Translations under genes and position numbers: made by a program
In this document: positions 1 through 64,000 of the stretch, one piece after another
How the letters are laid out: each line of letters opens with the position of its first letter
Position numbering within the stretch: the stretch's first letter is position 1
From: Escherichia coli
Lineage (GTDB): Bacteria; Pseudomonadota; Gammaproteobacteria; Enterobacterales; Enterobacteriaceae
Direction: 5' to 3' (one strand)
DNA: 64,000 nucleotides
Assembly (NCBI RefSeq): GCF_030013205.1
Contig: NZ_CP122648.1
Notes under the pieces: model-generated
What the model was told of the DNA's origin: nothing
What the model saw: the letters and a program-made list of their open reading frames with translations, nothing else
Database searches by the model: none

Positions 1-255
1 CAACTGGCGTGCCAGCTTATCAATTAAGCCATCAATGGCAGCGTACATGTCCTGACCTTCCGCGCTGGCATGAATTTCACCACCGTTTACATGCAGTGTT
101 GCATCTGAGGTGTGGGTGACTTTCTCCACTTTCAGAACAACATAGACCTGGTTGATTCGGTCAAAATATTGCTCAAGTTTGGCAAATTTGGCTGTAACAA
201 ATTCGCGCAGTGCCTCGGTGATCTCGACGTTATTTCCGGTAATGTTGAGCTGCAT
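1..255 (-). CDS. hpf: Ribosome hibernation promoting factor, N-terminal about 85 codons; the 3' end runs off the window start
   Basis: Reverse complement of 241..255 reads ATG CAG CTC AAC ATT (MQLNI), the recognised Hpf N-terminus; sits 22 bp downstream of rpoN as in E. coli. Confidence 0.8.
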   Translation of the reverse strand, partial: MQLNITGNNVEITEALREFVTAKFAKLEQYFDRINQVYVVLKVEKVTHTSDATLHVNGGEIHASAEGQDMYAAIDGLIDKLARQL

Positions 256-277
256 AGTGTCTTCCTTATCGGTTGGG

Positions 278-1711
278 TCAAACGAGCTGTTTACGCTGGT
301 TTGACGGCGGAATGGATAAAGACTCTCGGTACTTCGCAACAGTGCGGCGTGCCACCATGATACCTTGTTCCGACAGCAAAGAGGTTAACTTGCTGTCGCT
401 CAATGGTTTCGCTGGGTTTTCCGCCGCGATTAATTTCTTCACCAGCGCACGAATCGCCGTGGAGGAAGCTTCGCCGCCGCCCTCGGTATTGACGTGACTG
501 GAAAAGAAATACTTCAGTTCAAAAATGCCTCGTGGACTATGCAGGTATTTTTGCGTGGTCACGCGAGATATCGTCGATTCATGCATTTCGACAGCCTGGG
601 CGATATCGGCCAGTACCATCGGTTTCATATATTCTTCACCTTGCTCAAAGAAGGCTTGCTGCTGTTCAACGATACAGCGACTCACGCGCAGTAGCGTATC
701 GTTACGGCTTTCCAGACTCTTGATCAACCATTTGGCATCCTGCAGATTGCTGCGGATAAACTGGCTATCACCATCGTTGCGCGCGTTATTGCACATCGAG
801 GCGTAGTGCTGGTTGATTTGCAGACGCGGAATGCTGTCACTGTTGAGTTCTACCGTCCAGTGACCGTTATGCTTACGCACCAGCACATCTGGAATGACAT
901 ACTCAGGTTCGCCCGTCTGGATCGACTGCCCGGGGCGCGGATCGAGCGACTGGATCAGATTGACGGCTTCTTTCAGCACATCTTCTTTCAGACGCGTGAC
1001 GCGCATTAAAGTGCGGAAGTCGTGATTGGCTAACAGATCGAGATGATCGCTAATAATCAGTCTGGCCTCTTCCAGCCACGGCGTGGTTTTATCGAATTGG
1101 GAGAGTTGGATCAGCAGGCAGTCACGCAGATCTTTTGCCGCCACACCGACCGGATCAAACCGTTGGATCCGCTTAAGGACGGCTTCAACTTCGTCGATGT
1201 CGATCTCTTCATCGCCCATACTTTCGAGAATATCTTCCAGCGGGACAGTCAGATAACCGGTGTCATCAACGGCATCGACGATAGAGGTAGCAATGGCGCG
1301 GTCAGTATCGGAAAACGGTGTCAGCTCGACCTGCCACATCAGGTAATCCTGCAAGGTCTGCGTCGTTTCGCCCTGATAGACCGGCAGCTCGTCGTCAATG
1401 TAGTCACCGCTGGTGCCGGATGGTGTACCAGCGGTGTAAATGGTGTCCCAACTGGCATCGAGCGGCAGCTCTTCCGGCATCTCTTTTTGTTCGAGCGCGT
1501 CGGCGGTGTCCAGCGTTTCACTGTCTTGCGTTTCGCGGGTGTCGATTTCTTCATGAGTGTCGATTTGCTCAAGCAGCGGATTACTCTCCAGCGCCTGCTG
1601 TAGCTCCTGCTGAAGTTCCAGCGTCGACAACTGCAACAGACGAATTGCCTGTTGGAGCTGTGGCGTCATCGCCAGTTGTTGGCTAAGCCTGAGTTGCAAA
1701 CCTTGCTTCAT
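278..1711 (-). CDS. rpoN: RNA polymerase sigma-54 factor
   Basis: 477 aa ORF; translation recognised as sigma-54 (Q-rich N-terminus, C-terminal RpoN box); conserved position next to lptB. Confidence 0.95.
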
Positions 1712-1758
1712 GTTCAGAATCGTACTCTCCTGCTAAAACGTCGCAAACTTCTACCCTA

Positions 1759-2484
1759 TCAGAGTCTGAAGTCTTCCCCAAGGTATACACGCTTAACGTG
1801 TTCGTCTTGTAAGATTTCCGTAGGCGTGCCGTGGGCGATCAAATGCCCCTGACTGACGATATAAGCGCGTTCACAAACCGCCAGTGTTTCACGCACGTTG
1901 TGGTCAGTGATCAGTACGCCCAGGCCGCTGTCGCGCAGGTGCTCAATGATGCGTTTAATGTCGATAACCGAGATCGGGTCAACCCCGGCAAACGGTTCGT
2001 CGAGCAGAATAAATTTCGGATTCGCAGCCAGTGCGCGGGCAATTTCTACACGGCGACGTTCACCCCCGGAGAGTGACTGCCCCATGCTGTCACGCAGGTG
2101 CTCAATGTGAAACTCTTCCATCAGCTCGTTCGCGCGGTCTTCACGTTGTTCAGCAGACAAGTCGTCACGAATTTGCAGTACCGCCATCAGGTTATCGTAA
2201 ACGCTGAGGCGACGGAAAATGGAGGCTTCCTGTGGCAGATAGCCGATACCGCGGCGCGCGCGTGCATGCAGAGGCAGCAGACTGATATCGTCATCATCAA
2301 TAATGATGTTGCCCGCATCGCGCGGCACAATGCCTACAACCATGTAGAAAGTGGTGGTCTTACCGGCACCGTTTGGCCCCAGCAGACCGACAATTTCCCC
2401 GGAGTTGACGGTCAGGCTGACGTCTTCTACCACGCGACGGCCTTTATAGGCTTTTGCAAGGTTCTTTGCAGTTAATGTTGCCAT
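1759..2484 (-). CDS. lptB: LPS export ABC transporter ATP-binding protein
   Basis: 241 aa ORF with Walker [10 protein letters not shown] and ABC signature LSGGERRR. Confidence 0.95.
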
Positions 2485-2490
2485 AACGAA

Positions 2491-3048
2491 TTAATTACCC
2501 TTCTTCTGTGCCGGGGTCTGGCCTTTGTTGTTTTTGTCCTGCAGCTGCGACGGCACCAGAACGGTGGTTACGCGCTTACCTTTGTCGCTGAAAGCCTGCA
2601 TTTTCTGCTCTTTCACCAGGTAAGTGATCTTATCGCCCTTAATGTTGCTATCGACCTGCTGCAGATAAGCATTACCCGTCAGAACGACAAAATCTTTTGC
2701 CAGTTCGTAGTGCATCTGGGAAGCGTGACCTTCAACGGGTTTACCATTGTCCTGCATCTGGTAGAACGTTGCCGGTTTACCGTAGCCGTCAATCACTTCT
2801 TTACCTTGTTCGCCGCCCGGACGGGTAACGACCACTTTGTCGGCATTAATTTTGATGGTGCCCTGGGTGACGATGACATTACCGGTAAAGGTAACCACGT
2901 TGCCTTGCATATCAAGAGATTGCTGGTCCGATTCAATGTGGATCGGCTGATCAGTGTCTCCGGTTACGGCAAATGCCGGAATGCTGGCGGCCAGAAGTGA
3001 GCTGGCAAGCACAAGATTAAGGCTGAGTTTGTTTGTTTTGAATTTCAT
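2491..3048 (-). CDS. lptA: LPS transport periplasmic protein LptA
   Basis: ORF 2491..3069 trimmed to the internal Met giving MKFKTNKLSL and the known 185 aa length. Confidence 0.9.
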   Translation of the reverse strand: MKFKTNKLSLNLVLASSLLAASIPAFAVTGDTDQPIHIESDQQSLDMQGNVVTFTGNVIVTQGTIKINADKVVVTRPGGEQGKEVIDGYGKPATFYQMQDNGKPVEGHASQMHYELAKDFVVLTGNAYLQQVDSNIKGDKITYLVKEQKMQAFSDKGKRVTTVLVPSQLQDKNNKGQTPAQKKGN

Positions 3049-3592
3049 AGGATGTTCTAACCTTTTCAATCAGCTCGGCGTTCTTGCTGCGTAAGTTGCC
3101 GCGCATTTTCAGACCGCTGGAGTTAAATGTTGTTCCGTATAACGTGACGAGGTCTTCAGAGGTAACATCCTGCGTCACCAGATTGATCTGCGCGTTATCC
3201 GTCGTGATTCTGCGAAGTTGAGAGTCCGGCACAAGTGCGTTGACTTCAACGTGTCCATATAAATAGAGCATCCGGTCATTGGTCAGCTTGGCTTTATCTG
3301 CTTTTACGGACCATGTCGGGATTTTATCCTTATCAAACGTGGTAAGTACCGGCTGCGTAAACCACGAAACGGCCTGATCGGAATAATATTCAACATGTTG
3401 AGCAATCAATCGATAGCTTAGTGCCCCTTCTGGGTTATAGACGAGCGTGTCCGTATGCTCGCTTTTATAGGTGGGATCATTGTTGTTGACGACCACCTGG
3501 GCGGTATCGTCTTTTTCGGCCATATTAATGCCGATCATCACCAGAACCGCCAGTGATAGCACAATGATAACCCAACGTCTGGCTTTACTCAT
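3017..3592 (-). CDS. lptC: LPS export system protein LptC
   Basis: 191 aa ORF with N-terminal membrane anchor; 3' end overlaps the lptA start by 32 nt. Confidence 0.9.
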   Translation of the reverse strand: MSKARRWVIIVLSLAVLVMIGINMAEKDDTAQVVVNNNDPTYKSEHTDTLVYNPEGALSYRLIAQHVEYYSDQAVSWFTQPVLTTFDKDKIPTWSVKADKAKLTNDRMLYLYGHVEVNALVPDSQLRRITTDNAQINLVTQDVTSEDLVTLYGTTFNSSGLKMRGNLRSKNAELIEKVRTSYEIQNKQTQP

Positions 3593-4155
3593 ATCGATTG
3601 CCCTTTGGCTTCATCCAGTTTGCCCTGCGCCAGGAGTAATAAGTCGCAAACTTCACGCACTGCACCACGACCGCCAGCAATGCGCGTCACGTAATCGGCG
3701 CGCGGGAGCAACAGTGGATGCGCATCGGCCACGGCGACGCTTAAACCCACTTTTTCCATTACCGGCCAGTCGATGAGATCATCGCCGACATAAGCCACAT
3801 TTTCCGGGGCAATCGCCAGTTTTTCCAGCAAATCGCTAAAGGCGATCAGTTTGTTTGACTGCCCCTGATACAAGTGAGTGATCCCCAATGTGGCACAACG
3901 ATCTTCTACCAGTTTAGCCTTTCGCCCGGTAATGATAGCGACTTCAATATCAGAGGTGAGCGCACAACGAATGCCATAACCGTCACGAACATTGAACGCT
4001 TTCAGCTCTTCGCCATTATTGCCCATATAAATCAGGCCATCTGACAGTACGCCATCGACATCGAGGATCAGCAGACGAATGTTCTCTGCTTTTGCTATAA
4101 CGTCGGCGCTGACAGGGCCGTAACAGGTCGCAAGCGACGCACCTGCTTTGCTCAT
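3589..4155 (-). CDS. kdsC: KDO 8-phosphate phosphatase
   Basis: 188 aa ORF, HAD-family motif DVDGVLSDG; 4-bp overlap with lptC start. Confidence 0.9.
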   Translation of the reverse strand: MSKAGASLATCYGPVSADVIAKAENIRLLILDVDGVLSDGLIYMGNNGEELKAFNVRDGYGIRCALTSDIEVAIITGRKAKLVEDRCATLGITHLYQGQSNKLIAFSDLLEKLAIAPENVAYVGDDLIDWPVMEKVGLSVAVADAHPLLLPRADYVTRIAGGRGAVREVCDLLLLAQGKLDEAKGQSI

Positions 4156-4175
4156 TGTTGTTTATCCTTGAATCT

Positions 4176-5162
4176 TTACACTACGCCTGCACGCAGTAAA
4201 TCATGCATATGTAACACACCGAGTAAATGGTCGCCATCGGCAACCATCACGGAGGTGATATGGCGGGACTGCATTAAGTTCAGTGCCTCAACGGCCAGAA
4301 TGCCAGGGCGCACGCGTATTCCCCCCGGCGTCATAACATCGGCAATACTTAACTGACGAACATCCACGCCCATATCGAAGACACGGCGTAAATCACCGTC
4401 GGTAAAGATGCCTTCAATCATCATATTGTCATCGCAAATGACAGTCATACCAAGATTTTTGCGGGTAACTTCCAGCAATGCGTCACGCAGACTGGCCGTT
4501 TTCTTAACATGCGGGATCTCATCGCCCGTATGCATAATATCGTTTACGCGCAGCAGAAGTTTACGACCCAGTGCGCCGCCTGGATGTGAGAGCGCAAAAT
4601 CTTCGGCAGTAAAGCCGCGTGCTTTTAACAGCGCGACAGCGAGGGCATCGCCCATAACCAGCGTGGCGGTGGTGCTGCTGGTCGGTGCCAGCCCTAACGG
4701 ACAGGCTTCTTTCGCTACTTTAACACACAGATGAACATCTGCGGCGCGCGCCATGCTGCTCTCCGGGCGACCGGTGATGCAGATTAACGGTACGTGAAGA
4801 CGCTTAAGCACTGGAATTAAGGCCGTGATTTCGCTGGATTCACCTGAGTTAGAGATAGCAATCACCACATCCTGTGGGGTGACCATGCCTAAATCACCAT
4901 GCGCGGCTTCACCAGGATGGACGAAAAATGAAGGTGTACCGGTGCTGGCAAACGTTGCCGCCATTTTGCGCCCAATATGCCCCGATTTCCCCATCCCCAT
5001 GACGACAACTTTCCCTTTACACCAGAACATCTTTTCACAGGCAAGCGTGAAATTCTGATTGATGTATTGATCAAGCTCCGCCAGGCATTCACGTTCAATC
5101 GCCAGGACTTCTTTACCTGCTTGCTGAAAGTCAAAACCCGGTTGTAACTCTACGTGCGACAT
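4176..5162 (-). CDS. kdsD: D-arabinose 5-phosphate isomerase (SIS plus CBS domains)
   Basis: ORF 4176..5183 trimmed to MSHVELQ start (328 aa). Confidence 0.9.
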   Translation of the reverse strand: MSHVELQPGFDFQQAGKEVLAIERECLAELDQYINQNFTLACEKMFWCKGKVVVMGMGKSGHIGRKMAATFASTGTPSFFVHPGEAAHGDLGMVTPQDVVIAISNSGESSEITALIPVLKRLHVPLICITGRPESSMARAADVHLCVKVAKEACPLGLAPTSSTTATLVMGDALAVALLKARGFTAEDFALSHPGGALGRKLLLRVNDIMHTGDEIPHVKKTASLRDALLEVTRKNLGMTVICDDNMMIEGIFTDGDLRRVFDMGVDVRQLSIADVMTPGGIRVRPGILAVEALNLMQSRHITSVMVADGDHLLGVLHMHDLLRAGVV

Positions 5163-5175
5163 AATGCGTTTCCAG

Positions 5176-6153
5176 TTATTCAACGAGTATTGGCGATAAC
5201 CAGTACAACATCGCCAGCCATACGATAAATCCGCCAGTTAATAATACCCCTACACCACGGCCCGATTGCGGGGAGCGCCGCCAGCACAGCAACGCAAAAA
5301 TAATGCTCACCAGCAACATCACGCTGTAGTCACGACTGTACGCCAGTGGATCAATCTCTCCTGGCGTTATCAGCGCGGGTAAACCCAACACGATGACAAT
5401 ATTAAAAATGTTTGCGCCAATGATATTTCCGACAGCAATGTCGTTTTCACCTTTGCGAACCCCCGCTATTGCGGTTGCCAGTTCCGGCAGGCTGGTTCCG
5501 ATAGCAATTGCCGTCAGCCCCATCGTCAACTCGCTGATGGCAAAGTAATTCGCCAGCACCGTGGCGTTATCAACCACCATCCGCGTGGCCACTGGCATGA
5601 TGATAAGCGCAATGCCGAGCCATAAAAACGCGACGGGCAATCCACCTTCACGCGGCAGCTCTGCAAGCTGCTCTCTGGTCAGACTGTCAGTCCCCTGACG
5701 TTCAGCCTGACGTGCAAGTTTAACAATGAACAGCAGCCATAGCACAGCCAGAAAGAGGAGAAAGATACCATCGCTGCGACTAAGTTGTCCGTCATAGAGT
5801 ACGGAACCGGCCACCACGCTGACCAACAACATTAAGGGTAATTCACGGCGTAGAACATCAGAATGGACGGTAAAAGGACGAACCAGCGCAGCCAGACCGA
5901 GGATCAGCAATATATTGATAATGTTTGAGCCGAGGGCTGTACCAACGGCTAAATCGCGTTGTTCGTGCAGAGACGCGGCAAGCGAGACGATGATTTCTGG
6001 TAACGATGTACCAATACTGACCACCGTCATGCCGATGATCAGCGGCGGGATGCCAAAGGTTCGGCAAAGAATAGACGCGGCAAAAACCAGGCGGTCGGCA
6101 CTGTAAACGACCAAAAGTAAACCAACAATTAACAGTGCCGTAGCTAAAAGCAT
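5176..6153 (-). CDS. yrbG: Putative Na+/Ca2+ antiporter family inner membrane protein
   Basis: 325 aa strongly hydrophobic ORF with duplicated GTSLPE motifs. Confidence 0.85.
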   Translation of the reverse strand: MLLATALLIVGLLLVVYSADRLVFAASILCRTFGIPPLIIGMTVVSIGTSLPEIIVSLAASLHEQRDLAVGTALGSNIINILLILGLAALVRPFTVHSDVLRRELPLMLLVSVVAGSVLYDGQLSRSDGIFLLFLAVLWLLFIVKLARQAERQGTDSLTREQLAELPREGGLPVAFLWLGIALIIMPVATRMVVDNATVLANYFAISELTMGLTAIAIGTSLPELATAIAGVRKGENDIAVGNIIGANIFNIVIVLGLPALITPGEIDPLAYSRDYSVMLLVSIIFALLCWRRSPQSGRGVGVLLTGGFIVWLAMLYWLSPILVE

Positions 6154-6362
6154 CTAACGTCCTTTCTTCAGGTATACTCGCCGGTCCGCTGAAGATTTTC
6201 AGAAAGCCGTAACGGATTCTTAATTTTGACTTTATGCGGCTAAAAAGTAAAACAAATGCCAGCTTTCGCTAACCACGGCGGGTAATATTCTGTAAATATG
6301 TTGGGTTCAAGGTTAAATTGAGCGCCATGCTTAGAAAATCAACGCAAGACGAAGGGTGAATT

Positions 6363-7962
<1,600 letters not shown>

Positions 7963-7966
7963 GTTC

Positions 7967-8518
7967 ATGCAAACGAAAAAAAATGAAATTTGGGTGGGTA
8001 TCTTTTTATTAGCAGCACTACTGGCGGCGCTGTTTGTTTGCCTGAAGGCGGCGAACGTGACGTCCATACGTACTGAACCGACCTACACGCTTTATGCGAC
8101 GTTCGATAACATTGGCGGCCTGAAAGCGCGCTCTCCGGTCAGCATTGGTGGTGTTGTTGTGGGCCGGGTGGCGGATATTACGCTGGACCCGAAAACCTAT
8201 CTGCCGCGCGTAACGCTGGAAATTGAACAACGTTATAACCACATTCCTGATACCAGTTCGCTGAGCATTCGTACTTCCGGCCTGCTGGGGGAACAATATC
8301 TGGCATTAAACGTCGGTTTTGAAGACCCGGAACTGGGGACTGCTATCCTGAAGGATGGCGATACAATTCAGGACACCAAGTCTGCGATGGTGCTGGAAGA
8401 TCTTATTGGTCAGTTCCTTTACGGTAGTAAAGGCGATGACAATAAGAATAGTGGCGATGCGCCAGCTGCTGCGCCAGGTAATAATGAAACCACTGAACCT
8501 GTGGGTACAACGAAATAA
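7967..8518 (+). CDS. mlaD: MCE-domain phospholipid-binding protein
   Basis: ORF 7952..8518 trimmed to MQTKKNEIW start (183 aa). Confidence 0.9.
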   Translation: MQTKKNEIWVGIFLLAALLAALFVCLKAANVTSIRTEPTYTLYATFDNIGGLKARSPVSIGGVVVGRVADITLDPKTYLPRVTLEIEQRYNHIPDTSSLSIRTSGLLGEQYLALNVGFEDPELGTAILKDGDTIQDTKSAMVLEDLIGQFLYGSKGDDNKNSGDAPAAAPGNNETTEPVGTTK

Positions 8519-9171
<653 letters not shown>

Positions 9172-9172
<1 letters not shown>

Positions 9173-9465
9173 TGAGCGAGTCACTGAGCTGGATGCAGAC
9201 GGGTGACACGCTGGCGCTATCCGGAGAGCTGGATCAGGACGTTCTGCTACCGCTTTGGGAAATGCGTGAGGAAGCGGTGAAGGGGATTACCTGCATCGAT
9301 CTTAGCCGTGTGTCCCGCGTGGATACGGGTGGACTGGCATTGCTGCTCCATCTTATCGATCTGGCGAAAAAGCAGGGCAACAACGTGACGCTTCAGGGGG
9401 TAAACGACAAAGTGTATACCCTGGCGAAATTGTATAATTTGCCTGCTGATGTTCTGCCTCGTTAA
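9172..9465 (+). CDS. mlaB: STAS-domain protein MlaB
   Basis: Internal start MSESLSWMQ within ORF 9076..9465 (97 aa); start overlaps mlaC stop (TAATG). Confidence 0.85.
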
Positions 9466-9473
9466 ATTTTTTC

Positions 9474-9510
9474 AGGCCGGATATGGCGTTAACCGCCTGT
9501 CCGGCAAACC
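9474..9510. repeat. REP-like palindromic unit
   Basis: GGCCGGATATGGCG..CGCCTGTCCGGC imperfect palindrome immediately after mlaB. Confidence 0.5.
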
Positions 9511-9624
9511 TGCCTGCAAGTCGAGCCTTGTCTGATTTATCAGCGAGGCTTTTTGCTTATTTATGCCAGCGCAACTTTGCTCTAAGATGTTTCGCTGGTT
9601 TATTAACTGATGATTGAAGATCCC

Positions 9625-9879
9625 ATGGAAAATAATGAAATTCAGAGCGTGTTGATGAACGCTCTCTCCCTCCAGGAAGTCCACGTTTCCGGCGATGGCA
9701 GCCACTTTCAGGTTATTGCCGTGGGTGAGTTGTTTGACGGCATGAGTCGGGTTAAAAAACAGCAGACGGTCTATGGCCCGCTGATGGAATATATTGCGGA
9801 TAACCGCATTCATGCTGTGTCGATCAAAGCGTATACCCCTGCGGAGTGGGCGCGCGATCGCAAACTGAACGGCTTTTGA
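9625..9879 (+). CDS. ibaG: BolA-family acid stress protein
   Basis: ORF 9610..9879 trimmed to MENNEIQSV start (84 aa). Confidence 0.85.
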
Positions 9880-9933
9880 GCTATGGGCGATTCGCCGGTA
9901 GCGGATATGAATTGTTAACTGAGAACAAACTAA

Positions 9934-11193
<1,260 letters not shown>

Positions 11194-11240
11194 TTGTCTG
11201 AGAGCTGGCAGCCCCGTTCGCGGGGCTACCGCCAGACCAC

Positions 11241-11519
11241 TCATTTTTTCGGTTTAGTGTAGCTACGCATCAACTGCGTTCTGTCGATAAACTCATGGGT
11301 CTGCGGATCATGGTAGCGAGATGGCCAGATAATCCAGGGGTCAGTTCCCAGGGCTTTCGCAATAATCATCTCTCCTTTCGGCCAGGGGCGCGATAATGCG
11401 TTCGCCAGCGTTGAGGAACTCAAACCATTTCTGCGAGATTCCGCCGCCATTGACGTTCCCTTCTTGCGCAAACCCGCAATGATGTCAGCGGGATGCCAGT
11501 CAATGAAATTACTTTCCAT
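11241..11519 (-). CDS. sfsB: Ner-like DNA-binding regulator (Nlp/SfsB)
   Basis: 92 aa ORF recognised as Nlp. Confidence 0.85.
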   Translation of the reverse strand: MESNFIDWHPADIIAGLRKKGTSMAAESRRNGLSSSTLANALSRPWPKGEMIIAKALGTDPWIIWPSRYHDPQTHEFIDRTQLMRSYTKPKK

Positions 11520-11746
11520 CTTTCCTCACTCCTTAAGTTAGTCGCTTTCATTCAGAACATTTCTTCTGTCGGGCATCACTATACTCCTGATGGCGTATTG
11601 TTCTAAAAAGTTCCTGTAAAGAGTGTGAATATTCAGAATATATAAAGATGTACAGCCCTATTATTCAGGTGTTATAGAGCTGAATAAGTGTTTTTATGGA
11701 ATTTACTAGAACCATCCCGCGCGCTGCGCGGGATGCGGGGAGGGGA

Positions 11747-12718
11747 TTAACGATCGCGTTGAACAGCGATGTGCGCGAGGCCGATGAGTGCTTCTCGCCA
11801 CGGGGTGTCCGGGAGCACCTGTAACGCTGCGATGGCTTTGTCTGCTTCTTCCTCGGCACGCTGACGCGTCCATTCAAGAGAGCCACAAGCGTTCATTGCT
11901 TCCAGAACCGGTTCCAGAAGATGACGACCGTTACCCTGTTCGATGGCGGTACGAATCATCTGTGCCTGTTCTGGTGTGCCATGATGCATTGCATGCAGCA
12001 GCGGCAGCGTCGGTTTACCTTCGTTCAGATCGTCGCCGACGTTTTTACCTAACTGTTCGTCATCGGCATTGTAATCGAGTAAATCGTCGATCAACTGGAA
12101 AGCAGTGCCGAGATAGCGCCCATAATCCTGCAGGCCTTTCTCCTCCTCCGGCGTACAGCCAGCCAGAATCCCGGAACACTGCGCGGCAGCCTCAAACAGA
12201 CGCGCGGTTTTGCTATAGATAACGCGCATGTAGTTTTCTTCAGTGATGTCCGGATCGTTAACGTTCATCAGTTGCAGAACTTCACCTTCTGCGATGACGT
12301 TTACGGCTTCTGACATGACTTCCAGCACTTTGAGCGAACCGAGGCTGGTCATCATCTGGAACGCGCGGGTATAAATAAAATCGCCTACCAGCACGCTGGC
12401 GGCATTGCCAAATGCGGCGTTGGCGGTAGCTTTACCCCTGCGCATATCTGATTCATCCACAACGTCGTCGTGCAGCAGAGTCGCCGTGTGGATAAACTCG
12501 ATCAGGGCAGCAATGGTGACATGCGCATTTCCCTCATAGCCAACAGCTCGTGCAGCCAGTACAGCAATCATCGGACGAATACGTTTACCGCCGCCGCTGA
12601 CGATGTAATAGCCTAACTGATTGATCAGTTGGACGTCGGAATTAAGCTGCTCAAGGATTGTCGCATTAACACCCGCCATATCTTGCGCGGTTAACTCATT
12701 GATTTTTTCTAAATTCAT
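11747..12718 (-). CDS. ispB: Octaprenyl diphosphate synthase
   Basis: 323 aa; polyprenyl synthase motifs DDVVDESD and DDLLD. Confidence 0.95.
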   Translation of the reverse strand: MNLEKINELTAQDMAGVNATILEQLNSDVQLINQLGYYIVSGGGKRIRPMIAVLAARAVGYEGNAHVTIAALIEFIHTATLLHDDVVDESDMRRGKATANAAFGNAASVLVGDFIYTRAFQMMTSLGSLKVLEVMSEAVNVIAEGEVLQLMNVNDPDITEENYMRVIYSKTARLFEAAAQCSGILAGCTPEEEKGLQDYGRYLGTAFQLIDDLLDYNADDEQLGKNVGDDLNEGKPTLPLLHAMHHGTPEQAQMIRTAIEQGNGRHLLEPVLEAMNACGSLEWTRQRAEEEADKAIAALQVLPDTPWREALIGLAHIAVQRDR

Positions 12719-12873
12719 CGCAAAAGCCGGGCTTTTCGCCCCGATTACCTTACTGTGAACAAAGGCAACTTAGGGTTTATGGTTAGGAATATAGGGTGAT
12801 TGTACTGAAAAAATGGCACAGATAAACGTTACCGTACAAGTTGTGTTTTTTTTCTTCGTGTATTGACTGTAGC

Positions 12874-12902
12874 ACTTGTCAAAGGCGTGCGTTTTGCGTA
12901 AT
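12874..12902 (+). promoter_or_regulatory. Candidate sigma70 promoter for rplU-rpmA
   Basis: TTGTCA, 17-bp spacer, TAATAT about 75 bp upstream of rplU. Confidence 0.4.
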
Positions 12903-12940
12903 ATTCGCGCCCTATTGTGAATATTTATAGCGCACTCTGA

Positions 12941-13566
<626 letters not shown>

Positions 13567-13592
13567 GTTTTTCGCGTCCCGGTAACGGATGA

Positions 13593-13621
13593 AAGCCCCG
13601 CAACACGTTGCGGGGCTTTTT
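13593..13621 (+). terminator. Rho-independent terminator after rpmA
   Basis: GC stem AGCCCCGC..GCGGGGCT followed by a T-run. Confidence 0.75.
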
Positions 13622-13692
13622 ACATTCGATAACCGGTAAAAATGCGCATGGTGCGACGTTAATCCGCAAATGCGCTTTGCAGGGAATACGGT

Positions 13693-14658
13693 ATGAAGCA
13701 GCAGGCAGGCATTGGCATTCTTTTGGCGCTCACCACAGCAATTTGCTGGGGGGCGTTGCCAATCGCAATGAAGCAGGTGCTGGAGGTGATGGAACCTCCG
13801 ACAATCGTGTTTTACCGTTTCTTGATGGCGAGTATTGGCCTTGGTGCCATTCTTGCGGTGAAGAAGAGGTTGCCGCCATTACGCGTGTTTCGTAAGCCAC
13901 GCTGGTTGATTTTGTTGGCAGTGGCGACCGCCGGGCTGTTTGGGAACTTCATCCTGTTCAGCTCATCCTTGCAATACCTGAGTCCGACCGCTTCGCAGGT
14001 GATTGGGCAACTCTCGCCAGTTGGCATGATGGTTGCCAGCGTATTTATCCTGAAAGAGAAAATGCGCAGCACTCAGGTTGTAGGGGCATTGATGCTCCTG
14101 AGCGGCCTGGTGATGTTTTTTAACACCAGTCTGGTCGAGATATTTACAAAGCTCACCGATTACACCTGGGGAGTTATCTTTGGGGTCGGTGCTGCGACGG
14201 TTTGGGTGAGTTATGGCGTGGCGCAAAAGGTTTTATTGCGTCGGCTGGCCTCACCGCAGATTCTGTTTTTACTGTACACTTTATGTACAATTGCGCTCTT
14301 CCCTCTGGCAAAGCCTGGAGTGATAGCGCAGCTTAGCCACTGGCAGCTCGCATGTTTAATTTTTTGCGGACTGAATACATTGGTAGGATATGGCGCCCTG
14401 GCGGAAGCGATGGCTCGCTGGCAGGCAGCGCAGGTGAGCGCGATCATTACGCTCACCCCACTGTTTACGCTGTTTTTTTCAGATCTTTTATCACTGGCCT
14501 GGCCCGATTTCTTCGCCAGACCGATGTTAAACCTTTTAGGTTATCTCGGTGCGTTTGTCGTGGTTGCGGGCGCGATGTATTCCGCCATTGGTCATCGTAT
14601 TTGGGGCGGATTACGTAAGCATACAACGGTGGTATCGCAACCCCGCGCAGGCGAATGA
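13693..14658 (+). CDS. yhbE: EamA/DMT-family inner membrane transporter
   Basis: 321 aa hydrophobic ORF, conserved position between rpmA and obgE. Confidence 0.85.
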   Translation: MKQQAGIGILLALTTAICWGALPIAMKQVLEVMEPPTIVFYRFLMASIGLGAILAVKKRLPPLRVFRKPRWLILLAVATAGLFGNFILFSSSLQYLSPTASQVIGQLSPVGMMVASVFILKEKMRSTQVVGALMLLSGLVMFFNTSLVEIFTKLTDYTWGVIFGVGAATVWVSYGVAQKVLLRRLASPQILFLLYTLCTIALFPLAKPGVIAQLSHWQLACLIFCGLNTLVGYGALAEAMARWQAAQVSAIITLTPLFTLFFSDLLSLAWPDFFARPMLNLLGYLGAFVVVAGAMYSAIGHRIWGGLRKHTTVVSQPRAGE

Positions 14659-15846
<1,188 letters not shown>

Positions 15847-15852
15847 TCAGCA

Positions 15853-15878
15853 AAACCCCGGCCATGTGCCGGGGTTTC
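15853..15878. terminator. Bidirectional hairpin terminator between obgE and dacB
   Basis: AAACCCCGGC..GCCGGGGTTT stem in convergent intergenic region. Confidence 0.7.
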
Positions 15879-15886
15879 TCTTTAGA

Positions 15887-17320
15887 CTAATTGTTCTGGT
15901 AAATATCTTTATACAAACGGCTTTCAAAACGTACCAACGGAATACGGCGATTACGCTGATCCGCCGGTTCTACTGCATAGCCAGAAAGATATTGCACAAA
16001 CGCCATTCGTTGCCCGCTCGCTGTGGTAATGAATCCCGCCAGGTTATATACCCCCTGCAACGAACCGGTTTTCGCTGAGACTTTTCCATCCACGCCCGCC
16101 TGATGCAGACCTGCACGGTACTGCAAAGAGCCGTCATAGCCCGCCAGCGGCAGCATGGAGATAAAGTTAAGTTCATTGTCGTGTTGGGCAATGTATTGCA
16201 GCACCTGCATCATGGTGGCGGGGGCAATCAGGTTATGCCGCGAAAGCCCTGAACCATCGGCAATAATGGTGTTTCCAATATCGACACCGGCTTGCTGGCG
16301 CAGGATCTGACGCACGGCGTCCGACCCGGCCCGCCATGTTCCGGGCACATTGAAGCGCGCATGGCCTATCATGCGGAAAACCGTATCGGCGATCATGTTG
16401 TCTGACTTTTTCAGCATAATCTTAAGCAGATCGTGCAGCGGGGCCGACTGTTTACTGGCAACTACCGTTCCAGGTTCGTTAACCTGAGTCTGGCGCAGCA
16501 GTGTTCCGCTCCAGGTGATACCCGCCTGTTTTAACTCATCTTTCAGAATTGCCCCGGCATAGCTGGCTCCATCCTGCACGGCAAAAGCCAACGGGAGCGG
16601 CTCAGAACGTTGCGGCAGGCATCCCGTCAGCGTAAAGCGGTTCAGCTCGCCTGGTACGACATCCAGTTCGCAGTATTGCGCTTCGGCAGAACCACGGGGG
16701 AGGGTGCGTACCTGGCTGAACATCGTAACGGGGTAATAAGATGCCACGCGTATAAAAGCCATATCACCAGGTTTTGGGGCACTGTAGAGCGAGACGGAGA
16801 AACAGTTGCGGTCAACTATGGCGGCGGCAGGCGGAGCGCTAAAGCATTGTGTCATGTCATTCCATGGCCAGCCGGGGGCTTTATCGTGGCTGGCGAAAAT
16901 GGAGGTATCTATAAACACATTGCCATCGATTTGGTTGACGCCAGATTTTTTCAAAGTCGCGACCATATTGCGAATATCCTGACGTCTTAACGTCGGATCG
17001 GCACCAAATCGCGCCACTAAGTCACCCTTAAGTACGCCGTTTTCCACATTGCCTTTGGTTTCAAGCGTCGTGGTAAAACGAAAATCGGGGCCGAGTTGAA
17101 TCAACGCCGCCAGTGCAGTAATCACTTTCTGCGTACTGGCGGGCAGCGCCATCTGCTGACTGTGGTAATCAATAGCGGGGGCCGACGCGCCGACTTTTTG
17201 CACCATCAGGGCAAGGTTGGCACCAGCGGGGAGTTGAGTAATGTACTCATCAACATTTGCGGCCTGAACACTGAACGCTATACAGCTGGTCAATCCGATG
17301 ATAAATCTGGAAAATCGCAT
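15887..17320 (-). CDS. dacB: D-alanyl-D-alanine carboxypeptidase/endopeptidase PBP4
   Basis: 477 aa with signal peptide and STQK active-site motif. Confidence 0.95.
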   Translation of the reverse strand: MRFSRFIIGLTSCIAFSVQAANVDEYITQLPAGANLALMVQKVGASAPAIDYHSQQMALPASTQKVITALAALIQLGPDFRFTTTLETKGNVENGVLKGDLVARFGADPTLRRQDIRNMVATLKKSGVNQIDGNVFIDTSIFASHDKAPGWPWNDMTQCFSAPPAAAIVDRNCFSVSLYSAPKPGDMAFIRVASYYPVTMFSQVRTLPRGSAEAQYCELDVVPGELNRFTLTGCLPQRSEPLPLAFAVQDGASYAGAILKDELKQAGITWSGTLLRQTQVNEPGTVVASKQSAPLHDLLKIMLKKSDNMIADTVFRMIGHARFNVPGTWRAGSDAVRQILRQQAGVDIGNTIIADGSGLSRHNLIAPATMMQVLQYIAQHDNELNFISMLPLAGYDGSLQYRAGLHQAGVDGKVSAKTGSLQGVYNLAGFITTASGQRMAFVQYLSGYAVEPADQRNRRIPLVRFESRLYKDIYQNN

Positions 17321-17567
17321 AATCTCGCGCTAACAACCTGGAATCGAGCCGTCATACTACGGCGCAACGCCCTATAAAGTAAACGATGACCCTTCGGGAA
17401 CTTCAGGGTAAAATGACTATCAAAATGTGAATTGTAGCTGACCTGGGACTTGTACCCGGGTCGGTATTTTTTTGCTTCTGGTCCCGGTGAGGAGTTATGC
17501 CGGGCAGGCCGAACAGCCGGGGTGGGTGAAGACTTGCCCCATCAGGAATATTCAAGAGGTATAACAA

Positions 17568-18044
<477 letters not shown>

Positions 18045-18087
18045 GAATTACCCAATACTCAAGATGTTGATGTATTGTAAAGAAAGG

Positions 18088-18114
18088 AAAAAGGCCGCTA
18101 TGCGGCCTTTTATC
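18088..18114. terminator. Bidirectional terminator between greA and yhbY
   Basis: AAAAAGGCCGC..GCGGCCTTTT hairpin flanked by A-run and T-run. Confidence 0.75.
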
Positions 18115-18199
18115 AACGAACAGAGCGTGGCATTTTGCTCTCCTGCCTGCGGAAAACCCCTCGTTTTACACAGCAAATGTGTGTAACTTTAGGATAATC

Positions 18200-18493
18200 T
18201 TAGCGTGGCAGCGAGATTTTACGTTCTTTAGTTGGGCGATAAAGCACCAGCGTTTTACCGATGACCTGTACATTACAGGCGCCGGTTTCGCGCACGATAG
18301 CTTCCACGATCAAGGTTTTAGTTTCGCGATCTTCGGTGGCGATTTTCACCTTGATGAGTTCATGGTGCTCTAACGCTTGTTCAATCTCGGCCAGCACCCC
18401 TTCGGTCAAACCATTACTGCCAAGCAGAACAACTGGCTTGAGCGGATGTGCCAGACCTTTCAGGTGCTGTTTTTGTTTAGTACTCAGATTCAT
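18200..18493 (-). CDS. yhbY: RNA-binding protein YhbY (CRS1/YhbY domain)
   Basis: 97 aa ORF, conserved neighbour of rlmE. Confidence 0.9.
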   Translation of the reverse strand: MNLSTKQKQHLKGLAHPLKPVVLLGSNGLTEGVLAEIEQALEHHELIKVKIATEDRETKTLIVEAIVRETGACNVQVIGKTLVLYRPTKERKISLPR

Positions 18494-18618
18494 CGTATTT
18501 TTTGCTTACGTTGGGATTGAAAACGGGTCATTCTACCGCCATCTCCCATATATCGCCAAATAGGCGCGTAAAAATTTACGCAATTGGTTACGATGAGTTA
18601 TCCCCATGGGAAAGTTAA

Positions 18619-19248
18619 ATGACAGGTAAGAAGCGTTCTGCCAGCTCCAGCCGCTGGCTTCAGGAACACTTTAGCGATAAATATGTTCAACAGGCACAGA
18701 AAAAGGGGTTACGTTCCCGTGCCTGGTTTAAACTTGATGAAATACAGCAAAGTGACAAACTCTTTAAACCGGGAATGACGGTTGTCGACCTTGGTGCTGC
18801 GCCGGGTGGTTGGTCACAATATGTGGTCACCCAAATTGGCGGCAAAGGCCGTATCATCGCTTGCGATCTTTTACCTATGGATCCTATCGTTGGTGTGGAC
18901 TTTCTTCAGGGCGATTTTCGTGATGAACTGGTGATGAAAGCACTGCTGGAGCGCGTTGGCGACAGCAAAGTCCAGGTTGTCATGTCCGATATGGCACCAA
19001 ACATGAGCGGAACACCGGCGGTGGATATCCCCCGTGCCATGTATCTGGTGGAACTGGCGCTAGAAATGTGTCGTGATGTATTAGCGCCAGGTGGCAGTTT
19101 TGTAGTGAAGGTGTTCCAGGGCGAAGGTTTCGATGAGTATCTAAGGGAAATTCGCTCCCTGTTTACGAAGGTCAAAGTTCGTAAGCCGGACTCTTCTCGT
19201 GCACGTTCGCGGGAAGTGTATATTGTAGCGACCGGGCGTAAACCCTAA
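18619..19248 (+). CDS. rlmE: 23S rRNA U2552 2'-O-methyltransferase
   Basis: 209 aa; SAM-binding motif [11 protein letters not shown]. Confidence 0.95.
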
Positions 19249-19347
19249 CCGGGAGATTTCAGACGAAAGTTTGAAAGATGCTGGATATAGAGTATCCTGA
19301 CGCTGTTTTTAACACAGTTGTAATAAGAGGTTAATCCCTTGAGTGAC

Positions 19348-21282
19348 ATGGCGAAAAACCTAATACTCTGGCTGGTCATTGCCGTTGTGCTGATGTCAGT
19401 ATTCCAGAGCTTTGGGCCCAGCGAGTCTAATGGCCGTAAGGTGGATTACTCTACCTTCCTACAAGAGGTCAATAACGACCAGGTTCGTGAAGCGCGTATC
19501 AACGGACGTGAAATCAACGTTACCAAGAAAGATAGTAACCGTTATACCACTTACATTCCGGTTCAGGATCCGAAATTACTGGATAACCTGTTGACCAAGA
19601 ACGTCAAGGTTGTCGGTGAACCGCCTGAAGAACCAAGCCTGCTGGCTTCTATCTTCATCTCCTGGTTCCCGATGCTGTTGCTGATTGGTGTCTGGATCTT
19701 CTTCATGCGTCAAATGCAGGGCGGCGGTGGCAAAGGTGCCATGTCGTTTGGTAAGAGCAAAGCGCGCATGCTGACGGAAGATCAGATCAAAACGACCTTT
19801 GCTGACGTTGCGGGCTGCGACGAAGCAAAAGAAGAAGTTGCTGAACTGGTTGAGTATCTGCGCGAGCCGAGCCGCTTCCAGAAACTCGGCGGTAAGATCC
19901 CGAAAGGCGTCCTGATGGTCGGTCCTCCGGGTACCGGTAAAACGCTGCTGGCGAAAGCGATTGCAGGCGAAGCGAAAGTTCCGTTCTTTACTATCTCCGG
20001 TTCTGACTTCGTCGAAATGTTCGTCGGTGTGGGTGCATCCCGTGTTCGTGACATGTTCGAACAGGCGAAGAAAGCGGCACCGTGTATCATCTTTATCGAT
20101 GAAATCGACGCCGTAGGCCGCCAGCGTGGCGCAGGCCTGGGCGGTGGTCACGATGAACGTGAACAGACTCTGAACCAGATGCTGGTTGAGATGGATGGCT
20201 TCGAAGGTAACGAAGGTATCATCGTTATCGCCGCGACTAACCGTCCGGACGTTCTCGACCCGGCGCTGCTGCGTCCTGGCCGTTTCGACCGTCAGGTTGT
20301 GGTTGGTTTGCCAGATGTTCGCGGTCGTGAGCAGATCCTGAAAGTTCACATGCGTCGCGTACCATTGGCACCCGATATCGACGCGGCAATCATTGCCCGT
20401 GGTACTCCTGGTTTCTCCGGTGCTGACCTGGCGAACCTGGTGAACGAAGCGGCACTGTTCGCTGCTCGTGGCAACAAACGCGTTGTGTCGATGGTTGAAT
20501 TCGAGAAAGCGAAAGACAAAATCATGATGGGTGCGGAACGTCGCTCCATGGTGATGACGGAAGCGCAGAAAGAATCGACGGCTTACCACGAAGCGGGTCA
20601 CGCGATTATCGGTCGCCTGGTGCCGGAACACGATCCGGTGCACAAAGTGACGATTATCCCACGCGGTCGTGCGCTGGGTGTGACTTTCTTCTTGCCTGAG
20701 GGCGACGCAATCAGCGCCAGCCGTCAGAAACTGGAAAGCCAGATTTCTACGCTGTACGGTGGTCGTCTGGCAGAAGAGATCATCTACGGGCCGGAACATG
20801 TTTCTACCGGTGCGTCCAACGATATTAAAGTTGCGACCAACCTGGCACGTAACATGGTGACTCAGTGGGGCTTCTCTGAGAAATTGGGTCCACTGCTGTA
20901 CGCGGAAGAAGAAGGTGAAGTGTTCCTCGGCCGTAGCGTAGCGAAAGCGAAACATATGTCTGATGAAACTGCACGTATCATCGACCAGGAAGTGAAAGCA
21001 CTGATTGAGCGTAACTATAATCGTGCGCGTCAGCTTCTGACCGACAATATGGATATTCTGCATGCGATGAAAGATGCTCTCATGAAATATGAGACTATCG
21101 ACGCACCGCAGATTGATGACCTGATGGCACGTCGCGATGTACGTCCGCCAGCGGGCTGGGAAGAACCAGGCGCTTCTAACAATTCTGGCGACAATGGTAG
21201 TCCAAAGGCTCCACGTCCGGTTGATGAACCGCGTACGCCGAACCCGGGTAACACCATGTCAGAGCAGTTAGGCGACAAGTAA
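19348..21282 (+). CDS. ftsH: ATP-dependent zinc metalloprotease FtsH
   Basis: ORF 19339..21282 trimmed to MAKNLILW (644 aa); Walker [14 protein letters not shown] zinc motif. Confidence 0.95.
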
Positions 21283-21313
21283 GTTCCCGCATCAGATGAC
21301 TGTATTTGTACCG

Positions 21314-21345
21314 AAAACCCCGGGGCGTGCTCCGGGGTTTTTTCT
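21314..21345 (+). terminator. Rho-independent terminator after ftsH
   Basis: AAAACCCCGGGG..CCGGGGTTTTTT hairpin plus T-run. Confidence 0.75.
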
Positions 21346-21371
21346 TATCAATTCATACCAGGGATAACACC

Positions 21372-22220
21372 ATGAAACTCTTTGCCCAGGGCACTTCACT
21401 GGACCTTAGCCATCCTCACGTAATGGGGATCCTCAACGTCACGCCTGATTCCTTTTCGGATGGCGGCACGCATAACTCGCTGATAGATGCGGTGAAACAT
21501 GCGAATCTGATGATCAACGCTGGCGCGACGATCATTGACGTTGGTGGCGAGTCCACGCGCCCAGGAGCGGCGGAAGTTAGCGTTGAAGAAGAGTTGCAAC
21601 GTGTTATTCCTGTGGTTGAGGCAATTGCTCAACGCTTCGAAGTCTGGATCTCGGTCGATACATCCAAACCAGAAGTCATCCGTGAGTCAGCGAAAGTTGG
21701 CGCTCACATTATTAACGATATCCGCTCCCTTTCCGAACCAGGGGCTCTGGAGGCAGCTGCAGAAACCGGTTTACCGGTTTGTCTGATGCATATGCAGGGA
21801 AATCCAAAGACCATGCAGGAAGCCCCGAAGTATGACGATGTCTTTGCAGAAGTGAATCGCTATTTTATTGAGCAAATAGCACGTTGCGAGCAGGCGGGTA
21901 TCGCAAAAGAGAAATTGTTGCTCGACCCCGGATTCGGTTTCGGTAAAAATCTCTCCCATAACTATTCATTACTGGCGCGCCTGGCTGAATTTCACCATTT
22001 CAACCTGCCGCTGTTGGTGGGTATGTCACGAAAATCGATGATTGGGCAGCTGCTGAACGTGGGGCCGTCCGAGCGTCTGAGCGGTAGTCTGGCTTGTGCG
22101 GTCATTGCCGCTATGCAAGGCGCGCATATCATTCGTGTTCATGACGTCAAAGAAACCGTAGAAGCGATGCGGGTGGTGGAAGCCACTCTGTCTGCAAAGG
22201 AAAACAAACGCTATGAGTAA
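21372..22220 (+). CDS. folP: Dihydropteroate synthase
   Basis: ORF 21306..22220 trimmed to [10 protein letters not shown] (282 aa). Confidence 0.95.
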
Positions 22221-23550
22221 TCGTAAATATTTCGGTACCGATGGGATTCGTGGTCGTGTAGGGGATGCGCCGATCACCCCTGATTTTGTGCTTAAGCTGG
22301 GTTGGGCCGCGGGTAAAGTGCTGGCGCGCCACGGCTCCCGTAAGATCATTATTGGTAAAGATACGCGTATTTCTGGCTATATGCTGGAGTCAGCACTGGA
22401 AGCGGGTCTGGCGGCTGCCGGTCTTTCCGCGCTCTTCACTGGCCCGATGCCAACACCGGCCGTGGCTTATCTGACGCGGACTTTCCGCGCAGAGGCTGGG
22501 ATTGTGATATCTGCATCGCATAACCCGTTCTACGATAATGGCATTAAATTTTTCTCTATCGACGGCACCAAACTGCCGGATGCAGTTGAAGAGGCCATCG
22601 AAGCGGAAATGGAAAAAGAGATCAGCTGCGTTGATTCGGCAGAACTGGGTAAAGCCAGCCGTATCGTTGATGCTGCGGGTCGCTATATCGAGTTTTGCAA
22701 AGCCACGTTCCCGAACGAACTTAGCCTCAGTGAACTGAAGATTGTGGTGGATTGTGCAAACGGTGCGACTTATCACATCGCGCCGAACGTGCTGCGTGAA
22801 CTGGGGGCGAACGTTATCGCTATCGGTTGTGAGCCGAACGGTGTAAACATCAATGCCGAAGTGGGGGCTACCGACGTTCGCGCTCTCCAGGCTCGTGTGC
22901 TGGCTGAAAAAGCGGATCTCGGTATTGCCTTCGACGGCGACGGCGATCGCGTGATTATGGTTGACCATGAAGGCAATAAAGTCGATGGCGATCAGATCAT
23001 GTATATCATCGCGCGTGAAGGTCTTCGTCAGGGCCAGCTGCGTGGTGGCGCTGTGGGTACATTGATGAGCAACATGGGGCTTGAACTGGCGCTGAAACAG
23101 TTAGGAATTCCATTTGCGCGTGCGAAAGTGGGTGACCGCTACGTACTGGAAAAAATGCAGGAGAAAGGCTGGCGTATCGGTGCAGAGAATTCCGGTCATG
23201 TGATCCTGCTGGATAAAACCACTACCGGTGACGGCATCGTTGCTGGCTTGCAGGTGCTGGCGGCGATGGCGCGTAACCATATGAGCCTGCACGATCTTTG
23301 CAGCGGCATGAAAATGTTCCCGCAGATTCTTGTTAACGTGCGTTACACCGCAGGTAGCGGCGATCCGCTGGAGCATGAATCAGTCAAAGCTGTGACCGCA
23401 GAAGTTGAAGCGGCGCTGGGTAGCCGTGGACGTGTGCTGTTGCGTAAATCCGGCACCGAACCGTTAATTCGCGTGATGGTGGAAGGTGAAGACGAAGCGC
23501 AGGTGACTGAATTTGCACACCGCATCGCTGATGCAGTAAAAGCCGTTTAA
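22213..23550 (+). CDS. glmM: Phosphoglucosamine mutase
   Basis: 445 aa; active-site SASHNP; 8-bp overlap with folP. Confidence 0.95.
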
Positions 23551-23777
23551 AGCGTTATATAGCTGGCTAAAAAGGCGGCGATTGTCGCCTTTTTTCTCAG
23601 CGAACACATCGGTTTTGCTGTTTTTTTCCGCAGTTGATACAATGCGATAAAATTGCCCTTGCGAAGGTCATTCGCTTTGGTTAGTATTCACACCCGCTTC
23701 AGTGGGAAAGATTAAAAATTCCCGCTTTATTGGTTGAAGCATTGGTACGCGGCAACTCCGCAAGGAACAGGTTGATT

Positions 23778-24110
23778 ATGTACGAAGCTCTTTTAGTAGT
23801 TTTCCTTATTGTGGCAATTGGCCTTGTTGGTCTGATCATGCTGCAGCAAGGTAAAGGCGCTGATATGGGAGCCTCCTTCGGAGCAGGCGCTTCCGCTACG
23901 CTGTTTGGTTCAAGTGGTTCTGGTAACTTCATGACCCGCATGACGGCGCTGCTGGCAACGTTATTCTTCATCATCAGTCTGGTGCTGGGTAACATCAATA
24001 GCAATAAAACCAATAAAGGTAGCGAATGGGAAAACCTGAGTGCGCCGGCGAAAACCGAACAAACTCAGCCAGCTGCTCCGGCTAAGCCGACCAGCGATAT
24101 CCCGAACTAA
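23778..24110 (+). CDS. secG: Protein translocase subunit SecG
   Basis: ORF 23730..24110 trimmed to MYEALLVVFL (110 aa). Confidence 0.9.
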   Translation: MYEALLVVFLIVAIGLVGLIMLQQGKGADMGASFGAGASATLFGSSGSGNFMTRMTALLATLFFIISLVLGNINSNKTNKGSEWENLSAPAKTEQTQPAAPAKPTSDIPN

Positions 24111-24124
24111 AAAGTAGTATCCGT

Positions 24125-24211
24125 GCCGAGGTGGTGGAATTGGTAGACACGCTACCTTGAGGTGGTAGTGCCCAATAGGGCTTACGGGTTCAAGTCCCGT
24201 CCTCGGTACCA
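24125..24211 (+). tRNA. leuU: tRNA-Leu (GAG anticodon), 87 nt
   Basis: GCCGAGGTGGTGGAATTGGTAGACACGCTACCTTGAGGTGGTAG...CCTCGGTACCA with long variable arm and encoded CCA; 14 bp after secG. Confidence 0.95.
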
Positions 24212-24223
24212 AATTCCAGAAAA

Positions 24224-24248
24224 GAGACGCTGAAAAGCGTCTTTTTTC
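24224..24248 (+). terminator. Rho-independent terminator after leuU
   Basis: AGACGCT-GAAA-AGCGTCT hairpin followed by TTTTTT. Confidence 0.8.
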
Positions 24249-24667
24249 GTTTTGGTCCTGGTCTGAGGAATGGTTGTCAGGTATCTGTATCTCGTCCAGT
24301 TGCTTTACTCGTAGCTGGTACTTTGAAACGATGGTATCGGTACGCCTTAGTTATAAACTTTTCCCTTCTGCTGACATAATTGGCACTTTATTGTGTCAAC
24401 TCCAGTTCCGGTACGAATACGGATATGTTTACTTCTCGATAAACCATCCTGCTCCTGTCAGTATAACTACTGATGGCTACGTTCTGCGTAATGTTTAGAG
24501 ACGCATTGATAATGTTATTTAATTACTGAGAACAATGGCCGCATCATTTAAAAAGAAAAAACTAACAGTGTTTCGGTCTGATATGGATCAGAGTTGAAAA
24601 ACATGTCTGATATAAAATTGAACATTGTTGATAATTGTTTATATTGGTTGTGAACTTGGATTTCTGG

Positions 24668-26293
24668 ATGACAGTATTCAACAAATTTGTTAGAAGTTTT
24701 AAATCTCATTGGTTGTTGTATCTTTGTGTTATTGTTTTTGGTATTACGAACTTAGTCGCCTCTTCCGGAGCGCATATGGTTCAGCGATTGCTGTTCTTCG
24801 TTCTGACCATCCTGGTTGTTAAACGTATATCATCCCTTTCGCTTCGCCTGCTTGTTGCCGCACCATTTGTGTTACTGACAGCGGCAGACATGAGTATTAG
24901 CCTCTATTCATGGTGTACCTTTGGTACAACTTTCAATGATGGATTTGCGATTAGCGTGCTGCAGAGTGATCCGGATGAAGTTGTCAAAATGCTGGGGATG
25001 TATATCCCTTATCTATGTGCTTTTGCCTTTTTATCCCTTCTTTTTTTTGCAGTAATAATAAAATATGATGTTTCCTTGCCGACGAAAAAAGTGACAGGAA
25101 TATTATTGCTGATTGTCATTTCGGGCAGTTTATTTTCCGCTTGTCAATTTGCTTATAAAGATGCAAAAAATAAAAAAGCGTTCAGTCCATATATACTAGC
25201 GTCGCGATTTGCTACCTATACACCGTTTTTCAATCTCAATTATTTTGCTTTAGCAGCGAAAGAGCATCAAAGATTACTCTCAATTGCAAACACGGTGCCG
25301 TATTTTCAATTATCAGTCAGGGATACAGGTATTGATACCTACGTGTTGATTGTGGGGGAGTCTGTACGTGTCGACAATATGTCTTTGTATGGATATACAC
25401 GCTCTACGACACCGCAAGTCGAAGCACAAAGAAAACAGATCAAACTGTTTAATCAAGCAATAAGCGGTGCACCTTACACTGCGCTGTCGGTTCCCCTTTC
25501 TTTAACTGCTGATTCTGTTTTGAGTCATGACATTCATAATTACCCGGACAACATTATTAATATGGCTAATCAAGCAGGATTTCAGACTTTCTGGCTAAGC
25601 TCGCAATCCGCTTTTCGGCAGAATGGTACAGCAGTTACCAGTATCGCCATGCGCGCCATGGAAACAGTCTATGTCAGAGGATTTGATGAATTGTTGTTGC
25701 CGCATTTATCGCAAGCGTTAAAGCAAAAGACGCAGCAAAAGAAACTGATTGTTCTTCATTTAAATGGAAGCCATGAACCGGCTTGTAGCGCCTATCCGCA
25801 ATCCAGCGCCGTGTTTCAACCGCAGGACGATCAGGATGCCTGCTATGACAACTCCATTCATTACACAGATAGTTTGCTAGGTCAGATTTTTGAATTATTA
25901 AAAGATCGCCGCGCCTCGGTCATGTATTTTGCCGACCACGGCCTGGAACGTGACCCTACGAAGAAGAACGTCTATTTTCATGGAGGCAGGGAGGCTAGCC
26001 AGCAGGCATATCATGTCCCGATGTTTATCTGGTATAGCCCCGTTCTTGGGGATGGCGTGGATCGCACAACGGAAAACAACATCTTTTCCACAGCTTACAA
26101 TAATTACCTGATTAATGCGTGGATGGGGGTAACAAAGCCGGAACAACCGAAAACGCTGGAGGAAGTGATTGCACACTATAAAGGAGACTCACGGGTTGTG
26201 GATGCAAACCATGATGTTTTCGATTATGTGATGCTCAGAAAGGAGTTTACAGAGGATAAGCAAGGTAACCCCACCCCTGAAGGGCAGGGTTGA
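24668..26293 (+). CDS. yhbX: Sulfatase-family putative phosphoethanolamine transferase
   Basis: ORF 24635..26293 trimmed to MTVFNKF (541 aa); N-terminal TM helices plus sulfatase domain; visibly AT-rich. Confidence 0.8.
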   Translation: MTVFNKFVRSFKSHWLLYLCVIVFGITNLVASSGAHMVQRLLFFVLTILVVKRISSLSLRLLVAAPFVLLTAADMSISLYSWCTFGTTFNDGFAISVLQSDPDEVVKMLGMYIPYLCAFAFLSLLFFAVIIKYDVSLPTKKVTGILLLIVISGSLFSACQFAYKDAKNKKAFSPYILASRFATYTPFFNLNYFALAAKEHQRLLSIANTVPYFQLSVRDTGIDTYVLIVGESVRVDNMSLYGYTRSTTPQVEAQRKQIKLFNQAISGAPYTALSVPLSLTADSVLSHDIHNYPDNIINMANQAGFQTFWLSSQSAFRQNGTAVTSIAMRAMETVYVRGFDELLLPHLSQALKQKTQQKKLIVLHLNGSHEPACSAYPQSSAVFQPQDDQDACYDNSIHYTDSLLGQIFELLKDRRASVMYFADHGLERDPTKKNVYFHGGREASQQAYHVPMFIWYSPVLGDGVDRTTENNIFSTAYNNYLINAWMGVTKPEQPKTLEEVIAHYKGDSRVVDANHDVFDYVMLRKEFTEDKQGNPTPEGQG

Positions 26294-26300
26294 TGTCGAA

Positions 26301-27659
<1,359 letters not shown>

Positions 27660-27695
27660 TTAATTAACTGATGATGAGCCTGGATTTCCGCTCTC

Positions 27696-27732
27696 ACTGA
27701 ATTTTTATGCAAAATAAATGAGTTTTCATTTA
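27696..27732. promoter_or_regulatory. Tandem ARG boxes (ArgR operator) upstream of argG
   Basis: CTGAATTTTTATGCA and AATGAGTTTTCATT resemble the ARG-box consensus TGAATwwwwATTCA. Confidence 0.55.
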
Positions 27733-27868
27733 ATCATCTTTTATCGGAGACAGGAAGAGTTTAGTGTGTTTTTTGTAAAATAATGCGCTTAAGGGAGAGC
27801 AGGAGAAGGCAAAAGTATTCAACAAATGAAAGTGAACTGGATATTCATTCACGTGATTAGCAATAAAC

Positions 27869-27899
27869 GTTGACAAAATGTGGCATGGATCACTATAAT
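27869..27899 (+). promoter_or_regulatory. Candidate sigma70 promoter of the metY-rimP-nusA-infB operon
   Basis: TTGACA (27869..27874) and TATAAT (27894..27899) about 95 bp upstream of metY. Confidence 0.55.
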
Positions 27900-27991
27900 G
27901 CCTGCAGATTTTACGTCCCGTCTCGGTACACCAAATCCCAGCAGTATTTGCATTTTTTACCCAAAACGAGTAGAATTTGCCACGTTTCAGG

Positions 27992-28068
<77 letters not shown>

Positions 28069-28182
28069 CTTTAGTCCTTTTTCAAATATACTGTGAAGAC
28101 TTCGGCCTTCGTAGTGGGATTTGAAAAAATCCTTCTGGAAAGTGCTCCAGACCGCAGTTGCGGTTATAGGGTTCAGTTATAT

Positions 28183-28208
28183 AAAGCCCCGATTTATCGG
28201 GGTTTTTT
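28183..28208 (+). terminator. Hairpin terminator/attenuator between metY and rimP
   Basis: AAAGCCCCGATTTATCGGGGTTTTTT. Confidence 0.7.
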
Positions 28209-28267
28209 GTTATCTGACTACAGAATAACTGGGCTTTAGGCCCTTTTTTTATGTCTTGGGGGTGGGC

Positions 28268-28720
28268 TTGTCCACATTAGAGCAAAAATTAACAGAGATG
28301 ATTACTGCGCCAGTTGAGGCCCTGGGTTTTGAACTGGTTGGCATCGAATTTATTCGCGGTCGCACATCCACACTGCGCATCTATATTGATAGTGAAGATG
28401 GCATCAATGTTGATGATTGTGCTGATGTGAGCCACCAGGTAAGTGCTGTGCTGGATGTTGAAGATCCCATCACCGTTGCTTATAACCTGGAAGTCTCCTC
28501 ACCGGGTCTCGATCGCCCACTGTTCACGGCTGAACACTACGCCCGTTTCGTCGGAGAAGAGGTGACTCTGGTTCTCCGCATGGCGGTACAAAACCGTCGT
28601 AAATGGCAGGGCGTTATCAAAGCGGTAGACGGTGAAATGATCACAGTTACCGTCGAAGGTAAAGATGAAGTGTTCGCGCTGAGTAATATCCAGAAGGCGA
28701 ACCTGGTTCCCCACTTTTAA
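28268..28720 (+). CDS. rimP: Ribosome maturation factor RimP
   Basis: 150 aa protein [10 protein letters not shown]...; the start fitting the known length is a TTG codon at 28268 (ORF track begins at an upstream ATG, 28256). Confidence 0.85.
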
Positions 28721-28747
28721 TAGTCTGGATGAGGTGAAAAGCCCGCG

Positions 28748-30235
<1,488 letters not shown>

Positions 30236-30259
30236 TAAACTGTAGCAGGAAGGAACAGC

Positions 30260-32908
30260 ATGACAGATGTAACGATTAAAACGCTGGCCGCAGAGCGACA
30301 GACCTCCGTGGAACGCCTGGTACAGCAATTTGCTGATGCAGGTATCCGGAAGTCTGCTGACGACTCTGTGTCCGCACAAGAGAAACAGACTTTGATTGAC
30401 CACCTGAATCAGAAAAATTCAGGCCCGGACAAATTGACGCTGCAACGTAAAACACGCAGCACCCTTAACATTCCTGGTACCGGTGGAAAAAGCAAATCGG
30501 TACAAATCGAAGTCCGCAAGAAACGCACCTTTGTGAAACGCGATCCGCAAGAGGCTGAACGCCTTGCTGCGGAAGAGCAAGCCCGTCGTGAGGCAGAAGA
30601 ATCGGCTAAACGCGAGGCGCAACAAAAAGCTGAACGTGAGGCCGCAGAACAAGCTAAGCGTGAAGCTGCTGAACAAGCGAAACGTGAAGCTGCGGAAAAA
30701 GACAAAGTGAGCAATCAACAAGACGATATGACTAAAAACGCCCAGGCTGAAAAAGCCCGCCGTGAGCAGGAAGCTGCAGAGCTCAAGCGTAAAGCCGAAG
30801 AAGAAGCGCGTCGTAAACTCGAAGAAGAAGCACGTCGCGTTGCTGAAGAAGCACGTCGTATGGCGGAAGAAAACAAATGGACTGATAACGCGGAACCGAC
30901 TGAAGATTCCAGCGATTATCACGTCACTACTTCTCAACATGCTCGCCAGGCAGAAGACGAAAGCGATCGTGAAGTCGAAGGCGGCCGTGGCCGTGGTCGT
31001 AACGCGAAAGCTGCGCGTCCGAAGAAAGGCAACAAACACGCTGAATCAAAAGCTGATCGTGAAGAAGCACGCGCAGCAGTACGTGGCGGTAAGGGCGGAA
31101 AACGTAAAGGTTCTTCGCTGCAGCAAGGCTTCCAGAAGCCTGCTCAGGCCGTTAACCGTGACGTTGTGATCGGCGAAACCATCACCGTTGGCGAACTGGC
31201 GAACAAGATGGCGGTTAAAGGCTCTCAGGTCATCAAAGCGATGATGAAACTGGGCGCAATGGCAACCATCAACCAGGTTATCGATCAGGAAACCGCACAG
31301 CTGGTTGCTGAAGAGATGGGCCACAAAGTTATCCTGCGTCGTGAAAACGAGCTGGAAGAAGCGGTAATGAGCGACCGTGACACGGGTGCAGCGGCTGAAC
31401 CGCGCGCGCCGGTTGTGACCATCATGGGTCACGTTGACCACGGTAAAACCTCTCTGCTGGACTACATTCGTTCAACGAAAGTGGCCTCTGGCGAAGCGGG
31501 CGGTATTACCCAGCACATTGGTGCATACCACGTTGAAACTGAAAACGGCATGATCACCTTCCTGGACACCCCGGGGCACGCCGCGTTTACTTCAATGCGT
31601 GCTCGTGGTGCGCAGGCAACGGACATCGTAGTCCTGGTTGTTGCTGCCGACGACGGCGTAATGCCGCAGACCATCGAAGCAATCCAGCACGCGAAAGCGG
31701 CGCAGGTTCCGGTGGTCGTTGCAGTGAACAAGATCGATAAACCAGAAGCCGATCCGGATCGCGTTAAGAACGAACTCTCCCAGTACGGCATCTTGCCGGA
31801 AGAGTGGGGCGGTGAAAGCCAGTTCGTACATGTGTCTGCGAAAGCGGGTACTGGTATCGATGAGCTGCTGGACGCTATCCTGCTGCAGGCGGAAGTTCTG
31901 GAACTGAAAGCGGTACGTAAAGGCATGGCGAGCGGTGCGGTTATCGAATCCTTCCTCGATAAAGGTCGTGGTCCGGTTGCTACCGTTCTGGTACGTGAAG
32001 GTACTCTGCACAAGGGCGATATCGTTCTGTGTGGCTTCGAATACGGTCGTGTTCGTGCGATGCGTAACGAACTGGGTCAGGAAGTGCTGGAAGCGGGTCC
32101 GTCCATTCCGGTGGAAATCCTCGGCCTGTCCGGCGTTCCGGCTGCGGGTGATGAAGTTACCGTTGTACGTGACGAGAAGAAAGCGCGTGAAGTTGCACTC
32201 TATCGTCAGGGTAAATTCCGCGAAGTTAAACTGGCGCGTCAGCAGAAATCTAAACTCGAGAACATGTTCGCCAACATGACCGAAGGCGAAGTTCACGAAG
32301 TGAATATCGTCCTTAAGGCAGACGTACAGGGTTCTGTGGAAGCTATCTCCGACTCCTTGCTGAAACTGTCTACTGACGAAGTTAAAGTGAAGATCATCGG
32401 TTCTGGCGTAGGTGGTATCACCGAAACCGACGCTACCCTGGCTGCGGCGTCCAACGCCATCCTGGTTGGCTTCAACGTACGTGCTGATGCCTCTGCACGT
32501 AAAGTGATTGAAGCGGAAAGCTTGGATCTGCGTTACTACTCCGTCATCTATAACCTGATCGACGAAGTGAAAGCGGCAATGAGCGGTATGCTGTCTCCGG
32601 AACTGAAACAACAGATTATCGGTCTGGCGGAAGTTCGTGACGTATTCAAATCACCGAAATTTGGTGCCATCGCAGGTTGTATGGTTACCGAAGGTGTGGT
32701 TAAACGTCACAACCCGATCCGCGTTCTGCGCGACAACGTGGTTATCTACGAAGGCGAGCTGGAGTCCCTGCGCCGCTTCAAAGATGACGTTAACGAAGTC
32801 CGTAACGGTATGGAATGTGGTATCGGCGTTAAGAACTACAACGACGTCCGCACTGGCGATGTGATCGAAGTATTCGAAATCATCGAAATCCAACGTACCA
32901 TCGCTTAA
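30260..32908 (+). CDS. infB: Translation initiation factor IF-2
   Basis: 882 aa; GTP-binding motifs GHVDHGKTS and DTPGH; Glu/Ala/Arg-rich N-terminal repeats. Confidence 0.95.
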
Positions 32909-32921
32909 GGTTGTCTGGGTT

Positions 32922-32998
32922 GTAGGCCGGATAAGGCTTTTACGCCGCATCCGGCAGCCGTTGCCTGATGCGACGCTAGCGCGTCTTATCAGGCCTAC
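32922..32998. repeat. BIME: two inverted REP units between infB and rbfA
   Basis: GTAGGCCGGATAAGGC..GCATCCGGCA and GCCTGATGCGACGCTAGCGCGTCTTATCAGGCCTAC. Confidence 0.8.
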
Positions 32999-33026
32999 AC
33001 AGCCCTTTCCACCTGAGATTAATTTT

Positions 33027-33050
33027 AAAAGGGGCTATGGCCCCTTTTTT
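33027..33050 (+). terminator. Hairpin with T-run upstream of rbfA
   Basis: AAAAGGGGCTATGGCCCCTTTTTT. Confidence 0.6.
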
Positions 33051-33066
33051 GTCAGGAGAATTTATT

Positions 33067-33468
33067 ATGGCGAAAGAATTTGGTCGCCCGCAGCGCGTAG
33101 CGCAGGAAATGCAAAAAGAGATCGCTCTCATCCTGCAGCGTGAAATTAAAGATCCTCGTCTGGGCATGATGACCACCGTTTCCGGTGTCGAAATGTCTCG
33201 CGACCTGGCGTATGCCAAAGTATATGTAACGTTCCTCAACGACAAAGATGAAGACGCGGTTAAAGCGGGCATCAAAGCGCTGCAGGAAGCTTCTGGTTTC
33301 ATCCGCAGCCTGCTGGGGAAAGCGATGCGCCTGCGTATCGTGCCGGAACTGACCTTCTTCTACGACAACTCGCTGGTTGAAGGGATGCGCATGTCAAACC
33401 TGGTGACCAGCGTGGTCAAACATGACGAAGAACGTCGTGTTAACCCGGACGACAGCAAGGAGGACTAA
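33067..33468 (+). CDS. rbfA: Ribosome-binding factor A
   Basis: ORF 33037..33468 trimmed to [10 protein letters not shown] (133 aa). Confidence 0.95.
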
Positions 33469-34412
33469 TGAGTCGTCCTCGTCGTCGCGGTCGCGACATT
33501 AACGGCGTGTTGTTGCTGGATAAACCGCAGGGTATGTCCAGCAACGATGCGCTGCAAAAAGTGAAACGGATTTATAACGCCAACCGTGCTGGGCATACCG
33601 GTGCGCTGGACCCGCTGGCAACTGGCATGTTGCCAATTTGCCTCGGGGAAGCGACGAAGTTTTCCCAGTATCTGCTGGACTCCGACAAACGCTATAGGGT
33701 GATTGCGCGTCTTGGACAGCGTACCGATACGTCTGACGCCGACGGACAAATCGTTGAAGAACGTCCGGTAACCTTTAGTGCAGAGCAACTGGCGGCGGCG
33801 CTGGATACTTTCCGTGGCGATATCGAACAGATCCCTTCGATGTATTCAGCACTGAAATACCAGGGCAAAAAACTGTACGAATATGCGCGTCAGGGCATTG
33901 AAGTACCGCGTGAAGCGCGCCCGATTACCGTTTATGAATTGCTGTTTATTCGCCACGAAGGCAATGAGCTGGAGCTGGAAATTCACTGCTCAAAAGGCAC
34001 TTATATCCGCACCATCATTGATGACCTGGGTGAAAAACTCGGTTGTGGCGCGCATGTTATTTACCTGCGTCGTCTGGCGGTAAGTAAATATCCGGTTGAA
34101 CGGATGGTGACCCTGGAACATCTGCGTGAACTGGTTGAACAAGCCGAACAGCAGGATATTCCAGCCGCGGAGTTACTTGATCCATTACTGATGCCAATGG
34201 ACAGTCCAGCTTCGGACTACCCGGTGGTGAATCTTCCGTTAACGTCTTCTGTTTACTTCAAAAATGGTAACCCGGTTCGTACATCCGGTGCGCCGCTGGA
34301 AGGACTGGTTCGCGTTACAGAAGGTGAGAACGGCAAGTTTATCGGTATGGGCGAAATTGACGATGAAGGCCGCGTCGCGCCTCGTCGCCTGGTGGTTGAA
34401 TACCCGGCGTAA
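33468..34412 (+). CDS. truB: tRNA pseudouridine-55 synthase
   Basis: 314 aa; catalytic motif HTGALD. Confidence 0.95.
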
Positions 34413-34464
34413 TGTTAACCGTCTTGCGATAACAGGTCGCTACGAGTAGAATACTGCCGCTTAA

Positions 34465-34830
<366 letters not shown>

Positions 34831-34846
34831 TTCTTGCGAGTTTCAG

Positions 34847-34875
34847 AAAAGGGGGCCTGAGTGGCCCCTTTTTTC
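34847..34875 (+). terminator. rpsO rho-independent terminator
   Basis: AAAAGGGGGCCTGAGTGGCCCCTTTTTT. Confidence 0.8.
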
Positions 34876-35076
34876 AAGCTGACGGCAGCAATTCACTGGA
34901 AACTAATGTATTGTTGCTATGAATGATCTTCCGTTGCAGAGGTTCGCGCGGCTAATGAGAGGCTTTACCCACATTGGGCTGGGTTAGGGTTGTCATTAGT
35001 CGCGAGGATGCGCAGAAGATCGGGTATTAACACCAGTGCCGTAAGGTACTGTCTAAGAAAGAGAAAGGATATTACA
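34876..35076 (+). promoter_or_regulatory. pnp leader region (promoter and autoregulatory RNase III-processed leader)
   Basis: About 200-nt untranslated region between the rpsO terminator and the pnp UUG start; role assigned from established knowledge of pnp autoregulation, hairpin not mapped here. Confidence 0.45.
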
Positions 35077-37212
35077 TTGCTTAATCCGATCGTTCGTAAA
35101 TTCCAGTACGGTCAACACACCGTGACTCTGGAAACCGGCATGATGGCTCGTCAGGCTACTGCTGCTGTTATGGTTAGCATGGATGACACCGCGGTATTCG
35201 TTACCGTTGTTGGTCAGAAAAAAGCCAAACCAGGTCAGGACTTCTTCCCACTGACCGTTAACTATCAGGAGCGTACCTACGCTGCTGGTCGTATCCCGGG
35301 TAGCTTCTTCCGTCGTGAAGGCCGCCCAAGCGAAGGCGAAACCCTGATCGCGCGTCTGATTGACCGCCCGATTCGCCCGCTGTTCCCGGAAGGCTTCGTC
35401 AACGAAGTTCAGGTTATCGCCACCGTGGTTTCTGTTAACCCGCAGGTTAACCCGGATATCGTCGCGATGATTGGTGCTTCCGCAGCACTGTCTCTGTCTG
35501 GTATTCCGTTCAATGGTCCGATTGGTGCTGCCCGCGTAGGTTACATCAATGACCAGTACGTACTGAACCCGACTCAGGACGAGCTGAAAGAGAGCAAACT
35601 GGATCTGGTTGTTGCCGGTACTGAAGCCGCTGTACTGATGGTTGAATCTGAAGCTGAACTGCTGAGCGAAGACCAGATGTTGGGCGCAGTAGTGTTCGGT
35701 CATGAACAACAGCAGGTTGTCATTCAGAACATCAATGAACTGGTGAAAGAAGCCGGTAAACCGCGTTGGGACTGGCAGCCGGAGCCGGTAAACGAAGCGC
35801 TGAACGCGCGCGTTGCTGCACTGGCTGAAGCTCGTCTGAGCGATGCTTACCGCATAACCGACAAACAAGAGCGTTATGCGCAGGTTGATGTCATCAAATC
35901 TGAAACCATCGCGACGCTGCTTGCTGAAGATGAAACCCTGGACGAAAACGAACTGGGTGAAATTCTGCACGCTATCGAGAAAAACGTTGTTCGTAGCCGC
36001 GTACTGGCAGGCGAACCGCGTATCGACGGTCGTGAAAAAGATATGATTCGTGGTCTGGATGTGCGTACTGGCGTGCTGCCGCGTACTCACGGTTCTGCGC
36101 TGTTCACCCGTGGTGAAACTCAGGCGCTGGTTACCGCAACGCTGGGTACTGCACGTGACGCGCAGGTTCTTGATGAACTGATGGGCGAACGTACTGACAC
36201 CTTCCTGTTCCACTACAACTTCCCTCCGTACTCCGTAGGCGAAACCGGCATGGTCGGTTCTCCGAAGCGTCGTGAAATTGGTCACGGTCGTCTGGCGAAG
36301 CGCGGCGTGCTGGCAGTCATGCCGGATATGGACAAATTCCCGTACACCGTACGTGTTGTGTCTGAAATCACTGAATCCAACGGTTCCTCTTCTATGGCTT
36401 CCGTGTGCGGCGCGTCTCTGGCGCTGATGGACGCAGGTGTGCCGATCAAAGCTGCTGTTGCGGGTATCGCAATGGGTCTGGTGAAAGAAGGCGACAACTA
36501 CGTTGTACTGTCTGACATTTTGGGCGACGAAGATCACCTGGGCGATATGGACTTCAAAGTTGCGGGTTCCCGCGACGGTATCTCTGCATTGCAGATGGAT
36601 ATCAAAATTGAAGGTATCACCAAAGAGATCATGCAGGTTGCGCTGAACCAGGCTAAAGGTGCGCGTCTGCATATCCTGGGCGTAATGGAACAGGCGATCA
36701 ACGCGCCGCGTGGCGATATCTCTGAGTTCGCTCCGCGTATCCATACCATCAAGATCAACCCGGACAAGATCAAAGACGTTATCGGTAAAGGCGGTTCTGT
36801 TATCCGTGCTCTGACCGAAGAAACTGGCACCACCATCGAAATCGAAGATGACGGTACTGTGAAAATCGCAGCGACCGACGGCGAGAAAGCGAAACATGCT
36901 ATTCGTCGTATCGAAGAGATCACTGCAGAAATCGAAGTGGGCCGCGTCTACAATGGTAAAGTGACCCGTATCGTTGACTTTGGCGCATTTGTTGCCATCG
37001 GCGGCGGTAAAGAAGGTCTGGTACACATCTCTCAGATCGCTGACAAACGCGTTGAGAAAGTGAACGATTACCTGCAGATGGGTCAGGAAGTACCGGTGAA
37101 AGTTCTGGAAGTTGATCGCCAGGGCCGTATCCGTCTGAGCATTAAAGAAGCGACTGAGCAGTCTCAACCTGCTGCAGCACCGGAAGCTCCGGCTGCTGAA
37201 CAGGGCGAGTAA
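35077..37212 (+). CDS. pnp: Polynucleotide phosphorylase
   Basis: 711 aa from the TTG at 35077 ([12 protein letters not shown]); RNase PH, KH and S1 domains; ORF track starts at an upstream in-frame ATG. Confidence 0.95.
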
Positions 37213-37320
37213 GGTTGCCATTTGCCCTCCGCTGCGGCGGGGGGCTTTTAACCGGGCAGGACGCCTTGTTAGCAACCGGGAACAGGACGTTCATTCAACC
37301 GTGGTCTTCGGGAGTGGGAA

Positions 37321-38205
37321 ATGAAGCCTTTTTTGCGCTGGTGTTTCGTTGCGACAGCACTTACGCTTGCAGGATGCAGTAATACTTCCTGGCGTAAAAG
37401 TGAAGTCCTCGCGGTACCATTGCAACCGACTTTACAGCAGGAAGTGATTCTGGCACGTATGGAACAAATCCTTGCCAGTCGGGCTTTAACCGATGACGAA
37501 CGCGCACAGCTTTTATATGAGCGCGGAGTGTTGTATGATAGTCTCGGTCTGAGGGCATTAGCGCGTAACGATTTTTCGCAAGCGCTGGCAATCCGACCGG
37601 ATATGCCTGAAGTATTCAATTACTTAGGCATATATTTAACGCAGGCAGGCAATTTTGATGCTGCCTATGAAGCGTTTGATTCTGTACTTGAGCTTGATCC
37701 AACTTACAACTACGCGCACTTGAATCGCGGGATCGCATTATATTACGGCGGTCGTGACAAGTTAGCGCAAGATGATCTGCTGGCGTTTTATCAAGACGAT
37801 CCCAATGATCCTTTCCGTAGTCTGTGGCTTTATCTCGCCGAGCAGAAGCTCGATGAGAAGCAGGCTAAAGAAGTGTTGAAACAGCACTTCGAAAAATCGG
37901 ATAAGGAACAGTGGGGATGGAACATTGTCGAGTTCTACCTGGGCAACATTAGCGAACAAACGTTAATGGAAAGGCTCAAGGCGGACGCAACGGATAACAC
38001 CTCGCTCGCTGAGCATCTCAGTGAAACCAACTTCTATTTAGGTAAGTACTACCTAAGTCTGGGGGATTTGGACAGCGCCACGGCACTGTTCAAACTGGCG
38101 GTTGCCAACAACGTTCATAACTTTGTTGAGCACCGATACGCATTGTTGGAATTATCGCTCCTGGGCCAGGACCAAGATGACCTGGCAGAATCGGACCAGC
38201 AATAG
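37321..38205 (+). CDS. nlpI: TPR-repeat lipoprotein NlpI
   Basis: 294 aa; lipobox LTLAGC. Confidence 0.95.
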
Positions 38206-38384
38206 CTGACGTACACATCAGCCCGTAATCTTTTTTGATTGCCATCACCTTAACGGGTGAGGGCGTTGTTGTTCGTTAATACACCTACTTTGAGCCGGTT
38301 CACACTTTTCAATGAAAATTGCTGATCAATTTCATGATGAGTTATGTAGACTGGCCGCCATTAATTTTGAGGCACACGTACTAC

Positions 38385-40274
38385 ATGGCTGAATTCGAAA
38401 CCACTTTTGCAGATCTGGGCCTGAAGGCTCCTATCCTTGAAGCCCTTAACGATCTGGGTTACGAAAAACCATCTCCAATTCAGGCAGAGTGTATTCCACA
38501 TCTGCTGAATGGCCGCGACGTCCTGGGTATGGCCCAGACGGGGAGCGGAAAAACTGCAGCATTCTCTTTACCTCTGCTGCAGAATCTTGATCCTGAGCTG
38601 AAAGCACCACAGATTCTGGTGTTGGCACCGACCCGCGAACTGGCGGTACAGGTTGCTGAGGCAATGACGGATTTCTCTAAACACATGCGCGGCGTAAACG
38701 TGGTTGCCCTGTACGGCGGCCAGCGTTATGACGTGCAATTACGCGCCCTGCGTCAGGGGCCGCAGATCGTTGTCGGTACTCCGGGCCGTCTGCTGGATCA
38801 CCTGAAACGTGGCACTCTGGACCTTTCTAAACTGAGCGGTCTAGTTCTGGATGAAGCTGACGAAATGCTGCGCATGGGCTTCATCGAAGACGTTGAAACT
38901 ATTATGGCGCAGATCCCGGAAGGTCATCAGACCGCTCTGTTCTCTGCAACCATGCCGGAAGCGATTCGTCGCATTACCCGCCGCTTTATGAAAGAGCCGC
39001 AGGAAGTGCGCATTCAGTCCAGCGTGACTACCCGTCCTGACATCAGCCAGAGCTACTGGACTGTCTGGGGTATGCGTAAAAACGAAGCACTGGTACGTTT
39101 CCTGGAAGCGGAAGATTTTGATGCGGCGATTATCTTCGTTCGTACCAAAAATGCGACTCTGGAAGTGGCTGAAGCTCTTGAGCGTAACGGCTACAACAGC
39201 GCCGCGCTGAACGGTGACATGAACCAGGCGCTGCGTGAGCAGACACTGGAACGACTGAAAGATGGTCGTCTGGACATCCTGATTGCGACCGACGTTGCGG
39301 CCCGTGGCCTGGACGTTGAGCGTATCAGCCTGGTAGTTAACTACGATATCCCGATGGATTCTGAGTCTTACGTTCACCGTATCGGTCGTACTGGTCGTGC
39401 GGGCCGTGCTGGCCGTGCGCTGCTGTTCGTTGAGAACCGTGAGCGTCGTCTGCTGCGTAACATTGAACGCACCATGAAGCTGACCATTCCGGAAGTTGAA
39501 CTGCCGAACGCAGAACTGCTGGGCAAACGTCGTCTGGAAAAATTCGCCGCTAAAGTACAGCAGCAGCTGGAAAGCAGCGATCTGGATCAATACCGTGCAC
39601 TGCTGAGCAAAATTCAGCCGACGGCAGAAGGTGAAGAGCTGGATCTCGAAACTCTGGCCGCCGCACTGCTGAAAATGGCACAGGGTGAACGTACTCTGAT
39701 TGTTCCGCCAGATGCGCCGATGCGTCCGAAACGTGAATTCCGTGACCGTGATGACCGTGGTCCGCGCGATCGTAACGACCGTGGCCCGCGTGGTGACCGT
39801 GAAGATCGTCCGCGTCGTGAACGTCGTGATGTTGGCGATATGCAGCTGTACCGCATTGAAGTGGGCCGCGATGATGGTGTTGAAGTTCGTCATATCGTTG
39901 GCGCGATTGCTAACGAAGGCGACATCAGCAGCCGTTACATTGGTAACATCAAGCTGTTTGCTTCTCACTCCACCATCGAACTGCCGAAAGGTATGCCGGG
40001 TGAAGTGCTGCAACACTTTACGCGCACTCGCATTCTCAACAAGCCGATGAACATGCAGTTACTGGGCGATGCACAGCCGCATACTGGCGGTGAGCGTCGT
40101 GGCGGTGGTCGTGGTTTCGGTGGCGAACGTCGTGAAGGCGGTCGTAACTTCAGCGGTGAACGCCGTGAAGGTGGTCGTGGTGATGGTCGTCGTTTTAGCG
40201 GCGAACGTCGTGAAGGCCGCGCTCCGCGTCGTGATGACTCTACCGGTCGTCGTCGTTTCGGTGGTGATGCGTAA
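38385..40274 (+). CDS. deaD: Cold-shock DEAD-box RNA helicase
   Basis: ORF 38319..40274 trimmed to [11 protein letters not shown] (629 aa); DEAD box LDEADEM; Arg/Gly/Asp-rich C-terminal repeats. Confidence 0.95.
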
Positions 40275-40316
40275 TCATCGCTAAACAGCGAACACAATCT
40301 GTAAAATAATATATAC

Positions 40317-40349
40317 AGCCCCGATTTTTACCATCGGGGCTTTTTTTTT
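40317..40349 (+). terminator. Rho-independent terminator after deaD
   Basis: CAGCCCCGATTTTTACCATCGGGGCTTTTTTTTT. Confidence 0.8.
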
Positions 40350-40427
40350 GTCTTTTGTACTCGTGTACTGGTACAGTGCGGTGCATAACAACGCAGTCGC
40401 ACTATTTTTCACTGGAGAGAAGCCCTC

Positions 40428-41672
40428 ATGGCAACACTAACCACCACCCAAACGTCACCGTCGCTGCTTGGCGGCGTGGTGATCATCGGCGGTACCATTA
40501 TTGGCGCAGGGATGTTTTCTCTGCCTGTGGTCATGTCCGGGGCGTGGTTCTTCTGGTCAATGGCGGCGCTGATCTTTACCTGGTTCTGTATGCTGCATTC
40601 CGGCTTGATGATTCTGGAAGCTAACCTGAATTATCGAATCGGTTCTAGCTTTGACACCATCACCAAAGATTTGCTGGGCAAAGGCTGGAACGTAGTCAAC
40701 GGCATTTCCATTGCCTTTGTGCTCTATATCCTGACTTACGCCTATATTTCTGCCAGCGGTTCGATTCTGCATCACACCTTCGCGGAGATGTCGCTGAACG
40801 TCCCTGCACGGGCAGCTGGATTTGGTTTTGCACTACTGGTGGCGTTTGTGGTGTGGTTGAGCACCAAAGCGGTCAGCCGGATGACGGCGATTGTGCTGGG
40901 GGCGAAAGTCATTACGTTTTTCCTCACCTTCGGTAGCCTGCTGGGACATGTGCAGCCTGCGACATTGTTCAACGTCGCCGAAAGCAATGCGTCTTATGCA
41001 CCGTATCTGCTGATGACGCTGCCATTCTGTCTGGCATCGTTTGGTTATCACGGTAACGTGCCGAGCCTGATGAAGTATTACGGCAAAGATCCGAAAACCA
41101 TCGTGAAATGCCTGGTGTACGGTACGCTGATGGCGCTGGCGCTGTATACCATCTGGTTGCTGGCGACGATGGGCAACATCCCTCGTCCGGAGTTTATCGG
41201 CATCGCCGAGAAGGGCGGTAATATTGATGTGCTGGTACAGGCATTAAGCGGCGTGCTGAACAGCCGTAGCCTGGACCTTCTGCTGGTCGTGTTCTCAAAC
41301 TTTGCGGTAGCAAGTTCGTTCCTCGGCGTAACGCTGGGTTTGTTTGACTATCTGGCAGATCTGTTTGGTTTTGACGACTCTGCCCTGGGCCGCTTTAAAA
41401 CGGCGTTGCTGACCTTTGCCCCGCCTGTTGTGGGTGGTCTGCTATTTCCGAACGGATTCCTGTATTCCATTGGTTATGCTGGCTTAGCAGCTACTATCTG
41501 GGCAGCAATTGTACCGGCGCTGTTGGCCCGCGCATCGCGTAAACGCTTTGGCAGCCCGAAATTCCGCGTCTGGGGCGGCAAGCCGATGATTGCGCTGATT
41601 CTGGTATTTGGCGTCGGCAACGCACTGGTGCATATTTTATCGAGCTTTAATTTGCTGCCGGTGTATCAGTAA
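40428..41672 (+). CDS. mtr: Tryptophan-specific permease
   Basis: 414 aa, 11-helix aromatic amino acid permease; translation recognised as Mtr. Confidence 0.95.
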
Positions 41673-41680
41673 TCAGCGGT

Positions 41681-43058
<1,378 letters not shown>

Positions 43059-43069
43059 GTTAAAACACA

Positions 43070-44077
43070 CTACCCCAATAATTCTTCCTTCACATCCATC
43101 ACCAGCTCAAACGAATGCAGGCGCGCCTGGTGATCGAAAATCTGCCCGTTAACCATAATCTCATCGGCGTCGGTTTCGCGCAGGATCGACTGCAAGCCGT
43201 GACGCACTTTCGCTTTATCACCCACCAGCGACATACTCAGCGCCTGCTGCACGCCATACTGCTCGGACGGTGACCAGAACTGATCCATATTTTGAATCGG
43301 CGGCGGCAGTTGCCCGGTTTCGCCACGGCGCAGCTTCACAAAGGCTTGCTGCATTGAGGTAAAGAGAAATTCAGCGTCGCGGTTGCTGTCGGCGGCGATA
43401 ATATTGATGCACACCATCGCATACGGTTTTTCCAGCCGTGCCGACGGTTTGAAGTTGCTGCGATAAAGATGCAGCGCCTGGAACAACATATCCGGCGCGA
43501 AGTGTGAGGCAAACGCAAACGGCAGACCAAGCTGCGCCGCCAATTGCGCGCTGTAAAGGCTGGAGCCTAACAACCACACGGGGATTTTCTCGCCATAGCC
43601 TGGTACCGGGCGCACATGCGGATTGGGATCGCGGGCGTCAAACCAGTCCACCAGCTCCGCGACATCGCGGGGAAAATTATCAATATCGCCGCTCATATGA
43701 CGACGTAGAGCCATCATGGTTCGCTGGTCACTACCCGGAGCACGACCCAGCCCCAAATCGATTCGCCCCGGATAGAGCGTATTAAGCGTGCCGAACTGTT
43801 CGGCGATCACCAATGGTGAGTGATTAGGCAACATCACGCCGCCAGACCCCAGATGCAGCGTAGTGGTATTCGCCGCCAGATAGCCAATCAAAACTGATGT
43901 TGCAGCACTGGCAATGCCGGTCATATTGTGGTGTTCCGCCAGCCAGTAGCGATGATAGCCGCGCTTTTCAGCCAGACGGGCGAGGTCGAGAGAGTGGGAG
44001 AACGCTTCTCGCGCTGAAGAACCTTCGGGAATGGGGGCCAGATCGAGTAGCGAAAACGCAATGGTTTTATCAGTCAT
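43070..44077 (-). CDS. yhbW: Luciferase-like (LLM class) flavin-dependent monooxygenase
   Basis: 335 aa ORF recognised as YhbW. Confidence 0.85.
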
Positions 44078-44080
44078 AAC

Positions 44081-44150
44081 AGCTCACTTTGTTACCGATT
44101 AATCTTTAATACTGCATTAAAGAGTAGTTAAAGTTGTTAACAAAGTGAGC
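44081..44150. promoter_or_regulatory. 16-bp inverted repeat in the ubiV-yhbW intergenic region
   Basis: AGCTCACTTTGTTACC (44081..44096) and GTTAACAAAGTGAGCT (44135..44150) match 15/16 as reverse complements, 38-bp AT-rich spacer. Confidence 0.4.
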
Positions 44151-44157
44151 TATTTAC

Positions 44158-45036
44158 TTACGCTTGCAGCTCCAGCCCGGCCAGCCGACGCCAGTAGCCG
44201 TTACAATCGCTGTTTGCCGTCAACGGCAGTGGCGCAGCGCCATTTTCATTGGCGCGGAAGGCGTCGAGTATCGCGAAAGTGTCAGTACCCTGCGGTGACA
44301 GGCGGACCACATCAACCAGCCCCTGCATGGATGCCAGCTCGTTACCGAGGTTGTAAACGTAGCCGCTCATGGTCTGAATGCCGTTGAGTACAAACACTTG
44401 TTGGTTTTCCTGCGACAGAACGTTGCGCCCGTTCGGATACTTAATGCAGCAGGTTTCGCACTCATCTTTCGGGCGGTCTTCCGAACGCGCGGTAAAGCAG
44501 CGGGCGGAGTAGGCCAGCGGCAGATGACCGTAGCTCAAGACTTCCACTTCAAACTGGTTGCGAATGCCCAGCTCATCGCACTGATTAAGCAGATTCACCA
44601 GCCAGTCGCGGGATAGCTCCACCGGCATACACCAGCGCATCATGCCCTGTTTGAGCAATATTTTCAGTGTCACCGCGTTGTAGCAGTTCAGCGCGTGCCC
44701 GGCGACGAACGGCAGTTTGCGTTCAGCGCACATATTCACCACGCCGAGATCGCTGGCTTCAATCAGAAACTCACCGTTCTCAACATAGCGTTTCAGTTCG
44801 CCCAGTTCGGAGGATGCCTGCACCAGCGCCAGCGTGGAGAGCACAATCTGCTTACCACTTCCGGCGAGTGATTTTGCCATCTCCAGCCAGTCGCCAACTT
44901 TGGTTGCCCGGCGCTTGCTGCATACCGCTTCACCAAGATAAATCACGTCGGCGCTGCTGGCGGCGGCCTGCTGATAAAATTCTTCCAGCGTCTCTTTTGG
45001 CCAGTACCACAGCACTGGCCCTAAGGAATATTTCAT
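44158..45036 (-). CDS. ubiV: O2-independent ubiquinone biosynthesis protein (U32 peptidase family)
   Basis: ORF 44158..45054 trimmed to MKYSLGPVLWYW (292 aa). Confidence 0.85.
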   Translation of the reverse strand: MKYSLGPVLWYWPKETLEEFYQQAAASSADVIYLGEAVCSKRRATKVGDWLEMAKSLAGSGKQIVLSTLALVQASSELGELKRYVENGEFLIEASDLGVVNMCAERKLPFVAGHALNCYNAVTLKILLKQGMMRWCMPVELSRDWLVNLLNQCDELGIRNQFEVEVLSYGHLPLAYSARCFTARSEDRPKDECETCCIKYPNGRNVLSQENQQVFVLNGIQTMSGYVYNLGNELASMQGLVDVVRLSPQGTDTFAILDAFRANENGAAPLPLTANSDCNGYWRRLAGLELQA

Positions 45037-45044
45037 TGCTTTTC

Positions 45045-46040
45045 TCACTGCCATTTACGGTGATACGCGCCAAGGGTGGTCTGCGTGCCTTCGGACATCG
45101 ACCCGAGCGTCTCCATCCACGCGCTTTGCGGTATGAAGTTTTGCGGATCGGCCTTACAACGGTCGATAGCCTGACGCCAGACTTTCGCCACCTGGCTGAC
45201 ATACGCCGGGCTACGCTGGCGGCCTTCAATTTTCACCGAAGCAATATTCGCTGCCATTAACTCCGGCAGCAGTTCCAGGGTATTGAGACTGGTGGGTTCT
45301 TCCAGCGCGTGATAGCGCTCGCCGTCCACCAGATAACGCCCTTTACACAGCGTCGGATAACCTGCGTTTTCGCCATCCTGATAACGGTCGATCAGCACTT
45401 CGTTCAGGCGGGATTCCAGCCCCTGCGGCGTTTGTTGCCAGCGCACGAAACGGGCCGGAGAACACGCACCCACAGTGTTGGGCGACTCACCCGTCAGATA
45501 CGACGACAGATAGCAACGCCCTTCCGACATAATGCACAGGCTGCCGAAAGCAAACACTTCCAGCGGGACAGGTGTGACCCGAGCCAGTTGTTTCACCTGA
45601 TGAATCGACAACACGCGCGGCAGCACCACGCGTGCAACGTCAAAATGGCGATGATAAAAGTTAATCGCCTCTTCATTGGTCGCCGAAGCCTGCACCGATA
45701 CGTGACGTTCAATATGCGGGTAACGCTCGGCGGCGTACTCCAGCATGGCGAGGTCGGCGAGGATCAGCGCGTCGGCACCCAGCTGCGCCGCCATATCCAC
45801 GGCGCGCTGCCAACGGGCGTAACCGTCCGGATGCGCAAAAGTGTTAATCGCGATGTGAAGTTTGCGGCGATGTTGATGGACAAAACTCACCGCTTCCTGC
45901 AATTTTTTCTCGGTAAAGTTAAGGCCGGCGAAGTGACGGGCATTAGTATCATCTTTTAGCCCGATATAAACAGCATCTGCGCCGTTTTCGATGGCCGCCT
46001 TAAGCGCCGGGAGATTTCCGGCAGGGCAGAGCAGCTCCAT
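45045..46040 (-). CDS. ubiU: O2-independent ubiquinone biosynthesis protein (U32 peptidase family)
   Basis: ORF 45045..46067 trimmed to MELLCPAGNL (331 aa). Confidence 0.85.
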   Translation of the reverse strand: MELLCPAGNLPALKAAIENGADAVYIGLKDDTNARHFAGLNFTEKKLQEAVSFVHQHRRKLHIAINTFAHPDGYARWQRAVDMAAQLGADALILADLAMLEYAAERYPHIERHVSVQASATNEEAINFYHRHFDVARVVLPRVLSIHQVKQLARVTPVPLEVFAFGSLCIMSEGRCYLSSYLTGESPNTVGACSPARFVRWQQTPQGLESRLNEVLIDRYQDGENAGYPTLCKGRYLVDGERYHALEEPTSLNTLELLPELMAANIASVKIEGRQRSPAYVSQVAKVWRQAIDRCKADPQNFIPQSAWMETLGSMSEGTQTTLGAYHRKWQ

Positions 46041-46065
46041 AATTTTTCCTGAAGGTTGCGCTATC

Positions 46066-46084
46066 AAAGCGCAAAAATGTTAAC
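46066..46084. promoter_or_regulatory. Perfect 7-5-7 palindrome upstream of ubiU
   Basis: TTGCGCT-ATCAA-AGCGCAA, 26 bp upstream of the ubiU start in the ubiT/ubiU divergent region. Confidence 0.4.
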
Positions 46085-46248
46085 GAACTGGGATTTTAGT
46101 TAACCTTGCTGCGACAATTTTTGATTTAAGGCAGTTAAAGTTGTATTGGTGGTAGCAGCAATTTCATATGGAATTGTTGATTTATACCGCTATGTTATTT
46201 TTCTGATATGGCAAAATAGGATGATTGTTGAAACAGGGAGTAAAACTC

Positions 46249-46773
46249 GTGTTGGATAAACTGCGTTCCCGTATTGTGCATTTGGGGCCATCTCTGTTGA
46301 GTGTACCGGTAAAACTGACGCCATTTGCGCTAAAACGCCAGGTTCTTGAGCAGGTCCTAAGCTGGCAATTCCGTCAGGCGCTGAATGATGGCGAGCTGGA
46401 GTTTCTTGAAGGCCGCTGGTTAAGTATTCATGTGCGTGATATTGACCTGCAATGGTTTACCTCGGTGGTGAATGGCAAACTGGTCGTTAGCCAGAACGCG
46501 CAAGCTGATGTGAGTTTTAGTGCCGACGCCAGCGATCTGCTGATGATTGCGGCGCGTAAACAAGATCCGGATACGCTCTTCTTCCAGCGTCGGCTGGTAA
46601 TTGAAGGCGATACGGAGCTGGGGCTGTATGTGAAAAACCTGATGGACGCCATTGAACTGGAGCAAATGCCGAAAGCCTTACGCATGATGCTGCTGCAACT
46701 GGCGGATTTTGTTGAGGCGGGAATGAAAACCGCGCCTGAAACCAAACAGACATCGGTAGGTGAACCATGCTAA
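46249..46773 (+). CDS. ubiT: SCP2-domain ubiquinone biosynthesis accessory protein
   Basis: 174 aa from the GTG at 46249 (MLDKLRSRIV); ORF track begins at an upstream ATG (46225). Confidence 0.8.
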   Translation: MLDKLRSRIVHLGPSLLSVPVKLTPFALKRQVLEQVLSWQFRQALNDGELEFLEGRWLSIHVRDIDLQWFTSVVNGKLVVSQNAQADVSFSADASDLLMIAARKQDPDTLFFQRRLVIEGDTELGLYVKNLMDAIELEQMPKALRMMLLQLADFVEAGMKTAPETKQTSVGEPC

Positions 46774-47270
46774 TTCGAGTAGAAATTCCCATTGATGCGC
46801 CGGGTATTGATGCCCTGCTGCGTCGTTCATTCGAAAGTGATGCGGAAGCGAAGCTGGTTCACGATCTGCGTGAAGATGGCTTTCTGACGTTGGGGCTGGT
46901 GGCGACAGATGACGAAGGTCAGGTCATTGGCTATGTGGCATTTAGTCCGGTTGATGTGCAGGGCGAAGACCTGCAATGGGTCGGCATGGCACCGTTGGCG
47001 GTTGATGAAAAATACCGTGGACAGGGGCTGGCACGCCAACTGGTCTATGAAGGACTCGATTCGCTTAATGAGTTCGGCTATGCCGCAGTGGTGACGCTGG
47101 GCGATCCGGCGCTGTACAGTCGTTTCGGCTTTGAGCTGGCGGCGCATCACGATCTGCGTTGCCGCTGGCCGGGCACCGAAAGCGCCTTCCAGGTACATCG
47201 TTTAGCGGATGACGCGCTGAACGGCGTAACCGGTCTGGTTGAGTATCACGAGCATTTCAATCGCTTTTAA
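46767..47270 (+). CDS. yhbS: GNAT-family N-acetyltransferase
   Basis: 167 aa ORF overlapping the ubiT stop. Confidence 0.85.
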
Positions 47271-47559
47271 TCTCCGGGGTTTGCAGGCTGCTCAACAGCT
47301 CTGCAAACCCTGCGCCTTCCGCTACCAGACGCTCTTTTTGCCGTTTGGTCAGTTGCTTAACGCGATATTCCGCCCGTAGTGCCAGCGAACGATCGCCCAC
47401 TGGCGCGGAAAACGCCAGCGTTAGTTCTCCTTTCCCGCGCAGTGCTTTCGCCCCTTTGCCGCTTTGGTGCTGCTGATAGCGGCGTTCGACATCTGTGGTG
47501 ATCCCGGTATAAAGCTTATTGTCGGCGGTACGGATCAAGTAAAGAAACCAGGGTGTCAT
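47257..47559 (-). CDS. yhbQ: GIY-YIG domain nuclease
   Basis: 100 aa; N-terminal [23 protein letters not shown] motif. Confidence 0.85.
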
Positions 47560-47609
47560 CGTCTGCGTCGCATGTTAAGGTCAGGCCCACAGTATAAAAG
47601 AGAACAGCA

Positions 47610-48032
47610 ATGGAAACACTCACCGCCATCAGCCGTTGGCTGGCAAAACAACATGTTGTCACCTGGTGTGTGCAGCAGGAAGGGGAACTCTGGTGCGCTA
47701 ATGCCTTTTATCTTTTTGATGCGCAGAAAGTCGCCTTCTACATTTTGACGGAAGAAAAAACGCGCCACGCGCAGATGAGTGGGCCGCAGGCGGCAGTTGC
47801 CGGAACGGTAAACGGTCAGCCGAAAACGGTAGCGTTAATTCGCGGCGTGCAATTTAAAGGCGAGATCCGCAGGCTTGAAGGTGAGGAAAGCGACCTCGCA
47901 CGTCACGCGTACAATCGTCGCTTTCCGGTTGCCAGAATGCTGTCGGCCCCGGTGTGGGAAATCCGGCTTGATGAAATCAAATTCACCGACAACACGCTGG
48001 GCTTTGGTAAAAAAATGATCTGGCTACGTAAC

Positions 48033-48053
<21 letters not shown>
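47610..48053 (+). CDS. yhbP: UPF0306 family protein
   Basis: 147 aa ORF, conserved position. Confidence 0.8.
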
Positions 48054-48563
<510 letters not shown>

Positions 48564-48564
48564 A

Positions 48565-49314
<750 letters not shown>

Positions 49315-49386
49315 TTATTCCCAAGAATTGATAGTGAGCGTAATATTCACGCGCTCAATTATCATAACTTATTCCTGGGGAATGCT

Positions 49387-50427
49387 ATGACTGGTCAGTC
49401 TTCATCTCAGGCGGCAACGCCCATTCAGTGGTGGAAACCCGCGCTTTTCTTTCTCGTTGTCATTGCTGGTCTCTGGTATGTGAAATGGCAACCTTACTAC
49501 GGCAAAGCGTTTACTGCTGCCGAAACCCACAGTATCGGTAAATCTATCCTTGCGCAGGCGGATGCTAATCCGTGGCAGGCGGCGTTGGATTACGCGATGA
49601 TCTATTTCCTCGCGGTATGGAAAGCGGCGGTGCTGGGGGTGATCCTCGGTTCGTTGATTCAGGTGCTGATCCCGCGTGACTGGTTGCTGCGTACGCTTGG
49701 GCAATCGCGCTTTCGCGGCACGCTGCTGGGAACGCTGTTTTCGCTGCCGGGTATGATGTGTACCTGCTGTGCGGCTCCGGTCGCGGCGGGAATGCGTCGC
49801 CAACAGGTATCGATGGGCGGGGCGCTGGCATTCTGGATGGGGAATCCGTTGTTAAACCCGGCGACGCTGGTGTTTATGGGGTTTGTCCTCGGCTGGGGCT
49901 TTGCCGCGATTCGTCTGGTGGCGGGGTTGGTGATGGTATTGCTGATTGCGACGCTGGTGCAAAATTGGGTGCGTGAAACACCGCAAACGCAGGCACCGGT
50001 CGAAATTGACATACCGGAAGCGCAGGGCGGATTTTTTAGCCGCTGGGGCAGGGCGCTATGGACGCTTTTCTGGAGTACGATCCCGGTTTACATCCTTGCA
50101 GTACTGGTGTTGGGTGCCGCTCGCGTCTGGTTATTCCCCCATGCCGATGGTGCTGTCGATAGCAGCCTGATGTGGGTGGTGGCGATGGCGGTGGCAGGAT
50201 GCTTGTTTGTCATTCCCACGGCAGCAGAAATTCCGATTGTGCAAACGATGATGCTGGCAGGCATGGGAACCGCTCCGGCGCTGGCATTGTTGATGACGCT
50301 CCCGGCGGTGAGTTTGCCGTCACTGATTATGCTGCGCAAAGCGTTCCCGGCGAAAGCCTTATGGCTGACAGGGGCGATGGTGGCAGTGTCTGGTGTGATT
50401 GTCGGCGGGCTGGCGCTGTTGGCCTAA
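49387..50427 (+). CDS. yraQ: Predicted permease (DUF318 family)
   Basis: 346 aa hydrophobic ORF. Confidence 0.85.
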   Translation: MTGQSSSQAATPIQWWKPALFFLVVIAGLWYVKWQPYYGKAFTAAETHSIGKSILAQADANPWQAALDYAMIYFLAVWKAAVLGVILGSLIQVLIPRDWLLRTLGQSRFRGTLLGTLFSLPGMMCTCCAAPVAAGMRRQQVSMGGALAFWMGNPLLNPATLVFMGFVLGWGFAAIRLVAGLVMVLLIATLVQNWVRETPQTQAPVEIDIPEAQGGFFSRWGRALWTLFWSTIPVYILAVLVLGAARVWLFPHADGAVDSSLMWVVAMAVAGCLFVIPTAAEIPIVQTMMLAGMGTAPALALLMTLPAVSLPSLIMLRKAFPAKALWLTGAMVAVSGVIVGGLALLA

Positions 50428-50469
50428 GATGTTGGATGCTCCTGAATACAGCACTGGACGGTCCCCTCT

Positions 50470-50512
50470 CCCCTTTGGGGAGAGGGTTAGGGTGAGGGGA
50501 ACAGGTCGGCTA
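50470..50512. repeat. GC-rich repeated extragenic element (boxC-like)
   Basis: CCCCTCTCCCCTTTGGGGAGAGGGTTAGGGTGAGGGGAA; hairpin-forming intergenic motif I recall as multicopy in E. coli. Confidence 0.5.
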
Positions 50513-50548
50513 AGGTGTGAATATTTACTTCAACGACCGATCAATGGC

Positions 50549-51124
50549 TTATTTAATAAACGTAAACGCTGTGGTTACCCGCTTCACGCCGCTTACCCGG
50601 CTGGCAATATCTGCCGCCGCTTTCGCTTCACGTTCAGTCACCAGCCCCATCAGGAACACTTCACCGTTTTCGGTGGTCACTTTCACGTTGGACGATTTCA
50701 CCAGGTCGCTGGTTAAGAGCTGCGAACGCACTTTGGTGGTGATCCACGTATCGTTAGACGCTTCGCCCAGACCAATCGGCTGGCCCTGACGAATCTCGTT
50801 ATACACTTCGTTGGCACCGTCTACGCCCATAGCAATCTGTTTGGCGCGAGCCGAAAGTTCAGCGTTTGGTGACTGCCCAACCAGCAGCACTTTGCCCTGA
50901 TAGGCCGTTACATTAATGCGCGCTTCTTTCTTAATCTGTTCGTCTTTCGACAATGCGCTGTTTACGCGCACTTCCAGGGTACCATCGTCCACCTGGGTGC
51001 CGACACTGCGTGGGTCAGTTGCGGCTTTGGTACCCACAGCAGCGGTACCCACTACGGCAGCGGCAACACAACCTTGCAACAGCAGCGCGGAAAGAAGGAC
51101 TGCGATTGGCGATAATGCCTTCAT
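50549..51124 (-). CDS. dolP: Outer membrane BON-domain lipoprotein
   Basis: 191 aa; lipobox LLQGC. Confidence 0.9.
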   Translation of the reverse strand: MKALSPIAVLLSALLLQGCVAAAVVGTAAVGTKAATDPRSVGTQVDDGTLEVRVNSALSKDEQIKKEARINVTAYQGKVLLVGQSPNAELSARAKQIAMGVDGANEVYNEIRQGQPIGLGEASNDTWITTKVRSQLLTSDLVKSSNVKVTTENGEVFLMGLVTEREAKAAADIASRVSGVKRVTTAFTFIK

Positions 51125-51133
51125 GTAATCTCC

Positions 51134-51724
51134 TTAAACATCCTGGTGAGGGAAAAGCGTGTTATCGATCAGATCGCACAGGCAATTTACCGTCAGCATA
51201 TGCATTTCCTGAATGCGAGCACTACGATGCGAAGGAATGCGGATCTCCACATCCTGTGGCCCTAACAAACCTGCAAGTTCACCGCCGTCATAGCCGGTTA
51301 ATGCCACAATGGTCATATCACGCGTAACGGCAGCTTCTACCGCTTTTACAATATCGCGGCTGTTGCCACGGGTGGAAATGGCTAACAATACATCTCCCGC
51401 ATGACCCAGCGCCCGCACCTGTTTTGCATACACTTCATCATGTAAGCGATCGTTGGCAATCGCCGTTAAGACAACATTATCAGTATTTAGTGCAATGGCA
51501 GGTAAGCTGGGCCGCTCCGTTTCGAAACGGTTAATCATACTGGCAGCAAAATGCTGTGCATTGGCAGCGGAAGTTCCATTACCACAACAGAGGATTTTGT
51601 TGCCATTGAGCAGAGACTGAACCAGCGTCATGGCTGCACGGGAGATGGCATCCGGAAGCGCCTCTGCCGCCGCAATTTGAGTTTGAATGCTTTCAGTGAA
51701 GCAAGCTTTAATTCTTTCTTGCAC
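51134..51724 (-). CDS. diaA: DnaA initiator-associating protein (SIS domain)
   Basis: 196 aa ORF recognised as DiaA. Confidence 0.9.
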
Positions 51725-51743
51725 GCTAATCCTTAAACCTTAA

Positions 51744-52139
51744 TTATGAGTGGTCATTAAAGGCATCCTTAATCCACTCAACCTCATTCCCGGTGAAGGC
51801 TACCACATCGAACCGGCAATCCACAGTATCAAAACTCCCATTATGACGCGCGAGCCACAAGCGGGCAGTCTGTAATAATTTGTGTTGTTTGCTGCGGGTC
51901 ACACTGGCTGCCGCGCCGCCATAAAGCGCAGAGCGGCGGTAACGCACCTCGACAAAAACGGTGATCCGGCCTTCACGCATTATCAGATCGATCTCGCCGC
52001 CACGCTCGTTCACGTTAGCGGCGATAAACCGCAGTCCTTTGCCTTCCAGCCAGCGACGCGCTTGTGCTTCCCACGCATCGCCGGTCTGTTTGGTGGTTAA
52101 CTGGCGGGGACTACCTGACCTTGTTGGTACTGTAGCCAT
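51744..52139 (-). CDS. yraN: UPF0102 family protein
   Basis: 131 aa ORF, conserved position. Confidence 0.85.
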
Positions 52140-54133
52140 GATAACTTCCTGTTAATCACGCAATCCGGGTTAGCCGTCAGGCTGCCGGTATTACCGTTGA
52201 TTTCAAAACCCTGAACCTGGCGCATTTGTGAGAAATGATTTGCCAACGACCAGGCATCGACGCCCATCGCATACATGCGAGCCAGCGAATAATCGTTGTT
52301 CACCGCACTGAGCGCCTGCTGCATTAACGGCAGATTACCGCCTGCCAGCATCGGGATTTCGCTGTACTGCAAGCCTTCCATCTCCAGTCGGAAATCCGGG
52401 CCAGCGGTCCCTTGCGCACTGCGGGAGCTGGCGTACAGCGTTGCACCGCTCTGGCTACCGTTACGCATGGCGATCATCGGTTTGATAAAAGCGATTTCAC
52501 CCGGCGTTGCCACAATGTACACCGCATCGACACGACCGCCATTATTGGTGAACTGGTCATCGGTTGGCGTGGTTTGCAGCGTTGGATTGTTGGTCGTCAT
52601 GCCGGAGTCGGTTGTCGCTCTGTGAGTAATCGGGCTACCCGTTAAAGCAATACCAGAACCGCCGTTAACACCCGCGCGTAATTCATTGGTGGAACCAAAT
52701 TTCTGCTGTAAAACCGTGCCGCCGCCCAGTTTCTGCCACTCCTGCGCAAACGCATTGGCTACGCGATCGCCCAATGAACTGCGTGGGATCAGCACCAGCG
52801 GCGCTTGTTTACCCTGGTCACGAATATGACGCGCTGCATCGCGCGCTTCGTCTTCTGGTGAAAGCGCGAAGTAACAAATATTGACGCGGTTTTCGATGTT
52901 CTCCGGCTGGTTCAGTGCCAGCACGTTCAGCGGGGTGTTGCTCTTCAGCAACTCTTCAACGTTATTTTTCAGCAACGGACCGACCACAATACTCGCGCCA
53001 TCCTGTTGAACCTGGCTTAAGATCTGGCTAAGTGGTTGTGATGATGTATCGTAGATTTTCAGCTCTGCGGATGGATTCGCAGGTGCGCTTACCGCTGCGG
53101 TGGTTGCCGCCGGGGCGCTTACAGGCACCGGCTGGGCCGCAGGTTGTTCACCGGTCAGATCGCTAACCGAGGCTTGTGCCGGGCTGGCAACGCCATCCAC
53201 GGTTTGCGGCTGAGGTTGTTCTGCTACGTCTGCGGCAGGTGCGGCAGCTACCTGAGCCGCCACTGGCTGAGTGCCGATATTTTTCGCCGCTTCAAAGCCT
53301 TGCTGAATAGTGCGACCAAATACCGCTGCCTGGCCATTCAGTGGCAAAAGCAGGGCGATTTTGTTGGTCGATGCGGGTTTAAACGCTTTTACGTTAACCA
53401 ACTGCGTTGGCAGCATTTTCGCGCCCGGGTTGTTCGGATAACGTTTCTGCCAGTCGGCGATCCCGGCTTTCATCATGTCGGGATCGTTACGGTTATCAAA
53501 CCAGATGCGCTGCAGATCCAACCAGCCTTGCAGAATATTTTCGTCGGCATTGATCACCAGCGTATTCGCCTGTTCCTGAGTCATGGAGGAGAGCGCCTGC
53601 CAGGTGGCGTCAATATTCTGCTGCTTTTCTTTCGCGCCGAGCAGCGGTTCCTGAGCAATTAACGCGCGCAGTAAATCAATGGAAGGACGCCCCTGGCTGG
53701 CATCGATTTTTGCCTGCCAGTAACGCGCTTGCTGGTTTTGTTCTAAATCTGCAGGTGTGATTTTCGCCAGCAAGTTTTGCGCGCCAGCAAAATCTTTCTG
53801 CGCCAGTTTAATCTCTGCCGCCAGCAGTGTTTTCTCGCGACGCTGAGAATCGTTCAGTTCTTGCGGTAGTTGGTTAAACAACTCCACCGCCTGTCCGGTT
53901 TTATCTTCTTTCACCAGTGCACGAATGGCGAGTAATTGCCAGTTGATCCTGGTATCATCAGAACTTTGCTGCATCTGTTGCAGGTAAAAGGCAGAATCAG
54001 CCTGCGCCGTGCCCTGCATATAAGCAGTGGACTGATCGGGAGTATGGGTGCCACAACCGGCGAAAATCAGGGCTGCCAGAACAACAGGCAGACAACGCGC
54101 GGCTTTCAAACGAGAAAATGTTGAGGGTACCAT
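52097..54133 (-). CDS. lpoA: Outer membrane lipoprotein activator of PBP1A
   Basis: ORF 52097..54163 trimmed to [10 protein letters not shown] (678 aa); lipobox FAGC. Confidence 0.9.
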
Positions 54134-54197
54134 AATGTATCCAGTGATATTTTTTTTACGCAATGCTCAATATTAAATCGGCAATACGGACGACACA

Positions 54198-55061
54198 ATG
54201 AAACAACACCAATCGGCGGATAATTCTCAGGGCCAGCTTTACATTGTACCGACGCCAATCGGCAATCTGGCGGATATCACCCAGCGTGCGTTGGAGGTAT
54301 TACAGGCCGTTGATCTGATTGCCGCCGAGGATACGCGTCACACCGGTTTATTGCTGCAACATTTTGGGATTAATGCTCGGTTGTTTGCGCTGCACGACCA
54401 TAACGAACAACAAAAAGCCGAAACGCTGCTGGCGAAGCTGCAAGAGGGGCAAAACATTGCGCTGGTTTCCGATGCCGGAACGCCGCTAATTAACGATCCT
54501 GGCTACCATCTGGTGCGTACCTGCCGTGAAGCGGGGATTCGCGTGGTGCCGCTACCCGGGCCGTGTGCTGCTATCACTGCGTTAAGCGCCGCGGGTTTAC
54601 CATCCGATCGTTTTTGTTATGAAGGCTTTTTACCTGCCAAATCAAAAGGCCGCCGTGATGCGCTAAAAGCCATTGAAGCGGAGCCGCGCACGCTGATTTT
54701 TTATGAATCTACCCACCGTCTGTTAGATAGCCTGGAAGATATCGTTGCGGTATTAGGCGAATCCCGCTACGTCGTTCTGGCGCGTGAGCTGACCAAAACC
54801 TGGGAAACCATTCACGGCGCGCCCGTTGGCGAGCTGCTGGCGTGGGTCAAAGAAGATGAAAACCGTCGCAAAGGCGAAATGGTACTGATTGTCGAAGGCC
54901 ATAAAGCACAGGAAGAAGACTTACCCGCCGATGCCCTGCGCACGCTGGCGCTGCTACAGGCAGAACTGCCACTGAAAAAAGCGGCGGCGCTGGCAGCAGA
55001 AATTCACGGCGTGAAGAAAAATGCGCTGTATAAGTATGCACTGGAGCAGCAGGGAGAGTGA
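54198..55061 (+). CDS. rsmI: 16S rRNA C1402 2'-O-methyltransferase
   Basis: 287 aa ORF recognised as RsmI. Confidence 0.9.
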
Positions 55062-55110
55062 TTACAGGCGTCGCAGCAGGAATAGCGCTACAACGCCTTT
55101 ACCTGGCGAG

Positions 55111-55878
55111 TTAACGACGACACATTTCATCAATCACGCATGTGAAATGGTTATGCAGCCATAAAAACGAAGCTGGGATAGCGGTGGAGACTTTAGCCGT
55201 GAGAAAACGTTCTGTCGCATCCTGCTTTCCTTCGCCAGTCACCAGTAACAAAACTTCGCGGGCATTGAGAATATCCTTCAGGCCTAAGGTGATCCCACGA
55301 GTCACGGGACGGCCCGCGGTTTTTAACATCTCATGTTGCTGTGTTCTGGCATCAAGTTGACTGATATGGCAGGCCGGTTGCAGGTTTTCTCCCGGTTCGT
55401 TCAGCCCAAGATGACCGTTTTTCCCCAATCCGAGAACGCATAAATCCAGACCGCCTTTGCGCGCAATCAGGTTCGTTACCCGTTCGCACTCTGTCTCATT
55501 TATCTCTTCGGAGCGAAAGCTGATGAGTTGGTCTTCACGTAGCCCCAGCGGCTGCACGATATGCTGTTGCAGGAAAGTTTCGCAGGTGCCAGGCATCGTT
55601 AATGGCAGATCCACCCATTCGTCGAGCTTCACGAAGGTGAGCTGGCTGACATCAACCTGCTGCTGGTGGATTTTTTCTACCAGATAATGATACGTCAGTA
55701 ATGGCGTGGCTCCGGTCGCCAGGCAAATCACGGCATCCGGTTTGCTACGGATCACGGCCAATAAATATTCGCTGGCACGTTCACTTAACGCCGTATAGTT
55801 TTCAACTTGTTGAAGGGTTTGCACAGGATGAAATTCCTTAAGTAAAGAGGCACCGCCAGACGCGGTGCCTCGTTCCAT
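55111..55878 (-). CDS. agaI: Putative galactosamine-6-phosphate deaminase/isomerase
   Basis: 255 aa NagB-like ORF; exact start uncertain. Confidence 0.8.
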   Translation of the reverse strand: MERGTASGGASLLKEFHPVQTLQQVENYTALSERASEYLLAVIRSKPDAVICLATGATPLLTYHYLVEKIHQQQVDVSQLTFVKLDEWVDLPLTMPGTCETFLQQHIVQPLGLREDQLISFRSEEINETECERVTNLIARKGGLDLCVLGLGKNGHLGLNEPGENLQPACHISQLDARTQQHEMLKTAGRPVTRGITLGLKDILNAREVLLLVTGEGKQDATERFLTAKVSTAIPASFLWLHNHFTCVIDEMCRR

Positions 55879-56670
55879 TTACAAAATGCCGAATGCAGAA
55901 CAAACAATAGAAAGAACAAACGTCACGCCGATTAACAGCACCGGATGCGCTTTTTTCACCCGCAGGAAGTAATACATCAGCAGGGTGTAGGCCATCGGTA
56001 AAATATTCGGGAAGACTTTATCGAAGAAATCCTGCTGCAGCGCGACGCTGTGGGTACTGTCGATGGCAAACGATGTCACCACGTTAATATGCACATACGA
56101 AGCGATCAGCCCGCCGATTACCGTGATCCCGAGGATGGTTGCCGAACGAGCAATCATCTGCGAGTTCTCTCGCACTTTATCGATCGCCTTCACGCCGACT
56201 GAATAACCGACGTGGGTCCAGCCGACGCGCAGGAAGAAGATAAGCAGGTAAACGGCGAAAAATAGAATCGGCCCCAGCAAGTTTCCCTGGCTGGCAAATG
56301 ATGAGCAAATTCCCGCCATAATCGGCAATAAGGTAAACCAGAAAATCGCATCGCCAATCCCGGCGATTGGGCCAAACAGTGCCACTTTGAGGCCTTTAAT
56401 GGTGTCGCGGTTTTCTCCTTTTTCTTCCATCGAAATTAATAACCCTATCAGGAATCCGACCAGATTCGGGTGGGTATTAATAAATTCGAGGTTATCTTTC
56501 ATCGCCGCGCTTAGGCCCGGTTTGTCGTCCTTATAAATCTTTTTCAGGCTCGGCAACATCGCCCAGGTAAAACCGCCCGCCTGCATCCTTTCGTAGTTAA
56601 AGCTCGCTTGCAGCAGTGACGAACGAAAGCCCAGACGGGTGATATCTTTTTTACTGATTTCAGATCCCAT
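55879..56670 (-). CDS. agaD: PTS galactosamine-specific IID component
   Basis: ORF 55879..56817 trimmed to MGSEISKKDITRL (263 aa). Confidence 0.85.
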   Translation of the reverse strand: MGSEISKKDITRLGFRSSLLQASFNYERMQAGGFTWAMLPSLKKIYKDDKPGLSAAMKDNLEFINTHPNLVGFLIGLLISMEEKGENRDTIKGLKVALFGPIAGIGDAIFWFTLLPIMAGICSSFASQGNLLGPILFFAVYLLIFFLRVGWTHVGYSVGVKAIDKVRENSQMIARSATILGITVIGGLIASYVHINVVTSFAIDSTHSVALQQDFFDKVFPNILPMAYTLLMYYFLRVKKAHPVLLIGVTFVLSIVCSAFGIL

Positions 56671-57463
56671 TGCTGTAGTCCTCTTCTTCATTTTTACTGG
56701 CAACGGGCTGCGGTTGCGCTTGCTGCCGGGATTTCGCATTGAAAAACTCATACACCGCAAAGCCTGCGCCCAGTACGGCAACCGGCAACAGGTTGCTGAC
56801 CTGGATGTAGCAAACAAACAGGAAACCGGCGATCAGGTAAGGGATATATTGCGCTTTGAACATTACGCGCAGCAGCAAGCCAAAACCAACGGCAGGCAGA
56901 ATACCGCCAGCCACTTCAAAGCCGTGGGTCAGCCAGGCGGGCATCGCTTTCACCAGCGCCTGCATCGCCCCTTGTGCCAGGTAAGTACAGAGGAAAGCAA
57001 TCACCGCATACGCTGAAGCAACGATGAGCATCGTTGTCCAGTTAAGTCGGGAAAACGCTGCCGTATCCGCTTCTTTCGCGCATTTATCGGCTTTGGTCAT
57101 AAATAATGAGAAAGCAGAATAGAAGAACAGAATGACGTACTGCATTAACAAACTAAACGGCAGGCCAAGACCAATTGCCGTTTTGGCATCAACGCCCGTA
57201 GACCATGCAATGACGGTGGTCATCAGACCCGCCATAATCGGGTTGGGCGGCTGAACACCACCTGCAGGGGTTAATCCGGCGAAAGCCAACTCTGTCAGAC
57301 CACCGGTAATTAAGCCAGTCTGAATATCACCGAGAATAGCGCCAGTTAGGGTACAAACGATTATCGGGCGGAATAAAAATAAGGCTTCCAGCCAAAAATC
57401 AATCCCCAGAAAGAAAACTAACGCCGCCAGGGATAATCCCTGGAGTAGGGTTATTTCATGCAT
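56660..57463 (-). CDS. agaC: PTS galactosamine-specific IIC component
   Basis: 267 aa hydrophobic ORF. Confidence 0.85.
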   Translation of the reverse strand: MHEITLLQGLSLAALVFFLGIDFWLEALFLFRPIIVCTLTGAILGDIQTGLITGGLTELAFAGLTPAGGVQPPNPIMAGLMTTVIAWSTGVDAKTAIGLGLPFSLLMQYVILFFYSAFSLFMTKADKCAKEADTAAFSRLNWTTMLIVASAYAVIAFLCTYLAQGAMQALVKAMPAWLTHGFEVAGGILPAVGFGLLLRVMFKAQYIPYLIAGFLFVCYIQVSNLLPVAVLGAGFAVYEFFNAKSRQQAQPQPVASKNEEEDYSNGI

Positions 57464-57501
57464 TTTTATTACCTCAAACCAATATTAAGGCGATTTTAGA
57501 T

Positions 57502-57978
57502 TTAGTCAGGGATTTGTTCTTTTTGATCGCCAGGGACGTCCTGAATGAAAACATTCACGCCACGTTGTTTAATAAAACGTAAGTCCGTGAGATCCTGGTC
57601 ATCGACATAAACTTTACTGCTGATTTGCTTTTTCCCTTCCGAGAAATGCATATTGCCGACGTTGACATCTTTCAGGTCAATGCCACCTTCTACCAATTTA
57701 CGTACCGTTTGTGGCGTACGGCAAATCAGGAAGATCTTTTGATGCGGTGCAGCTTTGCCGATGACATTAATGGTTTTTTCGATAGTAAAGAAACGAATGC
57801 CAAAGCCGTAGGTTTCCGCGGTAATACCCATTAATTTCTGTTGAATATCATCGTTAGCGACAACATCATCCACGACTACCAGCAGATTTGCACCGATGGT
57901 AGATGTCCAGGTCACGCCAACCTGACCGTGAACCAGACGGTTATCAATACGGGTTAAGAGAATATTTGGACTGCTCAT
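57502..57978 (-). CDS. agaB: PTS galactosamine-specific IIB component
   Basis: 158 aa mannose-family IIB ORF. Confidence 0.85.
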   Translation of the reverse strand: MSSPNILLTRIDNRLVHGQVGVTWTSTIGANLLVVVDDVVANDDIQQKLMGITAETYGFGIRFFTIEKTINVIGKAAPHQKIFLICRTPQTVRKLVEGGIDLKDVNVGNMHFSEGKKQISSKVYVDDQDLTDLRFIKQRGVNVFIQDVPGDQKEQIPD

Positions 57979-58144
57979 TGTGTAATCCTCACCATAAAGT
58001 TGAATAATATAATTTTTTTAAATATATTATTGTTGCGATATTGTACTGATGTATTTATTAAGGTTTAGTTATCTCCTTTACCATTAAGGCACTCCCCGAT
58101 ATTAATCGGGAAGTACATTGGGATAAATCATAAAAAACTAATGA

Positions 58145-59017
<873 letters not shown>

Positions 59018-60172
59018 TTATGCCTGCCACGGATGAATGATTACGCCTTGCACCACGCGGTTAACGGTGCCGCTGGCTGATGGGGTATCCGGCGTATTGC
59101 CCATGTGCAGCGACTGCATAAGTGCAAACGTCTGGGCGTACATCAGGAAGCAAAATGCCTGCTCAACGTCGATAAAGTGACGGGACGGCGGCAGGATAAT
59201 ATGTGGACCGGCAGCAACGATGTCTGTGCTTTCCGCGGCGATGGCGATTACGCGCATTGCCTGGTTATCGCGGCGAAGTTCAGCCAGTAGATCAAGATCA
59301 TACTGACGGGTGTAAGGGTGGCTGGAGACAAATACCACCACCAGCGTTTCGTTATCGACCAGCGATTTCGGGCCATGACGGAATCCGGTCGGGGAATCAT
59401 AAAAGGCCGCCAGTTTACCCGCCGTCAGTTCCAGTACTTTCAGCGCCGACTCGCGTGCTGCGCCCTGTAAGCCACCGCTGCCGAGATAAACGATCCGTTT
59501 CCACGGTGCGTAACCAAACACACCTTCGCTGAAATCGCCCAGTGAGGTCAGGATCGCCTGGCAACGATCCGCCACGTCGCGGAAGCTCTGGCTGTTGATC
59601 GTCTCAGGTGCGAAAACCGCGAGGCAGCTGGCCATCATGGTGGTAATGCTGCTGGTCATCGCAAAGCCGCGATCGTGCGTTTCTGCGGGCATCAGTAGGG
59701 CAAACGCGTTGTCGCTGTTGATCGCGTTTTGGTAAAGAGCGCCCGCTTCGTTGCAGGTGATCGGCAGGTGATAGCACTCGGGTACAAATTGATTTGCCAG
59801 TTCCACGGCGGCGACGCTTTCCGGGCTGTTGCCGGATCGACCGAAGGAGATCAACAGCAGTGGATGAGTTGGATTCAGGTAGTCCATCGGATTGGTGACC
59901 AGATCGGTGGTCGGTACGGCGCTGAAGTTTTTACCGGTATGGCTGGCGAGCCACGGCGCGATAATGTCACCGATAAATGCCGAGGTTCCGGCTCCGGTCA
60001 GGATTACCCGCAGATTCTCTTTGCGCAGTAACGGTTCAAGGAAGTTATTGAGCGCGGAACGTAGTGCGTCGATGTTGGTGAGTGAACGGATCCATGCGCG
60101 AGGCTGATGGCGGATCTCTTCTTCAGTCCATGTACCGGTTGCGGCAGCAGCAGGGGGGTAATTTTCTGGCAT
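59018..60172 (-). CDS. agaS: SIS-domain putative galactosamine-6-phosphate deaminase
   Basis: 384 aa ORF recognised as AgaS. Confidence 0.85.
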   Translation of the reverse strand: MPENYPPAAAATGTWTEEEIRHQPRAWIRSLTNIDALRSALNNFLEPLLRKENLRVILTGAGTSAFIGDIIAPWLASHTGKNFSAVPTTDLVTNPMDYLNPTHPLLLISFGRSGNSPESVAAVELANQFVPECYHLPITCNEAGALYQNAINSDNAFALLMPAETHDRGFAMTSSITTMMASCLAVFAPETINSQSFRDVADRCQAILTSLGDFSEGVFGYAPWKRIVYLGSGGLQGAARESALKVLELTAGKLAAFYDSPTGFRHGPKSLVDNETLVVVFVSSHPYTRQYDLDLLAELRRDNQAMRVIAIAAESTDIVAAGPHIILPPSRHFIDVEQAFCFLMYAQTFALMQSLHMGNTPDTPSASGTVNRVVQGVIIHPWQA

Positions 60173-60393
60173 AACTCAATCCTTAGTCTGATGAACTTGA
60201 CGTCGGGCGTTGTCGCTTTCGCTTACCTTTCGTTTCATTTCACTTGGTGATGTCTTTCGTTGATTAAAATCTATAGAAAAGAAACTGAAAGTTCAATGGA
60301 GAAAAAAGAAATAAAACGAAATTTGTGATCGTTGAAAGAAAAGACAAGGGAAGATTAAAGGATTGCGTGATAACGTCGCTATGTTCACCGATT

Positions 60394-60446
60394 GCCGGAT
60401 GCGGCGTACCGTAGGTCGGATCAGACGCGTTAGCGTCGCATCCGAC
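60394..60446. repeat. REP elements in the agaS-agaA intergenic region
   Basis: GCCGGATGCGGCGTA and GTAGGTCGGATCAGACGCGTTAGCGTCGCATCCGAC. Confidence 0.65.
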
Positions 60447-60522
60447 ACCGCTGCACAGATCAAAAAGAAAGAAAAAGAAAGGCCTTACGGGGGAAGTGAA
60501 GGCCCAATAATGGAGCAAACCA

Positions 60523-61656
60523 TCAAAACGAAGCTAATTGACCCTGAATCCAGATTTGTTGCACATGTAGCCCGCTATCCAGCGCAACGACGCTGGCGCG
60601 TTTGCCCGGTTTAAGCGATCCCAGAACACCATCAACACCCAGCATTCGCGCCGGATGCAGCGACGCCATATGGATGGCTTCCGCAGGCGTTACGCCCGTT
60701 AACTCGACCATGTTGCGCACTGCTGCATCGACAGATAGCGTACTGCCCGCCAGCCCACCGGACGCGGTACGGACAACGCCACCGTGCATCTGCACTTCTT
60801 CGCCACATAACGTATAGCGACCATCCGGCATCCCAGCTGCCTGCATCGCGTCGGTGATCAGTACGATTCTCTCTTTCGCACAGCAACAACACAGCGACAT
60901 CGCCGCCGGATGCACATGATGACCATCGGCTATCAGTTCCAGCCAGGCGCGCTTGTCCGTTAATCCCGCGCCAACCATTCCCGGTTCGCGGTGATGTAAA
61001 CCTGTCATCCCGTTATAGCAATGCACCAGGCCGTCGGCACCAGCATCAAATGCGGCGCGGGTTTGTTGCCAGGTCGCCGCGCTATGCCCCAGCATCACCC
61101 TTACGTTTTGCTGTTTAAGATGGCGGATGGCCTGCAATGCCCCTTCTTTTTCCGGTGCCAGCGCTACCACGCGTAAGGTGTGCTGAGAAACGGCAATCAA
61201 TTGATCCAGCTCGGCAATTTCCAGCTCGCGAAACAGCTCCGGTGGATGCGCGCCTTTATTCTGCGGCGTGAAGTACGGTCCTTCGAGATAACTCCCCAGC
61301 ACTTGCGCACCAGGTCCGCCGCGTTGGCAACGTTGAGCAATACGTTTCAGCGCCGCATGAATGGTATTAAGCGGCGCGGTTACGGTGGTCGGTAACCAAC
61401 TGCCGACACCTTCGCATGCCTTGTGCATTGCCAGCTTGTCGAGTACATCCGGCGCGTCATCCATTACATCAACGCCCGCACCACCGTGTACATGGGTGTC
61501 GATGTAAGCGGGGCAGAGCAGTTCCGCATCGCGTTCAGTCACGCCCACTGGAATCGGTTCGATTGCTGCGATGACACCGTCAGCAATACGCAACTGATGG
61601 TCATCGAGCCATCCCTCTTCAGTTAGCAGCCTTCTGGCGCGCAGAACGGGTGTCAT
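60523..61656 (-). CDS. agaA: N-acetylgalactosamine-6-phosphate deacetylase, full length
   Basis: ORF 60523..61677 trimmed to MTPVLRARRLL (377 aa); NagA-like metal-binding residues. Confidence 0.85.
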   Translation of the reverse strand: MTPVLRARRLLTEEGWLDDHQLRIADGVIAAIEPIPVGVTERDAELLCPAYIDTHVHGGAGVDVMDDAPDVLDKLAMHKACEGVGSWLPTTVTAPLNTIHAALKRIAQRCQRGGPGAQVLGSYLEGPYFTPQNKGAHPPELFRELEIAELDQLIAVSQHTLRVVALAPEKEGALQAIRHLKQQNVRVMLGHSAATWQQTRAAFDAGADGLVHCYNGMTGLHHREPGMVGAGLTDKRAWLELIADGHHVHPAAMSLCCCCAKERIVLITDAMQAAGMPDGRYTLCGEEVQMHGGVVRTASGGLAGSTLSVDAAVRNMVELTGVTPAEAIHMASLHPARMLGVDGVLGSLKPGKRASVVALDSGLHVQQIWIQGQLASF

Positions 61657-62087
61657 ATTCCTTCCTCGACCGGACATTCTTCATGGCAGCGGCCTAACTC
61701 GTCCACCAGACTGGTCAGCCCACGGTGTCCACACTCCAGCGCCTGCACACGGAATTCTTCACCGATTAACCCTTCGCGCTCCAGCACCATCTCCAGTAGC
61801 AGTTGTAAATTGGTGCCTGTAATCACTTCACAGCCCGGTTTTTGCATCGCCAGCGTTGAAGCTACGCGAAACGGCGTGCCGCCCAGCAAATCCGTCAGAA
61901 AAACAATGCCGTCTTCACAATCCAGTTGGGCGATGGCCTCTTCAAGCTGCGATGTAAGCAGCGCGGTGCTTGAGGTTTCCGGAAAATCGATGGCGATAAA
62001 CTGCGATTGCTCGCCGAGGATTTGCTTCATTGCTTTTTCCATGCCACTGGCAAACCCGCCATGCCCTGTCAAAATAATACTTAACAT
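61653..62087 (-). CDS. agaF: PTS N-acetylgalactosamine-specific IIA component
   Basis: 144 aa mannose-family IIA ORF. Confidence 0.85.
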   Translation of the reverse strand: MLSIILTGHGGFASGMEKAMKQILGEQSQFIAIDFPETSSTALLTSQLEEAIAQLDCEDGIVFLTDLLGGTPFRVASTLAMQKPGCEVITGTNLQLLLEMVLEREGLIGEEFRVQALECGHRGLTSLVDELGRCHEECPVEEGI

Positions 62088-62104
62088 CTAATACCTCATT
62101 GTAT

Positions 62105-62989
62105 TTAAAGGAAATGGCAGAATTTACCGACGATGCCGAGAACCACGGTCACTGCAATCAGGCGCAGCGGACTCCAGCCGCGGCGTACCAGCCAGAACAT
62201 GGTCAGGGTGTAGACCAGCGGTAAGAAGGCAGGCATCAGTTTGTCGATAACATCAGCCTGTAACTTAACCACTGCGTCGCCCGCTGTGATTTCCAGCGTG
62301 GTGCTTAAACGAACATAGGTTGCCACCAGCGCGCCGATTACCGTCATCCCAACGATAGACGCAGCATGGCCGACTTTTTTGGTATTCGCTTTAATGAGTG
62401 GAATCGCCGCCACGCCCATGCGGTAAGCATAATGCGCCAGACCAAAACGCAGCCCCAGGTGTACCACGTTGAACAGCACAATAAAGACGACTGCGCCAAG
62501 AATAGAGCCTTGTAGCGCGAGGCTTGCGCCTATCCCACCACAAATCGGCAGTAGCGTCAGCCAGAACATTGCATCGCCAATCCCGCCAAGTGGCGCACCG
62601 ACGGCAATTTTGGTGCTCTGAATACTGTTAACGTCCTGCTTAGAACGCTCCATCGCAAGGATAATGCCGATAACAAACGTCACCAGAAACGGATGGGTAT
62701 TGAAGAAACCCATATGCCCCTTCATGGCGCGCGCCAGGTCGCGTTTATTAGTGTGGATCTTTTTCAGAGCAGGCAGCAGACCGTACAACCAGCTAGAAGC
62801 CTGCATACGTTCGTAGTTAAAAGACGCTTGTAACAGCATGGAACGCCAGGCGACGCGGTTGATATCTTTTTTCGTCAGCTCTGCGCCAATGCTCTGATCT
62901 TCATACACGTTTTCATTGACGCCTGTCAGCAGTGTTTCTTCGTTTTCACTGACGTTCGGCAGGGTGGTTTGATTAGATGCCATCTTCAA
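62105..62989 (-). CDS. agaE: PTS N-acetylgalactosamine-specific IID component
   Basis: 294 aa ORF paralogous to agaD; exact start uncertain. Confidence 0.8.
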   Translation of the reverse strand: MKMASNQTTLPNVSENEETLLTGVNENVYEDQSIGAELTKKDINRVAWRSMLLQASFNYERMQASSWLYGLLPALKKIHTNKRDLARAMKGHMGFFNTHPFLVTFVIGIILAMERSKQDVNSIQSTKIAVGAPLGGIGDAMFWLTLLPICGGIGASLALQGSILGAVVFIVLFNVVHLGLRFGLAHYAYRMGVAAIPLIKANTKKVGHAASIVGMTVIGALVATYVRLSTTLEITAGDAVVKLQADVIDKLMPAFLPLVYTLTMFWLVRRGWSPLRLIAVTVVLGIVGKFCHFL

Positions 62990-63752
62990 ATTCCTCTTTC
63001 TGTGCCGCAGGTTGAGTCGGTTCAGGAGATTTACGCAGCAGGTCGATCAGCGCCATCGCCAGCGCGGCGGCAGCAATAGCCAGCACCGGTAACTTGAGCC
63101 AGGCTGCGGCAACAAAGCCCAGGATGAAGTAGGGGATGTAGACGTTTTTCATCATGATTTTCAGCAGCACGGCAAAACCGATTGCTGGCATGATGCCGCC
63201 CGCGACGCCGAGGCCGTCGATTAATCGTTGCGGCAGGACATCAATGATGGTTTTGGCATGTTCTGCGCCGAAGTAGATAGGCAGGAAAGCGCAGAGAAAA
63301 TAGAAAGTGCCGAGTGCCAGCAGTGCCAGATAGTTCACGCGTTCAATGCCGCGTGTATCGGCGTTCTCCGCCATCCGGTCGCAGCGAGACATCACGCCAG
63401 ACATCACCGAGAACAGGAAGGTAATCCCCATCTGTACTGCGACAGCGAAAGGTACGGCGACACCGACCGCGACATCGGGTTTCACGCCAGTAGTAATGGC
63501 AAACGCCGTGCCGACGATAGTACCGATAATCACGTTAGGCGGTTGTGCGCCTGCCAGCGGGGCCAGCCCCATCCACACCAGTTCCAGCGTACCGCCGGTT
63601 AAAATACCGGTATGCAGATCGCCAAGTACCAGTCCGACCAACGGGCCGAGGACCACCGGGCGGTGCATATGGGTTAGGCCGTTAAACATATCCAGGCCAG
63701 CGATAAAGGCGATAATGCCCAACGCGAATGCCTGCAACAGACTGATTTCCAT
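62973..63752 (-). CDS. agaW: PTS N-acetylgalactosamine-specific IIC component, full length
   Basis: 259 aa hydrophobic ORF paralogous to agaC. Confidence 0.85.
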   Translation of the reverse strand: MEISLLQAFALGIIAFIAGLDMFNGLTHMHRPVVLGPLVGLVLGDLHTGILTGGTLELVWMGLAPLAGAQPPNVIIGTIVGTAFAITTGVKPDVAVGVAVPFAVAVQMGITFLFSVMSGVMSRCDRMAENADTRGIERVNYLALLALGTFYFLCAFLPIYFGAEHAKTIIDVLPQRLIDGLGVAGGIMPAIGFAVLLKIMMKNVYIPYFILGFVAAAWLKLPVLAIAAAALAMALIDLLRKSPEPTQPAAQKEEFEDGI

Positions 63753-63762
63753 GATGAATCCC

Positions 63763-64000
63763 TCAAAGTAATTTAAAGAGGTCCACTGCAGGCTCTGTCG
63801 GGACGCCCTGAACGAAGCATTCCACCCCAGCGGCTTTCAGGTCGTTAAATGCTGCAATATCGCCCGCATCTACAGAAACCGTTTTGGCGATTTGTTGCTT
63901 GCCATTGGCGTAGTGCATATTGCCAACGTTAATGCGATTCACCGGAACGCCACCTTTCACCAGCGTCAGGAAATCGGCAGGTGTTTTACAAACCAGCAGG
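63763..64000 (-). CDS. agaV: PTS N-acetylgalactosamine-specific IIB component, C-terminal part; 5' end beyond the window
   Basis: Translation similar to agaB; reading frame stays open to the window edge. Confidence 0.75.
   Translation of the reverse strand, partial: LLVCKTPADFLTLVKGGVPVNRINVGNMHYANGKQQIAKTVSVDAGDIAAFNDLKAAGVECFVQGVPTEPAVDLFKLL

Follow-up and report, generated by a model that had tools for sequence, protein, structure and literature searches.

The 32-nt overlap between lptC and lptA in Escherichia coli: a genuine, conserved and already documented gene junction

In Escherichia coli K-12, the genes lptC (yrbK) and lptA (yhbN) belong to the yrbG-lptB operon studied by the Sperandeo/Polissi laboratory, and a 32-nt overlap between the two has already been stated for E. 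coli (PMC4986956); the K-12 spacing is tabulated as -32 in the supplements to PMC10666635. [quoted passage not shown] LptA and LptB continue to be produced in cells that do not transcribe lptC, with lptAB driven at a lower level by a promoter within lptC (PMC8727689). The junction examined here comes from a strain other than K-12; its genes, their arrangement and the overlap of 32 nt are as in K-12, and we found nothing of substance in which it differs from the K-12 junction (PMC4986956).

The commonest spacings of overlapping genes are -4, -1 and -8 (PMC10666635, PMC12548453), and the coupled pairs described at these spacings resemble lptC/lptA in that the genes are co-directional, lie on one transcript, encode subunits of a complex and have the downstream start inside the upstream gene (PMC6728339, PMC10666635). 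In contrast with such pairs, the lptC stop lies 32 nt past the lptA start, which is outside the range of efficient reinitiation, and lptA has an independent transcript as well. A similar distance is found for the coat and lysis genes of phages fr and MS2 (Adhin and van Duin 1990, via PMC10666635 and PMC12548453), where the lysis start precedes the upstream stop by about 30 nt and terminating ribosomes are proposed to move backward to it. The phage lysis start is otherwise silent and its expression is deliberately low (PMC10666635, PMC12548453), whereas lptA is essential, has promoters of its own and begins in an unstructured region. In a survey of 2.66 million gene pairs, the pair LptC@LptA (COG3117@COG1934) had a median spacing of -14 nt (quartiles -23 and +1, n=364), the 11th longest median in Table S4 of PMC10666635. 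Thus, the surveyed pairs typically overlap too, and the Enterobacteriaceae stand at the long end, with an overlap fixed at 32 nt.

We analyzed a stretch of 64,000 nt of an E. coli genome (contig NZ_CP122648.1 of assembly GCF_030013205.1; hereafter the window, to which all positions refer). The RefSeq (PGAP) annotation of strain EC556 was carried onto the window by BLAST, and all transferred genes were intact ORFs. The order of genes on the minus strand is hpf, rpoN, lptB, lptA, lptC, kdsC, kdsD and yrbG; the window further contains mlaFEDCB, murA, rplU-obgE, ftsH-folP-glmM, nusA-infB-rbfA-truB-rpsO-pnp and the aga cluster. When a 3-kb stretch around the lptC-lptA junction was compared with complete E. 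coli genomes, a match was found in 5425 of 5426, and the stretch was 100% identical to several chromosomes of pig E. coli (ETEC/O139). The 85 nt of the junction itself were at least 99% identical in 5418 of the 5425 matching genomes. A single genome (1/5426) had no match to the lptC-lptA region, and another carried a second, plasmid-borne copy of lptC-lptA. For the analysis of conservation, the locus was collected from 80 species of Enterobacteriaceae with LptA identities of 80-100%. The protein homologue search yielded close Enterobacteriaceae only, and distant relatives were obtained by a search of representatives and look-ups of contigs. The coordinates of the features are collected in the table.

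Table. Positions of lptC, lptA and associated features, and of the other co-directional overlaps in the window
Feature	Position	Strand	Remarks
lptC coding sequence	3017..3592	(-)	191 aa; intact ORF; PGAP annotation transferred at 100% identity
lptA coding sequence	2491..3048	(-)	185 aa with signal peptide; intact ORF
lptC/lptA overlap	3017..3048	(-)	32 nt
Near-invariant block GAGCTGATTGAAAAGGTTAGA	3055..3075	(-)	-27..-7 from the lptA ATG; presumed ribosome-binding region
Raised synonymous-site conservation, lptC 3' end	3017..3110	(-)	Third-codon-position identity
sigmaE-like motif GGAACAA-N16-TCTGA	3109..3136	(-)	Candidate for lptAp1
kdsC/lptC overlap	3589..3592	(-)	4 nt, ATGA; -4 in K-12 (PMC10666635 supplements)
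mlaC/mlaB overlap	9172..9172	(+)	1 nt, TAATG
folP/glmM overlap	22213..22220	(+)	8 nt
rbfA/truB overlap	33468..33468	(+)	1 nt, TAATG; strong SD AAGGAGG inside rbfA
yrbN/deaD overlap	38385..38392	(+)	8 nt; absent from the preliminary description
ubiT/yhbS overlap	46767..46773	(+)	7 nt; absent from the preliminary description
lpoA/yraN overlap	52097..52139	(-)	43 nt; longest co-directional overlap in the window; -43 in K-12 (PMC10666635 supplement); absent from the preliminary description
agaC/agaD overlap	56660..56670	(-)	11 nt; absent from the preliminary description
agaF/agaA overlap	61653..61656	(-)	4 nt, ATGA
agaW/agaE overlap	62973..62983	(-)	11 nt; absent from the preliminary description

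Comparison with family profiles confirmed the identity of the two proteins. LptC matched NCBIfam NF008142 over residues 1-191 with 364.1 bits (cutoff 230) and is thus a full-length member; it also matched TIGR04409 over residues 6-182 (176.7 bits, cutoff 38) and Pfam PF06835 over residues 9-183 (185.8 bits, cutoff 21). LptA belongs to NCBIfam NF008143, with residues 1-185 aligned to profile positions 1-184 (368.4 bits, cutoff 234); its mature part, residues 28-166, matched TIGR03002 (172.9 bits, cutoff 71.7), and there was a match to Pfam PF03968 (LptD_N) with 121.3 bits (cutoff 20.4). The 32 shared nucleotides comprise LptC codons 182-191 (Y182-P191) with the TAA stop and, in a different reading frame, LptA codons 1-10 (M1-L10) plus 2 nt, which make up the n-region of the signal peptide. 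The overlap is located outside the family models, as TIGR04409 and PF06835 end at LptC residues 182 and 183, respectively, and TIGR03002 begins at LptA residue 28. The preliminary description, made from the sequence, had given an overlap of 32 nt, which proved to be exact with both ORFs intact; annotation transfer, family profiles and ORF coordinates likewise bore out its gene identities and the existence of the other overlaps that it had named.

To judge the junction further, we compared the orthologous operons, a check that the preliminary description had itself proposed. The lptA ATG at 3048 was found in all 80 species, and the overlap was exactly 32 nt in 76 of them; in the other four it was 17, 17, 101 and 170 nt, because the lptC stop is altered there. 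The basic n-region of LptA, M-K-x-[KRQ]-x-N-K, was conserved. When the 80 loci were aligned, conservation within the lptC-lptA region was highest over the stretch 3120..3016, and positions 3075..3061 within it had a mean column identity of 0.998, the wobble sites of lptC included. The near-invariant block GAGCTGATTGAAAAGGTTAGA contains AAGG as a weak and distal Shine-Dalgarno (SD) sequence of lptA; the energy of the SD:anti-SD pairing was -3.4 kcal/mol at a spacing of 11 nt, which ranks 54th among 67 genes of the window.

Third codon positions of lptC were identical at a level of 0.865 over the last 31 codons vs 0.60 in the gene body (Mann-Whitney p=2e-11), and the 21 codons upstream of the lptA ATG alone gave 0.861 (p=9e-9). 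In lptA, third positions were 0.99 identical in the overlap vs 0.65 elsewhere. Both frames are therefore under constraint within the overlap (0.99 for lptA and 0.87 for lptC), as expected of a stretch that codes for two proteins. Substitutions in the overlap were synonymous in lptC and changed residues 3-5 of LptA conservatively (F/S, K/R/Q, T/I), so that of the two segments the LptC tail is under the stronger constraint. The lptC start region lies in the 3' end of kdsC, and third positions of kdsC were likewise more conserved there (0.78 vs 0.55), so constraint of this kind is the ordinary signature of an embedded start site. Judged from the alignment, the constraint at the 3' end of lptC is the usual embedded-start signature, lengthened by the dual-coding stretch, and it fits an embedded lptA ribosome-binding region.

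Two other start codons of lptA were considered and rejected. The TTG at 3067..3069 (-) would give an overlap of 53 nt; it is the earliest codon at which the lptA ORF could start, located immediately after an in-frame TGA, and it is conserved in 80 of the 80 species. The lptC codons CTG-ATT-GAA, together with the constraint on the initiation region, account for this conservation. Moreover, in 6 of the 80 species GTT is changed to GTG in lptC, which introduces an in-frame TGA between the TTG and the ATG, and the two codons directly before the ATG, which fall on lptC wobble sites, are hypervariable (H/P/A/L/R and P/H/L/R/S), since they change radically with every wobble change in lptC. The TGA and the variation of these codons indicate that the lptA frame is noncoding upstream of the ATG. 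The NF008143 profile also begins at the residue encoded by the ATG at 3048 and not at the TTG, and a start at the TTG can be regarded as extremely improbable. The preliminary description had named an upstream Met at 3069 as the start whose use would refute the overlap; the codon is TTG (Leu) and not Met, and initiation at this site would extend the overlap rather than remove it. In the opposite direction, the overlap could be an artefact of annotation, with lptA starting at the GTG of codon 13 (3012..3010; minus strand), 4 nt past the lptC stop. Long overlaps are frequently mispredictions of the start codon, and this general experience speaks for such an artefact. Rhodius et al. (PMC1312014) hint, in addition, at a misannotation near the 5' end of the lptA ORF. 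Against this, codon 13 was GTG or ATG in just 31 of the 80 species, and 20 of the 80 had no in-frame ATG, GTG or TTG in lptA codons 12-30, whereas the ATG at 3048 was invariant. Initiation at the GTG would also drop the conserved basic n-region (K2, K/R/Q4, K7). The curated full-length LptA model aligns from residue 1, and third positions of lptA are 0.99 identical in the overlap; hence, we give the GTG next to no credence. The downstream start is thus conserved and no alternative start is, as should be the case for a real overlapping pair. Since the ATG is present in 80 of the 80 species, the TTG is blocked by TGA and the downstream start is unconserved, the comparison of sequences supports the ATG at 3048 well as the start of lptA. 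The supplements of TRAINSPOTTER and INRI-seq had no entry for lptA.

The remaining alternatives concern how the lptA start is used. The preliminary description had seen tight translational coupling in the overlap. On this view, ribosomes that end lptC at 3017 would move backward by some 30 nt to reinitiate at the ATG of lptA, and the output of LptA would be locked to that of LptC. Several observations are in line with this. The lptA SD is weak and distal, the pair is marked as complex subunits ('CMPLX yes') in the supplements to PMC10666635, its phase (-8-3k) is the commoner one among long overlaps (PMC10666635), the overlap is widely conserved, and backward scanning over the 34-nt overlap of the phage fr coat and lysis genes (cited in PMC10666635) offers a precedent. 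However, a spacing of -8 to +10 nt is treated as predictive of reinitiation (PMC10666635), and that of lptC/lptA, at -32, lies outside this range. For native E. coli pairs, reinitiation, a local event, falls by 80-100% at a separation of 38 nt, a value measured for downstream spacing (PMC10666635). lptA is, furthermore, expressed from transcripts that start inside lptC (PMC4986956, PMC8727689); this expression from internal promoters and the complementation of LptC depletion in trans speak indirectly against an obligatory dependence of lptA translation on that of lptC. In relatives the overlap is 14-32 nt or absent, and such variable length suggests that no fixed geometry is needed. Our literature search found no paper that ties lptA/lptC to translational coupling. 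We therefore consider tight coupling, including the locking of LptA output to LptC output, to be unlikely, and with a spacing of -32 and expression of lptAB without transcription of lptC, the claim is left unsupported. It might also be supposed that RNA structure masks the lptA start and is opened by ribosomes translating lptC, but this was rejected, as the minus strand showed no significant RNA structure over 2990..3100 (z=-0.2 vs shuffles).

A further possibility is that the conserved block of about 95 nt hides an additional element, such as an sRNA or protein site, an SD-independent enhancer or a recoding signal for an LptC-LptA fusion. The synonymous constraint in lptC begins approximately 60 nt upstream of the lptA ATG, a longer reach than at the kdsC/lptC junction; the ATG is followed by a CA/A-rich run, and one metagenomic ORF joins LptC and LptA. 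The lack of RNA structure argues against an additional element, as does the lack of any Rfam family in 2400..3700, even at E<=1. The kdsC 3' end shows constraint of the same kind, typical of embedded starts, and the published promoters and the 5' UTR inside lptC can explain the extra length of the block (PMC4986956). As for the metagenomic fusion, the signal peptide of LptA is still present and the C-terminus of LptC is garbled, so that it resembles a frameshift error. An additional element of this sort thus seems very improbable. As a related proposal drawn from the conservation pattern, the segment of raised synonymous conservation could be dedicated to post-transcriptional control and set the LptA:LptC ratio under LPS-transport stress, a role that we regard as quite unlikely; a binding site for an sRNA or a protein, or an SD-independent enhancer, could serve as examples of such an element.

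The reading that we prefer is that initiation of lptA is probably largely autonomous, with coupling to lptC at most partial and not obligatory. The lptA ATG at 3048 lies ten codons before the end of lptC in another frame, and the 32 shared nucleotides encode parts outside the family cores, namely the tail of LptC and the positively charged n-region of LptA. The presumed ribosome-binding region of lptA is contained wholly in the lptC coding sequence, where it is held almost invariant. Both the long operon transcript and the transcripts of the minor promoters inside lptC give rise to LptA, and ribosomes would bind de novo to a site that is A-rich and unstructured and has a weak, distal SD. The internal promoters are weaker than the operon promoter, which makes the operon transcript the main source of lptA. 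Some coupling on this main transcript may occur: the weak and distal SD would fit a dependence on upstream ribosomes, LptC and LptA are parts of the same complex, as is common for coupled genes, among which such pairs are enriched (PMC10666635), and phage fr offers a precedent. The relative weight of autonomous and coupled initiation given here is what we infer.

For the promoters inside lptC, a sigmaE promoter was sought as a -35 element GGAACTT and a -10 element TCAAA or TCTGA, about 16 nt apart, upstream of lptA. The motif at 3136..3109 has 4 mismatches to the Rhodius consensus and was for this reason missed at <=3 mismatches. The pattern GGAAC-N18-TCTGA had a single match in the window, where 0.13 were expected by chance, and the motif would put the transcription start approximately 50 nt upstream of the lptA ATG. 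The elements GGAAC...TC..A were kept in 5 of 79 species and were poorly conserved outside Escherichia. From its sequence and position, this motif may correspond to the published lptAp1. Inside the 5' end of lptA, where a sigmaE consensus could have accounted for the remark of Rhodius et al., none was found at <=3 mismatches, and a scan of 2400..4300 for sigma70-type promoters gave no match on the minus strand. The wording of Rhodius et al. (PMC1312014) is at odds with that of later papers, which site the promoters upstream of lptA within lptC.

Among distant relatives of LptA (36-52% identity), the overlaps were 26, 20, 20 and 14 nt, and one junction had a gap of 21 nt, all according to automated gene calls; these values agree with the published survey (PMC10666635 supplements). 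In a 650-kb genome (LN890288.1, and similarly in OZ026457.1) the gene calls give the order lptC-lptB-lptA (852..3004 of L090/L091), so that lptA has been separated from lptC by rearrangement and the overlap is lost. A metagenomic ORF of 348 aa (P0189; L092 2501..3547) contains domains of LptC as well as of LptA; low-complexity sequence takes the place of the C-terminal third of LptC, and the signal peptide of LptA is still there. As a hint of a natural LptC-LptA fusion or of recoding this ORF was rejected, since it is probably due to a frameshift or an assembly error into the overlapping lptA frame.

The lptC/lptA overlap is thus genuine, conserved, already documented and ordinary. Essentially all E. 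coli genomes carry it in their annotation, and it has little significance beyond bookkeeping; our comparison lends some modest further support to the start of lptA as annotated. A deletion or recoding of the 3' end of lptC would also hit the start and the ribosome-binding region of lptA as well as the internal promoters. This practical constraint is already familiar to those who work on the locus; genetic constructs should spare the overlap, which is fixed at 32 nt in the Enterobacteriaceae, and the invariant block at -27..-7.

Overlaps were found in 11 of the 48 co-directional neighbour pairs of the window (23%). In E. coli, 24% of unidirectional pairs are spaced between -8 and +6 (PMC10666635), and 11/48 is the normal bacterial proportion (PMC10666635, PMC12548453); short overlaps are therefore no commoner here than expected. 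More than 80% of overlaps are shorter than 30 bp (PMC12548453). An overlap of at least 30 nt is uncommon, yet that of lptC/lptA is one that is real and conserved. The preliminary description had spoken of multiple overlaps of 4-8 bp, which holds for kdsC/lptC (4), folP/glmM (8) and agaF/agaA (4) but not for mlaC/mlaB and rbfA/truB, which share 1 nt. By analogy with other pairs, coupling through termination-reinitiation would be a reasonable general expectation at the -1, -4 and -8 junctions (PMC6728339, PMC10666635). There were also two convergent (tail-to-tail) overlaps, yhbS/yhbQ of 14 nt (47257..47270) and yhbP/yhbO of 21 nt (48033..48053).

Some minor features were observed elsewhere in the window. 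A perfect sigmaE consensus, GGAACTT-N16-TCAAA, is present upstream of greA at 17397..17424 (+) and falls within the Rfam match to the greA leader (17351..17472). The infB gene (30260..32908, plus strand) is 8 codons shorter than in EC556, as AEEQAQRE is absent after residue 103, in the repetitive N-terminal region, which represents an in-frame length polymorphism. A further difference from EC556 is a 7-nt indel at about 28073 (+), where CCCTTAG is missing directly 3' of the metY tRNA. Between mtr and yhbW, there is an ORF for an IS621 (IS110-family) transposase (41932..42912, plus strand), which is 100% identical in EC556.

Follow-up and report, generated by a model that had tools for sequence, protein, structure and literature searches.

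yhbX lies in a small, probably acquired islet between leuU and argG in Escherichia coli

Analysis of a 64,000-nucleotide stretch of Escherichia coli DNA (contig NZ_CP122648.1), hereafter the window, identified a compositionally foreign segment between the tRNA gene leuU and argG. We put the probability at roughly 80% that this segment, which runs from 24254 to ~26298 and consists of a 414-bp leader and yhbX, is a small acquired islet that replaced an older XRE-family gene without the use of a tRNA integrase. The original prediction had been that yhbX is an old, horizontally acquired cargo gene, possibly inserted via the 3′ end of the neighboring tRNA gene. Composition, distribution, and a divergence unlike that of the flanking genes all argue for the acquisition; the proposed route through the tRNA 3′ end did not hold up, since there is no integrase, no repeat of the tRNA end, and a junction that lies past the leuU terminator. 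The features of the locus are as follows.

23778 to 24110, plus strand: secG, conserved core gene, left flank
24125 to 24211, plus strand: leuU, tRNA-Leu(GAG) (ARAGORN; Rfam RF00005, 52.8 bits)
24219 to 24253, plus strand: intrinsic terminator of leuU, a hairpin (24219-24248) with a T-rich tail (terminator scan)
24254 to 24667, plus strand: AT-rich non-coding 5′ part of the putatively acquired segment, 414 bp, 38.0% GC
24607 to 24645, plus strand: two overlapping sigma-70-like promoter matches, candidates, 23-60 nt before the yhbX start codon
24668 to 26293, plus strand: yhbX, RefSeq-style CDS of 541 amino acids
26264 to 26300, plus strand: 3′ end of the putatively acquired segment, with a C-terminal extension, a GC-rich inverted repeat, and a 7-bp spacer
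26301 to 27644, minus strand: argG, core gene, right flank, convergent with yhbX

Within the leuU-argG interval yhbX is the sole gene, and its stop codon lies 7 bp from argG. The expectation that yhbX is more AT-rich than its flanks was borne out, and the gene contains the A/T run aaaaaataaaaaagcg (25165-25180). Its GC content is 42.9%, whereas the remaining 61 genes of the window average 52.5% (sd 2.7), giving z = -3.5; its GC3 is 42.6%, as compared to 55.8% for those genes (z = -2.5). Both values are the lowest of 62. GC1 is the second lowest in the window and GC2 is normal, which indicates that the deviation is not merely an effect of amino acid composition. Codon usage likewise places yhbX outside the normal range, with a synonymous-codon log-likelihood against window usage that is the third lowest (z = -2.1). 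GC also climbs along the gene: the first 600 nt stand at 38.5% and the last 426 nt at 47.7%. The AT-rich non-coding gap of about 450 bp that had been noticed after leuU measures 456 bp (24212-24667) at 37.9% GC. No true intergenic spacer in the window exceeds it, as the two longer gaps contain an IS621 element and a broken agaD.

The contents of the leuU-argG slot were compared across genomes. Of 5426 complete genomes labelled E. coli, 5165 have coli-type yhbX in the slot (counted at a query coverage of at least 80%), 237 have a 1.17-kb cassette with an XRE-family gene encoding 317 amino acids in its place, and nine carry a fergusonii-type yhbX, giving allele frequencies of 95.2, 4.4, and 0.2%. 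The slot of Escherichia fergusonii itself holds a yhbX that is 69% identical to the coli-type gene. The XRE gene is found in the same slot and orientation in Escherichia marmotae, some Salmonella enterica, and Citrobacter koseri. Scanning genome contigs with the 3′ half of leuU yielded 23 outgroup loci, none of them from Escherichia, and an empty slot of ~180-210 bp from leuU to argG was seen in S. enterica diarizonae and two Citrobacter species. The comparison with relatives thus came out in favor of acquisition: E. marmotae, the Salmonella and Citrobacter loci examined, and ∼4.4% of complete E. coli genomes all lack yhbX here. On the left flank, secG lies upstream of leuU in every Enterobacterales locus examined and is 98.5-100% identical across the sampled E. 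coli genomes, and leuU shows no sequence difference between E. coli, Salmonella, Citrobacter, and E. fergusonii. Ten loci matched by the exact SecG sequence all had the same gene order and were uninformative. From this distribution, the XRE gene looks like the older occupant of the slot. It should be noted that few lineages inform the timing and direction of the replacement, the Escherichia sample comprising E. coli, E. fergusonii, and E. marmotae. Moreover, some Salmonella lack the XRE gene, which may be a recurrently inserted cassette instead of an ancestral gene.

Some of the assignments require comment. One of the strains that is labelled E. coli and carries fergusonii-type yhbX matches the window evenly at ∼96.5% identity across 50 kb and fergusonii-labelled loci at 99%, a pattern that does not set a local import of the allele apart from a mislabelled species; the nine genomes may represent a fergusonii-like lineage rather than a true polymorphism. 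Two sets of YhbX fragments with 74-85% identity were considered as distinct lineages and rejected. The first (P0158) comes from error-ridden assemblies (L043 and L044), where every gene is broken into fragments and has ∼80-85% identity to the window. The second (P0129) comes from a contig (L045) that is 97.5% identical to yhbX at the nucleotide level and is, judged by this match, ordinary E. coli sequence.

The boundaries of the segment are precise. On the left, the leuU terminator is the last sequence common to all alleles of the slot: the 42 nt past leuU are common to the XRE and fergusonii alleles, the hairpin is also present in Salmonella and Citrobacter, and homology between alleles ends at 24253/24254. 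The left junction is therefore 42 nt downstream of leuU, past its terminator and outside the tRNA. On the right, the ∼70% homology between the coli-type and fergusonii-type alleles runs to "ttgatgt", just before the argG stop, and comparison with E. marmotae places the junction at ∼26298-26300, with a breakpoint within ∼3 nt of that stop. A junction inside the last codons of argG was considered and rejected; ArgG from the XRE allele of E. marmotae also ends in ..NKGQ, which places the right junction just after the stop codon. The coli-type allele alone has a 10-codon C-terminal extension that runs through a short GC-rich inverted repeat, and the alignment suggests that the TAA stop of the fergusonii type was removed in the coli type by a 1-nt difference. 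The argG 3′ hairpin (aaaaaaggccgc...gcggcc) is kept in the XRE allele, in E. marmotae, in Salmonella, and in two of the three Citrobacter loci examined. It is absent from the yhbX allele, and the terminator scan found no terminator-like site on the minus strand from 25900 to 26300. By these sequence criteria, argG in the yhbX allele has lost its own rho-independent terminator. In addition, argG-yhbX is among the overlapping convergent transcript pairs listed in PMC12288877.

The divergence of yhbX does not match that of the flanking genes. Between coli-type and E. fergusonii yhbX, synonymous sites are saturated (pS 0.749) and dN is 0.215, whereas dS of the flanking genes between E. coli and E. 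fergusonii is 0.04-0.26. The XRE gene behaves differently. Between E. coli and E. marmotae it is 91.8% identical at the nucleotide level, alongside 91-93% for core genes and 96.4% for secG, with a dS of 0.24 versus 0.41 for argG; its divergence roughly tracks species. Between genera, its dS is about twice that of argG, which would suit a recurrently inserted cassette. Within E. coli, dS of yhbX is 0.056 and nearly equal to that of the flanks, which implies that the acquisition is old and that its mechanism can no longer be read from the sequence. The part of argG that adjoins the slot is more divergent (93-96%) than the rest of the gene (97-99.5%). The coli-type and fergusonii-type alleles have homologous right junctions, which fits a single old insertion better than two independent ones. 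For a single insertion to agree with the saturated dS, however, alleles would have to have been exchanged with a long-diverged lineage outside the sample.

A second reading of the same data, which we regard as rather unlikely, is that the slot is a cassette-exchange locus in which alleles are kept across Escherichia by frequency-dependent selection, each bringing an advantage such as an altered surface structure that counters phages or cationic peptides. Three alleles with exact common junctions, an allelic divergence far older than the flanks, and the elevated divergence of the adjoining part of argG are consistent with this, as is the XRE gene, whose near species-level divergence between E. 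coli and E. marmotae implies persistence and not re-import. The reading also draws on the role of pEtN (phosphoethanolamine) transferases in modifying envelope charge, known from the family and extended to YhbX by its MCR and EptA matches. However, the allele frequencies are strongly skewed, the XRE protein matches only HTH in PADLOC and PHROGs and has no defence-family match beyond it, and the nine genomes with the third allele may be a fergusonii-like lineage instead of a true polymorphism. Moreover, neutral persistence with recombination explains the data equally well.

The relatives of YhbX outside the slot bear on a further explanation. The nearest ones outside Escherichia are 41-48% identical (Buttiauxella, Pectobacterium, Mixta, and Microvirgula), and each is found at a different locus and not between leuU and argG. 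The phage collection contained no close relative, with matches at or below 30% identity only. The closest paralog is a YjgX-like pEtN transferase with 64-65% amino acid identity and 43.7-43.9% GC, which shares a similar length, low GC, and conserved motifs with YhbX. It occurs in up to three copies in 453 of the 5426 genomes and is carried on plasmid CP057032.1 (pRHB40-C01_2). In two chromosomal contexts at tRNA-Phe, it directly adjoins a P4-type integrase as the first cargo gene. We take the K-12 yjgX adjoining leuX and intB to belong to the same group. The two genes differ in that the paralog occurs in a minority of genomes beside an integrase or on a plasmid, whereas yhbX is nearly universal in E. 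coli and sits at a single fixed site without mobility genes. The YhbX clade is thus one of low-GC, Escherichia-centred, demonstrably mobile pEtN transferases, and YjgX/YhbX-type members were present in all pheU, pheV, and selC islands analysed in PMC6174562.

This company, together with a segment that is compositionally foreign and begins 43 bp from a tRNA gene, is what recommends the idea that yhbX is the remnant of an integrase-mediated island at the leuU 3′ end and the gap its integrase or att leftover. We consider this improbable. No integrase gene or fragment was found between leuU and argG, and the gap has no Pfam, Rfam, plasmid, or island similarity. A search for the 23-nt 3′ end of leuU with up to three mismatches allowed matched a single place in the 64 kb, and direct repeats at the segment boundaries amount to chance-level short matches. 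The junction follows the leuU terminator instead of falling within the tRNA, and the same left junction is found in the XRE and fergusonii alleles. Finally, the transcription directions are opposite: that of the island paralog points to the tRNA and integrase, and that of yhbX leads away from leuU. Slightly less probable still is that yhbX is ancestral here, with losses in Salmonella, Citrobacter, E. marmotae, and some E. coli, its AT-richness being functional: the near universality, species-level diversity, and purifying selection of yhbX in E. coli, the yhbX in the E. fergusonii slot, and the tendency of membrane proteins to be AT-richer would suit it, but the deviation is greatest at synonymous third positions with GC2 normal, no relative above 48% identity is found outside Escherichia and the distant ones are at other loci, outgroups have either an empty slot or a syntenic XRE gene that diverges in step with the species, and dS between the two yhbX types is saturated beside flanks at or below 0.26. 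The functional AT-richness of that account would be that of a membrane protein or of regulation by nucleoid proteins.

Returning to the acquired islet, the events can be pictured as follows. The segment, which fits exactly into the space from the leuU terminator to the argG stop codon, would have replaced the 317-amino-acid XRE gene together with the argG terminator, most likely in one illegitimate-recombination event, and would then have spread by homologous recombination in the flanking core genes. Among Escherichia genomes the slot now holds coli-type yhbX, the XRE gene, or the fergusonii-type yhbX with its 69% identity. The islet resembles the small strain-variable islets of core-gene spacers, which are hot spots of replacement or insertion that lack mobility genes, in its foreign composition, precise junctions, and contents that vary among strains and species. 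It differs in lying directly after a tRNA terminator without the integrase and att features of tRNA islands, and in that its alleles include two versions of one gene with saturated synonymous sites.

The non-coding leader (24254-24667) probably holds the promoter and 5′ UTR of yhbX. An RNA polymerase holoenzyme site was located in the yhbX-leuU spacer by genomic-SELEX (PMC5493296). The two promoter matches upstream of yhbX should be read with the scan as a whole, in which the number of promoter matches in the region equals that expected by chance, promoter and terminator counts are both at chance level, and the leuU terminator is the only convincing site. An Rfam search of 23400-28400 at E ≤ 1 matched nothing in the gap, its hits being confined to the two tRNAs and the rimP leader, and the RNA fold z-score of the gap is -1.58. 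Within E. coli, the gap is a single-copy sequence with 96.9-100% conservation, and no homolog was detected in the fergusonii allele, the plasmid paralog, or the plasmid collection. A 74-amino-acid ORF within it (24274-24498) was considered as a gene and rejected, having no Pfam match and nine amino acid replacements among 11 sampled sequences; its translations are identical beyond residue 44, and the variable gap sites 24453 and 24468 fall inside the ORF.

The product of yhbX is recognizable as a member of the pEtN transferase family. Its catalytic domain matches the sulfatase-type Pfam PF00884 over residues 224-467 (E = 4.5e-56), and among solved structures YhbX matches EptC (5zzu, E = 7e-24) and, over residues 43-460, full-length Neisseria meningitidis EptA (5fgn, E = 4e-22). 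The N-terminal hydrophobic domain has five hydrophobic segments (∼residues 16-162) and no separate Pfam match. YhbX therefore shares the arrangement of a membrane domain and a periplasmic sulfatase-type domain with EptA/PmrC, EptB, EptC/CptA, OpgE, and MCR-1 to MCR-13. Every aligned EptA/MCR catalytic residue is kept, and the motifs GES (E231), PYT (T271), GSH (H369), DH (D423, H424), and YH (H449) align with N. meningitidis EptA and EptC; we presume that these motifs have the catalytic roles of their counterparts in the EptA and MCR-1 structures. YhbX is nevertheless only ∼25-33% identical to characterised enzymes of the EptA/EptB/EptC/MCR type, and its clade is small and separate from them (120 clusters at 50% identity, E ≤ 1e-30). 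YhbX does not fall into a characterised equivalog (EptA, EptB, CptA/EptC, or MCR); all NCBIfam scores, given here without regard to that order, are far under the cut-offs (156.9/500, 142.8/404, 123.8/561, and 103.9/493 bits). By sequence comparison, YhbX belongs to a distinct, uncharacterised subfamily. A 2014 paper counts five pEtN transferase paralogs in E. coli K-12 (YbiP, YhbX, CptA, EptA, and EptB) and reports that the function of YhbX and YbiP had not been established (PMC4013655).

All 12 sampled E. coli sequences contain an intact yhbX, and a dN/dS of 0.13 among the sampled sequences points to purifying selection. Taken together with the domains and retained residues, this suggests that YhbX is probably an active inner-membrane phosphoethanolamine transferase. 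In the predicted reaction, a Zn-activated T271 in the periplasmic domain would take pEtN from phosphatidylethanolamine, and the group would then be placed on an envelope glycolipid or glycan. The best hint, although a weak one, points to the LPS core as the putative acceptor, because the 48%-identical Pectobacterium homolog sits within a waa core-biosynthesis cluster, where its neighbors are a WaaP/Kdo-kinase-family gene and a GT8 gene. The pEtN transferases are modifiers of envelope charge, and the family relatives EptA and MCR mediate polymyxin resistance.

The leuU-yhbX and argG-yhbX spacers serve as "neutral" engineering sites in the literature. In the yhbX allele, argG lacks a terminator of its own and reads into yhbX in the antisense direction, and the leuU-argG locus differs in ∼5% of complete E. 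coli genomes. Both yhbX and this type of feature are already known, and as such the segment is a routine small acquired islet. It is doubtful that leuU-argG is a long-lived, trans-species cassette-exchange locus under selection with YhbX/YjgX as a mobile surface-pEtN module; if this were true, the module, perhaps acting on the LPS core, would alter susceptibility to phages or cationic peptides. More immediately, the lineage-specific acquisition of yhbX, its membership in a mobile clade, and the presence of a homolog in an LPS-core cluster provide a frame for the search for the acceptor of YhbX.

The window is a segment of the E. coli chromosome running from rpoN to the aga genes and is 99.7-99.9% identical to strain CFSAN018748. 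The genes surrounding yhbX are arranged as follows.

23778-24110, plus strand, secG
24125-24211, plus strand, leuU, tRNA-Leu(GAG)
24219-24248, hairpin of the leuU terminator, with a T-rich tail to 24253
24668-26293, plus strand, yhbX, 541 aa
26301-27644, minus strand, argG, convergent with yhbX

The leuU-yhbX gap is 456 bp in all, non-coding from the leuU terminator to yhbX, and 7 bp separate the stops of yhbX and argG. The original prediction was right about these coordinates, the gap length and an A/T run (25165-25180), and its description of yhbX as AT-rich was borne out by GC and codon-usage profiling. Among the 62 intact window genes, yhbX has the lowest GC content (42.9%; mean 52.5%, sd 2.7, z = -3.5) and the lowest GC3 (42.6% versus a mean of 55.8%), the second lowest GC1, a normal GC2, and the third worst synonymous-codon fit to window usage. 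The signal thus comes from synonymous sites rather than from membrane-protein composition. GC climbs along the gene from 38.5% to 47.7%, and no other genuine intergenic spacer in the window is as long as the gap preceding it (37.9% GC). Beyond argG, metY, a tRNA-Met(CAT) gene (27992-28068), and the rimP leader (28150-28250; Rfam RF01770, 102 bits) are both expected upstream of rimP-nusA-infB.

A census of 5426 complete E. coli genomes revealed that the leuU-argG interval is multi-allelic. The coli-type segment is present at ≥95% identity in 5165 genomes, while 237 carry a 1.17-kb AT-rich cassette with an opposite-strand gene for a 317-aa XRE-family helix-turn-helix protein and with a rho-independent argG terminator. 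The third allele, a fergusonii-type yhbX, occurs in nine genomes labelled E. coli (comparison loci L058/L059, NZ_CP098223.1; L052; L060). Over 50 kb, one of these is ~96.5% identical to the window, and over 13 kb it matches fergusonii-labelled loci at 99% identity, which could mean a deep lineage, a very large import or a wrong species label. Between the two yhbX-allele backgrounds, the 5' part of argG is 97-99.5% identical and the 576 nt at its 3' end, by the slot, are 93-96% identical (26301-26876 versus L058 7913-8488), a divergence gradient that rises towards the polymorphic slot. All alleles share 42 nt 3' of leuU, terminator included, and diverge from 24253/24254. Comparison with E. marmotae places the right junction within ~3 nt of the argG stop, and the idea that the acquired segment (24254 to ~26298) rewrote the last argG codons was rejected on this basis.

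Comparison of the slot across Enterobacteriaceae showed that yhbX is not at this position in the E. marmotae, Salmonella and Citrobacter loci examined. The leuU-argG spacer is only ~180-210 bp in S. enterica subsp. diarizonae, C. amalonaticus and Citrobacter sp. MGH106, all of which keep the argG terminator; the first two also have REP-like repeats in the spacer. In Edwardsiella, Hafnia, Tenebrionibacter and Phaseolibacter, rimP-nusA follows leuU directly, without argG. In E. marmotae, some S. enterica and C. koseri, the slot is filled by the XRE gene, oriented as in the E. coli cassette. The E. coli and E. marmotae copies of this gene are 91.8% identical in nucleotide sequence (core flanks 91-93%, secG 96.4%) with a dS of 0.24 (argG, 0.41); between genera, its dS is ~2x that of argG. 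The XRE gene thus has the profile of a vertically inherited, long-standing occupant that was lost repeatedly. The coli-type yhbX segment would then have displaced the XRE gene and the argG terminator together.

The XRE protein (317-319 aa; L001 3187-4140, L046 1904-2857, L047 5001-5960 and L049 5001-5960, each in the coordinates of its own locus) belongs to a widespread uncharacterised family, with relatives at 52-57% identity in Pseudomonas, Photorhabdus, Serratia and Acinetobacter, among others. The match to a known domain (HTH) is confined to its first ~45 residues; nothing in Pfam, PADLOC or PHROG matches the C-terminal ~270 residues. The 3' side of leuU is a synteny breakpoint across Enterobacterales. 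At this position Intestinirhabdus alba has a chaperone-usher fimbrial operon and a C39-peptidase ABC exporter (L027 1904-10792), and Rosenbergiella nectarea has arnT/arnD/arnA/arnC-like lipid A modification genes (L019 7153-13233). Between glmM and secG, 227 bp apart in E. coli, an insert of ~3.9 kb is present in Citrobacter sp. MGH106 (L026 4737-8615) and Shimwellia pseudoproteus (L011 6763-10666). The E. marmotae leuU (L046 2923-3009, a Logan contig) is 89.7% identical to that of E. coli, with T-arm and acceptor-region changes that may be genuine or stem from an assembly error; it is nonetheless assigned as tRNA-Leu(GAG) by ARAGORN, and the Salmonella and Citrobacter leuU genes are 100% identical to E. 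coli leuU.

A search of 1.8 billion cluster representatives showed that the YhbX clade is small (120 clusters at E ≤ 1e-30). Outside Escherichia, identity to the nearest relatives, in Buttiauxella, Pectobacterium sp. B1J-3, Mixta gaviniae and the betaproteobacterium Microvirgula, is only 41-48%, and the three examined each lie at a different locus. Genomes labelled E. fergusonii have a 531-aa yhbX in the same slot, sharing 69% aa and 70.8% nt identity with the coli type. Synonymous sites between the two are saturated (pS 0.749) versus a flank dS of 0.04-0.26, and the genes flanking the fergusonii type are 94.6-99% identical to E. coli. No homology could be detected between the 273-bp fergusonii-type leader and the E. 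coli gap. Homology does exist at the right junction, at ~70% identity through a GC-rich inverted repeat to the argG stop, and the alignment suggests that a 1-nt difference extends the E. coli ORF by 10 codons. One possibility for a shared junction yet saturated dS is exchange with an unsampled, long-diverged lineage.

The closest paralog, YjgX-like, is 64-65% identical to YhbX (aa) with 43.7-43.9% GC, and at ≥80% query coverage it is found in 453 of the 5426 E. coli genomes, in up to three copies. It is present on plasmid pRHB40-C01_2. On the chromosome it is the first cargo gene by a P4-type integrase at tRNA-Phe, on the dsbD/cutA side in one context and on the yqgA/speC side in another, and a truncated copy lies in an integrase island near glnH/dps (loci for all of these: L055 8001-11237; L056/L057 8001-11237; L051 438-2099; L003 4101-6361). 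YjgX/YhbX-type genes were reported in every pheU/pheV/selC island analysed (PMC6174562). On this evidence, the YhbX/YjgX clade is low in GC, centred on Escherichia and demonstrably mobile.

Taken together, the compositional outlier, the differing slot content in relatives and the divergence mismatched to the flanks support the proposal that yhbX was horizontally acquired. The acquisition is old, as within-E. coli dS is 0.056 for yhbX versus 0.078-0.12 for its flanks. The further suggestion that the tRNA 3' end served as the integration site is not supported: the slot contains no integrase gene, no second leuU 3' end occurs within 64 kb even allowing 3 mismatches, no boundary repeats were found around the segment, and its left junction falls after the leuU terminator, outside the tRNA. 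In addition, yhbX points away from the tRNA, whereas the YjgX-like paralog in true tRNA-Phe islands is oriented oppositely. We infer, as the most economical account, that one illegitimate recombination between the two terminators could have installed the segment, which may later have spread by homologous recombination through the conserved flanking sequence.

Neither an RNA-family match nor a credible ORF was found in the 414-bp leader, its folding is unremarkable (z = -1.58), and promoter matches near the yhbX start codon are at chance level only. Most simply, the leader is a promoter and 5' UTR that arrived with yhbX. Since the insertion took out the argG terminator, argG transcripts probably run on into antisense yhbX, consistent with the inclusion of argG-yhbX among overlapping convergent pairs (PMC12288877).

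Pfam identifies a sulfatase-type domain in YhbX (E = 4.5e-56). The protein begins with five hydrophobic segments in its N-terminal part and can be aligned with solved EptC and full-length N. meningitidis EptA. The metal-binding and nucleophile motifs (E231, T271, H369, D423, H424 and H449) are conserved. The gene is intact in 12 of 12 sampled E. coli sequences, and its dN/dS of 0.13 indicates purifying selection weaker than on glmM and argG (~0.01). YhbX is thus predicted to be an active inner-membrane phosphoethanolamine transferase. Its scores fall far short of all the curated cut-offs for EptA, EptB, CptA and MCR, and the literature found gives it no function. Within a waa LPS-core cluster, the 48%-identical Pectobacterium homolog has a WaaP/Kdo-kinase-family gene on one side and a GT8 glycosyltransferase gene on the other, and may offer a clue to the acceptor, the sole contextual one.

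Elsewhere in the window, mtr and yhbW are separated by an IS110-family (IS621-like) element (41673-43069; 326-aa transposase ORF, 41932-42912); in the near-identical CFSAN018748 it is interrupted by ISEc31, which is absent from the window. The aga cluster appears to be decaying: the reference strain annotation shows two overlapping fragments in the agaI-agaC interval (55879-56659), where agaD is expected, and agaE, at the window end, is a pseudogene in that strain.

Both the yhbX gene and this kind of feature were already known; what the comparison adds, modestly, is the multi-allelic slot and a connection to an island-borne paralog.

Follow-up and report, generated by a model that had tools for sequence, protein, structure and literature searches.

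Tandem ARG boxes overlap the argG promoter in the divergent argG–metY control region of Escherichia coli

Positions 27696–27734 of the 64 kb stretch of E. coli DNA analysed here (64,000 nucleotides; hereafter the window) almost certainly constitute a functional ArgR operator of the argG promoter. The element comprises two 18 bp ARG boxes lying 3 bp apart and combines a close match to the ArgR motif, the expected geometry, overlap with the promoter, a statistical excess over chance and a phylogenetic footprint. From published work on strain K-12, in which the sequence of the pair is identical, we infer ArgR binding and arginine repression at argG. Repressor bound to the pair would cover the −35 region through box 2 and the −10 and start-site region through box 1, thereby excluding RNA polymerase and shutting off the synthesis of argininosuccinate synthase, while a third, distal box near the metY promoter would probably assist binding and link metY to arginine control. 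The tandem ARG boxes of argG are already known and are a textbook case of an operator in the arginine regulon of E. coli. Their confirmation is of little biological weight and demonstrates chiefly that ARG boxes can be recognised from raw sequence; the combination of a leave-one-out matrix with a cross-species scan provides a clean positive control for ARG-box calls.

Materials and methods

A symmetric position weight matrix for ArgR was built from 14 boxes in seven operators of E. coli K-12 MG1655, with argG left out. The training boxes were those of the best pair of 18 bp boxes with a spacer of 3 (or 2) bp located in each of the argA, argECBH, argD, argF, argI, carAB and argR control regions of MG1655. 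For comparison with other species, a degenerate DNA pattern corresponding to the N-terminus of ArgG was used to collect 120 argG loci, 118 of which had enough upstream sequence to be scored; the score of a locus is that of the best tandem within 350 bp upstream of the start codon under a model with a 2 or 3 bp spacer. The footprint alignment covers nine Enterobacteriaceae genera, with identity measured against E. coli.

Results and discussion

The window derives from an E. coli chromosome, and its genes include yhbX, argG, metY, rimP, nusA and infB. Positions 27400–28100 are 100% identical to strain ETEC4079, and 5425 of the 5426 complete E. coli genomes contain this segment. The regulated gene, argG (26301–27644, reverse strand), encodes argininosuccinate synthase (447 amino acids), as assigned from the list of open reading frames and the RefSeq annotation of 100% identical DNA. 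The initiator tRNA-Met gene metY (27992–28068, forward strand), placed by mapping the RefSeq annotation of identical DNA onto the window and by the K-12 annotation, heads the divergent metY–rimP–nusA–infB unit. The tandem ARG boxes lie in the 347 bp intergenic region between argG and metY, which differs from that of K-12 MG1655 by two bases across the whole alignment, both of them outside the pair. Further along, between metY and rimP, there are two terminator-like hairpins with T-runs (28183–28206 and 28231–28243), which would be consistent with the known attenuating terminators of the metY–nusA–infB leader.

Box 1, the promoter-proximal box, occupies 27696–27713 and reads TTTGCATAAAAATTCAGT on the argG (reverse) strand; box 2, the promoter-distal box, occupies 27717–27734 and reads ATTAAATGAAAACTCATT on the same strand. 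They are separated by the 3 bp spacer 27714–27716 (ATA on the forward strand), so that the region reads AAAAGATG ATTAAATGAAAACTCATT TAT TTTGCATAAAAATTCAGT in the direction of argG transcription. The 18 + 3 + 18 bp arrangement, 39 bp in total, is the canonical architecture of a tandem ARG-box operator. A preliminary description of this DNA, made from the letters alone, had reported two AT-rich palindromes 50–90 bp upstream of the argG start codon, and both strings are present, CTGAATTTTTATGCA at 27697–27711 and AATGAGTTTTCATT at 27717–27730. The interval assigned to them, 27696–27732, lies 52–88 bp upstream of the argG ATG, in agreement with the distance given; its start is correct, and its end falls 2 bp short of that of the canonical box 2, at 27734.

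Both hexamers of the argG promoter fall within the boxes. The −10 hexamer AAAAAT (27706–27701, reverse strand) lies in box 1, which also spans the predicted start-site region, and the −35 hexamer ATGAAA (27729–27724, reverse strand) lies in box 2, at a distance of 17 bp from the −10 hexamer. These hexamers, read from the sequence, match the argG promoter tabulated as ATGAAA-17-AAAAAT (PMC3946193). The start site is predicted near 27694, giving a leader of about 50 nucleotides. Each hexamer agrees with the σ70 consensus at only four of six positions, and a generic promoter scan of the window missed the argG promoter, its hexamers being too weak to be called. Their weakness fits the observation that the argG promoter has the lowest Vmax, and hence the lowest capacity, among the arg promoters measured (PMC3658269). 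The operator thus coincides with the core promoter of a gene for arginine metabolism and covers both hexamers, as is usual in the arginine regulon and classic for the blocking of RNA polymerase, and bound repressor would for this reason be expected to exclude the polymerase.

A search of the 64 kb with the IUPAC consensus TNTGAATWWWWATTCANW, allowing at most three mismatches, gave seven matches, compared with 8.1 expected from shuffled sequences. The best match was box 1 (27696–27713), with one mismatch; box 2, a moderate match with four mismatches, was missed. Since such a search cannot separate signal from chance and overlooked one of the two boxes, it was replaced by the matrix and a tandem model. 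With the matrix from which argG had been left out, box 1 (19.6 bits) and box 2 (13.4 bits) rank first and second among all single sites in the 64 kb, and the pair scores 33.1 bits, whereas the next tandem in the window scores 17.6 bits. The fit to the ArgR consensus proposed in the preliminary description is thus borne out decisively by the position weight matrix scan that it had suggested as a check, the pair supplying the two best single sites as well as the best tandem.

That the pair is a chance match within AT-rich intergenic DNA might be argued from the single-box consensus search, which stayed at the chance level over 64 kb, and from the approximately two single sites of at least 12.3 bits that are expected per shuffled window. 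The tandem score refutes this statistically: the highest value was 18.8 bits in 500 shuffles of the window that preserved dinucleotides and 23.6 bits in 5000 shuffles of the intergenic region, which is itself AT-rich, so that 0 of 5500 shuffles attained 33.1 bits. The site moreover falls exactly on the promoter of an arginine-biosynthesis gene, and the pair is conserved across genera while its flanks have diverged. We regard the probability of a coincidence as negligible. A single ARG-like palindrome elsewhere in the window, GCTGAATAATTATTCCCA at 49306–49323 (13.2 bits), situated at the 3′ end of yraR before yraQ, has no partner box, is within chance expectation and was rejected as a candidate.

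When each of the seven known operators was scored with a matrix from which it had been left out, the scores ranged from 19.9 to 39.0 bits with a median of 32.9 bits, making argG, at 33.1 bits, a typical member of the group. A second rival proposal is that the palindromes are the site of another AT-preferring regulator or nucleoid protein, such as CRP, IHF, Fis, Lrp or H-NS, and not of ArgR. A CRP site has been reported in the metY–argG intergenic region (PMC3105977), and nucleoid proteins are attracted by AT-rich DNA. However, the intergenic sequence that comes closest to the CRP core (27879–27894) is about 150 bp away, both the 18 + 3 + 18 bp geometry and the agreement at individual positions are ArgR-specific, and the known arg operators are picked up by the same matrix; further proteins may bind as well but would not replace ArgR. 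A different regulator as the owner of the site consequently appears extremely improbable to us, and we retain ArgR as its likely ligand.

Of 5423 E. coli genomes, 5189 match a 51 bp query that includes the pair at 99% identity or more. Across the 118 argG upstream regions of other species the tandem scores are sharply bimodal, with 14 regions at 28.8–37.1 bits and the remainder at or below 21.2 bits. The high scorers comprise eight Enterobacteriaceae (Kluyvera, Citrobacter, four Enterobacter, Superficieibacter and strain RIT691), two Pectobacteriaceae (Brenneria and Pectobacterium), one Tolumonas and three Pasteurellaceae (two Haemophilus and Rodentibacter). Grouped by taxon, 14 of the 23 regions from Enterobacterales, Aeromonadales and Pasteurellales reach at least 28.8 bits, and none of the 95 others (Acinetobacter, Neisseriales, Burkholderiales, Alphaproteobacteria and others) exceeds 21.2 bits. 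Under the model with a 2 or 3 bp spacer, no high-scoring pair was found in three of 13 Enterobacterales regions (Yersinia, Rahnella and Acerihabitans) or in six of nine Pasteurellaceae regions. The TAT spacer is common to 12 of the 14 related high-scoring operators. The distance from the pair to the ATG is 51 bp in the window and 48–51 bp in seven of the eight Enterobacteriaceae, with 81 bp in Enterobacter sp. Bisph1; it is 146–270 bp in the Pectobacteriaceae and Tolumonas (229 bp in the latter) and 23–24 bp in the Pasteurellaceae. In a pasteurellacean example, AATGACTTTTTATTCAAT taa AATGATTAATTATTCAAT, the motif has been kept and the sequence has diverged.

Two of the low-scoring regions have an arrangement of their own. 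In Yersinia artesiana and Rahnella inusitata, approximately 88–128 bp upstream of argG, ARG-like boxes are offset by 22 bp, with an apparent 4 bp spacer, and overlap further boxes at offsets of 10–12 bp; the score under the 2 or 3 bp spacer model is low. This arrangement may represent a rearranged operator in Yersiniaceae.

The alignment of nine Enterobacteriaceae genera reveals the pair as a sharp island of conservation, a phylogenetic footprint. Mean identity over the operator (27696–27734) is 91%, with 28 of 39 columns invariant (12 of 18 in box 1 and 14 of 18 in box 2), compared with 48% and three of 33 invariant columns in the leader between the operator and the ribosome-binding region (27663–27695), and 57% and four of 48 in the 48 bp upstream of the conserved block (27743–27790).

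Promoter function could account for part of this conservation, as the boxes and the hexamers coincide. Carried to its limit, the argument would make the conserved AT-rich block the argG core promoter only (−35, spacer, −10 and a UP-like tract), with an incidental likeness to ARG boxes and no repressor binding. Promoters are AT-rich and conserved anyway, the two hexamers fall within the boxes and a conserved A-tract continues upstream of box 2. Yet the hexamers are poor σ70 matches that escaped the generic scan, and the positions that are conserved are those weighted by the ARG matrix. The pairs of the Pasteurellaceae and of Tolumonas, at quite other distances from the ATG and with different sequences, still score 34.8–37.1 bits, whereas approximately 17 Acinetobacter regions with 25–36% G+C all remain at or below 21.2 bits, which argues that AT-richness alone is not the source of the signal. 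Published reporter work, furthermore, treats the argG promoter as ArgR-repressed (PMC3658269). A promoter without an operator is therefore very unlikely in our judgement, and the block is best read as an ArgR operator superimposed on the promoter.

The arginine-dependent binding of hexameric ArgR to K-12 DNA was reportedly described by Charlier et al. (1992, J Mol Biol 226:367) and Krin et al. (2003, J Bacteriol 185:3139) in their work on the argG/metY control region, and the argG boxes of K-12 are said to have been mapped by footprinting in both studies, the latter also reporting arginine control of metY via the distal box. A literature search with the ARG-box sequences as the query gave no match. 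At operators of the arginine regulon a pair of 18 bp boxes with a 3 bp gap is occupied, on a single helical face, by one ArgR hexamer carrying arginine, and steric exclusion keeps ArgR and RNA polymerase from binding together (PMC4381063; PMC6245113). At argG, an ArgR dissociation constant has been fitted for a promoter reporter (Kr of 2.85 relative to argA; PMC3658269). Arginine repression of argG, with which the preliminary description had considered the boxes consistent, would accord with this literature as well as with the geometry, the promoter overlap, the identity to K-12 and the footprint.

The full control region contains two further elements that were absent from the preliminary description, namely a distal third box and the divergent metY promoter. 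The distal single box, CGTGAATGAATATCCAGT on the argG (reverse) strand at 27836–27853, is the fourth-best single site in the window with 12.3 bits; it is located 101 bp past box 2, with 16 bp between it and the −35 hexamer of metY. A site approximately 90 bp from the ARG boxes is mentioned, with reference to Krin 2003, in PMC4381063. The outermost base of the distal box is C in the window (CGTGAAT…, 12.3 bits) and T in K-12 (TGTGAAT…, 16.9 bits). The 47 bp around the distal box are identical to the window in 2315 of 5396 E. coli genomes (43%), and conservation of the box does not extend to other Enterobacteriaceae genera (25% identity). Between the pair and the distal box there is a weak ARG-like site, TTTGTAAAATAATGCGCT at 27772–27789 (11.1 bits), which is a candidate only; Kluyvera reaches 16.4 bits at the aligned position, and the site is not generally conserved.

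The divergent metY promoter, TTGACA-18-TATAAT at 27870–27899 on the forward strand, matches the σ70 consensus at 12 of 12 positions and is listed for metY in PMC3946193. The intergenic region matches the CRP core best within the spacer of this promoter, where TGTGGCATGGATCACT (27879–27894) has two mismatches. With 21 equal or better matches in the 64 kb this site is not significant on its own, and it is not conserved in other genera. Its position in the metY spacer agrees with the published finding that cAMP-CAP inhibits metY; metY is down-regulated both by cAMP-CAP and by ArgR (PMC3017606), and a single CRP site common to the divergent metY–argG pair has been described (PMC3105977). A CRP site within the tandem ARG boxes was also considered and was rejected, given the location of this best match.

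Directly upstream of box 2, at 27735–27742 on the reverse strand (about −48 to −41), lies an 8 bp extension, AAAAGATG, which is conserved like the boxes themselves, with seven of eight columns invariant over the nine genera. It may act as a UP-like element on which the weak argG promoter depends, or it may represent a hitherto undescribed extension of the ArgR contacts. The polymorphism of the distal box, for its part, could make the reported ArgR/CAP coupling of argG with metY–nusA–infB dependent on the strain. A joint reading, in which the extension serves one of these two roles and the distal-box polymorphism leads to strain-dependent coupling of argG and metY, is speculative, and we would give it only a small chance of being correct.

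Comparison with known systems

The closest relative of the operator described here is that of E. coli K-12, which occupies the same locus and shares with it the divergent metY promoter, the argG −35 and −10 hexamers and the presence of a distal third box. At the outermost base of that box K-12 has T and the window has C, and the two argG/metY regions also show a T/C difference in the spacer of the metY promoter; neither change touches the tandem pair.

The other tandem operators of E. coli (argF, argI, carAB P2, argECBH, argA, argD and argR) likewise consist of two 18 bp imperfect palindromes 3 bp apart that overlap the core promoter, and in leave-one-out scoring the 33.1 bits of argG are close to the values for carAB (33.5 bits) and argECBH (32.9 bits). 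Steric exclusion of RNA polymerase is the mechanism common to the operators of the E. coli arginine regulon (PMC4381063; PMC6245113). Unlike the others, argG combines a particularly weak core promoter with an extra distal single box, and its control region is shared with the promoter of a tRNA/nusA–infB operon.

Beyond E. coli, the argG operators of Enterobacteriaceae, Pectobacteriaceae, Tolumonas and Haemophilus/Rodentibacter likewise contain a canonical pair with a 3 bp spacer, scoring 28.8–37.1 bits. The argG operators of other Gammaproteobacteria differ in their distance to the start codon, which varies, and in their sequences, which diverge outside the consensus positions.

Follow-up and report, generated by a model that had tools for sequence, protein, structure and literature searches.

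Results

The infB gene and its operon

The window analysed here, a 64-kb stretch of Escherichia coli DNA, carries the same metY-rimP-nusA-infB-rbfA-truB operon as K-12, and the order nusA-infB-rbfA-truB known from the IF2 operon is evident both from the open reading frames and from the annotation. The tRNA gene metY (27992-28068) is followed by rimP (28268-28720), nusA (28748-30235, plus strand) and, directly downstream of nusA in the same operon, by infB (30260-32908, plus strand), whose coding sequence of 882 codons was identified by its Pfam domains and by its match with an annotated gene, and encodes IF2-alpha (IF2-1). The product of nusA binds Domain I of IF2-alpha (PMC12297416). At the DNA level infB is 100% identical to the gene of E. 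coli ETEC4079 (protein WP_000133055.1). The protein scores above the Pfam cut-offs for two IF2_N domains, IF2_assoc, GTP_EFTU, EF-G_D2, IF-2 (PF11987) and GTP_EFTU_D2, and is an ordinary member of the IF2 family in its enterobacterial long form. The gene and the domains are the same as those of K-12 IF2 (infB b3168, NP_417637.1; 890 aa; isoforms IF2-1/alpha, IF2-2/beta and IF2-3/gamma), and the internal GTG and ATG starts are shared as well.

The infB gene of MG1655 (NC_000913.3, 3313342-3316014) is 2673 bp long and encodes 890 aa, which bears out the original prediction that the window gene, with its 882 codons, is eight codons shorter than that of K-12. The same prediction attributed the difference to one in-frame 24-bp event within the N-terminal repeat tract (30540-30720), quoted a repeat peptide that is indeed present in the infB translation, and proposed a pairwise alignment with MG1655 infB as a check. 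We ran this alignment, and the global comparison of the two DNA sequences contains a single 24-bp gap together with 38 nucleotide substitutions; the gap falls inside the tract, with its junction at 30569-30582. The GTPase domains, expected to be undisturbed, are intact according to Pfam, and so are the C-terminal domains. With respect to K-12 IF2, codons 104-111 (AEEQAQRE, or another placement that is equivalent) are missing from the window, whose protein matches the common 890-aa form in every other residue.

Anatomy of the deletion junction

From the full-length infB allele of 118UI the window allele differs in pairwise alignment by the same 24-bp gap and by 0 substitutions. The single mismatch between these two alleles seen in a multiple alignment is spurious, since it arises from the placement of the gap beside gene nt 309 and is absent from the pairwise alignment. 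The full-length allele reads GCGGAAGAGCAAGC-GCAGCGTGAA-GCGGAAGAGCAAGC, i.e. a perfect 14-bp direct repeat with a spacing of 24 bp, and because of this repeat the placement of the gap is ambiguous, with 15-16 equivalent positions, the extremes being gene nt 309/310-333 and 324-347 (K-12 numbering). Full-length alleles carry copies of GCGGAAGAGCAAGC at gene nt 310 and 334, and the junction in the window consists of the sole kept copy (30569-30582, plus strand), within which the exact breakpoint is ambiguous. The kept 24-bp unit (30569-30592, plus strand) encodes AEEQARRE at codons 104-111 and the lost unit AEEQAQRE, the 16 residues at K-12 codons 104-119 being reduced to AEEQARRE. The 5' side of the junction is abutted by a synonymous T at gene nt 309 (30568, plus strand), which is common to the full-length 118UI allele; in MG1655 and in all other deletion-bearing alleles examined this position is an A.

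On the same strand, TRF recognised an imperfect tract with a 24-bp period at 30587-30701 (4.8 copies, 74% matches), formed by octads of the type (A/K)REA(A/E)EQ. It includes two tandem 24-bp units that encode EQAKREAA twice, at 30647-30694 (plus strand), referred to hereafter as site B. A second repeat block, also on the plus strand, is localised at 30788-30871 and combines a 24-bp period (30788-30837) with a 21-bp period (30824-30871). A separate repeat search of the tract gave families that match the TRF results.

Origin and age of the deletion

The window, with the 25 kb around infB, is 100% identical to E. coli ETEC4079, a strain from pig faeces in Belgium, and the sister strains of the ETEC4079 series span ~30 more bases over the same 25 kb. 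The sister strain ETEC4069 has a full-length infB of 890 aa, and over the whole 64-kb window ETEC4079 and ETEC4069 show four differences, namely two SNPs, a 7-bp deletion and the 24-bp infB deletion. The sole two SNPs are found at 23562 (G/A, in the glmM-secG intergenic region) and 60157 (G/T, near the 5' end of agaS). Because ETEC4069 is full-length and just four differences separate it from ETEC4079 in 64 kb, the deletion must be very recent.

Concerning its polarity, Salmonella IF2 (database protein P0009) has both octads, so that two copies represent the ancestral condition. An insertion in K-12, instead of a deletion in the window, was considered and rejected, given that Salmonella, >99.8% of E. 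coli and the sister strains all have two units. We infer that the window holds a derived deletion of recent date in the ETEC4079 lineage, in a common infB allele that is unaltered elsewhere.

Recurrence of the deletion

When 5,425 complete E. coli genomes were searched with a 100-nt query across the junction, three gave an ungapped match: ETEC4079, N18-04097 (human, Canada) and Z1323PEC0008 (cat, Korea). KE58 ranked high in the same search, yet its infB is full-length. When infB DNA is compared, five or more SNP backgrounds are seen to bear the deletion. The one-copy gene of N18-04097 shows 0 SNPs with respect to the full-length MG1655 allele, the window gene has the 118UI background, and the full-length MG1655 and 118UI alleles are 38 SNPs apart, which argues for independent recurrence (homoplasy) of the event. 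Furthermore, the window gene is separated by 30-44 SNPs from the Shigella-type one-copy alleles and by 38-43 SNPs from the other one-copy alleles of E. coli, and since the T at nt 309 is replaced by A in all other one-copy alleles examined, the deletion in the window can be considered an event of its own. The SNP backgrounds indicate that the same deletion arose repeatedly.

The exact 882-aa protein is already present in the databases as RefSeq WP_000133055.1 and UniProt IF2_SHIFL, where it is named Shigella flexneri IF2. The one-copy protein is the standard IF2 of this organism, and no fewer than 1000 contigs and 6,595 index blocks were found to contain it, CP000036.1 being one of the records. 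All 882 residues of IF2_SHIFL are identical to those of the window protein and the same 24-bp unit of the same repeat is missing; the DNA background, however, differs by 30-44 synonymous-type SNPs, and the window allele thus had an origin of its own, on the background of a pig ETEC strain of E. coli. Among Shigella-type genes the one-copy allele occurs on two backgrounds that are 22 SNPs apart, and its fixation in Shigella lineages could be due to drift or to selection.

Copy number at the junction and at neighbouring sites

Slippage forecasts gains of the unit besides losses, and a three-copy allele was searched for with a synthetic query and then found, with a 100% match, in six complete E. 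coli genomes. As annotated, infB measures 2697 bp (898 aa) or 2721 bp (906 aa) in these genomes, and the genes belong to at least two SNP backgrounds. The junction site consequently exists with one copy in 3, three copies in 6 and two copies in ~5,416 of the 5,425 genomes. The longest IF2 observed, of 906 aa, is that of M15 and SY033 (human gut, South Korea; infB at 2519-5239 of the compared loci), in which both the AEEQAQRE site and the AEQAKREA site (site B) have three copies on a MG1655-type background.

Other E. coli carry three units at site B in ~9 genomes and one unit in ~5-7. In E. coli Nissle 1917 (record NZ_CP007799.1) the site-B one-copy query matched over its full 117 nt, ungapped and with 95.7% identity, which suggests that the infB of this record has lost a unit in a somewhat shifted register or else was assembled differently. 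Two database variants, P0010 (882 aa) and P0006 (883 aa), have lost one unit within the 30788-30871 block; unit losses at the third and fourth repeat sites are known from database proteins alone and stand outside the complete-genome counts. A wider 600-nt query covering gene nt 201-800 matched 5,361 genomes at >=99% identity, 62 at 95-99% and 2 at 90-95%, so that length variants in this region amount to at most 64 of the 5,425 genomes (1.2%).

The lengths found among the variants (882, 883, 890, 898 and 906 aa) are all in frame, the units being of 24 or 21 bp. A phase-variable contingency locus acting as an on/off switch was rejected, as all units are multiples of three and no frame shift takes place. 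Because every variant keeps the frame, the locus is to be classed as a coding VNTR rather than a phase-variation switch, and the junction site behaves as a small VNTR of this kind, with one-, two- and three-copy alleles in E. coli.

Consequences for the IF2 protein

The internal start of IF2-2 (beta), a GTG at 30707-30709 (plus strand; codon 150 here and 158 in K-12), is intact and lies 125 nt past the junction, and that of IF2-3 (gamma), an ATG at 30728-30730 (plus strand; codon 157 here and 165 in K-12), is likewise intact. These are the starts affected by the start-codon mutations g474c and t494c (PMC3334882). Since both are found downstream of the deletion, only IF2-1/alpha is shortened.

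Pfam places the site of the deletion past IF2_assoc (residues 56-94) and ahead of the second IF2_N domain. An AlphaFold (AF2) model was built from the single sequence without alignment, and the secondary structure alone was taken from it. The model predicts the N1 subdomain, β-strands at residues 58-71 and 79-92, and then a continuous helix from 96 to 208, with a pLDDT >90 over residues 110-200. Residues 96-208 are 53% charged and 24% Ala, and contain 36 i/i+4 pairs of opposite charge and just 8 hydrophobic residues. Thus the segment is rich in E, R and K, has i/i+4 pairing and low hydrophobicity, and is predicted to be helical, resembling the ER/K-type single α-helix linkers; the likeness is one of composition and prediction alone, and a literature search for papers on charged single helices naming IF2 gave nothing usable. 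A review of the NMR work describes residues 98-157 of IF2 as helical, with a repetitive and mostly hydrophilic sequence, in a mobile region (PMC4611024). The solved structures comprise the 2-50 subdomain (1ND9) and full-length chains in cryo-EM entries. Domain I of IF2-alpha binds NusA through residues 1-50 and the strands at 57-90, and the remainder of the domain has been described as a long flexible linker (PMC12297416).

The eight residues are lost close to the beginning of the hydrophilic, repetitive helix, which serves as a tether from the NusA-binding module (residues 1-90) to the body that binds the ribosome. By standard helix geometry, eight residues would correspond to ~2.2 helical turns or, if the segment is helical, ~12 Å; in terms of length they are ~7% of the ~107-residue linker. 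Specific functions have been assigned to IF2-1 when DNA is damaged or the temperature is low (PMC3334882), and IF2-alpha participates in genome maintenance and in adaptation to new media (PMC3334882, PMC12297416). A large functional effect is unlikely, because only ~7% of the linker is lost and the allele is fixed in Shigella, and a neutral or nearly neutral outcome is expected because IF2-beta, IF2-gamma, the catalytic domains and the reading frame are all unaffected. Judged from the sequence, the effect of the deletion is probably near neutral. The original description of the change as benign is plausible, considering that the product is the standard IF2 of Shigella flexneri and occurs on at least 1000 contigs.

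A second small deletion in the operon

The 7-bp deletion revealed by the strain comparison removes CCCTTAG at 28072/28073, between metY and rimP and 4 nt past the 3' end of metY, the initiator tRNA gene. Direct comparison located CCCTTAG in ETEC4069, N18-04097, Z1323PEC0008, KE58, BS74R-D and XJ5.2, and among the 5,425 complete genomes its deletion is private to ETEC4079. RNA folding of the common allele predicts a long hairpin 3' of metY with an extra lower stem, CACUUUCC/GGAAAGUG, underneath it (MFE -38.4 kcal/mol, z -3.4); in the predicted fold of the deletion allele the lower stem is gone (MFE -31.3 kcal/mol, z -2.4). RNase III excises the metY product from the operon transcripts, and processing sites have been mapped in the operon (PMC6511841). 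On the basis of the folding, it is possible that the 7-bp deletion affects transcript processing.

The stretch from metY to infB (27992-32908) holds two of the four differences between ETEC4079 and ETEC4069, both of them small deletions and 2.5 kb apart. According to a rough estimate, the chance of two such deletions falling so close is ~8%. Their closeness may be a coincidence; a common cause, or selection acting on the operon, could also lie behind it.

Discussion

The evidence as a whole is best explained by a recent repeat-mediated loss of one 24-bp unit by slippage, with a near-neutral product, and we consider this explanation highly probable. In the proposed mechanism the two perfect 14-bp direct repeats (GCGGAAGAGCAAGC), 24 bp apart in the 5' part of infB, would misalign, most likely through slipped-strand mispairing during replication, and one of the two tandem 24-bp units would be lost with one copy kept in the ETEC4079 lineage. 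The length of the deletion equals the repeat spacing, one repeat copy is kept, and copy number varies both ways in the population. The perfect repeat, the loss of exactly one spacing, the single kept copy, the reciprocal triplication and the recurrence on unrelated SNP backgrounds together constitute the anatomy of slippage, and lend support to the slippage in the repeat tract invoked originally; from the sequence, this is the most likely mechanism. Unequal sister-strand exchange, single-strand annealing and similar routes that act through repeats would leave a sequence indistinguishable from that of slippage.

Deletions between short direct repeats by slipped-strand misalignment were reportedly described in classic studies of spontaneous deletions in lacI. 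As in infB, in the lacI-type deletions the lost segment together with one repeat copy equals the repeat spacing, one copy is kept, reciprocal duplications occur and the event recurs. Unlike those cases, the infB unit is a multiple of three and lies in an essential gene within a linker that is repetitive and dispensable, and for this reason the product is viable and persists as a polymorphism.

Alternatively, the deletion might not belong to the natural strain, having entered the ETEC4079 genome through an error of sequencing or assembly or as a variant of laboratory culture. In the window's own strain it rests on one assembly, it is found in ETEC4079 alone among near-identical sister strains, a second private deletion of 7 bp, absent from all other complete E. 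coli, lies 2.5 kb upstream, and assemblers can collapse tandem repeats. However, four events with respect to ETEC4069 in 64 kb, with no homopolymer indels, do not correspond to an error-prone assembly, a collapse is unlikely for a two-unit repeat of 48 bp, far below any read length, and the identical allele is shared with two further complete E. coli genomes and thousands of assemblies from Shigella, so that we regard an artefact as very unlikely. Import of the 882-aa allele by homologous recombination from a deletion-bearing Shigella or E. coli donor might be suggested by the identity of the window protein with Shigella IF2 and by the frequent recombination of E. coli. The absence of SNPs with respect to full-length 118UI, against the 30-44 and 38-43 that separate the window gene from the Shigella-type and from the other E. 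coli one-copy alleles, the background-specific T at nt 309 that abuts the junction, and the identity of the flanking DNA with that of the sister strain ETEC4069 all speak against such an import, which is barely credible; in the particular case of Shigella it was rejected on the SNP backgrounds.

A further proposal is that the length of the IF2-alpha linker is functionally tuned, the one-, two- and three-copy alleles altering the reach of the N-terminal module and being selected, for instance, in Shigella. The variable site does fall in the segment that tethers the NusA-binding module (1-90) to the body, IF2-alpha has the specific roles in genome maintenance and in adaptation to new media mentioned above (PMC3334882, PMC12297416), and the one-copy allele occurs on the two Shigella-type backgrounds already described; yet two copies are kept in 99.8% of complete E. 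coli, the variants are scattered singletons from varied hosts, and the eight residues belong to a linker that the literature considers flexible and of which they make up ~7%. Such tuning of the linker is highly improbable. We give equally little credit to its extended form, in which octad copy number would act as a selectable dial for the reach of the NusA-binding module from ribosome-bound IF2, with one copy favoured in Shigella and sporadically in E. coli, and in ETEC4079 maybe coupled to the 7-bp metY-rimP deletion. Recent slippage with a near-neutral product is retained as the explanation of the allele.

The 882-aa allele is already catalogued, as a Shigella flexneri protein, and the mutational mechanism is a textbook one. 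Our literature search found no paper on E. coli infB length polymorphism and none mentioning ETEC4079. What the present study adds is the exact junction, the recency and the recurrence of the deletion, the series of one-, two- and three-copy alleles, and the isoform and linker context. The significance for biology at large is small, and despite the lack of a prior description of E. coli infB length polymorphism in the literature searched, the change is ordinary and not a new kind of thing. In practical terms, an IF2 of 882 aa ought not to be marked as truncated or wrongly annotated, and the length of infB is a poor marker of common descent, because identical indels recur independently. The one-, two- and three-unit alleles, together with the neighbouring sites, represent natural linker-length variants for testing the proposed coupling between IF2-alpha and NusA. 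Small in-frame differences in copy number occur, within a repetitive linker, even in a gene that is essential and highly conserved.

Follow-up and report, generated by a model that had tools for sequence, protein, structure and literature searches.

The window is the whole 64,000-nucleotide (64 kb) stretch of Escherichia coli chromosome that was analysed, and its gene order is nusA-infB-rbfA-truB-rpsO-pnp-nlpI-deaD-mtr-IS621-yhbW. Two inverted REPs in the infB-rbfA spacer form a two-unit BIME, of which REP2 is the second unit; ACAGCC lies directly 3′ of REP2, and 28 nt of unique spacer separate REP2 from a terminator-like hairpin located 4 nt 5′ of the rbfA Shine-Dalgarno. The features of this region are as follows.

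32906-32908: infB stop codon
32909-33066: infB-rbfA spacer
32922-32955, minus strand: REP1, a Z-type palindromic unit (minus-strand tail ATCCGGCCTAC, with C at target position 4)
32963-32998, plus strand: REP2, a Y-type palindromic unit and the element under study, GCCTGATGCGACGCTAGCGCGTCTTATCAGGCCTAC
32988-32998, plus strand: 11-nt IS621 target ATCAGGCCTAC, with its CT core at 32995-32996
32999-33001, plus strand: target positions 12-14, ACA, the optional extended right-target
33027-33050, plus strand: terminator-like hairpin, AAAAGGGGC-UAUG-GCCCCUUUU followed by a U run
33054-33058: rbfA Shine-Dalgarno
33067: rbfA start codon

An earlier note on this DNA had described an unoccupied REP at 32963-32998 as the second REP of the BIME after infB, and its sequence was found to be as given there. 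Using as the definition of a Y-type REP an imperfect palindrome of ~35 nt with the arms GCCTGATGCG ... CTTATCAGGCCTAC, located outside genes, REP2 has both consensus arms, folds as a hairpin, and is extragenic (between the infB stop at 32908 and the rbfA start at 33067). REP1 starts 13 nt past the infB stop codon, and REPs within ~15 nt of a stop codon reportedly reduce translation of the upstream gene, a result ascribed to Liang, Rudd & Deutscher in 2015. The REP pair (32925-32995, plus strand) matches the REP-derived Rfam family naRNA4 (nucleoid-associated ncRNA 4, CssrE) with 78.9 bits relative to a gathering score of 59.5. This match does not show that there is an naRNA gene at 32925-32995, and is likely due to the naRNA4 family having been built from a REP cluster. 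A literature search for REPs together with infB and rbfA returned no paper.

The RNA fold of the spacer is far stronger than that of shuffled sequences (z = -5.8). The predicted hairpin at 33027-33050 has a 9-bp GC-rich stem that is present in both the MFE and centroid folds, and looks like an intrinsic terminator or attenuator within the operon. It was called from the fold and not from the consensus terminator scan of 32700-33300, which reported no terminator and missed this hairpin. The loop and upper stem of the hairpin differ between alleles of the spacer (CTATGG versus CTAACAG). Elsewhere in the window the RNA elements are expected and ordinary, being the greA leader, two tRNAs, the rimP leader, the S15 leader and SraG (17351-17472, 24125-24208, 27992-28065, 28150-28250, 34503-34617 and 34847-35018).

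The window also carries the IS621 element whose guides were used to assess the spacer, with the guides assigned after Durrant 2024 and Hiraizumi 2024.

41740-43019, plus strand: resident IS621, 1,280 bp, in a REP between mtr and yhbW
41803-41811, plus strand: LTG, ATCGGGCCT, within the target-binding loop guides (41803-41836)
41828-41834, plus strand: extended RTG, TGCGTAG, with the handshake bases AT at 41835-41836
41932-42912, plus strand: IS621 recombinase gene, 326 aa, intact

The recombinase matches NCBIfam NF033542 (IS110 family RNA-guided transposase) with 253.6 bits relative to a cut-off of 140, and in identical genomes it carries the RefSeq name IS110-like element IS621 family transposase. 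Together with a non-coding left end that encodes the bridge RNA, and CT at the end of both junctions, this places the resident element in the IS110 family. The left flank ends in ...CTTATCAGGCCT (41728-41739) and the right flank begins with ACGTAGG (43020 onward); when rejoined, these flanks give the empty mtr-yhbW site, which 4,837 of the 5,426 complete E. coli genomes contain without interruption, so that the resident IS621 is a simple insertion. The left end of the resident element is identical to that of the copy in a multi-copy genome, and comparison with the copy in the multi-copy strain 2012C-4221 showed three differences, one of which is R221C in the recombinase. The Durrant supplement contains the variants TTGGGTTCTAACC and TTAGGTTTCAACC of the target-binding loop hairpin, and the hairpin of the resident element, TTAGGTTTTCAACC, has one base more than these. 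Swine ETEC/O139:H1 genomes match the window at 100% identity in the regions that were compared.

Targeting of REPs by IS621 was already described by Choi, Ohta & Ohtsubo 2003, as cited in later work, and wild-type IS621 in BL21(DE3) was reported to insert at 173 genomic sites, 144 of them in REPs and 129 of them reading ATCAGGCCTAC (Durrant 2024, PMC11208160). The published target is 11 nt, either ATCAGGCCTAC or ATCGGGCCTAC, with the CT core at positions 8-9 (PMC11208160). The sequence at 32988-32998 is an 11/11 match to this natural target, and the window contains no other copy of the full ATCAGGCCTAC. The 14-mer CTTATCAGGCCTAC is common to REP2 and the occupied mtr-yhbW site, and the window has just two copies of CTTATCAGGCC (32985 and 41728), which bears out the motif identity that the earlier note had drawn between the two loci. 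This identity exceeds chance because both are copies of the Y-type REP family consensus; it is the REP consensus, and no link between the infB-rbfA and mtr-yhbW loci, that lies behind the shared motif. The likeness does not single the site out, as 129 such sites were used in one genome (Durrant 2024), and this kind of site is already known, with more than 100 other REPs per genome carrying an IS621 landing site.

Scoring of the infB-rbfA site against the window's own bridge RNA guides, a check that the earlier note had proposed for all REPs of the genome, showed eight Watson-Crick pairs plus a G:T at position 4 for the LTG, and 4/4 paired positions (8-11) for the RTG, so that over positions 1-11 the pairing equals that of the occupied mtr-yhbW site, which has the same strand and orientation. 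At the handshake positions 6-7 the site has G and C, matching the in vitro tDNA of Hiraizumi 2024. The 3′ tail of REP2 would thus present ATCAGGCCTAC to the IS621 bridge RNA as do other consensus Y-type REPs, with the LTG pairing to the bottom strand at positions 1-9 and the RTG to the top strand at positions 8-11, recombination occurring at the CT core, and the element inserting after 32996 in plus orientation. The site looks competent but not privileged: judged by its sequence it would be a target for the resident IS621, located 8.7 kb downstream, and one among many equivalent REP targets. REP1 was considered as a second IS621 target and rejected, as the C at position 4 gives a G·G clash with the guide instead of the tolerated G:T.

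Occupancy of the site was surveyed in 5,426 complete E. coli genomes, which contain about 12,000 IS621 ends, using chimeric junctions consisting of 200 bp of the IS621 right end joined to 200 bp of the rbfA-side flank, and of the infB-side flank joined to the IS621 left end. The right junction at infB-rbfA was present in 0/5,426 genomes (best coverage 53%), as was the left junction (0/5,426; best coverage 74%, with those matches belonging to the gsk BIME), whereas the real mtr-yhbW right junction, included as a positive control, was present in 387 genomes. Among the junction 30-mers, one reads CATAACAGTATCTACACAGCCCTTTCCACC and the left one consists of the REP tail ...GCGTCTTATCAGGCCT followed by the IS621 start TGTATTATCC; the infB-rbfA junction 30-mer had no match in metagenome contigs, where exact matching makes this a weak test. 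The infB-rbfA flank has 0 entries in the Durrant natural target catalogue. Three other canonical BL21 sites that were sampled (tldD-yhdP BIME) are likewise missing from this catalogue, and absence from it is therefore not unusual. The population-genome check that had been suggested for the site thus yielded no insertion at either flank, and the proposal that the site is a secondary insertion hotspot is not supported, although the emptiness carries little weight given the polymorphism of the target.

The target itself is polymorphic. A 50-mer covering the target and its unique flank was present in 508 of 5,426 genomes (~9%), whereas 5,420 have a spacer of equal size, and alignments of sampled genomes showed that the majority allele, which includes K-12, BL21(DE3) and O157, reads ATCAGG(C/T)CAAC and is without the CT core. 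The allele states in the sampled genomes are as follows.

SCEC020023, GPEC673 and CH4796 (window-type): ATCAGGCCTAC, CT core
O157 Al Ain, AHB1, WP5 and M1/5: ATCAGGCCAACGTGAAC, CA core plus four extra bases
K-12 (J53) and BL21(DE3): ATCAGGTCAAC..., CA core
Rb-50: ATCAGGACTAC, CT core

A third allele, with the CT core plus GTGA, was present in 7 genomes, and SJC33 and HCP4S3_I4 carry mosaic alleles. Compared with the sampled genomes, the spacer (32909-33066) falls into two deep haplotypes and mosaics. The REPs of the window-type haplotype keep consensus outer tails (GTAGGCC ... GGCCTAC), and the centroid fold shows that these two tails can base-pair, whereas in the majority type (K-12, O157 and others) both tails have decayed (CCATGCG ... 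GG(C/T)CAAC) and there are four extra bases. The outgroups are split on the core, being CA in E. albertii and CT in the divergent ‘E. coli’ E69; E. albertii has a window-like REP1 together with a CA-core REP2. What is new at the locus is mainly this variation of the core between strains, the only addition to a known kind of site, and the earlier note had missed that the target is present at infB-rbfA in only ~9% of E. coli genomes. The infB-rbfA site was therefore beyond the reach of the published genome-wide assay, which was run in BL21(DE3) with its non-permissive allele.

A two-part query combining the permissive 50-mer with a 40-mer of the IS621 donor-binding loop was used to determine how often target and element occur together. 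There were 1,772 genomes matching either part of the query and ~11,800 IS621 copies; the number of IS621 carriers is estimated at roughly 1,300 genomes, about a quarter. Among 60 listed genomes with the exact permissive allele (listed in arbitrary, not random, order), 56 were without IS621 and four had 1-4 copies; the genomes with both the permissive allele and IS621 among the matches listed were N3, CFSAN018748, 1190 and K_EC180. Few lineages combine the two, that of the window among them. IS621 therefore seems scarcer alongside the permissive allele (4/60 in this arbitrary sample, versus roughly a quarter overall), which is probably a lineage effect. Since the permissive target and the element rarely coexist, zero occupancy is explained by that alone. 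We consider it likely, with a probability of about 80%, that the infB-rbfA REP is an ordinary Y-type REP with a competent IS621 target that is not a hotspot and is empty mainly through small opportunity: the permissive version and IS621 are probably rarely together, as only ~9% of genomes offer the CT-core allele and most of those are without the element. We infer from sequence that IS621 could use the site in vivo; the observations that speak against such use are R221C in the resident recombinase, the rarity of ACA at positions 12-14, the lack of a junction in 5,426 genomes and in metagenome contigs, and the absence of the flank from the natural catalogue.

Selection may have acted in addition. 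IS621 may use the site with the resulting insertions being purged because they are polar on rbfA and truB, which is compatible with small opportunity and plausible as a second cause of the emptiness, but possible rather than probable. Large insertions of any kind are rare in the spacer, as 5,420 of 5,426 genomes have it whole (coverage of at least 80% at a single place). According to a 2026 preprint, the 5′ stem-loop of the bridge RNA of IS621 has intrinsic-terminator-like activity in a reporter, and after insertion it would be located in the infB-rbfA spacer. A scan of 32700-33300 gave no sigma-70-like promoter, consistent with rbfA needing read-through. Taken together, the terminator-like stem-loop and the lack of a promoter near rbfA make it probable that IS621 inserted after 32996 would exert polarity on rbfA-truB. 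The occupied comparators lie between convergent or terminal genes and so do not serve as operon-internal comparisons. The mtr-yhbW site is between convergent genes, and the gsk-ybaL BIME (strain 2012C-4221), which is ~93% identical to the infB-rbfA BIME, consists of a Z-type followed by a Y-type REP and likewise begins a few bases past a stop codon (gsk), is occupied by IS621 in many genomes, unlike infB-rbfA; as gsk and ybaL are convergent, insertion there has no downstream operon gene to affect. This BIME is a useful natural comparator for the infB-rbfA site. Against purging, limited opportunity already accounts for zero occupancy, and the cost of an insertion may be modest. The genes upstream of the site, nusA and infB, are essential, whereas rbfA and truB, which a polar insertion would affect, are dispensable, their loss impairing ribosome maturation and growth in the cold.

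It is unlikely that the site is mechanistically disfavoured despite its 11/11 match, through the C·A at position 12, the adjacent hairpins, or high transcription of the operon. The 14-nt infB-rbfA target is ATCAGGCCTACACA. Positions 12-14 of the mtr-yhbW target are GTA (pair, wobble, pair), whereas the ACA of infB-rbfA (mismatch, pair, pair) has two of three positions paired with the bridge RNA UGC, the C·A mismatch at position 12 being the sole difference from the pairing of the occupied site. GCA is found at positions 12-14 in four of the ten most-used BL21 sites, where it is not obligatory, and a longer RTG gives better on-target specificity (PMC11208160). Among the ~596 natural contexts, taken from Durrant 2024 supplement file 15, the triplet at positions 12-14 is ACA once, GCA 44 times and GTA 18 times, so that ACA is rare in the natural catalogue. 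The core 11 nt, however, account for 96% of detected insertions whatever the flank (PMC11208160), and A at position 12 is common: natural contexts with ATCAGGCCTAC have A in 238, G in 294, C in 58 and T in 6 cases (n=596), which is 40% A. ATCAGGCCTACAC was found 28 times in the same catalogue, and the IS621 WT in vitro target oligo (Durrant supplement) is ATCAGGCCTACAGATG, with A at position 12. The occupied gsk target ATCAGGCCTACATA also has A at position 12, reads ATA at positions 12-14, and lies in the same BIME architecture, and absence from the natural catalogue is shared with the three BL21 sites mentioned above. The view that a decisive right flank beyond the core excludes this site, which the earlier note had named as what would overturn it, is not borne out by these natural sites. 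The natural IS621 sites in Y-type REPs (Choi 2003; PMC11208160) share with infB-rbfA the ATCAGGCCTAC tail, the CT core, the G:T at position 4 and the orientation rule; infB-rbfA differs from them in having ACA and not the favoured GCA, in having no recorded insertion, and in that the target-bearing allele is in the minority.

A further reading concerns the majority allele, in which the outer tail of REP1 has decayed besides the loss of the CT core: the change of the core from CT to CA could have been driven by selection against bridge-recombinase insertion within a ribosome-biogenesis operon. Selection of this kind would explain the apparent mutual avoidance of the permissive allele and IS621 (4/60 listed versus roughly a quarter), and would mean that the tails of operon-internal REPs evolve ‘immunity’ to IS621. 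We regard it as very unlikely: the avoidance is more simply accounted for by shared lineage ancestry, and the outgroups disagree on the ancestral state. That REP2 resembles the occupied site merely by chance and without biological meaning, for which only the shortness of the motif speaks, has next to no probability and was rejected, as shuffles gave an expectation of 0.03 copies of CTTATCAGGCC with 0/100 reaching two, both copies lie in REP hairpins (with naRNA4/REP membership), and their bases are the REP consensus across hundreds of natural IS621 targets in the catalogue.

The site has little importance beyond annotation, as a preference of IS621 for Y-type REPs was described as early as 2003 and explained by RNA guidance in 2024. 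The polymorphism does bear on prediction: since the CT core is present in ~9% of genomes and absent from K-12 and BL21(DE3), natural and off-target insertion of IS621 should be predicted per strain, and surveys of reference strains neither include nor exclude the infB-rbfA site. If insertion took place, for example in the swine ETEC/O139:H1 lineage, two directly repeated IS621 copies would lie 8.7 kb apart and bracket rbfA, truB, rpsO, pnp, nlpI, deaD and mtr.

Comparable systems are the IS110-family elements ISPpu9 and ISPpu10 of Pseudomonas putida, which encode bridge-RNA recombinases that use a fixed position in a REP hairpin (PMC12288879; bioRxiv 10.64898/2026.03.19.712850). Their left target is in the 3′ arm of the hairpin, like that of IS621 at REPs, whereas host, REP family and guides differ from those of IS621. 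For ISPpu10, the target hairpin itself was reported to boost recombination (PMC12288879; bioRxiv 10.64898/2026.03.19.712850).

At the occupied site, the mtr-yhbW right flank CTACGTAGGACAGCG (window positions 43020-43040) appears 17 times in the Durrant catalogue (supplement file 15), where it is joined to several left contexts, one of which ends in the donor-like AACAGTATCT. These varied left contexts suggest that in some genomes IS621 copies have recombined with each other, or that the junctions are tandem or hybrid.

Follow-up and report, generated by a model that had tools for sequence, protein, structure and literature searches.

Genes and features of the ubiV-yhbW junction

The 64-kb window (the whole stretch of E. 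coli DNA analysed here) carries the genes ubiU, ubiV and yhbW, all on its minus strand, and the ubiV stop codon is separated from the yhbW ATG by a gap of 80 bp. The original prediction, which concerned this gap, had named the genes on either side of it as ubiV and the LLM monooxygenase gene yhbW, and the NCBIfam matches agree with both identities. The same gap in E. coli K-12 is identical in sequence, with the yhbW ATG at K-12 positions 3303448–3303450. The features of the locus that are needed first are as follows, in window coordinates.

46067..45045, minus strand: ubiU (NCBIfam UbiU)
44158..45054, minus strand: ubiV (NCBIfam UbiV), the gene upstream of the gap, stop codon 44160..44158
43070..44077, minus strand: yhbW (NCBIfam PRK10508, luciferase-like monooxygenase), the gene downstream of the gap, ATG at 44075–44077
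44136..44151, minus strand: 5' arm of the inverted repeat, AGCTCACTTTGTTAAC in the mRNA sense, directly after the ubiV stop codon
44081..44096, minus strand: 3' arm of the inverted repeat, GGTAACAAAGTGAGCT, which finishes 3 nt before the yhbW ATG
44087..44083, minus strand: GTGAG, the only Shine-Dalgarno-like sequence present, inside the 3' arm
44078..44154, minus strand: whole hairpin including its A/U extension (AAAU...GUU), a 17-pair outer stem plus an inner stem-loop
44104..44122, minus strand: central palindrome CTTTAATGCAGTATTAAAG, the apical stem-loop of the hairpin, found by repeat search and fold

In the mRNA sense the junction reads UAA-GUAAAU-AGCUCACUUUGUUAAC-(39 nt that include CUUUAAUGCAGUAUUAAAG)-GGUAACAAAGUGAGCU-GUU-AUG. 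The two arms are complementary at 15 of 16 positions, with one mismatch, across a spacer of 39 nt, and a repeat search lengthens them to 44078–44094 and 44138–44154 (17 nt, 94% complementary). A 15/16 inverted repeat in the 80-bp gap is what had been predicted, and it is present; only its end (44150 for 44151) and its spacer (38 for 39 nt) were each off by one. No other inverted repeat with arms of 16 nt, one mismatch or none and a spacer of 80 or less occurs in the window. Repeats of this kind also arose, once or more, in 7 of 60 windows simulated with a first-order Markov model (about 0.12 per 64 kb), so chance is not excluded from one sequence alone; it is conservation across genomes that decides the point, and it argues that the repeat is not a chance product.

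Several other features of the window were noted. Between mtr and yhbW, at about 41700–43060, an IS110-family element is inserted in REP-like sequence; its "RNA-guided transposase" gene (ORF 41932..42912, plus strand; NCBIfam NF033542, E = 2.8e-75) is preceded by about 200 nt of non-coding DNA, and since the mtr-yhbW interval in K-12 is only 117 bp the insertion measures about 1.28 kb. The segment upstream of the ORF (GTGCAGAGAAAATCGGCCAGTTTTCTCTGCCTGCAGTCCGCATGCCG...) resembles the IS621 bridge-RNA region; no Rfam family matched that segment. The curated RNAs of the window (17351–17472, 28150–28250, 32925–32995, 34503–34617 and 34847–35018) comprise the greA leader, the rimP leader, naRNA4, the S15 leader and SraG, and with two tRNAs they fit the E. 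coli 71-min region.

Conservation of the inverted repeat

Of 5426 complete genomes of E. coli, 5418 have the repeat in single copy at the ubiV-yhbW locus, and the full 77-nt hairpin is identical in 4459 of 5423. A test for dispersed repeats of the REP/BIME, ERIC or MITE kind found one locus per genome and not many copies, a second BLAST place of the element being the palindrome matching itself. Within E. coli the arms are practically invariant, and polymorphisms of the species gave no further covariation. In one of the 5423 genomes (L097, isolate 602, NZ_OW968111.1:561428-561539) the hairpin is now a perfect palindrome of about 38+38 nt, in which the exact complement of the 5' half replaces the 3' half and the candidate -10 hexamer discussed below reads CAGCAT; the change has the look of template switching that corrected a quasipalindrome.

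Beyond E. coli, junctions were collected from species-representative genomes, from contigs encoding YhbW homologues, across which the ubiV-yhbW synteny is kept, and from 72 metagenome contigs chosen by an unrelated leader motif. Conservation across Enterobacteriaceae had been proposed as a check on the repeat, and both arms are indeed kept, and kept complementary, in 36 distinct arm variants, from genera that include Escherichia, Salmonella, Citrobacter, Klebsiella, Enterobacter and Cronobacter as well as Franconibacter, Atlantibacter, Pluralibacter, Buttiauxella and Mangrovibacter. The 5' arm is absent from Erwinia, Brenneria, Acerihabitans and Tenebrionibacter. In genera without the 5' arm a terminator scan called no ordinary terminator; by eye, two loci (L009 and L010) have hairpins with 9–10-nt loops followed by T-runs.

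The two arms are not conserved alike. The 5' arm is nearly invariant across the 36 variants, and its summed entropy is 2.5 bits as against 7.3 bits for the 3' arm, so that the 5' arm must bear some additional, sequence-specific constraint. The distance between the arms is 48–49 nt in the short form and 57, 72, 97, 103 or 112–122 nt in others, rising to about 150 nt in 184-nt leaders, and these separations have no helical phasing. Such a pattern sits badly with the original prediction of a paired operator or DNA-looping site for a dimeric regulator. Two near-identical inverted 16-mers do bracket the putative promoter region and overlap the start of yhbW, but the half-sites are unequally conserved, their separation is neither fixed nor phased between 48 and about 150 nt, and the single-copy element has no other copies in E. 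coli.

As an alternative, the arms may be constrained independently, the 5' arm as a promoter or activator site and the 3' arm by translation initiation, with their complementarity a historical quasi-palindrome whose pairing has no selected function. In favour of this, the 5' arm is invariant even where the 3' arm varies, and (C)AAGTGAG / AAAGTGAGC is retained before the ATG in Erwinia, Brenneria and Tenebrionibacter despite the missing 5' arm. The pairing evidence given next bears on both of these alternatives.

Pairing of the arms in RNA

The sense RNA of the junction folds with a minimum free energy of -28.8 kcal/mol (z = -4.9, a stability that no shuffle out of 200 reached) into the 17-pair outer stem and inner stem-loop listed above, in which the 3' arm covers the yhbW Shine-Dalgarno region. 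The outer helix is the consensus helix in both the short-form and the long-form alignments, and over the 36 variants 91% of its cells are paired, against 33–44% in slid registers. Complementarity of 13–17 nt is found in all variants and pairing holds at arm distances from 48 to more than 120 nt; the long forms lengthen it by ACAGC/GCUGU.

Neither in the 36 sequences, where 75 of 500 shuffles match its score, nor in a set of 17 does the outer helix covary significantly, and covariation was dropped as a proof of this helix. Most of its pairs never vary, and double changes occur in two pairs only, which is the third point in favour of independently constrained arms. The one-sided changes are more informative: in the sense orientation they comprise 28 G.U cells and a single A.C cell (5 and 1 distinct pair types, respectively), an excess that is expected if the arms pair in the sense RNA. 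The central hairpin has modest covariation, in the form of A-U to C-G changes in several lineages; its score was attained by 10 of 500 shuffles. Known RNA families offered no match. Rfam 15 at a permissive threshold gave at the site only a microRNA hairpin model, as a sub-threshold chance match (27 bits, where 56 are needed), and no family was found at the site in the whole-window scan or in seven long-form loci.

Pairing is also predicted to matter for translation. The computed energy needed to open the yhbW ribosome binding site (RBS; -17 to +3) is 14–24 kcal/mol in RNA that holds both arms and 4.5–10 kcal/mol in RNA that begins at the predicted yhbW start described below; both ranges apply to 16 of the 18 taxa, whether their form is short or long.

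These observations weigh unequally on the two alternatives. That the complementarity of the arms is a mere relic is quite unlikely, given that 13–17 nt of it persist in all variants and more in the long forms and that nearly every departure from it is a G.U when read in the sense orientation; moreover, whatever its origin, the pairing has a physical consequence, because an in vivo 3' end maps at the stem base (see below). A paired operator is the least probable of the readings that we considered, and a very remote one, since the wobble pattern points to RNA. The reading we favour is that the repeat is an RNA hairpin which closes the ubiUV message and hides the yhbW RBS, not a paired operator.

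The 3' end of the ubiUV message

RegulonDB lists ubiUV and yhbW as separate operons. In the SMRT-Cappable-seq data of Yan et al. (2018; PMC6131387) for K-12 in rich medium, a transcript that fully covers b3158|b3159 starts upstream of ubiU, at 3301438, and ends at 3303449, a "novel TTS" (Supplementary Data 1, Rich_TTS). Of 162 reads from this start, 16 end at 3303449 and 53 more end no further than 50 bp downstream; 28 pass 3303449, with a median read-through of 76 nt, and in Data 3 of the same paper some reads run from ubiU|ubiV into b3160 (yhbW). With the yhbW ATG at 3303448–3303450, the ubiUV 3' end falls on the U of the yhbW AUG. Its equivalent in the window is

44076, minus strand: mapped ubiUV 3' end (K-12 NC_000913.3:3303449)

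and lies 5 nt beyond the base of the stem, where the arms have their last A-U pair. These read ends put the hairpin at the point where the ubiUV message ends and some RNA reads through, and the hairpin gives a structure to a "novel TTS" that has so far been only a table entry. The original prediction had set termination aside, which the position of this end does not bear out.

As an intrinsic terminator the hairpin is unorthodox. Its stem has 17 pairs but its loop, where a classical terminator has a G+C-rich stem closed by 3–8 nt, is 39 nt long and contains a second stem, and the tract after the stem, UGUUAUGA, has 4 U in 8 where the terminator scan requires 5; the scan called no site in the ubiV-yhbW gap. 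The ends at 3303449 do fall within that tract, as those of an intrinsic terminator should, and the 53 further ends within 50 bp fit Rho-dependent termination with trimming as well. The 3' end at 3303449 could come from processing instead of termination.

One form of processing would be that RNase III cuts the compound hairpin, which has roughly 30 stacked pairs, and thereby parts ubiUV from yhbW RNA and sets their stabilities. Long A/U-rich helices with internal loops resemble RNase III substrates such as the rpsO-pnp leader, and the hairpin, a long and mostly A/U-rich helix with internal loops, has 3' ends near its stem. We nevertheless consider RNase III cleavage improbable, as the mapped end lies outside the helix, 5 nt past its base, and the perfect outer helix is just 14–17 bp long.

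A candidate yhbW promoter within the hairpin

Unlike ubiUV, which is activated by FNR, yhbW belongs in E. coli to the SoxS/MarA/Rob regulon. In K. pneumoniae, where the junction has the same architecture as in E. coli, RamA binds a yhbW promoter fragment in EMSA and activates it in in-vitro transcription, and in a Salmonella ramA mutant yhbW is down 3-fold. Vanillin raises YhbW protein 77-fold and its mRNA 13-fold in E. coli, and this induction is soxS-independent. The suggestion in the original prediction that yhbW is controlled independently of ubiUV was therefore right in spirit, the regulators being RamA, SoxS, MarA and Rob for the one and FNR for the other. Activators of the MarA family bind as monomers to asymmetric sites (PMC5684230) and so need no palindrome, a further point against a paired operator, given that they are the known regulators of yhbW.

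The sequence between the arms suggests where such an activator could work. The features concerned are as follows.

44150..44136, minus strand: marbox-like 15-mer GCTCACTTTGTTAAC within the 5' arm, the best sense-strand match upstream of yhbW by position weight matrix (PWM)
44109..44114, minus strand: CAGTAT (CAnTAT), candidate -10 hexamer of the putative yhbW promoter, recognised by conservation
44099..44103, minus strand: predicted yhbW start zone (K-12 about 3303422–3303426), 7–8 nt past the candidate -10

Of 18 taxa, 16 have 21 nt between the 15-mer and CAnTAT and two have 20 nt, a fixed box-to--10 distance of the kind seen at class II promoters. In the CAnTAT block the C, A, T and A are invariant over 33 variants and the last T is present in at least 90%, while the middle base occurs as all four bases; the 14 nt between the 5' arm and a conserved TTAATG are variable. 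All insertions (REP, ERIC or a leader of about 70 nt) lie either on the upstream side of the 5' arm or on the downstream side of the central block, and none separates the two. A marbox PWM built from 33 MarA ChIP-seq sites scores the 5' arm at 8.54 bits, which ranks 48th of 128,000 window positions and is the top sense-strand match upstream of yhbW; for validated marboxes the median score is 13.2 bits and the lowest 3.7 bits, and about 0.05 matches of this strength are expected by chance per 80-bp gap. The candidate box departs from the marbox at its third position (GCTC in place of GCAC), and CAGTAT agrees with TATAAT at only 3 of 6 positions. A consensus promoter scan called nothing in the ubiV-yhbW gap, and neither the transcript-end data of Adams (2021) nor the supplements of two Grainger-lab ChIP papers contain a yhbW entry. 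From the conserved geometry and the regulon membership of yhbW we infer that the gene probably has its own stress-inducible promoter inside the hairpin, whose transcript, starting some 7–8 nt past CAGTAT at about 44101–44103, would have a leader of about 25 nt that lacks the 5' arm.

The original prediction proposed ChIP-seq overlap as a check on the arms, and for MarA it was not seen. A MarA site known from ChIP-seq and in-vitro binding, gcacaatctgcttac, is reported within yhbV (= ubiV); it lies at 44841–44855 on the plus strand, opposite to the genes and about 760 bp upstream of yhbW, which rules it out as the 5' arm. The two highest scores of the marbox matrix in the window are at 16422–16436 (minus strand) and 33102–33116 (plus strand), with 15.3 and 14.4 bits, both above the site inside ubiV. 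The central palindrome was compared by eye with FNR, CRP, ArcA, OxyR, LexA and marbox sites and rejected as any of these for wrong spacing or poor match and for its asymmetric conservation.

A different placing of the yhbW start, upstream of the 5' arm (in ubiV or at its end), would put the hairpin on all yhbW RNA; it would then act as a translational cis-repressor opened by a factor, an sRNA or temperature, besides serving as the 3'-end structure of ubiUV. Occlusion of the yhbW RBS is also consistent with this arrangement, covariation of the central hairpin requires an RNA that holds that hairpin's 5' half, the sole nearby MarA ChIP-seq site is upstream, inside ubiV, and no promoter was called in the gap. 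However, RNA structure fails to explain the fixed 21-nt spacing from the 5' arm to CAnTAT with its variable filler, given that on its 3' side the same loop can be as short as 10 nt or longer than 80 nt; in E. albertii, O26-type E. coli and Salmonella, ERIC and REP inserts of 100–270 bp separate ubiV from the 5' arm and leave the unit undisturbed; and the MarA site in ubiV is on the opposite strand and some 760 bp off. We regard an upstream start as unlikely, although it is the foremost of the alternatives to a promoter embedded in the hairpin.

Insertions at the junction

The inserts upstream of the 5' arm abut it exactly. ERIC-like inserts, with GTAAGCTCCTGGGGATTCAC, sit at the outer edge of the arm in E. 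albertii and O26-type E. coli (L005:2150-2430; L099), and a REP-like insert, GCCTGATAAGCGTAGCGCCATCAGGC, sits there in Salmonella (L082:2319-2425). On the other side, an insert of about 70 nt separates the CAnTAT block from the 3' arm in Klebsiella, several Enterobacter, Cronobacter, Franconibacter, Atlantibacter and Entomohabitans (L094:2395-2500; L001, L006, L084, L085, L087, L090 and L093; L101-L172). It is laid out as CAGCUUUUCUGGC, a variable G+C hairpin and GCCAGGCUGGAAGAAGACCUUCAAUCUGAUGAC, with an invariant 25-nt core; the variable hairpin covaries, and the insert has no Rfam match. In the 72 metagenome contigs each such insert with enough flanking sequence lies in a yhbW leader. The insert may be an undescribed cis-regulatory leader. 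Two of the metagenome leaders, of 184 nt (L157 and L163), have an extra G+C-rich insertion of about 38 nt that splits GCUGU from AAAGUGAGC, and in both the outer half of the 3' arm is still beside the ATG.

A model for the junction

We propose that the junction has two uses: the hairpin ends the ubiUV RNA and occludes the yhbW RBS on read-through, while RNA from the embedded promoter is translatable. We consider the case for this to be about evenly poised. Published mapping underlies the part that concerns the hairpin and the 3' end, conserved geometry and regulon membership the part that concerns the promoter. The anaerobic ubiUV RNA, activated by FNR, would carry both arms and fold into the long hairpin. 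That hairpin would mark or protect the ubiUV 3' end, either as a weak intrinsic terminator (the stem, then UGUUAU) or as the point at which 3' exonucleases stop after Rho-dependent termination slightly downstream. In RNA that reads through, it would bury the yhbW Shine-Dalgarno region and abut the AUG, and because the RBS would thus be hidden, an oxygen-dependent monooxygenase would not be translated from an anaerobic message.

As DNA, the 5' arm and loop would form an activator-dependent yhbW promoter, in which the marbox-like box overlaps the -35 region and the CAnTAT -10 follows 21 nt on, the class II geometry of the activators MarA, SoxS, Rob and RamA. Transcripts from this promoter would start in the loop and, being without the 5' arm, would have an open RBS. 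The fullest form of the proposal is that the activator box is itself the anti-RBS strand of the ubiUV terminal hairpin and that the choice of promoter sets translatability, FNR-driven read-through RNA being silent and stress RNA from the loop making YhbW, with the leader of about 70 nt added in Klebsiella, Enterobacter and Cronobacter perhaps a further input; this we put forward more tentatively, as somewhat less probable than the two uses of the junction by themselves.

Comparison with known systems

In IS10 and IS50, transcripts that come from outside hold both complementary segments, fold and are not translated, while transcripts from the elements' own promoters are translatable. This fold-back inhibition of read-through transcripts was reportedly described by Davis, Simons and Kleckner in 1985 for IS10/Tn10 and by Schulz and Reznikoff in 1991 for IS50. 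As in those elements, a segment upstream of the putative own start of yhbW is complementary to the yhbW RBS. Unlike them, the ubiUV-yhbW site is a chromosomal junction of two housekeeping units with no transposase, its anti-RBS strand appears to be an activator box as well, its hairpin also marks the 3' end of the upstream operon, and the own-promoter start is predicted and not mapped.

The hairpin is similarly a partial relative of several other elements. It shares with intrinsic terminators and with the protective 3' stem-loops left after Rho (PMC6061677) a stable hairpin at an operon end, RNA 3' ends lying a few nt beyond the stem and some read-through, but it differs in its 39-nt loop with a stem of its own, in a U-tract that is only UGUUAU and in a downstream arm that is the RBS of the next gene. 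The candidate promoter resembles the class II promoter of micF in that its marbox-like 15-mer is oriented alike (21 nt from the -10 at yhbW, 20 nt at micF), whereas its box has GCTC and not GCAC and the MarA ChIP-seq site reported is another one, in ubiV. Like REP/BIME and ERIC sequences the element is an intergenic imperfect palindrome, and such repeats can stabilise upstream mRNA; unlike them it is single-copy and locus-specific, and in Salmonella, E. albertii and some E. coli it has true REP or ERIC copies as neighbours.

If the model is correct, two units on the same strand with opposite oxygen logic, ubiUV for anaerobic ubiquinone synthesis and yhbW for an oxygen-dependent flavin monooxygenase of the antibiotic and oxidative-stress regulon, would be kept apart within 80 bp and with no canonical terminator. 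The junction would be a chromosomal case of the transposon trick of blocking the translation of read-through RNA. It also provides a concrete candidate promoter and marbox for yhbW, which is among the most strongly induced of the functionally unknown members of the mar/sox/rob/ram regulon.

Follow-up and report, generated by a model that had tools for sequence, protein, structure and literature searches.

The window analyzed here, a stretch of 64,000 nt from Escherichia coli, ends in a locus (55111-64000) that is very probably the ancestral, undeleted version of the chromosomal aga/gam regulon and that belongs to a porcine enterotoxigenic (ETEC) strain close to the O139:H1 edema-disease strains. 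All aga genes of this part lie on the minus strand in the order, from 64000 downwards, agaV(part)-agaW-agaE-agaF-agaA-agaS-kbaY-agaB-agaC-agaD-agaI (Table 1). None of the named aga/kba ORFs contained an internal stop.

Gene Content of the Locus and Relatives of the Strain

The first-pass annotation had described intact ORFs from a partial agaV to agaI, with 377 aa for AgaA and 259 aa for AgaW. All genes were indeed present in this order and both proteins were full length. The cluster had also been called complete. Ten whole genes and a part of agaV are in the window, which ends at position 64000 before the first half of agaV, the P_Z promoter, and two of the 13 genes of the regulon, kbaZ and agaR, are reached. 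Since kbaZ and agaR are located past this position, the window by itself does not show completeness.

Table 1. Positions of the aga/kba genes and related features in the window.
Feature	Position	Strand	Description
agaV, 3' part only	63763-64000	-	PTS IIB for GalNAc; C-terminal 78 of 157 aa; gene cut by the window end
agaW	62973-63752	-	259 aa; PTS IIC for GalNAc; NF040757 410.8 bits, cut-off 300
agaE	62105-62983	-	292 aa; PTS IID for GalNAc; NF040760 614.8, cut-off 500; carries G64S
agaF	61653-62087	-	144 aa; PTS IIA common to both transporters; Gly91 kept; lineage substitution S108I
agaA	60523-61656	-	377 aa; GalNAc-6-P deacetylase; full length; PGAP label nagA
agaA-agaS spacer	60173-60522	-	350 bp; expected P_S promoter region
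agaS	59018-60172	-	384 aa; GalN-6-P deaminase/isomerase
kbaY	58145-59005	-	286 aa; catalytic subunit of tagatose-1,6-bisphosphate aldolase; A111D
agaB	57502-57978	-	158 aa; PTS IIB for galactosamine
agaC	56660-57463	-	267 aa; PTS IIC for galactosamine; codon 8 is CAG
agaD	55879-56670	-	263 aa; PTS IID for galactosamine; agaE paralogue (45% identity)
agaI	55111-55878	-	255 aa; NagB-like protein; codon 72 is CAG
Segment missing in K-12	61072-63376	.	2,305 bp; alignment to MG1655

The Belgian pig ETEC isolate ETEC4079 (NZ_CP122643.1) was 100% identical to positions 1-50000 and 49111-64000, i.e., to all 64 kb. All 13 genes of the cluster are annotated in its record, among them agaV, kbaZ, and agaR, and these three are intact. 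The arrangement of kbaZ and the divergently transcribed agaR upstream of agaV is found in ETEC4079 and also in the near-identical O139:H1 strain W13-16. Over positions 54000-64000, W13-16 shows just two SNPs relative to the window, and one of them falls in the codon for AgaE residue 64. As judged from its sequence, the strain is a porcine enterotoxigenic E. coli with O139:H1 edema-disease strains as close relatives, and its near-identity to these suggests that ETEC4079 belongs to ST1 and phylogroup D.

For nine of the ten whole proteins, the score was above the curated cut-off of the corresponding NCBIfam model: AgaI, AgaD, AgaC, AgaB, KbaY, AgaF, AgaE, and AgaW matched their own equivalogs and AgaS matched the AgaS family model. 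AgaA has no NCBIfam model of its own; its match is TIGR00221, the equivalog of the NagA deacetylase, and PGAP names the gene nagA for this reason. The mechanically called agaA ORF starts at an upstream ATG and would encode 384 instead of 377 aa. Apart from short chance matches, a repeat search revealed nothing but the agaD/agaE paralogy, which was expected (spacing, 6,220 bp), and Rfam returned no structured RNA at the gathering threshold for positions 54900-64000.

The synteny of the cluster was the same as in ATCC 8739, CFT073, EC4115, and other strains, and the AgaW protein is identical to that of the three strains named. The aga/gam regulon of E. coli C was reportedly described by Brinkkotter et al. 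in 2000. The regulon of E. coli C and ATCC 8739, treated by Hu et al. 2013 (PMC3668189), shares with the window the genes, their order and orientation, the 350-bp agaA-agaS spacer, and the chromosomal neighborhood on the agaR side. The proteins are 0-7 residues apart from those of ATCC 8739, except for the C-terminus of AgaI. In contrast to E. coli C and ATCC 8739, agaI directly abuts rsmI in the window, yraHIJK is absent, and AgaI has 255 instead of 251 aa. Its final ~13 residues are unlike those of K-12 AgaI, because the junction lacking the yra genes falls within the 3' end of agaI. Further differences to E. coli C and ATCC 8739 are AgaE G64S and a few lineage-specific substitutions, namely AgaD I41S and M75I, KbaY A111D, AgaF S108I, AgaA H3P and R81C, and AgaS T6P, A102T, T196S, and S316T.

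The K-12 Deletion and the Non-K-12 Status of the Strain

Alignment to MG1655 revealed that K-12 lacks the 2,305-bp segment listed in Table 1, and the agaW'-agaA' deletion junction of K-12 was not found in the window. A 6-bp direct repeat, GCGACC, occurs at both borders of the segment (61072-61077 and 63377-63382). With this segment, K-12 has lost agaE and agaF entirely, two thirds of agaW at the 3' side, and half of agaA at the 5' side. In MG1655 and in the K-12 derivative MFDpir, agaW and agaA are annotated as pseudogenes, and agaE and agaF are missing. The same 2.3-kb deletion was described by Hu et al. 2013, and K-12 is Aga- Gam- (PMC3668189). The first-pass annotation had named a K-12 deletion with loss of agaE and agaF and truncation of agaW and agaA. 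The MG1655 alignment, the MFDpir annotation, and the published description all show that this is correct.

Presence/absence polymorphism alone gives no direction, and the agaWEFA segment could also be read as a horizontally acquired insertion in this lineage instead of a deletion in K-12. However, across the species, 4,944 of 5,426 complete genomes carried the segment at this site. The K-12-type junction was found in 371 genomes, and the best 40 of these 371 records were all 100% identical and look like laboratory K-12 derivatives. Furthermore, the truncated agaW' and agaA' frames of K-12 meet at a 6-bp direct repeat, the hallmark of a deletion. An insertion is refuted by the distribution of the segment and the direct-repeat junction, and we consider it extremely improbable.

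The conclusion that the DNA belongs to a non-K-12 lineage, which had already been drawn from the first reading, was confirmed by several features besides the missing deletion. The aga DNA common to the window and MG1655 showed 97.7% identity. The 5.5-kb yraHIJK operon, which adjoins agaI in K-12, is missing from the window. An IS621 copy is present in the mtr-yhbW spacer, which is free of IS621 in MG1655; the flanks of this site have 94.5-95.8% identity to MG1655, and K-12 carries 0 copies of IS621 (PMC3032704). A K-12 derivative with an aga cluster repaired by recombination or transduction would share the synteny, but nothing more speaks for it. It is refuted by the alignments, namely by the identity values of the aga DNA and of the IS621 flanks, and the missing yraHIJK, the presence of IS621, and the identity of all 64 kb to ETEC4079 also stand against it, leaving it a vanishingly small probability. 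The window is not K-12. The intact cluster by itself excludes K-12, but it is the norm for the species and weak evidence about lineage, because most complete genomes carry the segment.

Operator Motifs and the Expected Promoter in the agaA-agaS Spacer

The core of the AgaR operator, TTTCRTTTYRTTTY, had only two exact matches in the window, at 60228-60241 on the plus strand and at 60308-60321 on the minus strand, both within the agaA-agaS spacer. This spacer also harbors a REP-like palindrome (~60393-60450). In the 20.9-kb locus, 7 matches to the core motif were counted versus 0.31 expected, and all were located in the agaA-agaS or the agaR-kbaZ spacer. The agaR-kbaZ spacer contains five of them (four exact, one with one mismatch). 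The operator consensus used for this search reportedly stems from Ray and Larson 2004, and its clustering alone was tested. AgaR acts at agaS (PMC5018945).

A scan for the sigma-70 consensus yielded 3 sites versus 7.5 expected and none on the operon strand, neither in the agaA-agaS spacer nor elsewhere. Since no operon-strand site was obtained, the predicted promoter P_S, which is expected in this spacer, was placed by homology with the K-12 literature and by the operator motifs.

Mutations Known from O157:H7 and Other Substitutions

The O157:H7 strains EDL933, Sakai, and EC4115 have the same undeleted 13-gene layout. They differ from the window by amber codons at agaC codon 8 and agaI codon 72, and EC4115 additionally by AgaF G91S. 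At all three positions of these inactivating mutations (AgaF G91S, agaC Q8am, and agaI Q72am) the window is wild type. EC4115 served as a positive control and showed all three lesions.

The private changes in the cluster comprised 33 synonymous and 11 nonsynonymous substitutions. The resulting private-branch pN/pS of 0.107, compared to 0.046-0.096 in five other strains, gave no sign of relaxed selection, and incipient decay of the cluster was rejected. At the position of KbaY A111D, the solved KbaY homologue 8q57 likewise has Asp. AgaE has Ile at the position of AgaD M75I, and homologues have Ala at the position of AgaD I41S. AgaF S108I affects a variable position. The four AgaS substitutions are new in comparison to six reference strains and fall either in the N-terminal tail or where conservation is low. 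Where an alignment with solved homologues or the paralogue exists, the substitutions absent from the six reference strains, other than AgaE G64S, look tolerable.

AgaE Carries an Unusual Substitution in a Conserved Motif

Codon 64 of agaE is AGC (62792-62794), while it is GGC in O139:H1 W13-16. The segment reads YERMQASSW and thus deviates from the conserved motif [YF]ERMQxxGW by Ser in place of Gly. Within this motif, Gly was present in 120/120 of the best homologue cluster representatives, although these share 83-99% identity and many come from Aeromonas, and among such close relatives invariance is less telling than in a deep alignment. In all six IID chains with solved structures, among them E. 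coli ManZ (6k1h; Gly41), the equivalent position is Gly too, as it is in the paralogue AgaD of the same window, and residue 64 is Gly in AgaE of the five other E. coli strains compared. The exact 81-nt haplotype with G64S was found in only 7 of 5,426 complete genomes, all of them swine ETEC. Like ETEC4079, strains K_EC180 and ETEC1748 carry Ser64.

Otherwise, AgaE is a full-length IID protein (PF03613) with a match above the cut-off. It aligned to solved IID structures (ManZ 6k1h; 7vlx, 7xno, 8hfs) along the Core and V-motif regions with E = 1e-48 to 1e-51 and likewise has the N-Y-E-R-M-Q motif. Three residues past this motif the solved structures have Gly, whereas AgaE of this strain has Ser. 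By these matches, we regard AgaE as a family member with an unusual substitution and not as a non-member.

It is possible, though unlikely, that the GalNAc branch is impaired despite the intact ORFs, with G64S damaging the IID protein and resulting in a strain that is Aga-negative or slow but Gam-positive. The invariance of the Gly would fit such an effect, as would the limited distribution of the allele and its being one of only two SNPs that separate positions 54000-64000 from W13-16; G64S would then be a recent change in a small swine ETEC subclade. Two published mutations also argue for an effect. In PtnD of L. lactis, the exchange N28K, which corresponds to AgaE N56 in the same motif, eight residues before position 64, abolishes mannose uptake, and N28 adjoins the sugar pocket (PMC10783117). 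In AgaF, a single Gly-to-Ser change is known to abolish GalNAc use, and O157:H7 spinach-outbreak isolates are Aga-negative through this G91S exchange (PMC3668189). On the other hand, Gly to Ser is a small change, and two SNPs make no statistical case for selection. The seven sequenced isolates in which the allele is fixed belong to a successful pathogen clone, but this says nothing either way. That a small swine ETEC clade recently gained G64S and thereby lost or altered GalNAc uptake with all reading frames open is a slightly more doubtful proposition still.

Predicted Pathway and Phenotype

The roles of the proteins were taken from the genetics of E. coli C and O157:H7 (PMC3668189). According to this scheme, GalNAc would enter and be phosphorylated by the mannose-family PTS composed of AgaV (IIB), AgaW (IIC), and AgaE (IID), and galactosamine would enter via AgaB, AgaC, and AgaD, with AgaF as the IIA component for both transporters. 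GalNAc-6-P would be deacetylated by AgaA, which NagA should be able to replace. AgaS would then convert GalN-6-P to tagatose-6-P by deamination and isomerization, a step that is essential according to Hu 2013 (PMC3668189). Tagatose-6-P would be phosphorylated by PfkA, the gene for which is located elsewhere, and KbaY together with KbaZ, encoded just beyond the window, would cleave tagatose-1,6-bisphosphate to DHAP and glyceraldehyde-3-P. AgaI is dispensable for growth on GalNAc or galactosamine (PMC3668189). The DeoR-type repressor AgaR, whose gene also lies beyond the window, would keep the kbaZ and agaS promoters shut until the inducer appears.

From the gene content it is plausible that this pathway runs in the strain and that N-acetylgalactosamine can be used, as the first-pass annotation had proposed, although AgaE G64S clouds the latter. 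The strain is likely to be Gam+, and the balance is tilted only somewhat towards Aga+; these estimates take AgaE G64S into account. A search of the literature on GalNAc phenotypes of porcine ETEC or EDEC yielded nothing relevant.

Significance

Neither the intact aga/gam cluster and its pathway nor the K-12 deletion is new: publications on them date back to 2000, and their annotation is routine. Roughly nine in ten E. coli genomes contain an intact cluster, which is useful only as a quick marker for non-K-12 strains. For specialists, AgaE G64S, found in seven genomes of swine ETEC, may be the one point of interest. This substitution is a reminder that a strain with intact ORFs may still lack the phenotype, for which AgaF G91S in O157:H7 had already provided an example. 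If G64S does affect GalNAc uptake, it would be the second natural case, after AgaF G91S of the O157:H7 spinach-outbreak isolates, in which a pathogenic clone lost GalNAc use by a silent point mutation. Luminal GalNAc in the pig gut is said, in a bioRxiv study (10.1101/2020.07.16.206219), to vary with the ABO genotype of the host, and it is in this environment that the substitution could then matter.

Gene content of the aga region

Positions 55111-64000 formed a single co-directional gene block on the minus strand. Gene calls were taken from the RefSeq annotation of an identical record, and each gene was re-translated from the window. All genes from the partial agaV to agaI were intact ORFs with no internal stop, as the first-pass annotation had described, and its lengths for AgaA and AgaW were exact. 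Its term "complete" goes further than the window does, which stops at base 64000 before the 5' half of agaV, kbaZ and agaR.

Features of the aga region and of the other loci compared with K-12 (window coordinates)
Feature	Position	Strand	Remark
agaV (partial)	63763-64000	-	last 78 of 157 aa
agaW	62973-63752	-	259 aa
agaE	62105-62983	-	292 aa
agaF	61653-62087	-	144 aa
agaA	60523-61656	-	377 aa
agaS	59018-60172	-	384 aa
kbaY	58145-59005	-	286 aa
agaB	57502-57978	-	158 aa
agaC	56660-57463	-	267 aa
agaD	55879-56670	-	263 aa
agaI	55111-55878	-	255 aa
rsmI	54198-55061		convergent with agaI
IS621 copy (IS110 family)	41744-43016		mtr-yhbW spacer
IS621 transposase ORF	41932-42912	+	

Nine of the 10 complete proteins exceeded the curated cut-off of their own NCBIfam equivalog or, in the case of AgaS, of its family model. 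No dedicated model exists for AgaA; its match is to the NagA deacetylase equivalog, hence the name "nagA" given to agaA by PGAP. Due to an in-frame ATG upstream, the mechanical ORF of agaA has 384 aa. AgaE and AgaD share 45% identity, and the paralogy of the two transporters is seen as DNA repeats at 6,220 bp spacing.

Comparison to K-12

BLAST of the window against MG1655 resulted in two collinear blocks (97.6-97.7% identity) separated by a gap. Reading of the junction revealed an MG1655 deletion of 2,305 bp, equivalent to 61072-63376 and flanked by two GCGACC copies (61072-61077 and 63377-63382). In MG1655 and the K-12 derivative MFDpir, agaW and agaA are annotated as pseudogenes, and agaE and agaF are missing. 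A "2.3 Kb deletion" renders K-12 unable to grow on N-acetylgalactosamine (GalNAc) and galactosamine (Aga- Gam-; PMC3668189), and the K-12 aga deletion of Archer et al. 2011 (PMC3032704) agrees with the mapped junction. The loss of agaE and agaF with truncation of agaW and agaA in K-12, as stated in the first-pass annotation, was confirmed.

Both arrangements were looked for in a set of 5,426 complete E. coli genomes. The K-12-type junction was found at full length in 371 genomes, and the best 40 of these records were all 100% identical and look like laboratory K-12 derivatives. The segment deleted in K-12 was present in 4,944 genomes (about 91%). The undeleted cluster is therefore the normal state of E. 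coli, though it rules out K-12. One record named 'DH5alpha' (NZ_CM135829.1, 4.83 Mb) carries the full undeleted cluster at 98.0% identity, while NZ_CP025520.1, a genuine DH5alpha record, shows the junction of K-12. The former is probably mislabelled, a small caveat on counts by strain name.

Two further differences supported the earlier statement that the strain is not K-12. Between agaI and rsmI, the 5.5-kb yraHIJK fimbrial operon of K-12 is replaced by 99 bp in the window (55055-55153), and the mtr-yhbW spacer contains an IS621 copy that MG1655 lacks at this site. K-12 is also listed with zero IS621 copies (PMC3032704).

The 99 bases are unrelated sequence; ATCC 8739 and O157:H7 have the yraHIJK operon as well. 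The yra-less junction falls within both convergent genes: AgaI ends in ...CVIDEMCRR (255 aa) versus ...CLINT (251 aa), and RsmI is one residue longer. This junction occurs in 1,821 of the 5,426 genomes, CFT073 among them. At the IS621 site, the gap together with an 8-bp overlap fits an element of ~1.28 kb. The identical insertion site is shared by swine ETEC and O139:H1 genomes, and IS621-like sequence was found in 2,881/5,426 genomes (median 2 copies). The flanks on the mtr side (40400-41743, 94.5% identity) and the yhbW side (43017-44100, 95.8%) are clearly more divergent from MG1655 than other parts of the window, with 97.7% for the aga region and 98.2% for rsmI-lpoA; this segment may be recombined or fast-evolving.

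Relatives of the strain

The chromosome of ETEC4079 (pig faeces, Belgium; NZ_CP122643.1) was 100% identical over 1-50000 and 49111-64000, and thus over the whole window; agaV, kbaZ and agaR are intact in that record. Across the cluster, 19 records had at least 99% identity, and the next-best unrelated genomes reached 98.6% at most. The edema disease strain O139:H1 W13-16 differed from 54000-64000 by only 2 SNPs. O139:H1 ST1 isolates were typed as phylogroup D (PMC11052496), and we infer that the strain belongs to this group. Both differences from W13-16 in these 10,001 bp are nonsynonymous and within aga genes (agaE G64S at 62794, agaS T6P at 60157), a number too small to support any statistical claim.

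Pathway and regulation

GalNAc is taken up and phosphorylated by AgaVWE with AgaF (PMC3668189, Hu et al. 2013, and papers cited there), galactosamine by AgaBCD with AgaF. AgaA, replaceable by NagA, is the GalNAc-6-P deacetylase; the essential AgaS, not the dispensable AgaI, is the GalN-6-P deaminase/isomerase; and KbaY with KbaZ cleaves tagatose-1,6-bisphosphate (all PMC3668189). AgaR represses the promoters preceding kbaZ, agaR and agaS (PMC5018945). This account is established genetics from the literature rather than a result on the window.

Exact matches to TTTCRTTTYRTTTY, which we take to be the AgaR operator core, occurred only twice in the 64-kb window, both in the 350-bp agaA-agaS spacer. 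With up to one mismatch, seven were found in the 20.9-kb ETEC4079 locus versus 0.31 expected; the agaA-agaS spacer accounted for two and the agaR-kbaZ spacer for five. The matches in the agaA-agaS spacer are consistent with AgaR control, given this putative core.

By eye, a REP-like element was recognised in the same spacer (~60393-60450, minus strand), situated between the stop codon of agaA and the operator region of agaS: GTCGGATGCGACGC...GCGTCTGATCCGAC, which forms an imperfect palindrome, with ...GCCGCATCCGGCA after it. The 166-bp kbaY-agaB spacer (57979-58144), which lies within genes described as a single operon, is very A+T-rich and had no Rfam match. A hairpin of 10 perfectly matched base pairs, eight of them G-C, around a 5-nt loop (55847-55871) falls in agaI codons 1-10, directly past the agaD stop; its exact sequence is present in CFT073 and not in MG1655. 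The NCBIfam AgaI model begins only at residue 17. The hairpin could stabilise the mRNA or act in attenuation, or the true agaI start could be further downstream.

Intactness of the cluster and the AgaE G64S substitution

The three natural inactivating mutations of O157:H7 (AgaF G91S, agaC codon 8 amber, agaI codon 72 amber) were all absent from the window and all detected in the control strain EC4115. Compared to five other strains, 33 synonymous and 11 nonsynonymous changes were private to the window (pN/pS 0.107). The five strains gave 0.046-0.096 under the same treatment, and we therefore saw no sign of decay of the cluster.

Most private substitutions affected positions variable among homologues or introduced a residue already used by them. 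The exception was G64S in AgaE (AGC versus GGC), the PTS IID subunit of the GalNAc transporter. Gly64 comes after an N-Y-E-R-M-Q motif and is glycine in 120/120 best AgaE homologue representatives, in all six solved IID chains (E. coli ManZ included), in AgaD, and in the five other E. coli strains. Even the near-identical W13-16 has glycine there, and the exact G64S haplotype occurred in only seven complete genomes, all swine ETEC. In Lactococcus PtnD, a changed Asn of the same motif adjoins the sugar pocket, and mannose uptake was lost (PMC10783117). A defect is not proven, yet GalNAc use should not be presumed. We slightly favor an Aga+ phenotype, and a Gam+ phenotype is quite likely.

The aga cluster is a textbook, previously annotated catabolic cluster and as such already known; its sole loose end meriting bench work is AgaE G64S.

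Follow-up and report, generated by a model that had tools for sequence, protein, structure and literature searches.

A map of the spacer between agaA and agaS, the known boundary of two N-acetylgalactosamine operons in Escherichia coli

In Escherichia coli, the genes for N-acetylgalactosamine catabolism form two operons, kbaZ-agaVWEFA and agaS-kbaY-agaBCDI, which are separated by a 349-bp gap in strain BL21 (PMC10101011). According to PMC3668189, the agaR, kbaZ and agaS promoters are targets of AgaR binding and, citing Ray & Larson 2004, GalNAc induces single-copy Pz-lacZ and Ps-lacZ fusions 5- and 20-fold. Tandem repeats in these intergenic regions are bound by AgaR (PMC5018945). The existence of Ps, its binding by AgaR and its induction are thus results from the literature, as is the two-operon layout with AgaR-repressed Pz and Ps promoters. 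Since this layout is published, the two-unit model put forward in an earlier, sequence-only reading of the DNA described here (a stretch of 64,000 nucleotides, the window) is established knowledge. That reading placed a transcription boundary in the gap between agaA and agaS, and this part holds, by the literature as well as by the terminator-like hairpin and the promoter with its operators; the upstream unit, however, starts at kbaZ and not at agaV, as had been proposed. The spacer is an ordinary feature, the known boundary of the two operons, and the positions of its elements, their conservation and the accompanying statistics are established in the present analysis.

The closest described system is the K-12 Ps promoter with its AgaR operators (Ray & Larson 2004, as cited in PMC3668189), which is the same locus and has both consensus operators. 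The promoter-operator half of the spacer (about 60173-60350 in the window) is near-identical to that of K-12, with 2 substitutions in the last ~175 nt. The window strain differs from K-12 in carrying the other REP allele and in having intact agaW, agaE, agaF and agaA, which are pseudogenes or deleted in K-12. Within window positions 60523-63752, agaW, agaE and agaF are intact and agaA is full-length; in K-12 MG1655, agaW and agaA are pseudogenes.

Multi-operator repression by DeoR-family proteins (DeoR at deoO1/O2/OE, GlpR at tandem operators) resembles the aga spacer in that a DeoR-family repressor is paired with phased repeats that flank and cover the promoter. DeoR-type repressors cooperate by DNA looping. 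At the aga spacer, in contrast to the DeoR and GlpR systems, looping and the oligomeric state of AgaR are putative and the distal site is a weak candidate. The middle of the spacer compares with a different class of element. REPs are extragenic, imperfect palindromes with a conserved head and tail, repeated around the genome. Like other REP/BIME elements of Enterobacteriaceae, which are a known source of intergenic polymorphism, the spacer REP is an extragenic, multi-copy, imperfect palindrome of ~35 nt whose head is of the GCCGGATGCG type and whose tail is CTAC. A difference is that the window allele holds 1.5 REPs, whereas the K-12 allele has the full inverted pair. With the REP mRNA stabilisers of the malE-malF type it shares a location on the 3′ side of an operon's final gene, but here a conserved terminator-like hairpin precedes the REP, which is lineage-specific and dispensable. 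REP-like sequence is also shared with the REP325-derived nucleoid RNA naRNA4 (Rfam RF02564). The spacer is nevertheless not a member of this family: an Rfam search of it returned only a sub-threshold naRNA4 match, at 24.8 bits compared with a gathering score of 59.5.

The aga/gam (N-acetylgalactosamine/galactosamine) cluster lies on the minus strand at the end of the window. Strain ETEC4079 matches a 501-bp query over the spacer at 100% identity, and most of this query is found in 5307 of 5426 complete E. coli genomes. In transcription order, the annotation of ETEC4079 reads agaR (divergent), kbaZ-agaV-agaW-agaE-agaF-agaA, the gap, and agaS-kbaY-agaB-agaC-agaD-agaI. The window ends within agaV, with kbaZ and agaR beyond its end; agaR is present in the identical ETEC4079 record, and the spacer is thus located upstream of an aga catabolic gene in an AgaR-encoding cluster. 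All records listed give agaA the RefSeq/PGAP name nagA. Exactly 350 non-coding bases, 60173 to 60522, separate the agaA stop codon from the agaS ATG, and these are the stretch analysed here; ORF and codon coordinates match the non-coding gap described in the sequence-only reading to the base. The gap had also been called unusually long for a packed cluster, and it is the longest there: the remaining junctions measure -11 to 38 bp, except for the 166 bp between kbaY and agaB. The elements of the spacer and its borders, in transcription order, are:

60523-61677, minus strand: agaA open reading frame, from the ORF list.
60523-60525, minus strand: agaA stop codon TGA, the last codon of the kbaZ-agaVWEFA operon, from the ORF list and the sequence.
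60480-60505, minus strand: terminator-like hairpin GGGCCUU.CA[7-nt loop]UGAAGGCCU, beginning 18 nt past the agaA stop; from the predicted fold and conservation.
60462-60479, minus strand: T-rich tract TTCTTTTTCTTTCTTTTT, the tail of the putative terminator, from the sequence; read on the plus strand, it is the second AG-rich run.
60461-60484, minus strand: candidate weak distal AgaR operator (O3), overlapping the terminator tail; a hypothesis, with 3 mismatches to the consensus.
About 60411-60448, minus strand: complete REP GTCGGATGCGACGCTAACGCGTCTGATCCGACCTAC, with palindrome arms at 60415-60428 and 60433-60446; from the inverted repeat, the REP head, the fold and the naRNA4 match.
60393-60407, minus strand: half REP ACGCCGCATCCGGCA, the remnant of the second, inverted REP of a BIME; from the inverted repeat, with a head at 60394-60406.
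60352-60410, minus strand: block of ~58 nt in which the two structural alleles of E. coli diverge, from alignments.
60324-60339, plus strand: candidate CRP half-site TGTGATCGTTGAAAGA with the GATCACA motif (60330-60324); a conserved block centred ~70.5 nt upstream of the predicted start.
60302-60325, minus strand: AgaR operator O2 CAAATTTCGTTTTATTTCTTTTTT, at about -64 to -41 from the predicted start; 1 mismatch, 29.5 bits.
60268-60296, minus strand: Ps core, with putative -35 hexamer TTGAAC (60296-60291), a 17-nt spacer and putative -10 hexamer TAGATT (60273-60268), in a conserved block.
60224-60247, plus strand: AgaR operator O1 TACCTTTCGTTTCATTTCACTTGG, inverted relative to O2, at about +15 to +38; 0 mismatches, 31.4 bits, the best site in the window.
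60170-60185, minus strand: Shine-Dalgarno sequence TAAGGA (60185-60180) and agaS ATG (60172-60170); from the sequence and A/G-invariant alignment columns.
59018-60172, minus strand: agaS open reading frame, from the ORF list.

The same arrangement is found well beyond E. coli. An AgaS-based scan with one genome per species yielded 71 Enterobacterales loci, from Escherichia, Citrobacter, Enterobacter, Klebsiella, Raoultella, Kluyvera, Salmonella diarizonae, Yersinia, Buttiauxella, Cedecea, Kosakonia and others. In nearly all of them, agaA (or agaF where agaA is missing) is followed by a long spacer and then by agaS. The median length of the spacer across genera is 301 nt, with most between 240 and 350, indicating that the long gap is a conserved design rather than an oddity. 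Both AgaR boxes hold their distance to the agaS ATG over about 20 genera. An alignment of 29 species contains five conserved islands: GATCACA, O2, a promoter block cATTGAaCTTTCGaTTTCTTTTCTATAGATTTT, O1 and the Shine-Dalgarno sequence. Loci L011-L031 and related loci outside Escherichia also have a conserved 5′-UTR block, GCCAGCGTCTGATGTGGAATTCACA, about 15-45 nt before agaS, which contains the near-palindrome TGTGGAATTCACA; the Escherichia sequence at this place differs.

Immediately after agaA, we observe a hairpin followed by a tract with 15 T in 18 nt. The hairpin (60480-60505) has a predicted free energy of -10.2 kcal/mol, and equally good folds were obtained in 3 of 200 shuffles. A hairpin with a T-tract at most 130 nt past the upstream stop codon is present in 66 of the 70 Enterobacterales loci, compared with 39 of 350 shuffled sequences (11%); in the regions after kbaY, which served as a specificity control, the combination occurs in 2 of 70 loci. 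The stem sequences vary by genus yet stay complementary (GGCCTTACG/CGTAAGGCC, GGTTTGTGG/CCACAAACC and GTCTGTCGC/GCGACAGAC are examples). Over the outer six pairs of the stem, 93.8% of positions are paired, a percentage inflated by the choice of hairpins through a folding scan; four of the six pairs show compensatory changes, and none of 500 shuffles is equal. Controls in which the stem was slid reach at most 65% paired. The alignment used consists of hairpin-anchored sequences, among which the species with agaF upstream have differing offsets. The tail, CCTTTCTTTTCCTTTC, is nearly invariant across genera. In Escherichia the hairpin is weaker than elsewhere, at -10 compared with -13 to -20 kcal/mol in other genera. 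A consensus promoter/terminator scanner found no terminator in the spacer, a result that is uninformative because the hairpin is bulged and has a 7-nt loop. The GC-rich hairpin with its directly following U-rich tract fits an intrinsic (Rho-independent) terminator, and the 3′ end of the upstream transcript is predicted to lie here. In most genera among L011-L060, a conserved CCCTTTCATTGTG motif occupies the first ~15 nt past the agaA stop, before the hairpin; it is also found in species that lost agaA and is not present in Escherichia.

The other end of the spacer contains the agaS promoter and two strong AgaR sites. We used the operator consensus WRMMTTTCRTTTYRTTTYNYTTKK, reportedly that of Ray & Larson 2004. 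It matches O1 without mismatch and O2 with one, where 0.14 matches are expected per 64 kb, and its specificity rests on these match statistics. The consensus also matches the kbaZ/agaR intergenic region of the identical strain ETEC4079 three times, and so behaves as a real AgaR motif should. O1 and O2 are 78 bp apart and form a 14-nt, 93% inverted repeat with its centre at the -10 region. Relative to the agaS ATG, O1 lies at -75 to -79 (about -76) in nearly all genera and O2 at about -153 in most. Between them lies the promoter block cATTGAaCTTTCGaTTTCTTTTCTATAGATTTT, the most conserved sequence across the 29 species. The putative Ps hexamers TTGAAC and TAGATT are weak, matching at 8 of 12 positions with 17-nt spacing, and transcription of agaS is predicted to start near 60261. 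A simple promoter scanner run on the spacer did not find Ps, which is uninformative since hexamers with 8 of 12 matches fall below its cut-off. Upstream of O2, the GATCACA site pairs a perfect TGTGA half-site with a poor second one; its conservation and its location at a class I position point to a possible CRP half-site. A pattern search for CRP sites had no discriminating power, with 183 matches against 222 expected.

On the coding strand of the spacer, TTTC occurs 11 times, compared with 3.1 ± 1.6 in shuffled sequences (0 of 2000 shuffles reach 11), and the 17-nt spacer between the Ps hexamers is itself composed of TTTC repeats. Downstream of about 60258, GAAA occurs five times on the same strand, where 0.87 are expected. 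The AG-rich, low-complexity stretch described in the sequence-only reading is real on the plus strand, but its content is the ordered TTTC/GAAA sequence of the terminator T-tract and the AgaR operator repeats. One further AgaR-like 24-mer was noted in the window at 7969-7992 (minus strand), with 3 mismatches and 14.6 bits. This 24-mer, most likely a chance match, overlaps the start codon region of mlaD and is translated there as MQTKKNEIW.

Based on these observations, the spacer is very probably the junction of two AgaR-controlled operons, consisting of a terminator, a REP/BIME that the junction does not need, and the AgaR-repressed Ps. In the mechanism we propose, most transcripts from the kbaZ promoter would be stopped directly after agaA by the GC-rich hairpin and U-rich tract, in the manner of an intrinsic terminator. 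The REP/BIME would have been gained in Escherichia at a permissive site between terminator and promoter, leaving the operon boundary independent of it. The final ~160 bp would constitute Ps, a sigma-70 promoter with O2 just upstream of the -35 element and O1, in inverted orientation, in the early transcribed region. AgaR, a DeoR-family repressor, would fill the tandem repeats and block initiation by occlusion, probably with bridging between O1 and O2. Metabolites of GalNAc or GalN would free AgaR and allow transcription of agaS-kbaY-agaBCDI.

An extension of this mechanism concerns the terminator tail, which may double as a distal AgaR operator (O3) that cooperates with O2 and O1 via DNA looping. 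We regard this as possible but doubtful. With an AgaR PWM built from 74 distinct O1/O2 sites, O3 scores 15.6 bits, the third-best match in 64 kb, although this is half the score of O1 and O2 (about 30 bits). It also ranks first among 94 terminator-like tails, with 6.8 bits for the runner-up and a median of -19.9 bits for the 93 others. Its three TTTC units have the 5-nt phasing of the AgaR operator core, but where the core has a highly informative purine, after the first TTTC, the tail has a T. Across genera the tail consensus, CCTTTCTTTTCCTTTCG, is more conserved than the stem, with nearly invariant C positions, and some lineages have near-perfect operator cores (TTTCATTTCATTTC in L070, TTTCGTTTTCTTTC in L076); a U-rich tail is, however, needed by the terminator in any case. 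In 85% of species the tail beats composition-matched shuffles, a figure that overstates independence, given the phylogenetic relatedness of the species. Between the two REP alleles of E. coli the length of the spacer is held within 2 bp, but among genera the distance from the tail to O2 ranges from ~45 to 160 bp. That 60461-60484 is both the RNA termination signal of the upstream operon and the DNA anchor for looping of the repressor onto Ps is, overall, unlikely. If such a dual role were true, a constraint on spacing would account for the two REP alleles being equally long.

Between the terminator-like hairpin and the promoter lies the REP block. The REP head GCCGGATGCGRCG is found with 0 mismatches at 60394-60406 and with 1 mismatch at 60434-60446, in agreement with the REP palindromes that had been noted in the gap: one complete REP, Z2-like among the REP classes, and one half REP. 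Other REP heads in the window are at 10823 and 32943/32963. Because there are REP copies elsewhere, the median number of places matching the spacer is 4 per E. coli genome. A BIME comprises two complete inverted REPs; in the window allele the second is truncated, leaving its 3′ half and a degenerate REP-like piece. The allele of K-12, O157, E1 and ESM2.2 has a linker and a complete second inverted REP, and is a true BIME. The two alleles differ almost solely in the 58-nt block 60352-60410, where their sequences are unrelated, while the flanks are conserved; both keep the spacer at 348-350 bp.

Spacer identity within E. coli is bimodal, with 2814 records at 95% or above and 2618 at 80-95% (2548 of them at 80-90%). 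There are two structural alleles of the spacer, each in about half of E. coli genomes. This split is taken from the identity distribution; allele-specific megablast with 65-68-nt queries found 1515 and 1387 genomes, an undercount caused by the 28-nt word requirement. E. whittamii, Escherichia sp. E1V33 and MOD1-EC7003 also carry the window-type allele. Two other Escherichia loci depart from the common layout. In E. coli strain E69, a GTDB species representative (L009), agaA is missing and agaF is followed by a 420-bp gap that retains the REP block and both operators. In Escherichia albertii (L071, 1900-2500), unrelated sequence takes the place of the agaVWEFA side, of the terminator and of the REP and runs to about 180 nt before agaS; what remains of the promoter and O2 looks degenerate.

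The sequence-only reading had assigned the REPs the role of stabilising the 3′ end of the upstream transcript. REPs are said, in work by Newbury et al. in 1987, to stabilise mRNA upstream of them, and the hairpins here could in principle be the functional 3′ end of the kbaZ-agaVWEFA mRNA, shielding it from 3′-5′ exonucleases as at malE-malF. A complete REP, within a region of predicted folding energy -32 kcal/mol, begins 75 nt past the agaA stop, and the Escherichia terminator hairpin is comparatively weak, which makes read-through into the REP plausible. We nevertheless consider this role quite improbable. Downstream of agaA, the conserved hairpin and U-tract come before the REP, and terminated transcripts would not include the REP. 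Among the 70 spacers compared, REP-head matches are found in 5 of 5 from Escherichia and in 0 of 65 from other genera, where the operon boundary is kept. About half of E. coli genomes have an intact second REP and the other half a truncated one, with conserved flanks in both. As a main mechanism, REP-mediated 3′ stabilisation is thus not supported. Given its location downstream of the terminator, its absence from the 65 spacers outside Escherichia and its rearrangement within the species, the REP is most plausibly an insertion that is tolerated between terminator and promoter, rather than a boundary or a 3′-stabilising element. BIMEs can cause Rho-dependent attenuation, and the REP may have a minor effect on read-through transcripts, either by stabilisation or by such attenuation.

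The two remaining alternatives are very weak. That the gap is tolerated junk within one polycistronic unit, with neither an internal start nor a stop, is highly improbable: the Escherichia hairpin is modest and some read-through from Pz into agaS is likely, but Ps and its repression by AgaR are published, the Ps-lacZ data cited in PMC3668189 contradict a single unit, and promoter, operators and terminator are kept across genera. We give hardly any credence to a small protein gene or sRNA concealed in the gap: an 84-codon TTG ORF (60264-60518, minus strand) exists in the window strain and Rfam gives the weak naRNA4 match, but the ORF, whose product is a run of F/L/S residues from pyrimidine repeats, has no counterpart in other genera and is ruled out as a gene because stop codons or frameshifts break it in K-12, O157 and three further E. 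coli alleles, and the naRNA4 match, at 24.8 bits against 59.5, is merely REP similarity.

The reading of the spacer as the junction of two AgaR-controlled operons adds mostly to annotation, as the two-operon organisation and the control of agaS by AgaR have been known for two decades. What is added is a precise map of the spacer, a covarying terminator-like hairpin conserved across Enterobacterales, the description of the REP as a polymorphic, Escherichia-specific passenger, and the idea of a third AgaR site. The map can serve the design of GalNAc-inducible expression tools and comparisons of aga expression between E. coli lineages with the two REP alleles. The second-longest gap of the cluster, the 166 bp between kbaY and agaB (57979-58144), is AT-rich and has neither a REP nor a T-tract. 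A hairpin, CTTCCCGAT/ATCGGGGAG, lies within it, and an internal promoter or a processing site may be located there.
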